In this document: one piece after another, positions 1-5,360 of the stretch | Layout: the number at the start of each line of letters is the position of its first letter | Position numbering within the stretch: the stretch's first letter is position 1 | Source of the DNA: a virus | Lineage: Duplodnaviria > Heunggongvirae > Uroviricota > Caudoviricetes | Length of the DNA stretch: 5,360 nucleotides | IMG/VR virus record: IMGVR_UViG_2706794677_000009 | Direction: 5' to 3' (one strand) | Made by a program: the position numbers and the translations under genes | The notes under the pieces: model-generated | Database searches by the model: none | Told to the model about the DNA's origin: nothing | Seen by the model: the letters and a program-made list of their open reading frames with translations, nothing else

Positions 1-709
1 GGTTTGGGCATGATACTGATGTAGTCACGCTTTATCGTTTTCACGAAGCTCTCTGCTATTCCGTTACTCTCCGGACTCCGCACCGCCGTGTTCTTCGGTT
101 CAAGTCCCAACATCCGGGCGAACTGGCGTGTTTCATTAGCCCGGTAGCATGAACCATTATCCGTCAGCCACTCCACTGGAGACGACGGAAGATCGTTGCC
201 GAAGCGGCGTTCCACCGCTCCCAGCATGACGTCCTGTACTGTTTCACTGTTGAAGCCGCCGGTAGTCACCGCCCAGTGCAGTGCCTCACGATCACAGCAG
301 TCCAGCGCGAACGTGACACGCAGTCTCTCTCCGTTATCACAGCAGAACTCGAACCCGTCAGAGCACCATCGCTGATTGCTTTCTTTCACGGCCACTCTGC
401 CTGTATGTGCCCGTTTCGATGGCGGTACAGCAGGTTTTCGCTCAAGCAACAGCGCATTCTGGCGCATGATCCGGTAAACACGTTTGGCATTGATCGCAGG
501 CATACCATCAAGTTCTGCCTGTCTGCGAAGCAGCGCCCATACCCGACGATAACCATACGTGGGCAGCTCTCCGATAACATGGTGTATACGGAGAAGCACA
601 TCCGTATCATCAGTGTGACGACTGCGGCGGCCATCCATCCAGTCATCGGTTCGTCTGAGAATGACGTGCAACTGCGCACGCGACACCCGGAGACAACGGC
701 TGACTAAGC

Positions 710-1457
<748 letters not shown>

Positions 1458-1515
1458 CGAAAGTATTTAGCGGGCATGAAAATGGCAAATAACGGTCAAA
1501 CATCGTGGCGTTGAC
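1458..1515 (+). mobile_element. Probable right terminal region of the IS21-family element (istB stop to element end, ending ...GTTGACA/C)
   Basis: A ~58-bp segment between the istB stop and the start of the IS2 repeat, ending in ...CA as IS21-family termini usually do. The boundary is inferred and uncertain by 1-2 bp. Confidence 0.4.
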
Positions 1516-1671
1516 ACAATTGCGATCTTTTCCTGTGTGGTACGCCGTCTGCGTTTCTCCGGCCCTAAGACATCAATCATCTGTACTCCAATGACTAGTC
1601 TAAAAACTAGTATTAAGACTATCACTTATTTAAGTGATACTGGTTGTCTGGAGATTCAGGGGGCCAGTCTA
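1516..1671 (-). repeat. Truncated IS2 left end (terminal 156 bp including the inverted repeat and the first ~20 codons of insC); exact direct repeat of 1011..1166
   Basis: Base-by-base comparison of 1011..1166 with 1516..1671 shows identity over 156 bp. The flanking bases differ (1010 a vs 1515 c). Confidence 0.9.
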
Positions 1672-1791
1672 CGGACATTTTCTGCCTGTGGACCAGGAAA
1701 GTGCACGGGTGCTTTCCACTCCCATGAAGCCCGGCAATCCGCGCAGATACAGTAATAAACGAACTGACAGCAGTAAGATGGAGCGTTTCTT

Positions 1792-2049
1792 TTGAACAAC
1801 CAGACAATGACTTTTACCCCTGAACAATTGCGTAAACACGCGCAGGAAATGCTGCGTCATGCTGAACAACTCGAAAAAACGGGCATAACAAAAGACGCTA
1901 TCCGTAAAGATATGGTACCCGCGCTTCGGGAACTGATGCAGGCGAAGCATCGCGCACAGAAAGCAGTAGATGAGCTGGTGGACTGTGTGGCAGAGCTGGA
2001 AACCAGAGTCGGAAAGTTTGAAAAACTGGTGCAGGAGGTGCTGCGCTGA
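1792..2049 (+). CDS. Hypothetical small phage protein (nin-region type, predicted helical/coiled-coil); start is TTG 1792 or ATG 1807
   Basis: Open frame of 85 codons with a GGAG Shine-Dalgarno-like motif (1780..1783) about 8 nt before TTG 1792. Its stop TGA (2047..2049) overlaps the ATG of the next gene (TGATG). Charged, heptad-like sequence. No family recognised. Confidence 0.55.
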   Translation: MNNQTMTFTPEQLRKHAQEMLRHAEQLEKTGITKDAIRKDMVPALRELMQAKHRAQKAVDELVDCVAELETRVGKFEKLVQEVLR

Positions 2050-2423
2050 TGCGCCATGAGTTTATTTTACCTTATCCGCCGACGGTGAATACTTACTGGC
2101 GACGTCGTGACAACACATATTTTGTATCAAAAGCCGGTGAGCGTTATCGCCGGGATGTGGCGCTTATTGTCCGTCAGCAGCGACTGAAATTAAGCCTGTC
2201 CGGAAGACTGGCGATAAAGATTATTGCAGAGCCACCGGATAAGCGCCGTCGTGACCTGGACAATATCCTGAAAGCACCACTGGATGCACTGACACATGCG
2301 GGAGTGTTAATGGACGATGAGCAGTTTGATGAAATCAATATCGTTCGTGGTCAGCCAGTATCTGGTGGACGTCTGGGGGTGAAGATTTACCCCATAATGC
2401 ATGAAGAGCAGGTCAAAAAATGA
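2049..2423 (+). CDS. rusA: RusA-family Holliday junction resolvase (endodeoxyribonuclease RusA)
   Basis: 124 aa. N-terminal LPYPPTVNTYW and the RRRDLDN acidic motif with C-terminal GGRLGVKIY follow the RusA pattern (E. coli RusA has LPWPPSNNRYY ... RRRDLDN). Sits directly upstream of Q, as in lambdoid nin regions. Confidence 0.85.
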   Translation: MRHEFILPYPPTVNTYWRRRDNTYFVSKAGERYRRDVALIVRQQRLKLSLSGRLAIKIIAEPPDKRRRDLDNILKAPLDALTHAGVLMDDEQFDEINIVRGQPVSGGRLGVKIYPIMHEEQVKK

Positions 2424-3274
2424 AACTGGAAGATTTACCGAAATACTACTCCCCAAAATCCCCTTGCCTGACCGATGCATCGGCCTCAACGTCAAAAGAT
2501 GCGCTGAGTATCACTGATGTGATGGCCGCGCAGGGCATGACACAGAATCGGGCTGAGATGGGGTTTTCTGCGTTCCTGGGGAAAATGGGCATCAGTATGA
2601 ATGACAGGGCGCGGGCAACAGAATTACTGGCAGATTATGCACTCAGTCGGTGCGATCGTGTGGCGGCGTTGAGAAAACTTCCGGCAGAAATAAAACCGGT
2701 AGTGATGCGCATTATGGCTTCGTACGCTTTTGAGGATTATGCCCGCAGCGCAGCGAGTAAAAAGCAGTGCCCTTGTTGCTATGGGGAAAAATTTATTGAA
2801 AGCGTAGTTTTTACAAACAAGGTCCAGTATCCGGATGGTAAGCCGCCGGTATGGGCAAAGTGTACGAAAGGTGTGTATCCGTCTTACTGGGAAGAATGGA
2901 AAAAAGTCAGGGAGGTGGTAAAAGTTGCCTGTCCGGAGTGTGGCGGAAAGGGTGAGGTTTCCACCGCCTGTAAGGATTGCCGTGGGCGTGGTGTCGCCAT
3001 TCATCGTGAAGAGTCGGTAAAACGTGGTATGCCTGTTATCAGAGACTGCCAGCGTTGTGGTGGTCGTGGCTATGAAAGACTACCATCAACGGAGGCATTT
3101 AATGCTATATGCGAGGTGACAAACCAGATAACACGCGCGTCATGGGAAAAAACAGTTAAGAAATTCTATGATGCGCTGGTGACTCGGTTTGATATTGAAG
3201 AAGCATGGGCTGAGCGGCAGTTAAAAAAGGTAACTAGGTTGATTTTTCCGGAATCTGTGGTAAATTCGTCATAA
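2420..3274 (+). CDS. Q: Late-gene antitermination protein Q (phage 82 / Qin QuuQ-like family) with a cysteine-rich zinc-binding region
   Basis: 284 aa. The N-terminus (LEDLPKYYSPKSPCLTDASASTSKDALSITDVMAAQGM) resembles my recollection of Qin-prophage QuuQ. Three CxxCxGxG repeats lie at aa 171-178, 184-191 and 210-217. The position (after rusA, before the terminator and tRNAs) is canonical for Q. ATGA start/stop overlap with rusA. Confidence 0.75.
   Translation: MKLEDLPKYYSPKSPCLTDASASTSKDALSITDVMAAQGMTQNRAEMGFSAFLGKMGISMNDRARATELLADYALSRCDRVAALRKLPAEIKPVVMRIMASYAFEDYARSAASKKQCPCCYGEKFIESVVFTNKVQYPDGKPPVWAKCTKGVYPSYWEEWKKVREVVKVACPECGGKGEVSTACKDCRGRGVAIHREESVKRGMPVIRDCQRCGGRGYERLPSTEAFNAICEVTNQITRASWEKTVKKFYDALVTRFDIEEAWAERQLKKVTRLIFPESVVNSS
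3239..3266 (+). promoter_or_regulatory. Candidate late promoter pR' (sigma70-like: -35 TTGATT, 16-bp spacer, extended -10 TGgTAAATT), overlapping the last codons of Q
   Basis: TTGATT at 3239..3244 and TAAATT at 3261..3266 preceded by TG at 3258..3259. A terminator ~45 nt downstream fits the short pR'-tR' unit of lambdoid phages. Hexamer matches are imperfect. Confidence 0.4.
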
Positions 3275-3313
3275 CTATGGGCGTTTTATGCCTGACGTTA
3301 GAAGAGTTTCTAC

Positions 3314-3340
3314 AACCCGCCGCCGAGCGGGTTTTTTATT
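3314..3340 (+). terminator. Intrinsic terminator (candidate tR'): 6-7 bp GC stem ACCCGC/GCGGGT, 6-nt loop, then TTTTTTATT
   Basis: 3315..3320 pairs with 3327..3332, followed by the T-run 3332..3340. Confidence 0.6.
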
Positions 3341-3367
3341 GCGGAATTAATTACGGACCGTTATTAT
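3339..3367 (+). promoter_or_regulatory. Possible promoter for the tRNA genes (-35 TTGCGG, 17-bp spacer, -10 TATTAT)
   Basis: TTGCGG at 3339..3344 and TATTAT at 3362..3367. The -10 ends 10 nt before the mature tRNA 5' end at 3377. The -35 is weak. Confidence 0.3.
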
Positions 3368-3376
3368 TCTGCTCCC

Positions 3377-3452
3377 GGCCCTTTAGCTCAGTGGTGAGAG
3401 CGAGCGACTCATAATCGCCAGGTCGCTGGTTCAAATCCAGCAAGGGCCACCA
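3377..3452 (+). tRNA. tRNA with anticodon CAU, most likely tRNA-Ile2 (lysidine type, decodes AUA); elongator tRNA-Met not excluded
   Basis: Manually folded 76-nt cloverleaf: acceptor GGCCCTT/AAGGGCC, D-arm GCTC-AGTGGTGA-GAGC, anticodon loop CTCATAA, T-arm GCTGG-TTCAAAT-CCAGC, discriminator A, encoded CCA. Close to my recollection of E. coli ileX and of the ileZ gene of Stx phages. Confidence 0.88.
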
Positions 3453-3552
3453 TCACAAACCGCCATTAGCTTATCAGGAAGAGCAGACGACACGATAACA
3501 GGGTTGTTGGTGCGGGGGCGGGTCCCCGATGGCGGTCCATTATCGGTATTCA

Positions 3553-3629
3553 GCGTTGTTAGCTCAGCCGGACAGAGCAATTGCCTTCTAAGCAATCGGT
3601 CACTGGTTCGAATCCAGTACAGCGCGCCA
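3553..3629 (+). tRNA. tRNA-Arg, anticodon UCU (decodes AGA/AGG)
   Basis: Manually folded 77-nt cloverleaf: acceptor GCGTTGT/ACAGCGC (one G-U pair), D-arm GCTC...GAGC, anticodon stem ATTGC/GCAAT with loop CTTCTAA, T-arm ACTGG-TTCGAAT-CCAGT, discriminator G, encoded CCA. Confidence 0.9.
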
Positions 3630-3739
3630 TATTCATTCTTCCAGATTCCTTCCGGCAGAGCCTTATACTGAAATATACCTGGCTCAGGATATTGTTGAAA
3701 ATATTTTATGTTTGTCAAAAATAAAAGTTCTGTTAAGTA

Positions 3740-4093
3740 TTGATTGAGTGTTTGTTATACGGTCTAATGGTTTTTTCAGCATTAAATATTTATCATTCAT
3801 ATGGTGTGGGTAGAGTGAATATTGATGAGGCGTCGGGGTGTTTCATCCTTAGGCAGCGTATTGATATAGTCAATGCAGCACGAGCAAAGGCCTTCAGCCG
3901 TTTGACAGTTTTGTTCTGTACTCCTGATCGTCTTTCGGGAAGAGACGTTATTATTCTGAATAGTGATGCTATACAGAGGGTTTGCGATGAGTTCATGGTT
4001 GCTAATTCAGAATTATTTGCTCTTGTTCAGGAGTACAACAGAATAGCCAGGACCTGTGGTATGGATGAACTTCGGATTACTCATCTGGGGTAG
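3740..4093 (+). CDS. Hypothetical protein (orphan cargo gene, no family recognised); start codon uncertain (TTG 3740, ATG 3767, or an internal GTG)
   Basis: 354-nt open frame in AT-rich DNA directly downstream of the tRNAs. No convincing Shine-Dalgarno or own promoter found. Uses AGA and AUA codons. Stop TAG at 4091..4093. Confidence 0.45.
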   Translation: MIECLLYGLMVFSALNIYHSYGVGRVNIDEASGCFILRQRIDIVNAARAKAFSRLTVLFCTPDRLSGRDVIILNSDAIQRVCDEFMVANSELFALVQEYNRIARTCGMDELRITHLG

Positions 4094-4484
4094 ATACATA
4101 TCTGGATTATCACCTGTTACGGTAAAAAGTGATTGCTTACTGTTTTTGTGAATGGCATTGCAGCAGCCGGATAATGTCAGTGCTGGCTGACGGTGTGCTG
4201 GTGGCGGGTGTGGTGGTTGTTGCTTTCCCGTTGCTGAAAAAGAAAACGCCAGACTGTTAGCCGGGTATCAGTTAGCGGGAGAAATTTTTAAATACTTCAC
4301 AATTCAGGCGGTTGACTGTTGTCTGGTTTGCGGGGAGTTTGTTAAAAGAAACTGGCATGGTGAATCCCCCTGTGCGGAGGGGCAATCAGCGAGTAGGTAT
4401 ATGGGATAATCGCGGATTCAGGTGCTGGTACTGAATTCACCGGGAGGCACCCGGCACCATGCAATGGCACATAGCGCCACTCTC

Positions 4485-4520
4485 CAGCCCCTCTCCGGAG
4501 GGGCTGTTTATATTGATTTT
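4485..4520 (+). terminator. Strong intrinsic terminator: perfect 9-bp GC-rich stem CAGCCCCTC/GAGGGGCTG, 4-nt loop, then TTTATATTGATTTT
   Basis: 4485..4493 is the exact reverse complement of 4498..4506, followed by a T-rich tract on the plus strand only. It lies 21 bp from the stop of the convergent minus-strand gene. Confidence 0.65.
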
Positions 4521-4538
4521 GTCAGATGTGAGTAAACT

Positions 4539-4571
4539 CCTTATGGACTTTGTTGTTTTAGTCCATAAGGA
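4539..4571. repeat. Perfect 11-bp inverted repeat (TCCTTATGGAC ... GTCCATAAGGA) with a 11-nt T-rich spacer, spanning the stop codon of the minus-strand gene
   Basis: 4539..4549 is the exact reverse complement of 4561..4571. Confidence 0.8.
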
Positions 4572-4876
4572 CATATTTGCAGAGTGCAACGGTTATTAAA
4601 GCATTCATTCAATACGTTATCTGTATTTGTAGGGCATTCCTGGCTATTTTTGATTGAATTCCAGAATGTTTTATTGAATGGTACTACGTTGTAAATGGTT
4701 ACAGGTAGCACTTTGTTATTGAGCATGATGCCTGTGTGAGTCAGTGTAAATATACTTTCAGGAGGTAAGAAAGCATCCGATTGATACCAGATTATTAATT
4801 TTATTTTACTCCATATGACTGAAAAAGATATTCCGCATGATGGCTGGATAACTGTATCAATCACAATCCACTTCAT
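4541..4876 (-). CDS. Hypothetical 111-aa protein, Trp/aromatic-rich N-terminal part and C-terminal C-x11-C-x4-C-x4-C cluster; orphan cargo gene
   Basis: ATG at 4876 preceded by AAGGAAA about 6 nt upstream (good Shine-Dalgarno). Stop TAA at 4541..4543. AT-rich codon usage. Promoter-like hexamers lie upstream. No family recognised. Confidence 0.62.
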
Positions 4877-4916
4877 TTAGTTTCCTTGTTTATGCCTTGC
4901 TGGTGATGTTCTGAAA

Positions 4917-4943
4917 AGTATAAATGATATTTTTGAATGTAAA
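4917..4943 (-). promoter_or_regulatory. Candidate sigma70 promoter for the minus-strand gene (-35 TTTACA, 15-bp spacer, -10 TATACT)
   Basis: Minus strand reads TTTACA-ttcaaaaatatcatt-TATACT, about 40 nt upstream of the ATG at 4876. The spacer is shorter than optimal. Confidence 0.35.
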
Positions 4944-5136
4944 CCATAGAGCAGAATTATTTTTCTGATGTTGTTTATTGTTTATTTAAATGCAGGGTGG
5001 TTTATATCTCGTCTTGTAGTTTATCCATGCATATCTGCTTGATAATCAGGTTTTTATTTAAGGTATGGTTTTGTGTTTTTTCTGTATTACATGTCAGGTA
5101 TTTTAAAGAATTATTTTTCAGATGGTGGAAAGAACC

Positions 5137-5310
5137 ATGGCATTTAAACACTATGATGTTGTCAGGGCGGCGCCGCCGTCAGATCTTGCGGAAAAGCTGA
5201 CACATAAACTGAAAGAGGGCTGGCAGCCGTTTGGTAGTCCGGTGGCCATAACCCCTTATACCCTGAGGTGTACTGGCAATAGCGGACACTACCATTTGTT
5301 CTTTTTTTAA
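5137..5310 (+). CDS. Small hypothetical protein (57 aa from ATG 5137); resembles, from memory only, the small conserved prophage ORFs (DUF1737-like) that precede nanS-p esterase genes in lambdoid prophages
   Basis: ATG 5137 preceded by GGTGGAAAG (Shine-Dalgarno-like) and has E. coli-like codon usage. The track's 5122 start lacks a ribosome-binding site. Stop at 5308..5310. The family assignment is an unverified recollection. Confidence 0.5.
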   Translation: MAFKHYDVVRAAPPSDLAEKLTHKLKEGWQPFGSPVAITPYTLRCTGNSGHYHLFFF

Positions 5311-5360
5311 GCAGCCATCTGATGATATTTTTCCCTGAAGGCTGCCGGGGAGATATTCCC

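Follow-up and report, generated by a model that had tools for sequence, protein, structure and literature searches.

We analysed a stretch of DNA of 5,360 nt (IMG/VR virus record IMGVR_UViG_2706794677_000009, referred to below as the window) and conclude that its positions 3239-3340 very probably make up the cassette that regulates the late genes of a lambda-type prophage, with an antiterminator of the Q-lambda family. [quoted passage not shown] The cassette is complete, but the late operon has been lost here and the prophage is a remnant. We infer the start site, the pause, the binding of Q and the efficiency of the terminator for the window sequence, on which sigma70 RNA polymerase would start constitutively at pR', at about A3273, and sigma region 2 would bind again to the non-template strand, at AACTAT-GGG (+1 to +9); at TATG, near +17/+18, the scrunched complex would then pause. 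Without Q, the polymerase would escape and stop at tR' (+42 to +61 plus the U-tract), releasing an RNA of ~66 nt; with Q, the protein would bind the spacer TTTCCGGAATCTGTGG, as the putative Q-binding element (QBE), and load onto the paused complex, and the Q-loaded polymerase would read through tR' into the downstream genes. The coordinates of the features are collected in Table 1.

Table 1. Features of the late regulatory region and its immediate surroundings, in window coordinates
Feature	Position	Strand	Remarks
Q antiterminator gene, 284 aa	2420-3274	+	Q-lambda family
8-bp deletion site	3228-3238	+	located by aligning E. coli 042 and phage mEp460_ev081 to the window
pR' -35 element, TTGATT	3239-3244	+	read directly from sequence
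Promoter spacer TTTCCGGAATCTGTGG, 16 nt	3245-3260	+	candidate Q-binding element (QBE)
TGg, final 3 nt of spacer	3258-3260	+	abuts the -10, making an extended -10
pR' -10 element, TAAATT	3261-3266	+	same hexamer in lambda and P22
Predicted +1	A3273	+	spacing from -10 as in lambda/P22
Sigma-dependent pause element AACTATGGG	3273-3281 (+1 to +9)	+	-10-like AACTAT plus discriminator-like GGG triplet
Candidate 5'-terminal RNA hairpin	3273-3299	+	AAC(1-3):GUU(25-27), UGGGC(6-10):GCCUG(18-22)
TATG pause-site motif	3287-3290 (+15 to +18)	+	fits T-N-Y-G consensus
A/U-rich linker AGAAGAGUUUCUAC	3300-3313	+	variable in length and sequence across the family
tR' intrinsic terminator (predicted)	3314-3340	+	stem 3314-3333, U-tract 3332-3337, then AUU
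pT tRNA promoter	3339-3367	+	-35 TTGCGG 3339-3344, -10 TATTAT 3362-3367
First downstream gene: tRNA, anticodon CAT	3377-3452	+	Met by ARAGORN; ileZ / tRNA-Ile in 933W/RefSeq

The protein encoded upstream of the promoter matches Pfam PF03589 (E=7e-55), which is the Q-lambda family (PMC9388147), and aligns with the lambda Q structure PDB 7ubm (E=1.8e-40) over query residues 1-113 and 182-273; residues 114-181 make up an extra CxxC (zinc-finger-like) insert of ~68 aa in the 'arm'. The C-terminal tail of 11 aa, LIFPESVVNSS, is abnormal; four aligned relatives all end ...(V/I)TR. Relatives carry a tandem AGGTAACT AGGTAACA where the window retains one copy, and Q overlaps pR' because this 8-bp deletion takes out the normal TAA stop and adds 11 codons, moving the stop TAA to 3272-3274; in relatives Q ends 5 nt ahead of the -35 element. 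The deletion is common to only 2 of 80 close IMG/VR relatives, and the identical 284-aa Q is present on chromosomes including HE616528.1. The overlap with Q, which the sequence-only reading had singled out as notable, is therefore real in this DNA and is an artefact of a lineage-specific 8-bp deletion, not a design feature of the unit. In lambda, the C terminus of Q refolds and touches the Q torus (PMC9388147), and since the 11-aa extension sits at the terminus that refolds there, the function of Q may be impaired here.

Directly after the normal end of Q, at 3239-3266, lies a predicted sigma70 promoter, and the elements of the sigma70-like promoter with an extended -10 that had been placed earlier in the last Q codons are found at just these positions. 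The TTGATT -35 is invariant across all class-A units, and the -10 and start geometry equal those of the annotated P late of P22. The region matches lambda and P22 in its -10, in the distance to the start and in its pause element; together with the Q-lambda-family gene upstream, this match bears out the earlier assignment as a pR'-tR' Q-utilisation unit.

The pause element of the window differs by one base from AACGATGGG, which is both the lambda pause element and the consensus of the family, and the distance from the TAAATT -10 to the pause element is 6 nt in the window as in lambda. The consensus is present in 57 of the 73 close relatives, among which only hexamer positions 3 and 4 vary, and never A2, A5 or T6; the window carries a rare G4-to-T change that is found in four of the 73. 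Hexamer positions 3 and 4 are those that matter least to sigma region 2. The TATG that follows lies 1 nt farther from the pause element than the corresponding TNYG of lambda (+14 to +17), and because its positions belonged to our search pattern, the IMG/VR set is bound to show them conserved. T-N-Y-G is the consensus for a scrunched sigma-dependent pause (PMC9191641).

Past the pause site and ahead of the genes that follow sits a predicted intrinsic terminator, tR', in which the stem AACCCGC/GCGGGTT encloses a 6-nt loop, CGCCGA, and is followed by TTTTAT (free energy -11.2 kcal/mol; z = -3.1 vs shuffles). Its stem begins 41 nt past +1 and spans +42 to +61. The terminator that had been proposed ~45 nt past the start is thus present, at a measured gap of 41 nt to the stem, and the terminated RNA predicted from it, running from 3273 to ~3338-3340 (~66-68 nt), agrees with the short late transcript of ~65 nt that was expected. 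Across the family, at least four unrelated hairpins occupy the position of tR'; three stem pairs of tR' exhibit changes on both sides (co-variation), and 99.8% of the cells in the terminator helix are paired, versus 25-51% when the 3' partners are slid. The T-run ends between +51 and +71 in 71 unique units, with a median of +65, the P22 terminator ends at +59 and the mapped 3' end of the Qin unit lies at +67, so that the spacing first described as unusually tight turns out to be the family norm. The first hairpin after pR' in phage 933W and in Sakai Sp5 has the same stem as the window tR' and is apparently read through in these prophages, because their mapped primary transcript is 258 nt long; the efficiency of the window tR' therefore cannot be assumed.

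In an Rfam search, no family was matched at its gathering score in the short RNA, and a Trp-leader or attenuator reading of the region was set aside, the match to Trp_leader (25.7 bits) being below the cut-off of 41. Also rejected was a small leader ORF (ATG at +5; 3277-3414), which does not look coding because the family variation hits first codon positions (V/F/I/L, L/V); its third codon positions were fixed by the search pattern and are uninformative on coding.

The pR'-tR' unit was found in 78 of the 78 close IMG/VR Q relatives with downstream sequence, and its layout is unchanged beside Q proteins that are just 35-62% identical. Of 5426 complete E. coli genomes, 2394 (44%) contain the module, which is presumably also present in Shigella sonnei. 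A taxonomic scan of genome contigs (596 Gb) with AACNATGGGCNTTNTATG, a pattern that is too short for so much sequence, gave only chance matches in unrelated phyla among the matches listed. Nine clusters of Q pair one-to-one with types of promoter spacer, and the stretch from +1 to +18 is constant among them. Such tracking of the Q type by the spacer is what a Q-binding site would give, and the lambda QBE is promoter DNA that lies upstream of the polymerase at its pause (PMC9388147); these comparisons make the spacer TTTCCGGAATCTGTGG a candidate Q-binding element of the window.

The one point that is possibly new concerns a 5'-terminal hairpin derived from the pause element. We tentatively suggest, as a possibility that we regard as somewhat doubtful, that late-leader RNAs of the Q-lambda type might carry a conserved stem-loop at +1 that is built from the pause element, in which AAC(G) would pair with (C)GUU ~20-25 nt downstream and GGGC with GYYY. 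In RNAalifold analyses and pair counts, 100% of the cells of helix 1 are paired and four pairs vary on one side only, while seven positions of the 5' region that lie outside the search pattern are limited to bases compatible with pairing to their fixed partners. The helix is retained at differing spacings in lambda, P22, ES18, Edno5, YeP1, mEp237 and SP-016, and both partners of a pair have changed in ES18 and phiEt88 (G4-C to A4-U) and also in YeP1 (C3-G to G3-C). The helices are weak, the shuffle tests of single sequences are individually modest (P = 0.004 to 0.55), and the G4-to-T change of the window weakens the closing helix. If the hairpin exists, the same 27 nt would be used twice, in DNA as the sigma70 pause signal and in RNA as a cap-like 5' hairpin, which might shield the late transcripts, short RNA and long mRNA alike, from decay that depends on the 5' end or might otherwise aid Q-modified complexes; the ~66-nt RNA, encoded in ~44% of complete E. 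coli genomes, would then be a stable species open to host regulation. The existence of such a hairpin would be inexpensive to check.

Downstream of the unit, the window carries two tRNAs, an STnc100-like RNA, a PmrD/IraM-like gene on the opposite strand and a DUF1737 gene. The tRNA promoter pT starts inside the tail of tR' and adjoins the cassette without being part of it; window positions 3337-3457 are 95% identical to 933W 21080-21196, a segment that holds an annotated 'pT; putative tRNA promoter'. Intact relatives have holin and lysozyme genes downstream; neither the window nor the 6 kb that follow in related chromosomes showed lysis genes or other late genes, and the window is devoid of an stx gene. 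On the chromosomes with an identical Q, IS elements come after the DUF1737 gene, and within the window IS2 and an IS21 fragment occupy positions 1-1672, in place of the early region. With IS elements upstream and in the place of the late genes, and with the abnormal tail of Q, the constitutive short RNA is likely to be the sole surviving output of the unit.

The promoter hexamers might have been a chance match and the hairpin a mere terminator of the Q (early right) transcript, a reading that draws on the agreement of the hexamers with the sigma70 consensus at only 8 of 12 positions, which is also why a generic promoter scan of the window did not list the pR' site. We consider it exceedingly improbable, since the window holds a single copy of the composite TTG-N16-TGNTAAATT-N6-AACNATGGG and 200 shuffles yield none, even with two mismatches allowed, since lambda and P22 have an identical architecture with an annotated start, and since the unit is invariant in all 78 relatives and persists beside diverged Q proteins. 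To the possibility that the unit is a dead relic we give about an even chance. The sequence would then be intact but would control nothing, Q being unexpressed or inactive and the late operon gone, and it would persist by clonal inheritance instead of selection. The replacement of the early region by IS2 and the IS21 fragment, the IS elements and the lack of called lysis genes after the DUF1737 gene on the identical-Q chromosomes, the frameshifting deletion at the end of Q and the rare substitution in the pause element are all in keeping with such a fate. On the other hand, lambda pR' is constitutive and requires no phage factor, and the short RNA should therefore still arise here; moreover, intact phages, mEp460_ev081 for one, have the same promoter, pause element and terminator apart from G4-to-T. 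In any case, decay of this kind bears on the current use of the unit and not on its identity as a Q-lambda-type late cassette.

The ~66-nt RNA might also be more than the by-product of a switch and act in trans as an Hfq-binding sRNA on the host, analogous to StxS or lambda 6S RNA, although we think this unlikely. There is precedent in StxS, which comes from a pR'-tR' unit and binds Hfq, and in lambda 6S RNA, which is among the Hfq-bound RNAs and has a few targets. The ~66-nt RNA combines a U-tailed terminator with an A/G-rich linker (AGAAGAG), features that are typical of Hfq-binding RNAs; the unit occurs in 44% of complete E. coli genomes, its short RNA should be constitutive even in prophage remnants, and the K-12 homologue is abundant enough to appear as a curated 3' end. 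Against such a role, the pause element and the possible 5' hairpin account for the sole strongly conserved stretch (+1 to +27), and the linker, the single-stranded part in which one would look for a seed, is free to vary in sequence and length; a scan within the window for sites complementary to the linker gave -15.9 kcal/mol, no better than the mean of -16.6 kcal/mol for shuffled seeds. Neither similarity to StxS nor an Rfam family was detected, and two Hfq-site entries located in Sakai in a spot check, EcOnc10 and EcOnc33, sit elsewhere in their prophages. HnrS (EcOnc10-12), a 66-nt multicopy prophage sRNA of suggestive size, was rejected as a counterpart on account of its location, which is not downstream of Q: EcOnc10, at Sakai 2234239-2234287(+), is flanked by the Rz endopeptidase gene and the DNase/terminase genes of Sp12 and has the opposite orientation to the late genes. 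EcOnc33 (~71 nt, prophage Sp6) was likewise discarded, as it maps not to pR' but opposite the 3' end of an esterase gene (ECs_1527), on the other strand. Both positions were traced through Tree et al. 2014, whose list of Hfq sites was spot-checked.

A leader of ~60-70 nt is normal for P22 and for a large subfamily of long Q-lambda proteins with expanded zinc fingers, and the 194 nt of lambda is the exception. The strict pairing of Q clusters with spacers amounts to a ready list of predicted Q-binding sites for further Q specificities. To judge from the sequences, a constitutive short RNA would be made from a module that exists in nearly half of the complete E. coli genomes and in the Qin prophage of K-12, an RNA that is uncharacterised in the literature we found.

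Several known systems can be set beside the window. Phage 82, suggested earlier as a comparator, was the wrong choice, because Q82 belongs to another family, PF06323 (PMC9388147); Qin, suggested along with it, is a valid one, with a homologous long Q and a homologous unit. StxS (EcOnc15) resembles the window RNA in that both derive from a constitutive late promoter, end before the late genes and in principle occupy the same position. StxS starts out as a primary transcript of 258 nt, from which RNase E produces the 74-nt form; its demonstrated targets are rpoS and stx1B. It is tied to the 144-aa Q of Stx1/Stx2a phages and has been reported to be absent downstream of the other Q clade (Sy et al.). 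That 144-aa Q is of a family other than the Q-lambda protein of 284 aa in the window, and in a blastn-short comparison of positions 3200-3345 with the Q-stx region of 933W the sole match was the 24-nt terminator hairpin (E=0.13). Since StxS belongs with another family of Q, is 258 nt processed to 74 nt and has nothing in common with the window beyond that hairpin, the link to StxS that had been suggested for the short RNA does not hold, and the label should not be transferred to this common module.

The Qin prophage of K-12 encodes a homologous long Q, ydfT (quuQ), of class C, and its unit shares with the window the region from +1 to +27, AACGATGGGCTTTGTATACCCGACGTT, and the CCCGC/GCGGG core of the terminator. 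A curated dominant Term-seq 3' end at 1642356(-) lies at +67 from the predicted start of the Qin unit; this end appears at two places of a curated table that lists three growth conditions, and by it the K-12 terminator works in vivo. The parts of the Cappable-seq supplements that we consulted list no mapped start for the K-12 homologue, and a literature search for ydfT/quuQ transcripts yielded nothing relevant. The Qin promoter differs from that of the window in its -35 (TTGCAT), spacer (TTTTCAAAAAATATGGA) and -10 (TAAAAT), which is what another Q specificity would give, and its downstream genes are cspF/cspB where the window has tRNAs.

With lambda, whose cassette mechanism has been worked out structurally (PMC9388147, PMC9191641), the window shares the logic of a pR'-SDPE-tR' cassette, the family of Q, the -10 TAAATT and the TNYG pause motif. 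It departs from lambda by one base in the pause element, which lambda likewise has at +1, and in the sequence of the QBE; the arm of lambda Q is a single zinc ribbon, whereas that of the window Q is expanded by 68 aa, and the terminated lambda RNA (6S RNA) is 194 nt long, compared with the ~66 nt predicted here. In phage P22 the arrangement P late - qut - t late follows gene 23 and, as in the window, combines an antiterminator of the Q-lambda family with a TAAATT -10, in the form TAAATT-N6-AACGATGG that is also found in lambda. The annotations of P22 include P late, the qut site, the 5' nucleotide of the late RNA (the first A of AACGATGG) and tR'. P22 gp23, of 207 aa, is without the extra zinc-finger insert of the window Q, its spacer (QBE) is TTTTGAATAAAGTTGGG in place of TTTCCGGAATCTGTGG, its pause hexamer is followed by GG instead of GGG, and its terminator hairpin is unrelated in sequence to the window tR'. 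The P22 terminator nevertheless lies at +31 to +59, close by the start like the window stem at +42 to +61, and the short leaders of the two are therefore about equal in size.

The late promoter of the unit is, as far as its sequence can tell, of the lambda pR' type. It has a 16-nt spacer with TGg immediately 5' of the -10 hexamer, and six bases 3' of that hexamer stands AACTATGGG. The arrangement reads TTGATT-16-TAAATT-CGTCAT-AACTATGGGCGTTT in the window, as compared with TTGACT-17-TAAATT-TGACTC-AACGATGGGTTAAT in lambda and TTGACT-17-TAAATT-TGACTC-AACGATGGATAAAT in P22. The composite TTG-N16-TGNTAAATT-N6-AACNATGGG has a single occurrence in the window; 200 shuffles gave none, even when two mismatches were tolerated. 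A generic promoter scan does not call this promoter because its hexamers match at only 8 of 12 positions. Annotated in the P22 record are the late promoter, the qut site, tR' and the nucleotide with which the late RNA begins. As the P22 RNA begins on the initial A of AACGAT, the start in the window was placed at A3273, and the predicted RNA from there to the U-tract is 66-68 nt long. In lambda, AACGAT-GGG acts as the sigma-dependent pause element. The scrunched complex pauses preferentially at T-N-Y-G, at +14 to +17 (PMC9191641); the corresponding bases in the window are TATG, at +15 to +18. The tR' hairpin alone folds at -11.2 kcal/mol (z = -3.1). The sequence-only reading, which had recognised here a sigma70-like promoter with an extended -10, an intrinsic terminator downstream of the start and, from the two, a pR'-tR' Q-utilisation unit, holds as an observation and is correct at its core, given the lambda-type promoter, the pause element, the terminator and a Q of the Q-lambda family.

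Features of the window and their coordinates
Feature	Position	Strand	Remarks
IS3-family transposase genes	within 1-1672	minus	presumably IS2
~160-nt IS end, two copies	1005-1172 and 1510-1672		taken to be the IS2 left end, orfA start included
istB 3' fragment of IS21	1173 to ~1457		flanked by the two IS-end copies
ORF, 85 aa			in lambdoid fragment, listed before RusA
RusA	2049-2423
Antiterminator Q, 284 aa	2420-3274		stop TAA at 3272-3274
pR' -35	3239-3244		TTGATT
TGg	3258-3260
pR' -10	3261-3266		TAAATT
Pause element	3273-3281
tR' hairpin	3314-3333		AACCCGC-CGCCGA-GCGGGTT, then TTTTAT (terminator scan)
tRNA promoter pT	3339-3367	plus	-35 TTGCGG, -10 TATTAT
tRNA, anticodon CAT	3377-3452	plus	ARAGORN: Met
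tRNA Arg-TCT	3553-3629
STnc100 (RF02076) sRNA family match	4326-4515	plus	Rfam, 132 bits against cut-off of 47; full-length
Terminator of STnc100 match	4485-4506
ORF	4541-4876	minus
DUF1737 gene			after the minus-strand ORF 4541-4876

The Q protein matches Pfam PF03589 (E=7e-55) and the solved structures of lambda Q (7ubm, E=1.8e-40), with its residues 1-113 and 182-273 aligning to residues 1-113 and 116-207 of lambda Q, respectively. A 68-residue insert (residues 114-181, window 2759-2962) lies where the "arm" (zinc ribbon) of lambda Q begins; it carries extra CxxC pairs, in contrast to the single zinc ribbon of lambda, and a weak DnaJ CXXCXGXG match. Long arms of varying length are also found in Q relatives at 35-62% identity. 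PF03589, the Q-lambda family, is separate from Q21 (PF06530) and Q82 (PF06323) (PMC9388147), so that, of the two comparators named in the earlier reading, Qin is well chosen and phage 82 is not; lambda, P22 and Qin are the appropriate ones.

The overlap of pR' with the end of Q, to which significance had been attached, is present, and comparison of sequences marks it as an accident of the window's lineage. Across the region, phage mEp460_ev081 and E. coli 042 are ~96% identical to the window but are eight bases longer, with AGGTAACT AGGTAACA in tandem, and their Q ends ...KKVTR-stop five bases 5' of the -35, an ending found as well in lambda Q and three other relatives. The window retains one copy of the repeat and has lost the stop, whereby Q is extended by 11 codons (LIFPESVVNSS). 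Of 80 close relatives in IMG/VR, only 2 have this eight-base loss as well. The exact 284-aa Q is encoded on many chromosomes, among them HE616528.1, which we take to be Shigella sonnei 53G. The last residues of lambda Q refold and contact the Q torus (PMC9388147), so the added tail of the window Q may matter.

That the parts of the unit are functional is supported by several comparisons. The unit is present in all 78 close Q relatives with downstream sequence. Variation in its pause hexamer (AACGAT 57, AATGAT 5, AACTAT 4, AATAAT 4, AACAAT 2, AATTAT 1, plus two AAAGAT) is confined to positions 3 and 4, the ones least used by sigma region 2. At a 75% identity level, the Q proteins encoded upstream fall into nine clusters, each with its own type of -35, spacer and -10, including TTGATT / TTTCCSGAATCTGTGG / TAAATT, TTTACT / TTTCCSGAATYYGTG / TAATTT, TTGCAT / TTTTCAAAAAATATGGA / TAAGAT and TTGCAA / AGTTGCCGTTTTTGTG / TAAATT; the first 18 transcribed bases are constant across the clusters, though the search pattern itself accounts for part of this conservation. 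A promoter type that varies with Q, beside a constant +1 to +18, is as would be predicted if a binding site specific for Q adjoined a pause signal specific for the polymerase.

The spacing of the window unit, described earlier as unusually tight, proves to be normal. Units were gathered from IMG/VR by the pattern AACNATGGGCNTTNTATG and kept if preceded by a Q homologue and followed by a terminator; the addition of further loci from phages and E. coli brought the set to 71 unique units, in which the T-run ends at +51 to +71 (median +65). The P22 tR' spans +31 to +59. In K-12, Qin ydfT is followed by TTGCAT-17-TAAAAT-N6-AACGATGGGCTTTGTATACCCGACGTT...AAAACCCGCTGATGAGCGGGTTTTGTGC, and no gene or sRNA is annotated at this MG1655 pR'-tR' unit (~67 nt, downstream of ydfT; 1857-1923 (-) in the Qin locus L340, or NC_000913.3 1642356-1642422). 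In two places of their curated Term-seq table, Adams et al. 2021 list a dominant "orphan" 3' end at 1642356(-), which is +67 from the predicted start of the Qin unit.

At least four unrelated hairpins occupy the terminator position across the units (CCCGC/GCGGG, CCTCGC/GCGGGG, CCTCGGC/GCCGGGG and GCCCTGCGG/CCGTGGGGC), and in the common type three pairs are altered on both sides; terminator cells are paired overall in 99.8%, compared with 25-51% with slid partners. Sequence shared with other phages stops or starts at this point: one unit of class C, the class of K-12 Qin, has the 933W loop and downstream flank, and the similarity of the window to Stx phages begins at 3337. Such breaks make tR' the joint between the Q/pR' module and downstream insertions. 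Since pT begins within the tail of the tR' U-tract, the terminator, the promoter after it and the tRNA are crowded into ~60 nt; 933W, in which pT is annotated, shares 95% identity with window 3337-3457. Against the ARAGORN call of Met, the near-identical gene is ileZ / tRNA-Ile (AUA) in 933W and tRNA-Ile in the RefSeq E. coli 042, and the window gene is probably a lysidine-type tRNA-Ile2.

In 933W (L001 1147-1169) and Sakai Sp5 (L351 469-491), a hairpin with the window tR' stem and seven U's lies ~23-45 nt after the start of the Stx-phage pR'. The mapped primary transcript in this context is 258 nt and reaches a second terminator, which suggests that the first hairpin is leaky there or that ~50-nt products were missed. 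Efficient termination in the window is therefore an expectation, supported by the K-12 homologue only.

The host prophage of the window unit is decayed. Window 1-1672 is insertion-sequence debris, followed by a lambdoid prophage fragment. Where the identical Q occurs in other chromosomes, IS21 is intact (istA + istB) at the place corresponding to the istB fragment, so that an extra IS insertion or a rearrangement would have occurred in the window's strain. In the "moron" zone 3' of pR', the STnc100 match lies between the tRNAs and a minus-strand gene that is PmrD/IraM-like; its counterpart in related chromosomes matches PmrD (PF11183) and is annotated as IraM in E. coli 042.

We tentatively raise the possibility, itself rather doubtful, that the late RNA has a conserved and perhaps new 5' stem-loop built from the pause element. 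RNAalifold on 28 diverse units returned the terminator and a hairpin from nucleotide 1 (pairs A1-U27, A2-U26, C3-G25; U6-R22, G7-Y21, G8-Y20, G9-Y19, C10-G18). Positions 19-22 and 25-27 lie outside the unit search pattern and are each limited to partner-pairing bases in at least 33 of 34 distinct sequences, and all cells of the helix pair. The 3' arm is four bases nearer in lambda, P22 and mEp237 (AACGA/UCGUU); the arms are AACA/UGUU in ES18 and phiEt88 and AAGGA/UUCUU in YeP1, where C3-G becomes G3-C. The helices are weak and per-sequence shuffle tests modest (P = 0.004 to 0.55); in the window a G4-to-T change costs one pair, and the closing helix is absent from the minimum-energy fold. [quoted passage not shown] Given the part that 5'-terminal stem-loops play in the decay of E. 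coli mRNA, it would be expected to stabilise the late RNA.

An association of the short RNA with StxS, suggested earlier, has to be abandoned. As shown by Sy et al. 2020, Stx1 and Stx2a phages with a 144-aa Q produce StxS from their pR'-tR' interval, first as a transcript of 258 nt that RNase E then shortens to 74 nt, and the other Q clade lacks it; a sensitive blastn of window 3200-3345 against the 933W Q-to-stx region matched the 24-nt terminator hairpin only (E=0.13). HnrS, a 66-nt multicopy prophage sRNA, is likewise excluded by its location between the Rz and terminase genes, on the strand opposite the late genes. An Rfam search found no family for the short RNA. Analyses of linker and target sites gave no sign of a regulator role: the linker, where a seed would be expected, is not conserved across units, and a search for complementary sites within the window did no better than shuffles. 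With StxS and lambda 6S RNA (among the Hfq-bound RNAs) as precedents for a regulatory leader RNA, and with the unit module in 2394 of 5426 complete E. coli genomes, the short RNA may still be a regulator.

The window unit is a further member of the well-known Q-utilisation type and not a new kind; it is the 194-nt leader RNA of lambda that is the outlier in comparison with the compact P22, Qin and 71 related units.

Follow-up and report, generated by a model that had tools for sequence, protein, structure and literature searches.

We asked what is carried by the AT-rich island at 3640-5136 of a 5,360-nucleotide stretch of viral DNA (hereafter the window), and whether the two convergent reading frames within it belong together. 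An earlier note had placed the island in the slot that holds stxAB in Shiga-toxin phages and had suggested that two unrecognised orphan proteins form an undescribed accessory system there. We find that the island is real prophage cargo in the stxAB-equivalent slot, and that its components are already known. Taken whole, it is very probably a mosaic cargo (moron) region in the late operon of a lambdoid prophage resembling the CFT073 potB prophage and mEp460, in which three modules would be separately exchangeable: orf92 with a DUF3927 gene, the small RNA gene STnc100, and an iraL cassette. The region is flanked by the Q antiterminator with the tRNAs and, at the opposite end, by the lysis cassette. 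Its features, in coordinates of the window, are:

2420-3274, Q antiterminator (PF03589)
3240-3267, plus strand, putative weak promoter-like sequence TTGATT-16-TAAATT, read by eye (8/12 matches, under the scan threshold)
3314-3340, plus strand, terminator-like hairpin with T run from the terminator scan, immediately following Q at the tR' position
3377-3452, plus strand, tRNA with CAT anticodon (Met according to ARAGORN, tRNA-Ile in RefSeq for CFT073 and 042)
3553-3629, plus strand, tRNA-Arg (TCT), the second of two tRNAs upstream of the island
3630-3814, plus strand, AT-rich leader of the left cargo module (32% GC), including the poorly constrained 5' extension of the frame at 3740-4093
3815-4093, plus strand, orf92, a small conserved protein of 92 aa (phrog_2873), delimited by the PHROG match, homologue starts and dN/dS
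4129-4260, plus strand, DUF3927 reading frame, 43 aa
4319-4348, plus strand, predicted STnc100 promoter (-35 TTGTCT at 4319-4324, 18-nt spacer, extended -10 TGtTAAAAG at 4340-4348)
about 4355-4513, plus strand, STnc100-family small RNA (Rfam RF02076 match spanning 4326-4515)
4485-4506, plus strand, STnc100 intrinsic terminator, a hairpin of nine pairs (seven G-C) whose T-rich tail runs to about 4513
4510-5135, minus strand, iraL cassette (about 32% GC), inserted so that it borders the STnc100 terminator at one end and the start codon (ATG) of the DUF1737/esterase gene at the other
4538-4571, minus strand, hairpin of 10-11 bp spanning the iraL stop codon, read from the sequence and the sole candidate for a structure at the iraL 3' end
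4541-4876, minus strand, iraL, 111 aa, RssB anti-adaptor of the IraM/IraL family (NCBIfam NF007393 and identity to CFT073)
4909-4922, minus strand, iraL transcription start at 4909 with -10 TATACT at 4922-4917 (published CFT073 5'-RACE)
4923-5135, intergenic region of about 30% GC, upstream regulatory DNA of iraL
5137-5266, plus strand, DUF1737 reading frame (PF08410, 57 bits; phrog_143, a family of 634-aa proteins)

The island stands apart from its surroundings in base composition, as the earlier note had observed. GC content is 39.5% in 3640-5136 and 49.8% in the phage genes at 1671-3639 (binomial z -7.9), with minima of 34.5% in iraL and 29.6% in 4877-5136 upstream of it. Both proposed reading frames are present, the plus-strand one at 3740-4093 and its minus-strand counterpart at 4541-4876. 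The block of roughly 450 bp between them had been described as GC-richer, closed by a terminator and non-coding; the first two properties hold (50.0% GC in 4094-4515, terminator at 4485-4506), whereas the third does not, since the block contains the DUF3927 coding sequence and STnc100. The assignment to the stx-equivalent slot also stands, with the tRNAs upstream, Q at 2420-3274 and an STnc100 element shared with Stx1 and Stx2 phages. Promoter-like sites at 3695-3722 are weak and no more frequent than in shuffled sequence. An Rfam Trp_leader match at 3234-3340 (25.7 bits, threshold 41) and sub-threshold plastid and Yar matches were taken as chance.

Identity to the CFT073 potB prophage and to E. 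coli 042 is about 99% over the whole locus. The DUF1737 reading frame shows homology to the N-terminal part of phage nanS-p/YjhS esterases and is interrupted by IS600 at about 5266, where the alignment to CFT073 also ends; upstream of the island there are IS2 and an istB fragment. The prophage is thus decaying, as seen from IS2, the istB fragment and IS600 through the DUF1737 frame, while iraL and STnc100 are intact.

The minus-strand gene is iraL. Its product matches NF007393 with 162 bits (cutoff 121) over residues 1-110 and is identical at 110 of 111 positions to IraL of CFT073 (C_RS06710, or c1429, identified as iraL in PMC12890032), carrying S74 in place of L. CFT073 IraL is an experimentally characterised RssB anti-adaptor that binds RssB and stabilises RpoS (PMC4045071), and an allele that is 99% identical would be expected to do the same. 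K-12 IraM (b1160, beside the e14 prophage) is a homologous anti-adaptor with 61% identity to the window's IraL over 107 residues; identity between IraL and IraM has been given as 58.9% (PMC4045071). The IraM structure PDB 8TWD is matched with an E-value of 6e-31, the N-terminal 78 residues of IraL aligning to the solved chain. IraL differs from IraM in its genomic context and regulation and is four residues longer at the C-terminus.

The iraL gene also comes with its own transcription start. The first 30 nucleotides of the 32-nt CFT073 5'-RACE sequence match the window exactly from 4909, and the upstream region, conserved among iraL strains (PMC4045071), contains a 21-nt direct repeat at 4953-4973 and 5107-5127. 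Homology to esterase-bearing phages breaks at 4505-4509 and restarts at 5136-5137, placing the cassette edges at 4510 and 5136. We found no convincing terminator for iraL: the hairpin at 4538-4571 lacks a clear U tract and is absent from the terminator-scan output. With regard to the hallmarks of a phage moron, the iraL cassette shows atypical GC content (about 32%) and a mapped start of its own, and orf92 shows atypical composition alone. As to terminators, the plus-strand module stops at that of STnc100, and the candidate for iraL is a hairpin without a U tract. These data support iraL, as at least one gene of the island, in a lysogenic-conversion role under a promoter of its own, and support the earlier suggestion of horizontally acquired AT-rich cargo, here lying between Q and the lysis genes of a lambdoid prophage.

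The locus resembles the CFT073 iraL island (c1429, potB prophage; Hryckowian et al. 2014, PMC4045071) in its neighbours as well, sharing Q, tRNAs, DUF3927, STnc100, iraL and DUF1737. Besides the single residue in IraL, it differs from the CFT073 iraL locus by two SNPs, near the start site and in the 5' UTR. CFT073 has three tRNAs and IS200 after Q, whereas the window has two tRNAs, IS2 upstream and IS600 downstream.

We then considered the plus-strand gene. The longest reading frame, 3740-4093, encodes 117 aa from a TTG start, and the true start is probably 3815, some 25 codons downstream, because distant homologues (32-64% identity, equal length) begin at query residues 26-41, mostly 26-30, and codons 1-24 are weakly constrained. 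Measured against a 56%-identical homologue, dN/dS is 0.69 over codons 1-24 and 0.27 over codons 25-117, with a dS of about 1.1 and third-position changes in excess in the latter segment. The protein matches phrog_2873 with 234 bits, and an AF2 model (pLDDT 89) predicts a helical hairpin of helix, beta-hairpin and helix. Foldseek searches of this model against PDB and BFVD returned generic coiled-coil matches only (E > 0.09), a profile search of PDB gave no match, and neither Pfam nor NCBIfam matched orf92, Pfam scans of all family members being likewise empty. RefSeq annotates it neither in CFT073 and 042 nor in 23 sampled full-length copies. A scan for relatives across the genomes of different species found orf92 in E. 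coli only. Relatives sharing 38% and 64% identity preserve the order orf92, TerB-like gene, DUF3927, holin; distant homologues adjoin TerB-like and DUF3927 genes, or regulators, and not iraL. By these measures of constraint and family membership, orf92 is a real gene under purifying selection that RefSeq missed in the sampled copies.

Downstream of orf92, the DUF3927 frame matches PF13064 with 95.6 bits (cutoff 25), phrog_1470 and the RefSeq protein WP_000562553.1. The predicted protein contains a hydrophobic segment, carries a KKK tail and is called 'TciB-like' in phage records; we found no relevant account of TciB or DUF3927 in the literature.

The block between DUF3927 and iraL carries STnc100. 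RF02076 is matched with 132.4 bits (gathering score 47) over its full length, model positions 1-206, and the published STnc_100 qPCR primers match exactly at 4356-4375 and 4429-4448. Helix P1 closes the fold, hairpins P2 and P4 are invariant and hairpin P3 covaries; a variable linker and the terminator complete it. Across 11 copies, 98.9% of cells are paired and compensatory changes occur at 10 pairs; shifted registers give 37-53% pairing, and none of 500 shuffles was as good. The terminator stem is likewise retained in other copies through compensatory changes. The promoter-like positions at 4319-4348 are invariant or nearly so in 13 copies from different phages, and this conservation, together with their location, suggests a promoter. 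An ORF antisense to STnc100 is probably misannotated.

STnc100 RNAs are Hfq-associated and known at this position in EHEC prophages (PMC7873438, PMC12711010, bioRxiv 10.64898/2026.05.13.724894). Hfq-CRAC shows the paralogues in EDL933 and Sakai to be Hfq-bound, Northern blots resolve them as discrete bands, and fimZ and espA levels change when sRNA103 is overexpressed. The copy in the window may by analogy form a discrete Hfq-bound RNA. It has the same fold as EcOnc27/sRNA103 and EcOnc06 of EHEC and is similarly placed, with the late promoter or cargo before it and the lysis genes after it (PMC7873438); PasD of EPEC is related, and the RNA, named here from its RF02076 match, could instead belong with PasD. 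We found no trans targets of STnc100 in the literature, and predicted duplexes with the start regions of iraL, DUF3927, orf92 and DUF1737 were no better in energy than dinucleotide shuffles, a weak negative from a crude whole-sequence duplex calculation. A different small RNA, sRNA-17 of mEp460-type prophages (PMC7719688), was also considered; neither its sequence nor its primers occur in the window.

The position of STnc100 relates the locus to two known arrangements. In Stx1 and Stx2 phages the STnc100 element follows stxB, and the slot between the Q-linked tRNAs and this element (4326-4515 here) is where stxAB sits. Unlike in Stx phages, there is no toxin; the left cargo is orf92 with DUF3927, and a second cargo, iraL, lies beyond STnc100. 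The layout also resembles the convergent dyads EcOnc27/AsxR and EcOnc06/AgvB of Stx and other EHEC prophages (Tree et al. 2014, as reviewed in PMC7873438), in which a plus-strand STnc100 RNA faces a convergent partner directly past its terminator. AsxR and AgvB do occur directly after STnc100 in L018 and L012, and neither matches the window at E up to 1. Here, unlike in the dyads, what converges on STnc100 is a protein-coding cassette, iraL, and the dyads' separate minus-strand terminator is missing; therefore iraL transcripts could run antisense into STnc100. We regard it as improbable that the STnc100/iraL pair is a working variant of the dyads with the iraL cassette replacing AsxR or AgvB; if it were, the mRNA of an RpoS anti-adaptor (iraL) and an Hfq small RNA (STnc100) could limit each other. 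The same low joint estimate covers the possibility that orf92 partners the TerB-like and DUF3927 genes beside the holin, or prophage AraC-like regulators.

To see how the pieces are distributed, we compared phages and complete E. coli genomes (n=5,426). The orf92 segment occurs in 1,183 genomes, the iraL segment in 1,428 and the whole stretch in 863. Phage mEp460 has orf92, DUF3927 and the 5' part of STnc100 without iraL, its homology to the window breaking inside STnc100; vB_EcoS-813R8 and vB_EcoS-640R1 have iraL and lack orf92; PhiR12_2, in which Q, STnc100 and the esterase are present, carries no cargo. Recombination joints fall in or beside the STnc100 gene, whose 5' insert variants and 3' linker variants assort independently. 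The copy in the window combines the short variant of the hypervariable insert, as in mEp460 and Shigella phage 75/02, with the linker variant of PhiR12_2 and some Stx phages. One prophage holds four STnc100 copies, three of them in tandem. STnc100 is conserved backbone and not cargo. The orf92 and iraL halves recombine independently and are not a linked pair or system, because each is found alone in many genomes and phages.

These observations bear on three other explanations of the island. That the two convergent genes are a toxin, defence or anti-defence system gained as one unit would fit their shared AT-richness in a known cargo slot, their contiguity in those 863 genomes and the absence of a known function for orf92. 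However, the function of iraL is established and unrelated to phage defence, the cassette junctions fall between the two genes, and each gene is found without the other in phages and genomes. Nor did PADLOC match orf92, DUF3927 or IraL (DUF1737 gave chance-level AbiEii matches only, E > 0.02), and the distant orf92 homologues are not beside iraL. With the minus-strand protein recognised as IraL and the plus-strand protein placed in PHROG 2873, neither is an unrecognised orphan, and we consider this explanation largely refuted and give it hardly any weight. It is slightly less improbable, and still very unlikely, that the frame at 3740-4093 is a chance frame in an AT-rich spacer, which would leave the left half of the island non-coding. 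The missing RefSeq annotation, the empty Pfam and NCBIfam searches, the TTG or GTG start with a weak Shine-Dalgarno and the relaxed first 24 codons would all agree with a chance frame, but the constraint and third-position excess over codons 25-117, the equal-length homologues, the PHROG family match, the confident AF2 model and the gene order kept in relatives argue for a gene.

A more serious contender, though in our judgement still doubtful, is that the STnc100 block works chiefly in cis, both terminating or insulating transcription and providing a recombination joint that accompanies each cargo cassette, rather than mainly as a trans-acting RNA. STnc100 always lies directly downstream of variable cargo (stxAB, a TolA-like gene, or an AraC-like gene with orf92), and its tandem copies, the independent assortment of its insert and linker variants, the break in mEp460 homology within the gene and the unremarkable duplex energies with neighbouring mRNA starts all point in this direction. 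On the other hand, the promoter-like block and the invariance of P2 and P4 with their loops amount to more conservation than a terminator needs, and the Hfq binding and Northern bands of the paralogues, as well as the effects of sRNA103 on fimZ and espA, indicate an acting RNA. The cis and trans roles are also compatible with each other.

We therefore favour the mosaic cargo region with three exchangeable modules. Its first module would be orf92 with the DUF3927 mini-membrane protein, on the strand of the late operon. The second would be the STnc100 gene, of the EcOnc27/sRNA103 family and related to PasD, with its promoter-like block and intrinsic terminator. In the lysogen, this terminator should halt plus-strand transcription before the lysis genes, as its conservation and position suggest; after induction, Q-modified polymerase would read through it, which would give STnc100 the role of an insulator. 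The third module would be the iraL cassette, which is AT-rich, lies on the opposite strand and has a sigma-70 promoter of its own. IraL expressed from it may raise RpoS in growing cells, a lysogenic conversion shown in CFT073 and expected here from the 99% identity.

The main value of these results lies in annotation, and current understanding is unchanged. What the locus holds is the characterised iraL island, known to raise RpoS in uropathogenic E. coli and Shigella during growth; joined to it is a small RNA from the prophage family that is also found after stx genes. Cargo can enter the Q-to-lysis slot at two points, which flank STnc100.

The window contains a lambdoid prophage segment that is broken up by insertion sequences. 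Within it, 3640-5136 has a GC content of 39.5%, compared with 49.8% in the phage genes to its left (binomial z -7.9), with minima of 34.5% in the minus-strand gene at 4541-4876 and 29.6% across the 260 bp upstream of that gene. The middle block at 4094-4515 is GC-richer (50%) and closed by a terminator at 4485-4506. The earlier note had described this AT-rich island with two convergent ORFs, at 3740-4093 (plus) and 4541-4876 (minus), in a slot equivalent to that of the Shiga-toxin genes. Both ORFs are present in the sequence and, since the GC pattern, the ORFs and the terminator are all confirmed by measurement, they are real. The slot is also the right one, as Stx phages hold stxAB between the tRNAs and STnc100, a small-RNA gene. 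The middle block had been taken as non-coding, whereas it holds a DUF3927 gene (4129-4260) and STnc100. Of the two proteins that the note did not recognise, the plus-strand product, orf92, belongs to a family without assigned function (phrog_2873, 234 bits), and the minus-strand ORF is the RssB anti-adaptor gene iraL. No island protein matched a defence-system family in PADLOC. Rather than an undescribed accessory system, the region is a genuine compositional island in the correct slot, with contents that are already described. Its features and those around it are as follows.

about 1-1167, minus: IS2
1168-1515: 3' fragment of istB, IS21-family, 348 bp
1516-1672: second copy of the IS2 end, 157 nt, exact (1011-1167 repeated)
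1792-2049, plus: ORF85, remnant (C-terminal part) of a larger phage protein (phrog_2565, last third only)
2049-2423, plus: RusA
2420-3274, plus: Q antiterminator (PF03589)
3314-3340: terminator-like hairpin after Q
downstream of Q: tRNA with CAT anticodon (annotated as tRNA-Ile in RefSeq relatives)
downstream of Q: tRNA-Arg(TCT)
4129-4260: DUF3927 protein, 43 aa (Pfam, 95.6 bits; RefSeq-annotated)
4326-4515: STnc100 (Rfam RF02076, 132 bits, entire model)
4485-4506: terminator hairpin of 9 bp, 7 of them G-C, then a T-rich tail; end of the middle block
4922-4917, minus: iraL -10 element, TATACT
5137-5266: DUF1737 ORF; phage nanS-p/YjhS esterases have a homologous N-terminus (84-89% DNA identity)

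ORF85 matches phrog_2565 solely over profile positions 121-203 of 204, and CFT073 has a 349-aa DUF968 gene before rusA in its place; ORF85 is probably what remains of a gene that the IS2 insertion cut short. The DUF1737 gene is interrupted at about 5266 by IS600, which fills the window's end (5267-5360). This ORF is already a short pseudogene in CFT073 and E. coli 042, and IS600 shortens the window copy further. The IS600 junction is shared by none of the complete E. coli genomes among the top matches. Together, the IS2/istB/IS2-end array and the IS600 at the other end suggest that the host was Shigella-like or an IS-rich E. coli.

The product of the minus-strand ORF matches the NCBIfam anti-adapter protein IraM model (162 bits, cutoff 121), can be aligned with chain 8TWD, the solved IraM structure, and is 61% identical to K-12 IraM. 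It shares 110/111 residues with CFT073 IraL, which has been described as an IraM homologue with 58.9% identity (Hryckowian et al., PMC4045071). The CFT073 potB prophage runs Q, tRNAs, DUF3927, RNA element, opposite-strand IraM-family gene, DUF1737 and holin, in agreement with the order in the window, and from tRNA-Arg to the IS600 junction the DNA is ~99% identical to CFT073 and 042. The 5' end of iraL mRNA has been mapped in CFT073 (PMC4045071), and the published 5'-RACE sequence agrees with the window, without mismatch over its first 30 nt, from position 4909 on the minus strand; the gene, promoter sequence and mapped start site are all intact in the window. Later papers, in which iraL is called c1429, report that a temperature of 37 degrees C and a fur mutation each raise its expression. 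The induced temperate phages vB_EcoS-813R8 and vB_EcoS-640R1 carry iraL, indicating that it is a lysogenic-conversion gene of still-inducible phages.

Read by eye, the iraL -35 region (4930-4946, minus strand) includes GGTTTA, a perfect PhoP-box half, with a poor second half-site. K-12 iraM is regulated by PhoP. A 21-nt direct repeat lies in the AT-rich interval between iraL and DUF1737 at 4953-4973 and 5107-5127 (AGAATTATTTTTCTGATGTTG and AGAATTATTTTTCAGATGGTG, 90% identical), its second copy directly before the DUF1737 ribosome-binding site. A separate minus-strand terminator for iraL is absent at 4510-4571, whereas other phages have at this spot the hairpin GCCCGCGC with an A/T run. The sole structure there is a 10-11 bp hairpin across the iraL stop codon, suggesting that iraL transcripts may extend antisense into STnc100.

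The DUF3927 protein contains a hydrophobic segment, its tail reads KKK, and some phage records label it "TciB-like"; a literature search on it found nothing. For STnc100, we aligned 13 copies from Stx1, Stx2a and Stx2c phages, Shigella phage 75/02, mEp460, PhiR12_2 and a four-copy STEC prophage. All 13 have an invariant promoter-like block upstream (4319-4348; TTG(Y)CT, 18 nt, TGtTAAAA). Its position predicts a start at ~4355, where the closing helix begins, in which case the initial ~28 positions of the Rfam model are probably promoter DNA, not RNA. If this reading is true, the published 11-nt complementarity to stxB, at model positions 5-15, falls upstream of the STnc100 transcript. The fold consists of an 8-bp closing helix, two invariant hairpins, one covarying hairpin (6/8 pairs), a ~35-nt variable linker and the terminator. 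Across 11 of the 13 copies, 98.9% of cells are paired, with compensatory changes in 10 pairs; shuffles as good as this fold numbered 0/500, and shifted registers gave 37-53% pairing.

Eleven STnc100 copies have been reported in EDL933, one of them confirmed by Northern blot. The copy downstream of stx2B is the Hfq-bound EcOnc27/sRNA103, and PasD of EPEC is related to STnc100 according to a 2026 preprint (bioRxiv 10.64898/2026.05.13.724894). Convergent dyads of such sRNAs with AsxR or AgvB occupy the interval between late promoter and lysis genes in at least 8 Sakai prophages (review, PMC7873438), a layout that we confirmed in two phage loci. The E. coli STEC1585 prophage (L005) carries four full-length STnc100 copies (3575-3787, 5547-5742, 5806-6005, 6067-6256), three in tandem ~60 nt apart, with the nanS-p esterase directly downstream, and one after a TolA-like gene. 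On the strand opposite STnc100 (window 4342-4470, minus; comparison loci L001 7154-7279, L004 33269-33394 and L015 1517-1840), RefSeq and GenBank records have CDSs labelled 'hypothetical protein' or pseudogenes, which are probably spurious ORFs from a conserved structured RNA gene.

The plus-strand ORF is a real gene, shorter than the ORF first proposed; its frame is intact, and purifying selection acts on it. In comparison with a homologue of 56% identity, codons 25-117 give a dN/dS of 0.27 and codons 1-24 one of 0.69, and distant relatives (32-64% identity, 91-95 aa) line up from query residues 26-41 onward, in most cases from 26-30. Both point to the GTG at 3815 as the likely start of a predicted 92-aa gene ending at 4093. 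RefSeq/PGAP leaves orf92 (also in comparison loci L001 and L004) without annotation in CFT073, 042 and 23 sampled full-length copies, and an exhaustive profile-free search found just 20 relatives among 1.84 billion representative proteins. AlphaFold with the family alignment models a long helix, beta-hairpin and long helix (pLDDT 89), for which Foldseek returned only generic coiled-coil and prefoldin-like matches (E above 0.09); nothing was found in PDB or Pfam.

The 64%- and 38%-identical relatives lie in the Q-to-holin slot in the order (AraC-like), orf92, TerB-like, DUF3927, holin, and the 56%-identical one has an AraC-like gene before it and three tandem STnc100 copies after. More distant relatives adjoin a GerE-type regulator, a PapB/usher fimbrial operon or bfp-like pilus genes. 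Homologues with 32-33% identity lie right after bfp-like type IV pilus genes (metagenome contig L024) and beside the PapB/usher fimbrial operon (L011), and the family is therefore not confined to prophage late regions. From this distribution, orf92 looks like a small protein carried by horizontally acquired islands, frequently with regulators next to it.

Backbone and cargo can be told apart by comparing phages. In PhiR12_2, Q, STnc100 and the esterase follow one another without anything between. In Stx phages, STnc100 starts 45-75 nt past stxB and is followed by the nanS-p/YjhS esterase, with the DUF1737 domain as its N-terminus. The left insertion point is occupied in the window by orf92 and DUF3927. 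The iraL cassette fills the second, which extends from the STnc100 terminator to the DUF1737 ATG, whereas other phages have AsxR or AgvB there; in esterase-bearing phages, homology to the window ends at 4505-4509 and restarts at 5136-5137. mEp460 is 99.3% identical over 3640-4463 and then diverges within STnc100, and iraL phages match from 4297 onward without orf92. Of the 5,426 complete genomes of E. coli, the orf92/DUF3927 segment occurs in about 1,183, the iraL segment in 1,428 and the whole stretch in 863. The convergent ORFs are therefore frequent neighbours, yet not a unit, and the idea that the pair moves together is not borne out: the modules separate among both phages and genomes. The remaining novelty is modest, namely an unannotated small gene, and iraL in place of the dyad's anti-sRNA half without a clear terminator of its own.

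Transferred at 99% identity from work elsewhere, the expected action of IraL would be to sequester RssB, sparing RpoS from ClpXP, and the RpoS level would be higher in the lysogen during growth. STnc100 may be expressed from its own promoter as a discrete Hfq-associated RNA, as shown for its paralogues. Its terminator would keep transcription of the cargo from reaching the lysis genes in the lysogen, Q-modified polymerase would pass this terminator after induction, and the conserved STnc100 core may serve as a recombination joint.

Follow-up and report, generated by a model that had tools for sequence, protein, structure and literature searches.

An overlooked 92-codon gene of the Sb55 family, probably an accessory gene, in the stx position of a truncated lambdoid prophage

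A stretch of viral DNA of 5,360 nucleotides (IMG/VR virus record IMGVR_UViG_2706794677_000009, Caudoviricetes; the whole stretch is called the window here) carries a plus-strand ORF at the place that is occupied by the Shiga toxin genes in Stx2a phage PA27. The locus raises the question of whether this ORF is a gene, where it begins, what kind of protein it encodes and how it would be transcribed. The ORF was present as given in the preliminary description, running from TTG 3740 to a stop at 4093 (117 codons). The features of the window were as follows.

Within 1-1670: fragment of an IS3-family transposase gene (HTH_Tnp_1, E 2e-19).
Within 1-1670: IstB C-terminal fragment (PF01695, E 1e-29).
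1011-1167 and 1516-1672: two exact copies of a 157-nt IS end.
Between the helicase-gene remnant and RusA: an 85-aa ORF.
2049-2423: RusA.
2420-3274, plus strand: antiterminator Q, 284 aa (PF03589, E 7e-55; PHROG 127, 'Q-like').
3239-3266, plus strand: putative late promoter pR' (TTGATT, 16 nt, TAAATT with TG before it; proposed from reading of the sequence and a conserved block).
3314-3340, plus strand: tR'-like intrinsic terminator, a G+C-rich hairpin followed by a T-run (terminator scan).
3377-3452, plus strand: tRNA(CAT), an ileZ-like tRNA-Ile2 reading AUA (ARAGORN; Rfam tRNA, 72.5 bits).
3553-3629, plus strand: tRNA-Arg with anticodon UCU, reading AGA (ARAGORN; Rfam).
3630-3814, plus strand: AT-rich leader (about 34-36% G+C) holding TTG 3740, ATG 3767 and GTG 3806.
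3815-4093, plus strand: candidate cargo gene with a GTG start, 92 aa, 10.4 kDa, pI 5.7 (dN/dS, homologues, a PGAP-annotated homologue, AF2).
4129-4260, plus strand: gene of a 43-aa hydrophobic DUF3927 (TciB-like) peptide (PF13064, E 2e-27; PHROG 1470).
4326-4515, plus strand: STnc100/PasD-like sRNA with its terminator (RF02076, 132 bits, full length; terminator at 4485-4506).
4541-4876, minus strand: IraM homologue (NF007393, 162 bits).
5122-5310: stub of a DUF1737/NanS-p-type gene.

Positions 1-1670 consisted of insertion-sequence debris. Homology to lambdoid prophages ran from 1671 on, starting inside a replicative-helicase gene with IS sequence to its left, and the prophage copy in the window was found to be cut by insertion sequences with its early region gone. 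The IS-prophage junction was spanned by no complete E. coli genome, and an exact search for it among GTDB representative genomes gave no match; a probable source would be an IS-rich strain such as Shigella. In the near-identical locus L001, tRNA(CAT) is labelled tRNA-Ile by PGAP and the DUF3927 gene is also annotated by PGAP. The DUF3927 gene was in addition found 3' of a relative of the ORF in locus L018.

Comparison of diverged homologues indicated that the ORF is a real gene which is shorter than drawn (92 residues). Pairwise dN/dS (Nei-Gojobori; window, L002 and L007) was 0.26-0.27 in the ORF frame and 0.8-1.25 in the other two plus-strand frames, with an amino-acid identity of 60-63% among three diverged E. 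coli prophage lineages. Conservation of the frame in related prophages, on which the preliminary description had made its reading depend, was found: the frame was open in relatives down to approximately 20% identity in several genera. Of 5426 complete E. coli genomes, 1184 had near-identical DNA, as did phage mEp460. Clusters of intact forms contained 253, 175, 146 and 370 members while the few disrupted variants had 1-2 members each. The gene was left out by PGAP and RAST in near-identical genomes and in phage mEp460, PGAP gave no annotation of it in two lineages examined, and other gene callers produced forms of 108 aa or 117-118 aa. That annotation pipelines skip the ORF would fit an ORF that arose by chance in AT-rich DNA between genes, or one that only shadows an antisense gene, as would an antisense ORF of 67 aa at 3793-3996 and a dN/dS of 0.22-0.38 in the mirror antisense frame. 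However, stops interrupt the antisense frame of the window and of L002 whereas every lineage keeps the sense frame open, the sense-frame homologues reach approximately 20% identity across genera with conserved length, and the low mirror-frame ratio is an artefact expected from constraint on the sense strand. A chance or shadow ORF is thus extremely improbable.

The start had been described as ambiguous between TTG 3740, ATG 3767 and internal GTGs. Alignment of the family settled this in favour of GTG 3815 and a product of 92 aa: by this comparison the conserved coding region begins at GTG 3815, and neither TTG 3740 nor ATG 3767 is the start. The homologue annotated by PGAP in L007 (WP_001017777.1, 92 aa) has the equivalent GTG as its start, with AGGAG four bases before it, and the family N-termini are in register (M-x-N-Y-E-A-I-G-R-C against (V/M)-N-I-D-E-A-S-G-C). 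Shine-Dalgarno pairing at GTG 3815 was -4.5 kcal/mol, the best of the four candidate starts, compared with -0.4 kcal/mol for TTG 3740, -2.4 kcal/mol for ATG 3767 and +2.6 kcal/mol for the remaining candidate. This site is weak, as 24% of random positions pair equally well or better, and the relatives have GGAG-type sites at the same position with -5 to -10 kcal/mol. The absence of a Shine-Dalgarno signal that had been reported for the ORF therefore held for TTG 3740 and ATG 3767, which have essentially none, but not for GTG 3815 with its weak pairing.

In the window lineage the real protein could instead be longer (108 aa if begun at ATG 3767, 117 aa if begun at TTG 3740), and its hydrophobic extension (GRAVY 0.96) would then anchor it in the membrane or serve as a signal. 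This lineage has an open frame for 27 codons upstream, gene callers often give the 108-aa or 117-118-aa forms, and PHROG 2873 has 108 positions. However, the extension is not conserved. The frame was closed within 12 codons upstream in 10 of 10 loci outside the window lineage, L002 excepted, with an in-frame TGA 11 codons 5' of the family start in L007 and a stop 6 codons 5' of it in L003, which belongs to the lineage of L002; L002 itself has AAT where the window has ATG 3767. The 25-codon extension (3740-3814) was near-neutral (pS 0.48, pN 0.42, pN/pS approximately 0.87) in comparison with the core (pS 0.58, pN 0.25), pairing is almost lacking at both upstream starts, and the maximum 19-residue hydropathy of 1.33 was judged too low for a membrane helix. 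Overall, a longer product is very improbable, and the leader 3630-3814 is most likely untranslated.

No family had been recognised for the ORF in the preliminary description. This was overturned by profile searches, in which the ORF matched PHROG 2873 (E 3.8e-70 with all 117 aa, 5.6e-58 with the 92 aa from GTG 3815) and PHROG 4827 (E 4e-5 and 2e-5, respectively), both without an assigned function. PHROG 2873 was matched by 22 and PHROG 4827 by 23 of 24 aligned members, and the only named relative was Sb55 of Salmonella phage ST64B (PHROG 4827). Read from GTG 3815, the window protein has 92 aa and begins (M)NIDEASGC, which fits the family length of 90-102 aa and the N-terminal pattern M-x(0-5)-N-[YIF]-[DE]-A-x-G-x-C. 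All invariant residues of the 24-sequence alignment (C9, I16, R23, Y74 and N75) and the nearly invariant E66 and E73 were present in it. Proteins of the Sb55/PHROG 2873 type thus share with the window protein their length, the motif N-x-[DE]-A-x-G-x-C, the E-[YF]-N of helix 2 and the late strand. They differ in that the identity of Sb55-type members to the window protein is approximately 20-25%, their inter-helix loop is longer, and their genes lie after the lysis genes beside HNH/terminase whereas the window gene lies in the Q-to-lysis slot.

A profile search retrieved members of approximately 100 aa from Proteus, Providencia, Serratia, Salmonella, Yersinia and Symbiopectobacterium; those retrieved from E. 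coli plasmids were 91-96 aa long. Identity was 20-40% for the plasmid relatives and for those encoded by Salmonella (ST64B Sb55), Yersinia and Proteus prophages. A profile scan of 1.84 billion representative proteins produced 56 clusters, nearly all of 90-100 aa, and two longer relatives (P0179 and P0180) had just a coiled-coil tail added and were uninformative. Very few sequenced phages carried the gene, namely mEp460 and four ST64B-type Salmonella phage records. The lineage of L002, L003 and L008 consists of Stx-phage-like prophages from STEC, with the gene in the same slot and 3' of an AraC-type regulator gene, while in L007 it is 3' of a DNA methyltransferase gene in an ETEC prophage. The AraC-type regulator was considered as a candidate PsrA, PsrB or PatE of EHEC O157, an identification that is not put forward here: among 40 records listed for the AraC-neighbour lineage, the serotypes were non-O157 wherever labelled. 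Of the plasmid members, one was near a PapB-type fimbrial regulator and one was inside a bfp-like type IV pilus operon. A literature search on the accession numbers and the PHROG id found no paper. Overall, the family is small, restricted to Enterobacterales, and catalogued but uncharacterised.

Searches of the ORF and the 24 family members against Pfam, NCBIfam and PADLOC gave nothing significant; an RHIM match (E 0.09) and the coiled-coil matches given by PADLOC were noise. Identity with IraM was also rejected, as the ORF had no NCBIfam match including NF007393 and the name, which stood under the BLAST match covering the ORF, belongs to the neighbouring minus-strand gene at 4541-4876. No homologue of the ORF was found beside iraM of K-12.

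The AF2 model built from the 24-sequence alignment (pLDDT 88.3, pTM 0.75) had helices at 3-34 and 50-81 with a variable loop between them, giving an antiparallel two-helix hairpin. Profile and structure searches had been proposed as a check in the preliminary description; the profile searches gave the two PHROG families, but the fold searches returned only generic hairpins and coiled coils, the best Foldseek match in PDB and BFVD having an E of 0.07. At the sequence level, a profile search of PDB had no match with an E under 0.17. The match to Rop, prefoldin arms and designed helical hairpins is generic to coiled-coil hairpins and comes with no sequence relationship, so that it is a resemblance and not membership. 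No signal peptide and no membrane or hydrophobic segment was found in the 92-aa product. The 92-residue product would be soluble and mildly acidic, folded as one long antiparallel hairpin.

These properties bear on whether the product could be a toxin or secreted virulence factor, a functional analogue of Stx, for which the cassette slot shared with stx2AB speaks by position only. The earlier statement that the ORF does not resemble Stx A was borne out, since no ribosome-inactivating N-glycosidase domain was found with Pfam or NCBIfam and the predicted fold is a two-helix hairpin. Scans with Pfam, NCBIfam and PADLOC gave no RIP or other toxin domain, the product lacks the signal peptide and hydrophobic segment looked for, the downstream gene encodes the 43-aa DUF3927 peptide and not a B subunit, and the modelled fold is a plain helical hairpin. 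Nothing here supports a toxin-like role, and the toxin reading is almost certainly wrong.

The position itself was examined by alignment with phage PA27. Window positions 3337-3637 had 87% identity to the tRNA cluster of PA27, 4297-4463 had 71% identity to the PA27 STnc100 element located 3' of stx2B, and 5136-5244 had 84% identity to the start of the PA27 nanS-p-like gene. In the interval bounded by the first two of these matches, PA27 carries stx2A and stx2B while the window carries the ORF and the DUF3927 gene. The claim that the ORF has the position and orientation of stx relative to Q, tR' and the tRNAs was therefore upheld, with homologous flanks and different cargo, and this arrangement indicates that the stx slot is an exchangeable cassette bounded by the tRNA cluster on one side and STnc100 on the other. 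G+C was 0.34-0.45 over 3600-4100 compared with approximately 0.50 over Q and RusA. The gene at 3815-4093 and the DUF3927 peptide gene would form an exchangeable cargo block of approximately 0.7 kb, with the STnc100-type sRNA as its right boundary.

The stx2AB cassette of Stx2a phages (such as PA27 and the 933W type) is arranged like the window, after Q, pR'-tR' and ileZ/arg tRNAs and before STnc100 and a nanS-p-type gene. The window gene shares with this AB5 cassette its location, 3' of Q, pR' and tR' and flanked by the tRNA cluster and STnc100, and both have AGA/AGG and ATA codons. However, stx2AB encodes an AB5 toxin with signal peptides whereas the window encodes a 92-aa protein, a predicted cytoplasmic helical hairpin, and a 43-aa peptide, and there is one tRNA-Arg in the window versus two in PA27. 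Use of the AGA and AUA codons read by the adjacent tRNAs had been pointed out for the ORF. The codons were indeed present: counted from GTG 3815, 5 of the 10 Arg codons were AGA or AGG (2 AGA and 3 AGG) and 3 of the 9 Ile codons were ATA. The link to the tRNAs fared less well, since rare codons are also found in homologues without nearby tRNA genes, such as the one in L007 (2 AGG and 3 ATA), which makes the codon-tRNA link weak. The rare-codon usage looks to come mainly from the AT-rich composition.

Transcription of the gene was considered from the arrangement around Q. A conserved block was found directly 3' of PF03589-type Q genes in E. coli and Salmonella and, for the promoter, partly in Yersinia. 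In the window this block holds a -35/-10-like pair at 3239-3266 (TTGATT, 16 nt, TGgTAAATT), which was below the threshold of a consensus promoter scan. The pairing of the tR' hairpin was kept in Salmonella and Yersinia though the stem sequence differs, and the block as a whole is putatively the expected pR'-tR' module. The sole predicted terminator between tR' and the stop of the gene was an AT-rich hairpin at 3929-3947 inside the gene, with 3 G-C pairs, which was taken as a chance match. The next clear terminator after tR' was that of STnc100.

Because the gene is on the Q strand, downstream of Q, pR' and tR' and without a strong intervening terminator, Q-dependent late read-through would be the most economical and most likely route of transcription, as far as can be read from the architecture. 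The prophage relatives examined were all on the strand of the late operon, in the interval from Q to the packaging genes (window, L001, L003, L007, L008, L010-L015, L018, L021 and L023). It is established that stx2 is under Q/pR' control. The same route is the best guess for the gene at 3815-4093, since stx genes that occupy this slot are reported to be transcribed together with the late genes upon induction (PMC8065619). Overall, the gene would be expressed from a Q-antiterminated late transcript, possibly together with a weak local promoter. In the window copy, this Q-driven expression may be defunct in view of the early region lost to IS and an altered Q C-terminus. The window Q was 11 codons longer than in close relatives due to an 8-nt deletion that took its native stop codon, and the extended C-terminus overlaps the putative pR'. 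The window prophage copy could be inducible only in trans, with Q supplied or activated from elsewhere.

Alternatively, the gene could be a lysogenic-conversion gene with its own promoter in the leader 3630-3814 and a transcript ending at the STnc100 terminator, largely independent of Q. The block is lower in G+C than its neighbours and is followed by a strong terminator (4485-4515), weak sites were found at 3695-3722 (TTGAAA-16-AAAAAT, from the scan) and 3740-3768 (TTGATT-17-TCTAAT, from reading of the sequence), and the neighbouring cargo is directed at the host, with the IraM homologue here and the AraC-type regulator beside the paralogue in STEC prophages. Plasmid-borne relatives also cannot rely on Q; they lie outside any phage late operon, so that the function of the family is not tied to the lytic cycle. 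However, promoter-like sites were no commoner than in shuffled sequence (6 versus 5.1 +/- 2.4, with one 9/12 match, that at 3695-3722), in agreement with the initial judgement that no convincing promoter is present. In addition, the three E. coli lineages had no common upstream element beyond approximately 30-80 nt, and in one lineage the gene is directly 3' of another gene with which it is apparently co-transcribed. Transcription mainly from an own promoter is possible but on balance rather unlikely.

Two positions in the late operon were occupied by the family. The Q-to-lysis position was used in three E. coli lineages and in L018, where the 95-aa relative is followed by a TerB-like gene and DUF3927. 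The lysis-to-HNH/terminase position was used in Salmonella/ST64B, Yersinia and Proteus and by the longer relative P0180. Both of these positions are known to gather accessory genes in lambdoid phages. The genes observed in the two positions were stx, the IraM homologue and AraC-type, TolA-like, TonB_C, Bro-N, PipA and Acb2-like genes.

The second position raises the possibility of a late phage function in DNA packaging or lysis, and not of cargo. In Salmonella ST64B (sb55) and in Yersinia the gene is after the lysis cassette and directly upstream of the HNH endonuclease and the small and large terminase genes, and in Proteus and for P0180 two small uncharacterised genes are between the family member and terminase. 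However, the E. coli lineages have the gene before the lysis cassette in the stx slot, unrelated cargo takes its place in otherwise homologous phages, very few sequenced phages have it (those given above), plasmids carry it too, in one case within a type IV pilus operon, and profile search gave just 56 clusters. A role in packaging or lysis is accordingly improbable. This sporadic distribution, together with the other cargo carried by homologous phages, instead speaks for an accessory gene and against a core phage function.

Accessory genes of this kind are known as morons, of which bor and lom of lambda are the classical lambdoid examples (the Hendrix/Juhala concept). Like these, the gene at 3815-4093 is patchy among homologous phages (stx2AB is in its place in PA27, and L003 and L007 have different cargo around paralogous copies), is lower in G+C than Q and RusA (0.34-0.45 versus approximately 0.50) and has a terminator after it. 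Unlike for the classical morons, no convincing promoter of its own was found, with weak promoter matches at background frequency, and the downstream terminator belongs to the STnc100 sRNA gene, an element conserved across cargo variants. Taken as a whole, the window is probably best explained by a genuine moron-type lambdoid accessory gene at 3815-4093, a member of the Sb55 family carried in an stx-type cargo block and transcribed on the Q late transcript.

What such an accessory protein might do was considered from the model. The invariant C9, I16, R23, Y74 and N75 and the N-terminal motif are near both chain ends, which the model brings together where the hairpin is open. This location suggests that partners would bind at that end and that the protein probably oligomerises. 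At low confidence, it may act through binding to other proteins, in the form, probably, of a homo-oligomeric helical bundle. The open-end cluster (N-x-[DE]-A-x-G-x-C and E-Y-N) suggests, again at low confidence, a host-modulating or anti-defence accessory factor, and an enzyme, a membrane protein or a secreted toxin would be less fitting. Small helical phage proteins in a late-operon accessory slot are also found among the Acb2/Tad1-type anti-defence hairpins. Kinship with Acb2/Tad1 was rejected, as hhalign gave a probability of 4.5%, there was no match to Pfam PF24729 and Acb2 was absent from the fold-search matches. In L021, an Acb2_Tad1_hairpin-like gene (a weak Pfam match) was observed two genes upstream of the family member. 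A speculative and unlikely extension would be that the Sb55/ORF92 family comprises unrecognised late-expressed effectors of phages and plasmids, in which the open-end pocket (N-x-E-A-x-G-x-C and E-Y-N) of a hairpin oligomer sequesters a host protein or signalling molecule. If this were true, the proteins may neutralise anti-phage defence, or may work with the DUF3927/TerB-like 'Tci' membrane module which is 3' of the gene in two diverged lineages.

Nothing in the current understanding is overturned by these results. For annotation, they correct the record of a gene under purifying selection which gene callers leave out or give a wrong start. The protein is small, confidently modelled and carried by the viable phage mEp460, so that its function is directly testable. 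In a more speculative reading, stx would be just one of several alternative loads of a general cargo-exchange cassette, the block bounded by the tRNA cluster and STnc100. The presence of non-stx loads in the stx cassette bears on the origins of Stx phages and on what their non-Stx relatives express on induction.

The 92-aa ORF of the cargo block (family PHROG 2873/4827) was found to be conserved but omitted by PGAP and RAST in two lineages and in phage mEp460, and the complete genomes matched by the two unannotated lineages together number well above one thousand. Copies without PGAP or RAST annotation were located in the near-identical E. coli locus L001 (6186-6464), in the STEC prophage loci L003 (6979-7257) and L008 (5071-5349) and in locus L017 (5576-5854). 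In the record of mEp460, a 38-aa antisense ORF, which is probably spurious, was annotated in its place. The features surrounding the 92-aa ORF in the window were as follows.

3239-3340, putative pR'-tR' module, directly 3' of Q
4129-4260, plus strand, gene for a DUF3927 (TciB-like) hydrophobic peptide of 43 aa, 3' of the 92-aa ORF
4326-4515, plus strand, full-length STnc100/PasD-type sRNA with terminator, at the right edge of the cargo block
4541-4876, minus strand, homologue of IraM, the RssB anti-adaptor (NF007393, 162 bits)
5122-5310, plus strand, DUF1737 ORF, N-terminal stub of a gene for a NanS-p-type esterase

The antiterminator Q is 284 aa in the window compared to 273 aa in its close relatives (L001 and mEp460). 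Its 3' region (3226-3274) carries an 8-nt deletion of an AGGAACA-type unit, AGGTAACA, which corresponds to a single unit in a short direct repeat. The deletion removes the native TAA and therefore Q extends 11 codons further, into the putative pR' promoter. Among prophages of E. coli, Salmonella and Yersinia that have a PF03589-type Q, the putative pR'-tR' module is kept, and the tR' hairpin is retained while its stem sequence varies. In Stx phages, a short transcript is made from pR' and, by analogy, the module could produce a terminated RNA of approximately 65-70 nt.

For the neighbour of the 92-aa ORF, prophage locus L018 (6489-7063), from a lineage with approximately 42% identity, showed a family member followed by a TerB-like gene and again DUF3927, which hints at a recurrent module. 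Phage PA27 has the same STnc100-type element 3' of stx2B. Further STnc100/PasD-type elements were identified at the following positions.

L003: 5575-5787, 7547-7742, 7806-8005 and 8067-8256
L022: 6698-6903

The four copies in the STEC prophage L003 flank cargo blocks, which suggests that these elements serve as recombination boundaries in cargo exchange.

The following family member was encoded on a plasmid.

L005: 3983-4273, 96-aa family member within a bfp-like type IV pilus operon

Its Shine-Dalgarno site is good, and its neighbours on either side are the lytic-transglycosylase gene and a pilin-like gene, a setting that has no relation to phage late operons.

Homology to prophages starts only at 1671, within a replicative-helicase gene, thus the prophage in the window is a truncated remnant. 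An IS3-family end is present as an exact 157-nt direct repeat (1011-1167 and 1516-1672), and a C-terminal fragment of IstB (IS21) at 1179-1454 sits between the two copies. At the other side, the DUF1737 stub shares 84% identity with the beginning of the 1.9-kb gene that PA27 carries 3' of stx2, and PGAP labels the ORF as a partial pseudogene in L001.

Finally, the IraM homologue, which lies on the opposite strand between the STnc100-type sRNA and the DUF1737 stub, showed 61% identity to K-12 IraM. It would represent an RpoS-stability regulator that is carried by the prophage in the late region.

Follow-up and report, generated by a model that had tools for sequence, protein, structure and literature searches.

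The locus examined here lies in a tailed-phage sequence (Caudoviricetes, IMG/VR record IMGVR_UViG_2706794677_000009), of which the whole stretch of 5,360 nucleotides that was analysed is called the window below. It raises the question of what a GC-richer block at positions 4094–4540 represents. An earlier note, made from the sequence alone, had described this block as a single non-coding unit of about 450 bp ending in a terminator, and had considered a regulatory RNA, a long structured 3' UTR, a cis-acting element or a decayed gene remnant. The GC enrichment itself is real (49.2% GC in 4094–4540 versus 39.0% in 3630–4093 and 32.0% in 4541–5121), and the excess lies in 4326–4515 (55.3%) and to an open reading frame at 4129–4260 (50.8%). 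Folding of the 5' part (4094–4325) was unremarkable, with z = +1.08, and that of 4355–4520 was unusually stable, with z = −2.66. The block is not one unit: a small moron of the DUF3927/TciB-like type, which codes for protein, makes up its 5' third. The features that surround and include this gene are as follows.

2420–3274, plus strand: late antiterminator Q (Pfam Antiterm, 183.6 bits)
3314–3340, plus strand: tR'-like terminator
3377–3452, plus strand: tRNA(CAT)
3553–3629, plus strand: tRNA-Arg(TCT)
4129–4260, plus strand: small ORF of 43 aa with a GTG start, DUF3927/TciB-like family, moron gene
4541–4876, minus strand: iraM, anti-adapter protein of 111 aa (NCBIfam NF007393, 162 bits; RefSeq annotation)
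5122–5310: DUF1737

The block had been said to hold no meaningful reading frame on either strand, which is contradicted by the 43-aa ORF. It matches Pfam PF13064 (DUF3927) with 95.6 bits and E 1.7e-27 (gathering threshold 25; profile positions 7–53 of 53), it also matches PHROG 1470 "TciB-like", and RefSeq lists it as CDS WP_000562553.1 in E. coli 042, where the locus is identical. The ORF is a moron gene in its own right, lying upstream of the RNA described below and outside it. A literature search on the function of TciB/DUF3927 returned nothing relevant. In the DUF3927 homologue of phage vB_EcoS-813R8, the C-terminal part contains a 1-nt frameshift.

The 3' half of the block was identified by a covariance-model search, in which 4326–4515 scored 132.4 bits (E 5.8e-30) over the full length of the Rfam model RF02076 ("Gammaproteobacterial sRNA STnc100"), whose gathering score is 47. 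No Rfam family other than STnc100 matched the core of this RNA. Elsewhere in the window, weak matches to Trp_leader (3234–3340), to Plastid-ycf2 antisense to tRNA and to Yar_3 fell below their gathering scores and were discarded as chance hits or tRNA mirror images. Positions 4297–4505 are 100% identical to a locus of the Sp4 prophage in E. coli O157:H7 Sakai, and just outside this stretch 3 nt at 4294–4296 and 1 nt at 4506 differ. From this Sakai locus comes EcOnc05, for which an Hfq-CRAC peak and a Northern band of ~222 nt were reported (Tree et al. 2014, PMC4104026). The EcOnc05 Northern probe of that study is the exact reverse complement of 4385–4419, and the STnc_100 qPCR primers of another (PMC12370729) match 4356–4375 and 4428–4447. 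In strain EDL933, transcription was reported for 11 STnc100 copies, one of which was Northern-positive. Together, these results leave hardly any doubt that the plus strand from ~4299 or ~4355 to ~4515 is a prophage sRNA gene of STnc100/EcOnc05 identity. This sRNA is already known: according to the published Sakai work, lysogens produce an RNA of identical sequence, and it crosslinks to Hfq. The window allele shares the helices, the terminator and the prophage late-region site of STnc100 without essential difference, except that its variable P3 segment is ~16 nt shorter than in the model; divergent and tandem copies of other phages are assigned to STnc100 as well.

The regulatory-RNA option therefore stands for the 3' 190–220 nt, which are a full-length STnc100 identical to EcOnc05, and fails for the 5' third, which is a coding ORF. 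A decayed gene remnant and a long structured 3' UTR are both contradicted: the module is found in Sakai Sp4 with no such ORF upstream, has conserved promoter elements of its own, shows compensatory changes in its helices and varies in length without 3-nt periodicity. The flagged block is real but ordinary, because its 3' half is a copy of a catalogued prophage sRNA and its 5' third an annotated small gene. The elements of the sRNA gene are listed here.

4285–4301, plus strand: start of the conserved sRNA module, with a candidate distal −10 (TAAATA, 4289–4294) and a predicted transcript start at ~4299–4302
4319–4348, plus strand: putative proximal sigma-70-type elements (−35 TTGTCT, 4319–4324; extended −10 TG, 4340–4341; −10 TAAAAG, 4343–4348)
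4326–4515, plus strand: Rfam RF02076 STnc100 match, model positions 1–206 of 206
4355–4462, plus strand: structured core, closed by P1 (4355–4362 with 4455–4462)
4367–4370 with 4379–4382, plus strand: P2, nearly invariant
4385–4429, plus strand: pseudoknot, ATCAGC (4385–4390, just 3' of P2) with GCTGGT (4424–4429, P4 loop)
4391–4413, plus strand: variable P3 segment
4414–4421 with 4431–4438, plus strand: P4, covarying
4440–4444 with 4450–4454, plus strand: P5, nearly invariant
4463–4484, plus strand: variable single-stranded linker from core to terminator, an exchangeable module and candidate target-pairing region
about 4485–4520, plus strand: intrinsic terminator, stem 4485–4506 followed by the U-rich tail TTTATATTGATTTT

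The minimum-free-energy fold of the window sequence is the family consensus. Two inverted repeats had been pointed out earlier as possible structure: CCGGG/CCCGG proved to be a true helix (P5), and TGAATCC/GGATTCA does not pair in the fold, in which GGATTCAG (4414–4421) is joined instead to CTGAATTC (4431–4438). The earlier note had also proposed covariation analysis, and the alignment of homologues indeed revealed compensatory changes in P1, in P4 and in the pseudoknot. Among 99 distinct homologues, the consensus pairing was kept in 93.9% of cells versus 82.8% in shuffles (0/500 shuffles reached this value). In the same set, pairs changed on both sides were found at 5 of 8 positions of P1 and 8 of 8 of P4, P2 and P5 being nearly invariant, where covariation is counted per sequence and not per evolutionary event. 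For the pseudoknot, mean complementarity over 56 distinct strand/loop combinations was 6.34 bp versus 3.64 ± 0.24 with permuted partners (0/2000 permutations reached it). In 42 sequences it was 87.3% paired versus 72.1% when shuffled (0/500) and 19–52% when slid, and 4 of its 6 pairs were altered on both sides. This pseudoknot is missing from the Rfam STnc100 consensus line, and we found no description of it in the papers that were searched. A further helix predicted by RNAfold between leader and linker, GGGGAGU (4332–4338) with ACUCUCC (4479–4485), is echoed by an outer 3-bp helix of the Rfam model. It was unsupported in the family (7.23 bp versus 7.03 ± 0.16 with permuted partners; 36/300 reached it) and was not retained.

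Across 95 distinct copies, identity reaches 95% or more at 44 positions of the core. The most conserved nucleotides are the paired ones of P2 and P5 and those of the junctions, with no obvious single-stranded seed. Such conservation in paired regions rather than in a single-stranded seed is unusual for base-pairing sRNAs. The core varies in length between 103 and 143 nt, with no 3-nt periodicity (counts modulo 3: 23, 32 and 40).

Homology to other prophage copies starts at about 4285–4297 and not at the DUF3927 ORF. At the distal site, −10-like hexamers (TAAATA, TAATCT, TATGTT, TAAATT) occur in the alleles that have the CACAATTCAGG leader, and a start here would give a transcript of ~215 nt, in agreement with the ~222-nt EcOnc05 band. 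At the proximal site, the predicted start (~4355) coincides with the first base of P1, TTG at 4319–4321 is 83–98% conserved over 126 copies, and distant members display a near-consensus TTGACA-N17-TAAATT at this position. This promoter was not listed in our promoter scan because its −10 (TAAAAG) lacks the final T in the window allele. From the proximal start a transcript of ~161 nt is predicted, and the reported band is ~222 nt. The promoter proposed earlier, TTGTGA-N18-GATAAT at 4146–4175, is present with 9/12 matches, but it lies inside the DUF3927 ORF and is at chance level, since the scan found 6 promoter-like sites versus 5.1 ± 2.4 expected by chance and hence no excess. Moreover, the whole stretch around it is missing from Sakai Sp4, where the RNA is still made. 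In the lysogen, the sRNA would instead be transcribed independently, by way of sigma-70-type elements that belong to the conserved module.

At the other end, the GC hairpin followed by a T-tract was confirmed: the stem at 4485–4506 has 9 bp, 7 of them G-C pairs, and a 4-nt loop, and it is the strongest of 4 sites found in a terminator scan (1.9 expected). Of 126 family copies, 115 have a terminator, and at least six unrelated sequences serve as its stem, so that across STnc100 the function is conserved and the sequence is not. The U-tail UUUAUAUUGAUUUU has just three unbroken U after the stem, and such an interrupted tail (UUUAUAUU) is not ideal for Hfq binding. The published EcOnc05 Hfq-CRAC peak falls on window positions 4387–4495. 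Many homologies break at 4463, and the leader and core are also seen with other linkers. A bidirectional terminator was considered and rejected, the minus strand having GAGAGTGG and no T-tract after the hairpin, so that termination is expected on the plus strand only and iraM transcripts may therefore run antisense through the sRNA gene.

The gene order, Q, two tRNAs, two small ORFs (one of 117 aa and DUF3927), the sRNA, convergent iraM, DUF1737 and lysis genes, identifies the site as the late-region "moron" slot of a lambdoid prophage. In the RefSeq annotation of the E. coli 042 locus, holin and lysozyme genes lie further downstream. The Sakai paralogues occupy the same late-region slot and abut the convergent anti-sRNAs AsxR and AgvB; in the window, iraM fills the place that AsxR, AgvB or EcOnc08 hold in O157 prophages. 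No AgvB or AsxR was found in the window, either as an Rfam hit at E ≤ 1 or as a match to their conserved 3' part at ≤3 mismatches. The slot is kept in distant phage contigs, where an array of copies lies between RusA/DUF968 and lysozyme/Rz or between tRNAs and a DUF1737-SASA esterase. In K-12, iraM abuts the e14/icdC junction according to the annotation.

The window allele or a relative is carried by at least 2860 of 5426 complete E. coli genomes, at up to 12–13 places per genome. The family reaches prophages of Kosakonia, Trabulsiella and E. albertii as well as metagenomic phages, and tandem arrays of 3–5 divergent STnc100 copies exist. A scan of genome contigs with ATGGTGAATCC-N70–100-GGCACCAT was too loose and returned mostly chance matches in unrelated phyla, the real loci among its hits being restricted to Trabulsiella, Shigella, E. 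albertii and Kosakonia. Lambdoid phages from several genera of enterobacteria keep the core, and beside phage tRNA genes it occurs in arrays that hold up to five copies.

Among named relatives, EcOnc05 itself differs from the window allele in its surroundings: in Sakai Sp4 the gene follows directly after ileZ-argN-argO and a terminator and is convergent with EcOnc08, whereas in the window it is preceded by the 117-aa and DUF3927 ORFs and is convergent with iraM. Two Hfq-bound paralogues occupy the same slot, EcOnc27/sRNA103 (Sp5/933W, downstream of stx2B; 76.5% identity over 4297–4463) and EcOnc06 (Sp17; 86.9% identity over 4337–4513). Both differ from the window allele in their variable segments, linkers and terminators, and are partnered by convergent AsxR and AgvB, absent from the window. 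In O157 prophages, each of these last two (AgvB, RF02702; AsxR, RF02703) belongs to a locus of the convergent sRNA dyad type, abutting the STnc100 terminator on the opposite strand; they are 51–60 nt long and unrelated in sequence, and it is iraM that holds the convergent position in the window. Overexpression of sRNA103/EcOnc27 was reported to increase fimZ and espA transcripts, and loss of Hfq was reported to destabilise both PasD and a 247-nt species of EcOnc27. PasD1 and PasD2 of EPEC E2348/69 are prophage-encoded near Q and Hfq-dependent (Pearl Mizrahi et al. 2021; Zhu, Shabalina, Storz 2026 preprint). They were published as structural homologues of STnc100 of common origin whose similarity those authors did not detect by BLAST. 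In RIL-seq data, PasD is linked to many partners, which have a motif in common. The seeds and targets of PasD1/PasD2 differ, and their likeness to the window allele is taken from the published description.

Taken as a whole, the data are best explained, and with good probability, by a prophage STnc100/EcOnc05 sRNA gene whose product associates with Hfq and acts in trans. That its mechanism is Hfq-dependent pairing in trans appears somewhat more probable than its opposite, by analogy with relatives: like EcOnc27/sRNA103 and PasD1/2, the RNA would associate with Hfq and regulate mRNAs of the host and of islands by base pairing. Pairing would most plausibly involve the variable single-stranded parts, namely the leader (4301–4354, if the distal start is used), P3 (4391–4413) and the linker (4463–4484), and the invariant pseudoknotted core could serve as a stabilising or factor-binding scaffold. 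Several observations weigh against this reading: the strongest conservation in paired and junction bases, the interrupted U-tail, the proximal −10 without its final T, and the gap between the ~161 nt predicted from the proximal start and the ~222-nt band. The literature offers, as far as we found, no validated function, directly tested target or validated seed for EcOnc05 or for any STnc100 member. This lack of a validated target or seed fits another explanation, to which we assign a minor but real share: the conserved core would function through a protein, a small ligand, the transcription or translation machinery or catalysis, with Hfq association incidental and Hfq-guided pairing not the main activity. 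The 44 near-invariant positions, kept while P1, P4 and the pseudoknot were turned over by compensatory change, point in the same direction, as do the multi-helix junction with its pseudoknot, the spread over Kosakonia, Trabulsiella, E. albertii and metagenomic phages, and the tandem arrays of 3–5 divergent copies. Against it stand the Hfq crosslinking and Hfq-dependent stability reported for members, the RIL-seq partners of PasD with their common motif, and the lack of a match to any Rfam family other than STnc100. For a riboswitch or cis-acting leader in particular, the neighbours vary too much (iraM, AsxR, AgvB, EcOnc08, esterase) and the terminator sequences are unrelated; a riboswitch is argued against because there is no conserved downstream gene or expression platform.

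A main role in cis, in which the terminator insulates the late operon by halting lysogen-time transcription of moron genes before the lysis genes and the RNA is a by-product, is a little less likely still. It would account for the constant location, after the moron genes and before the DUF1737/holin region, for terminators in 115/126 copies in spite of unrelated stems, and for the convergent arrangement with AsxR, AgvB or iraM, in which the terminator often stands back-to-back with a convergent one. A terminator alone, however, needs neither a covarying pseudoknotted core of 110 nt nor its own conserved promoter, and the tandem arrays multiply the whole unit, not the terminator alone. The two roles are compatible and not mutually exclusive: the terminator of a trans-acting sRNA could also shield the lysis cassette from moron transcription in the lysogen, with Q-modified polymerase reading through. 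We consider it very improbable that the structured region is merely the long 3' UTR of the DUF3927 ORF, or an sRNA derived from it without a promoter of its own. There is no terminator between the stop of the ORF (4260) and 4485, so upstream transcripts would therefore also end at 4515, and DUF3927-type ORFs are found upstream of Sp17-type alleles too. Yet in Sakai Sp4 the identical module follows the argO tRNA and a terminator, with no DUF3927 ORF upstream, and still gives the EcOnc05 band; promoter elements are conserved within the module, and homology between prophages begins at ~4285 and not at the ORF. A decayed protein-gene fragment or small-protein gene, finally, is close to discounted. 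RefSeq/PGAP draws a minus-strand pseudo-CDS, labelled "incomplete hypothetical protein", across the sRNA (4345–4470), ribosome footprints were published for some EDL933 STnc100 copies, and GGGAGG-N11-ATG at 4442–4461 could open a plus-strand ORF (4459–4599). But no Pfam family matches the 42-aa ORF of the minus strand, the helices vary by compensatory substitution, the core changes in length without 3-nt periodicity, and most members from outside E. coli lack the ATG and have CACCAC there.

The analysis removes a false lead, the block being a catalogued sRNA gene plus a small annotated ORF and not a new element. Few sRNAs are annotated as often in enterobacterial genomes as STnc100, and one copy sits 75 nt downstream of stx2, close to SNPs that have been reported as predictors of HUS outcome. 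The core of ~110 nt may, as a tentative suggestion, be a fold of riboswitch or ribozyme grade with a conserved partner (protein, ligand, polymerase or ribosome) and a role in late phage development, the variable leader and linker then being accessory parts. Mutational tests of this RNA can start from concrete features: the pseudoknot backed by covariation, the core with its almost invariant positions, and the boundaries of promoter and terminator.

A scan covering all Rfam families gave a single strong match in the 4094-4540 block, to the prophage sRNA family STnc100 (RF02076, 4326-4515, plus strand). The match scored 132.4 bits (gathering score, 47; E = 5.8e-30) and covered the entire model. 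The nucleotide search proposed in the earlier note showed that 4297-4505 is 100% identical in DNA to a stretch of E. coli O157:H7 Sakai prophage Sp4, at the locus where Tree et al. 2014 (PMC4104026) list EcOnc05 in their supplement. EcOnc05 has an Hfq-CRAC peak at Sakai 1179806-1179914 and a Northern band of ~222 nt (PMC4104026). This peak corresponds to 4387-4495 in the window, and the reverse complement of the Northern probe (PMC4104026) equals 4385-4419. The STnc_100 qPCR primers of a 2025 outer-membrane-vesicle study (PMC12370729) also match the window exactly. We regard it as almost certain that the locus is an STnc100-family gene. Because the family is curated and an identical sRNA has been published and detected in experiments, the element is already known. 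Two other Sakai loci, in Sp5 3' of stx2B (EcOnc27/sRNA103) and in Sp17 (EcOnc06), are likewise STnc100 by Rfam and adjoin the convergent anti-sRNAs AsxR and AgvB. In EDL933, 11 STnc100 copies are transcribed, one of them Northern-confirmed.

The window is a late-regulatory region from a lambdoid prophage of E. coli or a close relative, with the following features:

1-1680: IS2 and IS21 debris
2049-2423: RusA-family gene
2420-3274: late antiterminator Q gene (Pfam Antiterm, 183.6 bits)
3314-3340: tR'-like terminator
3377-3452: tRNA, anticodon CAT
3553-3629: tRNA Arg-TCT
3740-4093: 117-aa ORF, function not assigned (PHROG 2873)
4094-4540: block flagged in the earlier note
4289-4294: distal -10-like element TAAATA
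4319-4324: -35-position element TTGTCT, aligned to the conserved promoter of relatives
4340-4341: extended -10 TG
4343-4348: -10-position element TAAAAG
4424-4429 with 4385-4390: pseudoknot, GCTGGT with ATCAGC, from covariation
4541-4876, minus strand: iraM, convergent (NCBIfam, 162 bits)
5122-5310: DUF1737 ORF

In E. coli 042, the flagged block is 100% identical and holin, lysozyme and Rz-type lysis genes lie downstream. A ~155-bp IS2 end sequence is present in two copies (~1013-1167 and ~1517-1671) that bracket the 3' fragment of an IS21 istB-like ORF (1168-1457). This arrangement is a nested IS scar and disrupts the region 5' of RusA, where intact relatives have a DUF968 gene. A strong terminator (AACCCGCCGCCGAGCGGGTT followed by TTTTATT) is found ~40-65 nt past the Q stop codon (3274-3340). 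Stx-type phages have pR'/tR' at the same post-Q position, and the short terminated transcript there is the sRNA StxS. The sub-threshold Rfam Trp_leader match that overlaps this terminator (25.7 bits) is probably a mere terminator resemblance. The window has only two tRNA genes (3377-3629): Arg-TCT and one with anticodon CAT, which RefSeq annotates as tRNA-Ile and ARAGORN calls Met. Of the three tRNA genes in Sakai Sp4 (ileZ-argN-argO), argN (TCG) is missing from the window and a ~100-nt spacer is present instead.

As the earlier note had observed, the block is GC-richer than its flanks (49.2% vs 39.0% upstream and 32.0% downstream) and ends in a terminator, with a 9-bp stem containing 7 G-C pairs (4485-4506) followed by TTTATATTGATTTT. 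The statement that it holds no meaningful reading frame was incorrect: a 43-aa ORF (4129-4260) matches Pfam DUF3927 (95.6 bits) and PHROG 1470 'TciB-like', and RefSeq annotates this protein at the identical locus. The suggested promoter TTGTGA-N18-GATAAT (4146-4175) does exist as a sequence, but it lies inside this ORF and such matches occur at chance level (6 found vs 5.1 expected in shuffled sequence), which argues against promoter function. In Sakai Sp4, the RNA module comes right after a terminator directly 3' of argO and the DUF3927 ORF is absent; ORF and RNA gene are therefore independent morons (accessory prophage genes). The core SSRIMSVL(A/S)DGVLVAGV of the DUF3927/TciB-like ORF recurs in phage vB_EcoS-813R8 (L245:1460-1576), whose copy carries a 1-nt indel that shifts the C-terminal frame.

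Homology between prophages begins at ~4285-4297 and is often lost where the core (4355-4462) ends, at 4463, or where the terminator stem ends, at 4505. The unit is thus modular, leader and core being followed by linker and terminator. Across 126 distinct aligned copies (IMG/VR and genomes), the TTG at 4319-4321 is 83-98% conserved, and distant members have a near-consensus TTGACA-N17-TAAATT ending ~7 nt before P1, the outermost core helix. From these proximal elements (4319-4348), a start at ~4355 and an RNA of ~161 nt are predicted. In alleles with the extra CACAATTCAGG leader (window, Sp4 and Sp5), a second -10-like hexamer lies at the module start; a start at ~4300 would yield ~215 nt, which fits the reported sizes of EcOnc05 (~222 nt) and EcOnc27 (~235/247 nt). 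For the Sp17 allele, without this leader, ~177 nt was reported, compared with ~165 nt expected if the proximal promoter is used. The EcOnc27 CRAC peak starts ~40 nt upstream of P1. We infer that the window allele starts at ~4300 or ~4355.

Unusually stable folding is confined to the 3' part of the block (4355-4520, z = -2.66), in contrast to 4094-4325 (z = +1.08). Among the inverted repeats, CCGGG/CCCGG forms a genuine helix (P5), but TGAATCC/GGATTCA does not: the pairing there is between GGATTCAG and CTGAATTC. With a covariance model built on the core, a search of 100 loci gave 135 copies (99 distinct). Helix positions pair in 93.9% of cells, vs 82.8% in column shuffles (reached in 0/500) and 41-49% with slid partners. 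Both-sided changes affect 5 of the 8 pairs of P1 and all 8 of P4, while P2 and P5 are essentially invariant among the 99 distinct copies. The complementarity of the P4 loop to the strand directly 3' of P2 was noticed by eye and later tested. More than 15 compensatory versions exist, such as CTGGTG/CACCAG, CCAGTC/GACTGG, CTAGGC/GTCTAG and AATGAC/GTCATT, and the complementarity averages 6.34 bp over 56 distinct strand/loop combinations, compared to 3.64 +/- 0.24 bp with permuted partners (maximum 4.52; 0/2000 reach 6.34 bp). In a second test on 42 sequences selected by P4 length only, pairing was 87.3% vs 72.1% shuffled (0/500 reach) and 19-52% slid, with both-sided changes in 4 of 6 pairs. The covariation sought in the earlier note thus supports P1, P4 and a pseudoknot in the STnc100 core. 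The Rfam STnc100 model lacks the pseudoknot in its printed consensus line, and a 2026 preprint comparing PasD with STnc100 mentions none. RNAfold also predicted an outer helix between leader and linker, which permutation did not support. In 95 distinct copies, identity reaches 95% or more at 44 core positions, the search pattern having fixed part of P2 but neither P5 nor the P1 3' strand. In a variant at two other loci (L068:4934-5041 and L129:3246-3353, both minus strand), the pseudoknot strand instead folds locally into a long hairpin (GATACC...GGTATC), with only a few pairs left in P4; the variant may be a PasD-like branch of the family.

Core length varies between 103 and 143 nt without 3-nt periodicity, and coding is therefore excluded. 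Together with helix covariation and the Sp4 module lacking the ORF, this pattern contradicts the UTR, gene-remnant and small-protein readings; the small-RNA guess was right, though its size, promoter, 5' coding status and one helix were not. PGAP places a minus-strand 'incomplete hypothetical protein' pseudogene over the sRNA (RefSeq EC042_RS31150, 4345-4470). Given its overlap with the covarying RNA core and the lack of a Pfam match, this annotation is very likely an artefact that stems from translated copies of the sRNA. The iraM gene converges on the sRNA gene, with 26 nt from its stop codon to the sRNA T-tract. On the minus strand, the shared hairpin (4485-4506) is not followed by a T-tract. 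Transcripts of iraM may therefore continue antisense through the STnc100 gene; if so, expression of iraM and of the sRNA could be coupled.

Megablast finds this allele or a relative in at least 2860 of 5426 complete E. coli genomes, and a more sensitive search with 4261-4540 finds 3409; single genomes have up to 12-13 places. Genuine STnc100 matches include E. albertii, Shigella flexneri, Kosakonia and Trabulsiella. Phage contigs, both metagenomic and from isolates, have the element at the same late-region position, and in several of them 3-5 divergent copies stand in tandem, every copy being STnc100 by Rfam:

L174, gene order: RusA/DUF968, element, lysozyme/Rz
L129, gene order: DNA methylase and tRNAs, element, DUF1737-SASA esterase
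L129:2324-3353, minus strand: tandem array
L174:4377-5461 and 8377-8517, plus strand: tandem array
L144:1723-3286, plus strand: tandem array
L134:370-990, plus strand: tandem array

Tandem copies apparently have their own promoter and terminator each, and the arrays lie in the same late slot, often adjoining tRNA genes.

Work by others shows that identical or paralogous RNAs are made in lysogens and bind Hfq, which certain RNA species need for stability. Overexpression of sRNA103 raises fimZ and espA transcripts, and PasD1/2, reported structural homologues of STnc100, have many RIL-seq partners. With moderate confidence, we favor a model in which the locus would encode a trans-acting sRNA that associates with Hfq, is transcribed on its own and ends at a terminator. 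Pairing specificity would reside in the variable single-stranded leader, P3 segment (4391-4413) and linker, the invariant pseudoknotted core would serve as a stability or binding platform, and the terminator would also shield the lysis genes from lysogen-time transcription. The same conservation pattern, an invariant pseudoknotted core, underlies the main rival, in which function would lie in the core itself, through a conserved partner or activity. We consider this rival unlikely. The remaining interest of STnc100 lies in the function of this very widespread family, in the covariation-supported pseudoknot and in the tandem arrays of other phages.

What the first reader, a model, noticed from the sequence alone, without database searches (positions are those of the whole stretch)
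4541..4876. Stand-alone minus-strand gene for a 111-aa Cys-cluster protein with its own promoter and ribosome-binding site
This gene is transcribed against the direction of phage late transcription. It has a good Shine-Dalgarno (AAGGAAA) and upstream TTTACA/TATACT hexamers, so it is likely expressed from the lysogen. The product has a tryptophan-rich N-terminal part and a C-terminal C-x11-C-x4-C-x4-C arrangement that could bind metal or form disulfides. I see no signal peptide and recognise no family. Lysogen-expressed orphan genes in this slot are typical of superinfection-exclusion, abortive-infection or virulence cargo.
Basis: partly seen in the sequence, partly recalled or inferred. Interest (0 to 1): 0.55.

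Follow-up and report, generated by a model that had tools for sequence, protein, structure and literature searches.

The report
iraL, a known prophage RpoS-stabiliser gene
The 111-codon minus-strand gene is iraL, a prophage-carried gene already shown by experiment to protect the stress sigma factor RpoS from degradation by blocking its delivery protein RssB, so the finding is real but not new.

The parts
4541..4876 (-). iraL coding sequence (111 aa plus stop). An RssB anti-adaptor of the IraM family.
   Evidence: ORF list. NCBIfam NF007393 at 162 bits against a cut-off of 121. 110/111 identical to CFT073 IraL WP_000871291.1. 61% identical to K-12 IraM. PDB 8TWD IraM, E 6e-31.
4643..4876 (-). 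Codons 1-78: the PmrD-like beta-barrel domain that contacts RssB.
4571..4636 (-). C-terminal four-cysteine motif: C81-x10-C92-x4-C97-x4-C102 ([22 protein letters not shown]).
   Evidence: Translation. C81, C97 and C102 are invariant and C92 is at least 90% conserved across 37 family members down to 20% identity. The tail has pLDDT 73-76 with the deep alignment but below 50 with the shallow one.
4881..4887 (-). Shine-Dalgarno sequence AAGGAAA.
   Evidence: Read directly from the sequence. It lies inside the RACE-mapped 5' leader (PMC4045071).
4909..4909 (-). Transcription start of iraL, assigned by identity to the CFT073 5' RACE product. Gives a 33-nt leader.
   Evidence: The RACE sequence in PMC4045071 matches the window minus strand at 31/32 positions from 4909. 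The CFT073 alignment shows only two differences in this region, at 4879 and 4910.
4917..4922 (-). -10 hexamer TATACT, at -13..-8.
   Evidence: Its position relative to the mapped start. It is TATAAT in the O157 paralogue.
4938..4943 (-). Candidate -35 hexamer TTTACA, with a 15-nt spacer.
   Evidence: Read from the sequence and identical in CFT073. I could not see which hexamers the paper marked, because they are only in a figure.
4972..4988 (+). PhoP-box-like direct repeat TGTTTAttgttTATTTA at -63..-79, in reverse orientation. A candidate regulatory site, not tested.
   Evidence: It is the only match in the window at 1 mismatch or fewer (chance 0.13 per window). A similar box sits at the same distance from the ATG in the 71%-identical O157 paralogue.
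4326..4515 (+). Prophage sRNA STnc100, with its terminator hairpin at 4485-4506. It converges on the 3' end of iraL, with 25 nt between its end and the stop codon.
   Evidence: Rfam RF02076 at 132 bits against a gathering score of 47. Terminator scan. The same convergent pairing occurs in L013 and L014.

Best explanation
The gene is iraL, a prophage-borne paralogue of the E. coli K-12 anti-adaptor gene iraM.

Proposed mechanism:
1. The gene is transcribed from its own sigma-70 promoter (start at 4909). This happens while the prophage is quiescent and runs against the phage late-gene direction.
2. The 111-aa cytoplasmic product uses its N-terminal PmrD-like beta-barrel to bind RssB, the response-regulator-type adaptor that hands RpoS (sigma-S) to the ClpXP protease.
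3. With RssB blocked, RpoS is degraded more slowly. It accumulates even in exponential growth, which raises the general stress response of the lysogen.

Shown elsewhere by experiment (PMC4045071), on a protein that differs from this one by a single residue:
- the transcript start;
- a shorter RpoS half-life in CFT073 when iraL is deleted, and lower log-phase RpoS levels in CFT073 and S. sonnei deletion mutants.

Shown here: identity, family membership, predicted fold, the promoter match, the genomic context and the distribution.

Inferred:
- that the S74 allele in this window behaves like the L74 allele of CFT073;
- that the binding geometry resembles the IraM-RssB crystal structure.
For: - Megablast of 4500-4960 finds the sequence at 90% identity or more in 1446 of 5426 complete E. 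coli genomes, annotated as anti-adapter protein IraM, and in 4 phage records.
- NCBIfam NF007393 scores 162 bits against a cut-off of 121.
- PDB 8TWD IraM(1-78) matches at E 6e-31.
- The product is 61% identical to K-12 IraM and 110/111 identical to CFT073 IraL. The published IraL-IraM identity is 58.9%.
- The window from the first tRNA (about 3340) to 5266 is collinear with the CFT073 potB prophage at 98% identity. The iraL promoter region differs at 2 of 133 positions, and the paper's criterion is at least 96%.
- The RACE 5' end matches 31/32.
- RssB-contact cluster I (I4, I6, W22, K26, I42), which touches the RssB N-terminal domain, is fully conserved. The substitutions (T13S, L75I, H63N, I64V) fall in the clusters that touch the RssB C-terminal domain and linker. 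This fits the report that IraL binds only the N-terminal domain.
- The exact protein is encoded on chromosomes HE616528.1, CP022457.1 and others, which match the window at about 99.95%.
- IraL protein is detected in CFT073 and rises in a fur mutant.
- dN/dS is 0.12-0.15 against the paralogues.
Against: - Nothing in the window contradicts this reading.
- No experiment was done on this exact allele unless the S. sonnei strain of PMC4045071 carries it, which I could not verify. S74 lies next to residue 75, an RssB contact in IraM.
- Pfam-A as scanned here gave no significant hit, although the precomputed tables list PF11183 PmrD for the same protein.
- The -35/-10 spacer of 15 nt is short for a strong sigma-70 promoter.
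- The surrounding prophage is decayed: IS elements sit on both sides and the neighbouring DUF1737 gene is cut. Phage-related roles, if any, cannot be judged from this copy.
Confidence: 0.93

Rival explanations
1. The gene works as an IraM-type, PhoP/PhoQ-controlled anti-adaptor. It would be induced mainly by low Mg2+ or other PhoQ signals through the PhoP-box-like repeat at -63..-79, rather than being a constitutive log-phase factor. This is a refinement of the best explanation, not an alternative to it.
For: - A direct repeat, TGTTTA-N5-TATTTA, lies at 4972-4988. It is the only match in the window at 1 mismatch or fewer, with a chance expectation of 0.13.
- The 71%-identical paralogue in an O157:H7 Stx2c prophage has CGTTTA-N5-TGTTTA at the same 96-112 nt from its ATG.
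- K-12 iraM is the Mg2+-starvation anti-adaptor (abstract of PMC10844676; PhoP dependence is from my memory of Bougdour et al. 2008, which I could not read).
- The box lies inside the -100..+33 fragment that complemented the deletion.
Against: - iraL acts in LB log phase with no imposed Mg2+ limitation.
- The paper does not mention Mg2+ or PhoP regulation of iraL.
- The region is AT-rich, and about 1 shuffled window in 8 gives such a match.
- The PhoP-regulated K-12 iraM has no match at 1 mismatch or fewer, so the pattern is a poor predictor.
- The box is far upstream and in reverse orientation relative to the classic -35-overlapping position.
Confidence: 0.25
2. The gene is a phage defence or superinfection-exclusion gene. 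The product would protect the lysogen against other phages by exclusion or abortive infection.
For: - The gene sits in a prophage cargo slot and is expressed from the lysogen.
- PHROGs lists the family (phrog_4407) only as unknown function.
Against: - There is no PADLOC match.
- A demonstrated molecular target (RssB) and phenotype (RpoS stabilisation) fully account for the gene.
- The family is chromosomal, and named IraM, across Citrobacter, Cronobacter, Kosakonia, Salmonella and other genera.
- The protein has no membrane segment, nuclease domain or NTPase domain.
Confidence: 0.03
3. The gene is a PmrD-like connector acting on a different response regulator, for example by protecting phospho-PmrA, rather than on RssB.
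For: - The precomputed Pfam tables file the protein under PF11183 PmrD.
Against: - It is only 14% identical to PmrD, against 64% to IraM over the same domain.
- The IraM residues that contact RssB are largely conserved.
- RssB binding and the RpoS effects were shown directly for IraL.
- PmrD has no Cys4 tail.
Confidence: 0.04

Closest known systems
IraL of uropathogenic E. coli CFT073 (formerly ycgW; WP_000871291.1), Hryckowian et al. 2014, mBio 5:e01043-14
   Same: - 110/111 residues are identical, and the coding DNA differs at 2 of 336 positions.
- The promoter, mapped transcript start and leader are the same (2 differences in -100..+33).
- The neighbours are the same: tRNA-Ile/Arg, DUF3927, STnc100, iraL, DUF1737, in a lambdoid prophage.
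   Different: - One substitution, S74 here against L74 in CFT073.
- One base differs in the leader (4879) and one at -1 (4910).
- Here the prophage carries IS insertions on both sides and has two tRNA genes instead of three.
IraM of E. coli K-12 (b1160; crystal structure 8TWD with RssB)
   Same: - Same family (NF007393), same fold, same target RssB.
- 61% identical.
- All four C-terminal cysteines and cluster I of the RssB contacts are conserved.
   Different: - The upstream regions are unrelated.
- The genomic site is different: K-12 iraM lies just beyond the annotated end of e14.
- IraM is a Mg2+-starvation factor that binds both RssB domains. IraL acts in log phase and bound only the N-terminal domain in two-hybrid tests.
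- IraL has four extra C-terminal residues.
IraM-family gene downstream of stx2c in E. coli O157:H7 prophages (WP_001303568.1)
   Same: - Same slot between Q/tRNAs and the lysis genes, and the same antisense orientation.
- Same convergent STnc100 neighbour.
- 74% protein identity, and a PhoP-box-like repeat at the same position.
   Different: It is 107 aa long, follows the Shiga toxin genes directly, has a different -35 region, and as far as I could find has not been characterised.
PmrD (PDB 4HN7, 2RQX), the connector protein that protects phospho-PmrA
   Same: Same small beta-barrel plus helix fold. Both are small proteins that bind a response-regulator-type partner (PMC10844676).
   Different: It is 14-19% identical, has a different partner (PmrA, not RssB), and has no C-terminal Cys4 tail.

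Membership tests
IraM family of RssB anti-adaptors (NCBIfam NF007393) | Full-length match to the family profile above the curated cut-off. | tested here: met
   162 bits against a cut-off of 121, covering residues 1-110 of the protein and positions 1-113 of the 114-position model.
IraM family of RssB anti-adaptors (NCBIfam NF007393) | N-terminal PmrD-like beta-barrel plus helix, as in IraM(1-78) of PDB 8TWD. | tested here: met
IraM family of RssB anti-adaptors (NCBIfam NF007393) | Conservation of the IraM residues that contact RssB (clusters I-III of PMC10844676). | tested here: met
   10 of the 14 cluster residues are identical and cluster I is 5/5. The changes are T13S, L75I, H63N and I64V. 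Pro66, a further RssB contact, is also conserved.
IraM family of RssB anti-adaptors (NCBIfam NF007393) | C-terminal four-cysteine motif. This is my own criterion, drawn from the family alignment; it is not a published one. | tested here: met
   C81, C92, C97 and C102 are present. C81, C97 and C102 are invariant and C92 is at least 90% conserved in 37 members.
IraM family of RssB anti-adaptors (NCBIfam NF007393) | Binds RssB and slows ClpXP degradation of RpoS. | not testable with these tools
   Shown experimentally for CFT073 IraL (110/111 identical), with a deletion phenotype also in S. sonnei (PMC4045071). Not shown for this exact sequence.
iraL, as distinguished from iraM by Hryckowian et al. 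2014 | At least 95% nucleotide identity to CFT073 iraL over the whole coding region, and no overlap with iraM matches. | tested here: met
   334/336 identical to CFT073 iraL, against about 70% identity to K-12 iraM.
iraL, as distinguished from iraM by Hryckowian et al. 2014 | The iraL promoter and upstream region are conserved at 96% or more, with the mapped transcript start. | tested here: met
   Two differences in -100..+33 (positions 4879 and 4910). The RACE sequence matches 31/32. The upstream region is unrelated to that of K-12 iraM.
PmrD (Pfam PF11183) | Significant match to the Pfam profile. | tested here: inconclusive
   No PmrD hit at E 1 or below in the Pfam-A copy scanned here. The precomputed tables list PF11183 for this protein and all its relatives.
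PmrD (Pfam PF11183) | Binds phospho-PmrA and protects it from dephosphorylation. | not testable with these tools
Known anti-phage defence systems (PADLOC-DB 2.0) | Match to any defence-protein profile. | tested here: not met
   No family at E 0.1 or below.
Zinc- or iron-sulfur-binding small domains | Four ligand residues held in a folded site, and metal present in the purified protein. | not testable with these tools
   The four invariant Cys fit the requirement, and the tail is modelled at pLDDT 73-76. No coordinates were available to measure the S-S distances. No PDB or Pfam match covers the tail. No metal data exist in the papers I could read.

The most novel reading that the evidence does not exclude
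The C-terminal tail of IraL and IraM is not a disposable flexible appendix. It may be a four-cysteine metal site (zinc or an iron-sulfur cluster), or a redox-sensitive site. Its state would control the stability or activity of the anti-adaptor, so that RpoS stabilisation responds directly to oxidants or to metal supply.

Grounds for this reading:
- The four cysteines, with W72, are the only residues conserved across the whole family.
- The tail is proteolytically labile in vitro and was removed for crystallography.
- IraM(1-78) still binds RssB, so the tail must be kept for some other reason.
- IraL protein rises in an iron-deregulated fur mutant.
Probability: 0.2. Interest if true: 0.55.

Novelty: already known. 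Interest (0 to 1): 0.15.

Why it matters
As a finding it adds little, because iraL was named and characterised in 2014 and RefSeq annotates it routinely.

It does show that a scan working from raw sequence can pick out a true lysogen-expressed cargo gene and its promoter.

It also exposes an annotation gap. The phage-oriented PHROGs library still lists the family as unknown function, so prophage surveys can mistake it for an orphan.

Three side observations could each seed a small experiment:
- The family-wide invariance of a Cys4 tail that structural work discarded.
- A conserved PhoP-box-like repeat upstream of two prophage paralogues.
- The recurrent convergent pairing with the sRNA STnc100, including directly after stx2c in O157:H7.

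All three bear on how prophages tune the host general stress response.

Tried and rejected
I did not take this as evidence against the promoter, because its 15-nt spacer is outside the scan's range and the start site is mapped experimentally.
- I considered that STnc100 might be the Q-dependent late-promoter leader RNA, like lambda 6S RNA. That would put iraL just past tR'. I rejected this because in Stx2 prophages STnc100 lies downstream of stx2AB, which is itself downstream of the late promoter.
- Aligning the upstream regions of iraL and K-12 iraM showed no meaningful similarity.
- The first AlphaFold2 run, on 12 close sequences, left the tail below pLDDT 50. The 37-sequence run raised it to 73-76.
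- Searching the species-representative genome collection with the close-family alignment returned only six Escherichia/Shigella loci. The wider alignment had no stretch conserved enough to search with.
- The HMMER search of representatives also returned long repetitive proteins that match positions 3-45 several times. I treated these as compositional noise.
- Bougdour et al. 2008, the iraM and PhoP paper, is not in the library.

Full report
**1. The observation**

On the minus strand upstream I read the following:
- TTTACA at 4943..4938;
- a 15-nt spacer;
- TATACT at 4922..4917;
- AAGGAAA at 4887..4881;
- the ATG at 4876.

A generic sigma-70 scan of 4300-5200 found two other sites and not these. 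It found no more than chance overall (2 found, 3.0 expected). The scan allows spacers of 16-18 nt only.

**2. Identity**

- Megablast of 4500-4960 against complete E. coli genomes found the stretch at 90% identity or more in 1446 of 5426 genomes. It occurs in one to three copies per genome and is annotated "anti-adapter protein IraM". It is also in four phage records.
- The protein scores 162 bits on NCBIfam NF007393, whose cut-off is 121.
- It matches the crystallised IraM(1-78) of PDB 8TWD at E 6e-31.
- It is 61% identical to K-12 IraM.
- Hryckowian et al. 2014 (PMC4045071) described IraL of uropathogenic strain CFT073 as a 58.9%-identical homologue of IraM, located on the potB island. I fetched that island. 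Its gene product, WP_000871291.1, is 110/111 identical to the window protein; the only difference is S74 here against L74.
- The window from the first tRNA (about 3340) to 5266 is collinear with CFT073 at 98% identity.
- The paper's 5' RACE end, ACATCACCAGCAAGGCATAAACAAGGAAACCA, matches the window minus strand from 4909 with one mismatch at 4879. This puts TATACT at -13..-8 and gives a 33-nt leader, consistent with the paper's "-100 to +33" complementing fragment.

**3. What is known about the function**

From PMC4045071:
- iraL was recovered in a screen for regulators of an RpoS-dependent reporter.
- Deleting it lowers log-phase RpoS in CFT073 and in Shigella sonnei.
- Deleting it halves the RpoS half-life in CFT073.
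- IraL binds RssB in a two-hybrid assay, but only the N-terminal domain. IraM binds both domains.

From PMC7157518: IraL protein was seen by proteomics in CFT073 and rises in a fur mutant.

From PMC10844676 (the IraM-RssB structure paper):
- IraM(1-78) is a PmrD-like beta-barrel.
- It holds RssB open but inhibited, and occludes the face that binds RpoS.
- The paper lists three clusters of contact residues.

In the window protein, cluster I (I4, I6, W22, K26, I42) contacts the RssB N-terminal domain and is fully conserved. The substitutions (T13S, L75I, H63N, I64V) all lie in the clusters that contact the C-terminal domain and the linker. That fits the reported difference in binding mode, but it is my inference.

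**4. Source and context**

- The exact 111-aa sequence is encoded on chromosomes such as HE616528.1 and CP022457.1. From memory, HE616528.1 is S. sonnei 53G; the tool does not name the organisms.
- Those loci match the window at about 99.95% over 1164-5360.
- The gene order on the plus strand is: an IS3-family element (1-1167), the 3' part of an IS21 istB, a second copy of the IS end, an 85-aa ORF, rusA, Q (PF03589 type), tRNA(CAT), tRNA-Arg(TCT), an unknown ORF, and a DUF3927 gene. STnc100 follows, and then iraL on the minus strand. The order ends with a DUF1737 gene that another IS3-family element cuts at about 5267.
- In CFT073 and E. coli 042 the holin, lysozyme and terminase genes follow on the plus strand. 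iraL is therefore antisense cargo between the late regulator and the lysis cassette.
- In an O157:H7 Stx2c prophage a 74%-identical paralogue sits in the same orientation directly after stx2cB.

**5. The cysteine cluster**

- A profile search of 1.84 billion representative proteins gave about fifty full-length relatives. NCBI names them IraM in Citrobacter, Salmonella, Cronobacter, Kosakonia, Enterobacter and Dryocola.
- In an alignment of 37 members down to 20% identity, the only invariant residues are W72, C81, C97 and C102. C92 and P103 are conserved in at least 90%.
- The structure paper removed residues 79-107 because they were proteolysed. It calls the tail less conserved and flexible, and mentions neither cysteine nor zinc.
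- I found no paper in the library that links IraM or IraL to cysteines or metals.
- With the deeper alignment the tail is modelled at pLDDT 73-76 rather than below 50. I could not inspect the coordinates.
- The tail has a higher amino-acid substitution rate than the barrel: dN is 0.19-0.34 against 0.12-0.23. The statement "less conserved overall" and the invariance of the cysteines are therefore both true.

In the cytoplasm a metal site seems to me more likely than disulfides. That is inference.

**6. Regulation leads**

- A PhoP-box-like repeat (TGTTTA-N5-TATTTA) lies at 4972-4988, which is -63..-79. It is the only match in the window at 1 mismatch or fewer, and about 1 shuffle in 8 gives one.
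- The O157 paralogue has CGTTTA-N5-TGTTTA at the same 96-112 nt from its ATG.
- K-12 iraM, the gene known to respond to Mg2+ starvation, has no such match, so the pattern is weak evidence.
- STnc100 (Rfam, 132 bits) ends 25 nt from the iraL stop codon on the opposite strand. Its GC hairpin at 4485-4506 is followed by a T run only on the plus strand, so iraL has no recognisable intrinsic terminator of its own.
- The same convergent pairing occurs in the O157 and E. albertii loci.

**7. Alternatives**

- Defence or exclusion: there is no PADLOC match, and an established target explains the gene.
- A PmrD-like action on another regulator: the fold is shared, but identity is 14% and RssB binding is shown.
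- PhoP control would refine the main explanation rather than replace it.

**8. Verdict**

It is an already characterised gene, iraL. Interest is low. The most novel reading left open concerns the invariant Cys4 tail.

Noticed in passing
window 4326-4515 (+); L013 3897-4108; L014 4362-4550 and 4826-5019: The prophage sRNA STnc100 (Rfam RF02076, 132-158 bits) lies convergent with an IraM-family gene, 10-25 nt from its stop codon. This holds in three different prophage contexts, including directly after stx2cB in O157:H7. K-12 iraM has no such neighbour. The shared GC hairpin has a T run only on the STnc100 side.
   Followed up: partly
window 4972-4988 (+); L013 4538-4554 (+): A PhoP-box-like direct repeat with 1 mismatch lies 96-112 nt upstream of the ATG, both in iraL and in the 71%-identical O157 paralogue. 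The mismatch is in a different half-site in each. Chance expectation is 0.13-0.19 per locus. PhoP control of iraL is not mentioned in the iraL paper.
   Followed up: partly
window 4571-4636 (-) and family alignment A5: The four C-terminal cysteines, with W72, are the only (nearly) invariant residues across 37 IraM-family proteins from at least six genera. The published structure omitted this tail and described it as less conserved and flexible.
   Followed up: partly
L013 4119-4442 (-): O157:H7 Stx2c prophages carry an IraM-family gene (WP_001303568.1, 74% identical to the window protein) immediately downstream of the Shiga toxin B-subunit gene and upstream of the SASA-family esterase gene. 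I found no paper that characterises it.
   Followed up: partly
window 1-1167, 1011-1167 and 1516-1672, 1164-1457: An IS3-family element in reverse orientation abuts the 3' part of an IS21-family istB gene. An exact 157-nt direct repeat of the IS end flanks the istB fragment. Compared with the near-identical chromosomes L005-L011, about 2 kb (istA and the 5' part of istB) is missing.
   Followed up: partly
window 5122-5360: The DUF1737 gene downstream of iraL is cut at about 5267, where similarity to CFT073 stops. In the near-identical chromosomes an IS3-family transposase gene follows. The E. coli 042 and CFT073 copies of this gene are also annotated as incomplete.
   Followed up: partly
window 3377-3452 and 3553-3629 (+): There are two tRNA genes after Q: anticodon CAT (called Met by ARAGORN, annotated tRNA-Ile in RefSeq) and Arg(TCT). 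CFT073 has three tRNA genes here; the middle Arg gene is replaced by unrelated sequence in the window. A terminator-like GC hairpin with a T run lies at about 3316-3345, just after Q.
   Followed up: no
window 3740-4093 (+) and 4129-4260 (+): An ORF of 108-117 aa matches phrog_2873 (unknown function, E 4e-70), but RefSeq does not annotate it in CFT073 or 042. The 43-aa DUF3927 ORF matches phrog_1470 (TciB-like). Both lie between the tRNAs and STnc100.
   Followed up: no
window 4541-4876 (-): Annotation mismatch between libraries. NCBIfam names the protein IraM. PHROGs lists it as phrog_4407 with unknown function. Pfam-A as scanned here gives no hit, while the precomputed tables list PF11183 (PmrD).
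   Followed up: yes
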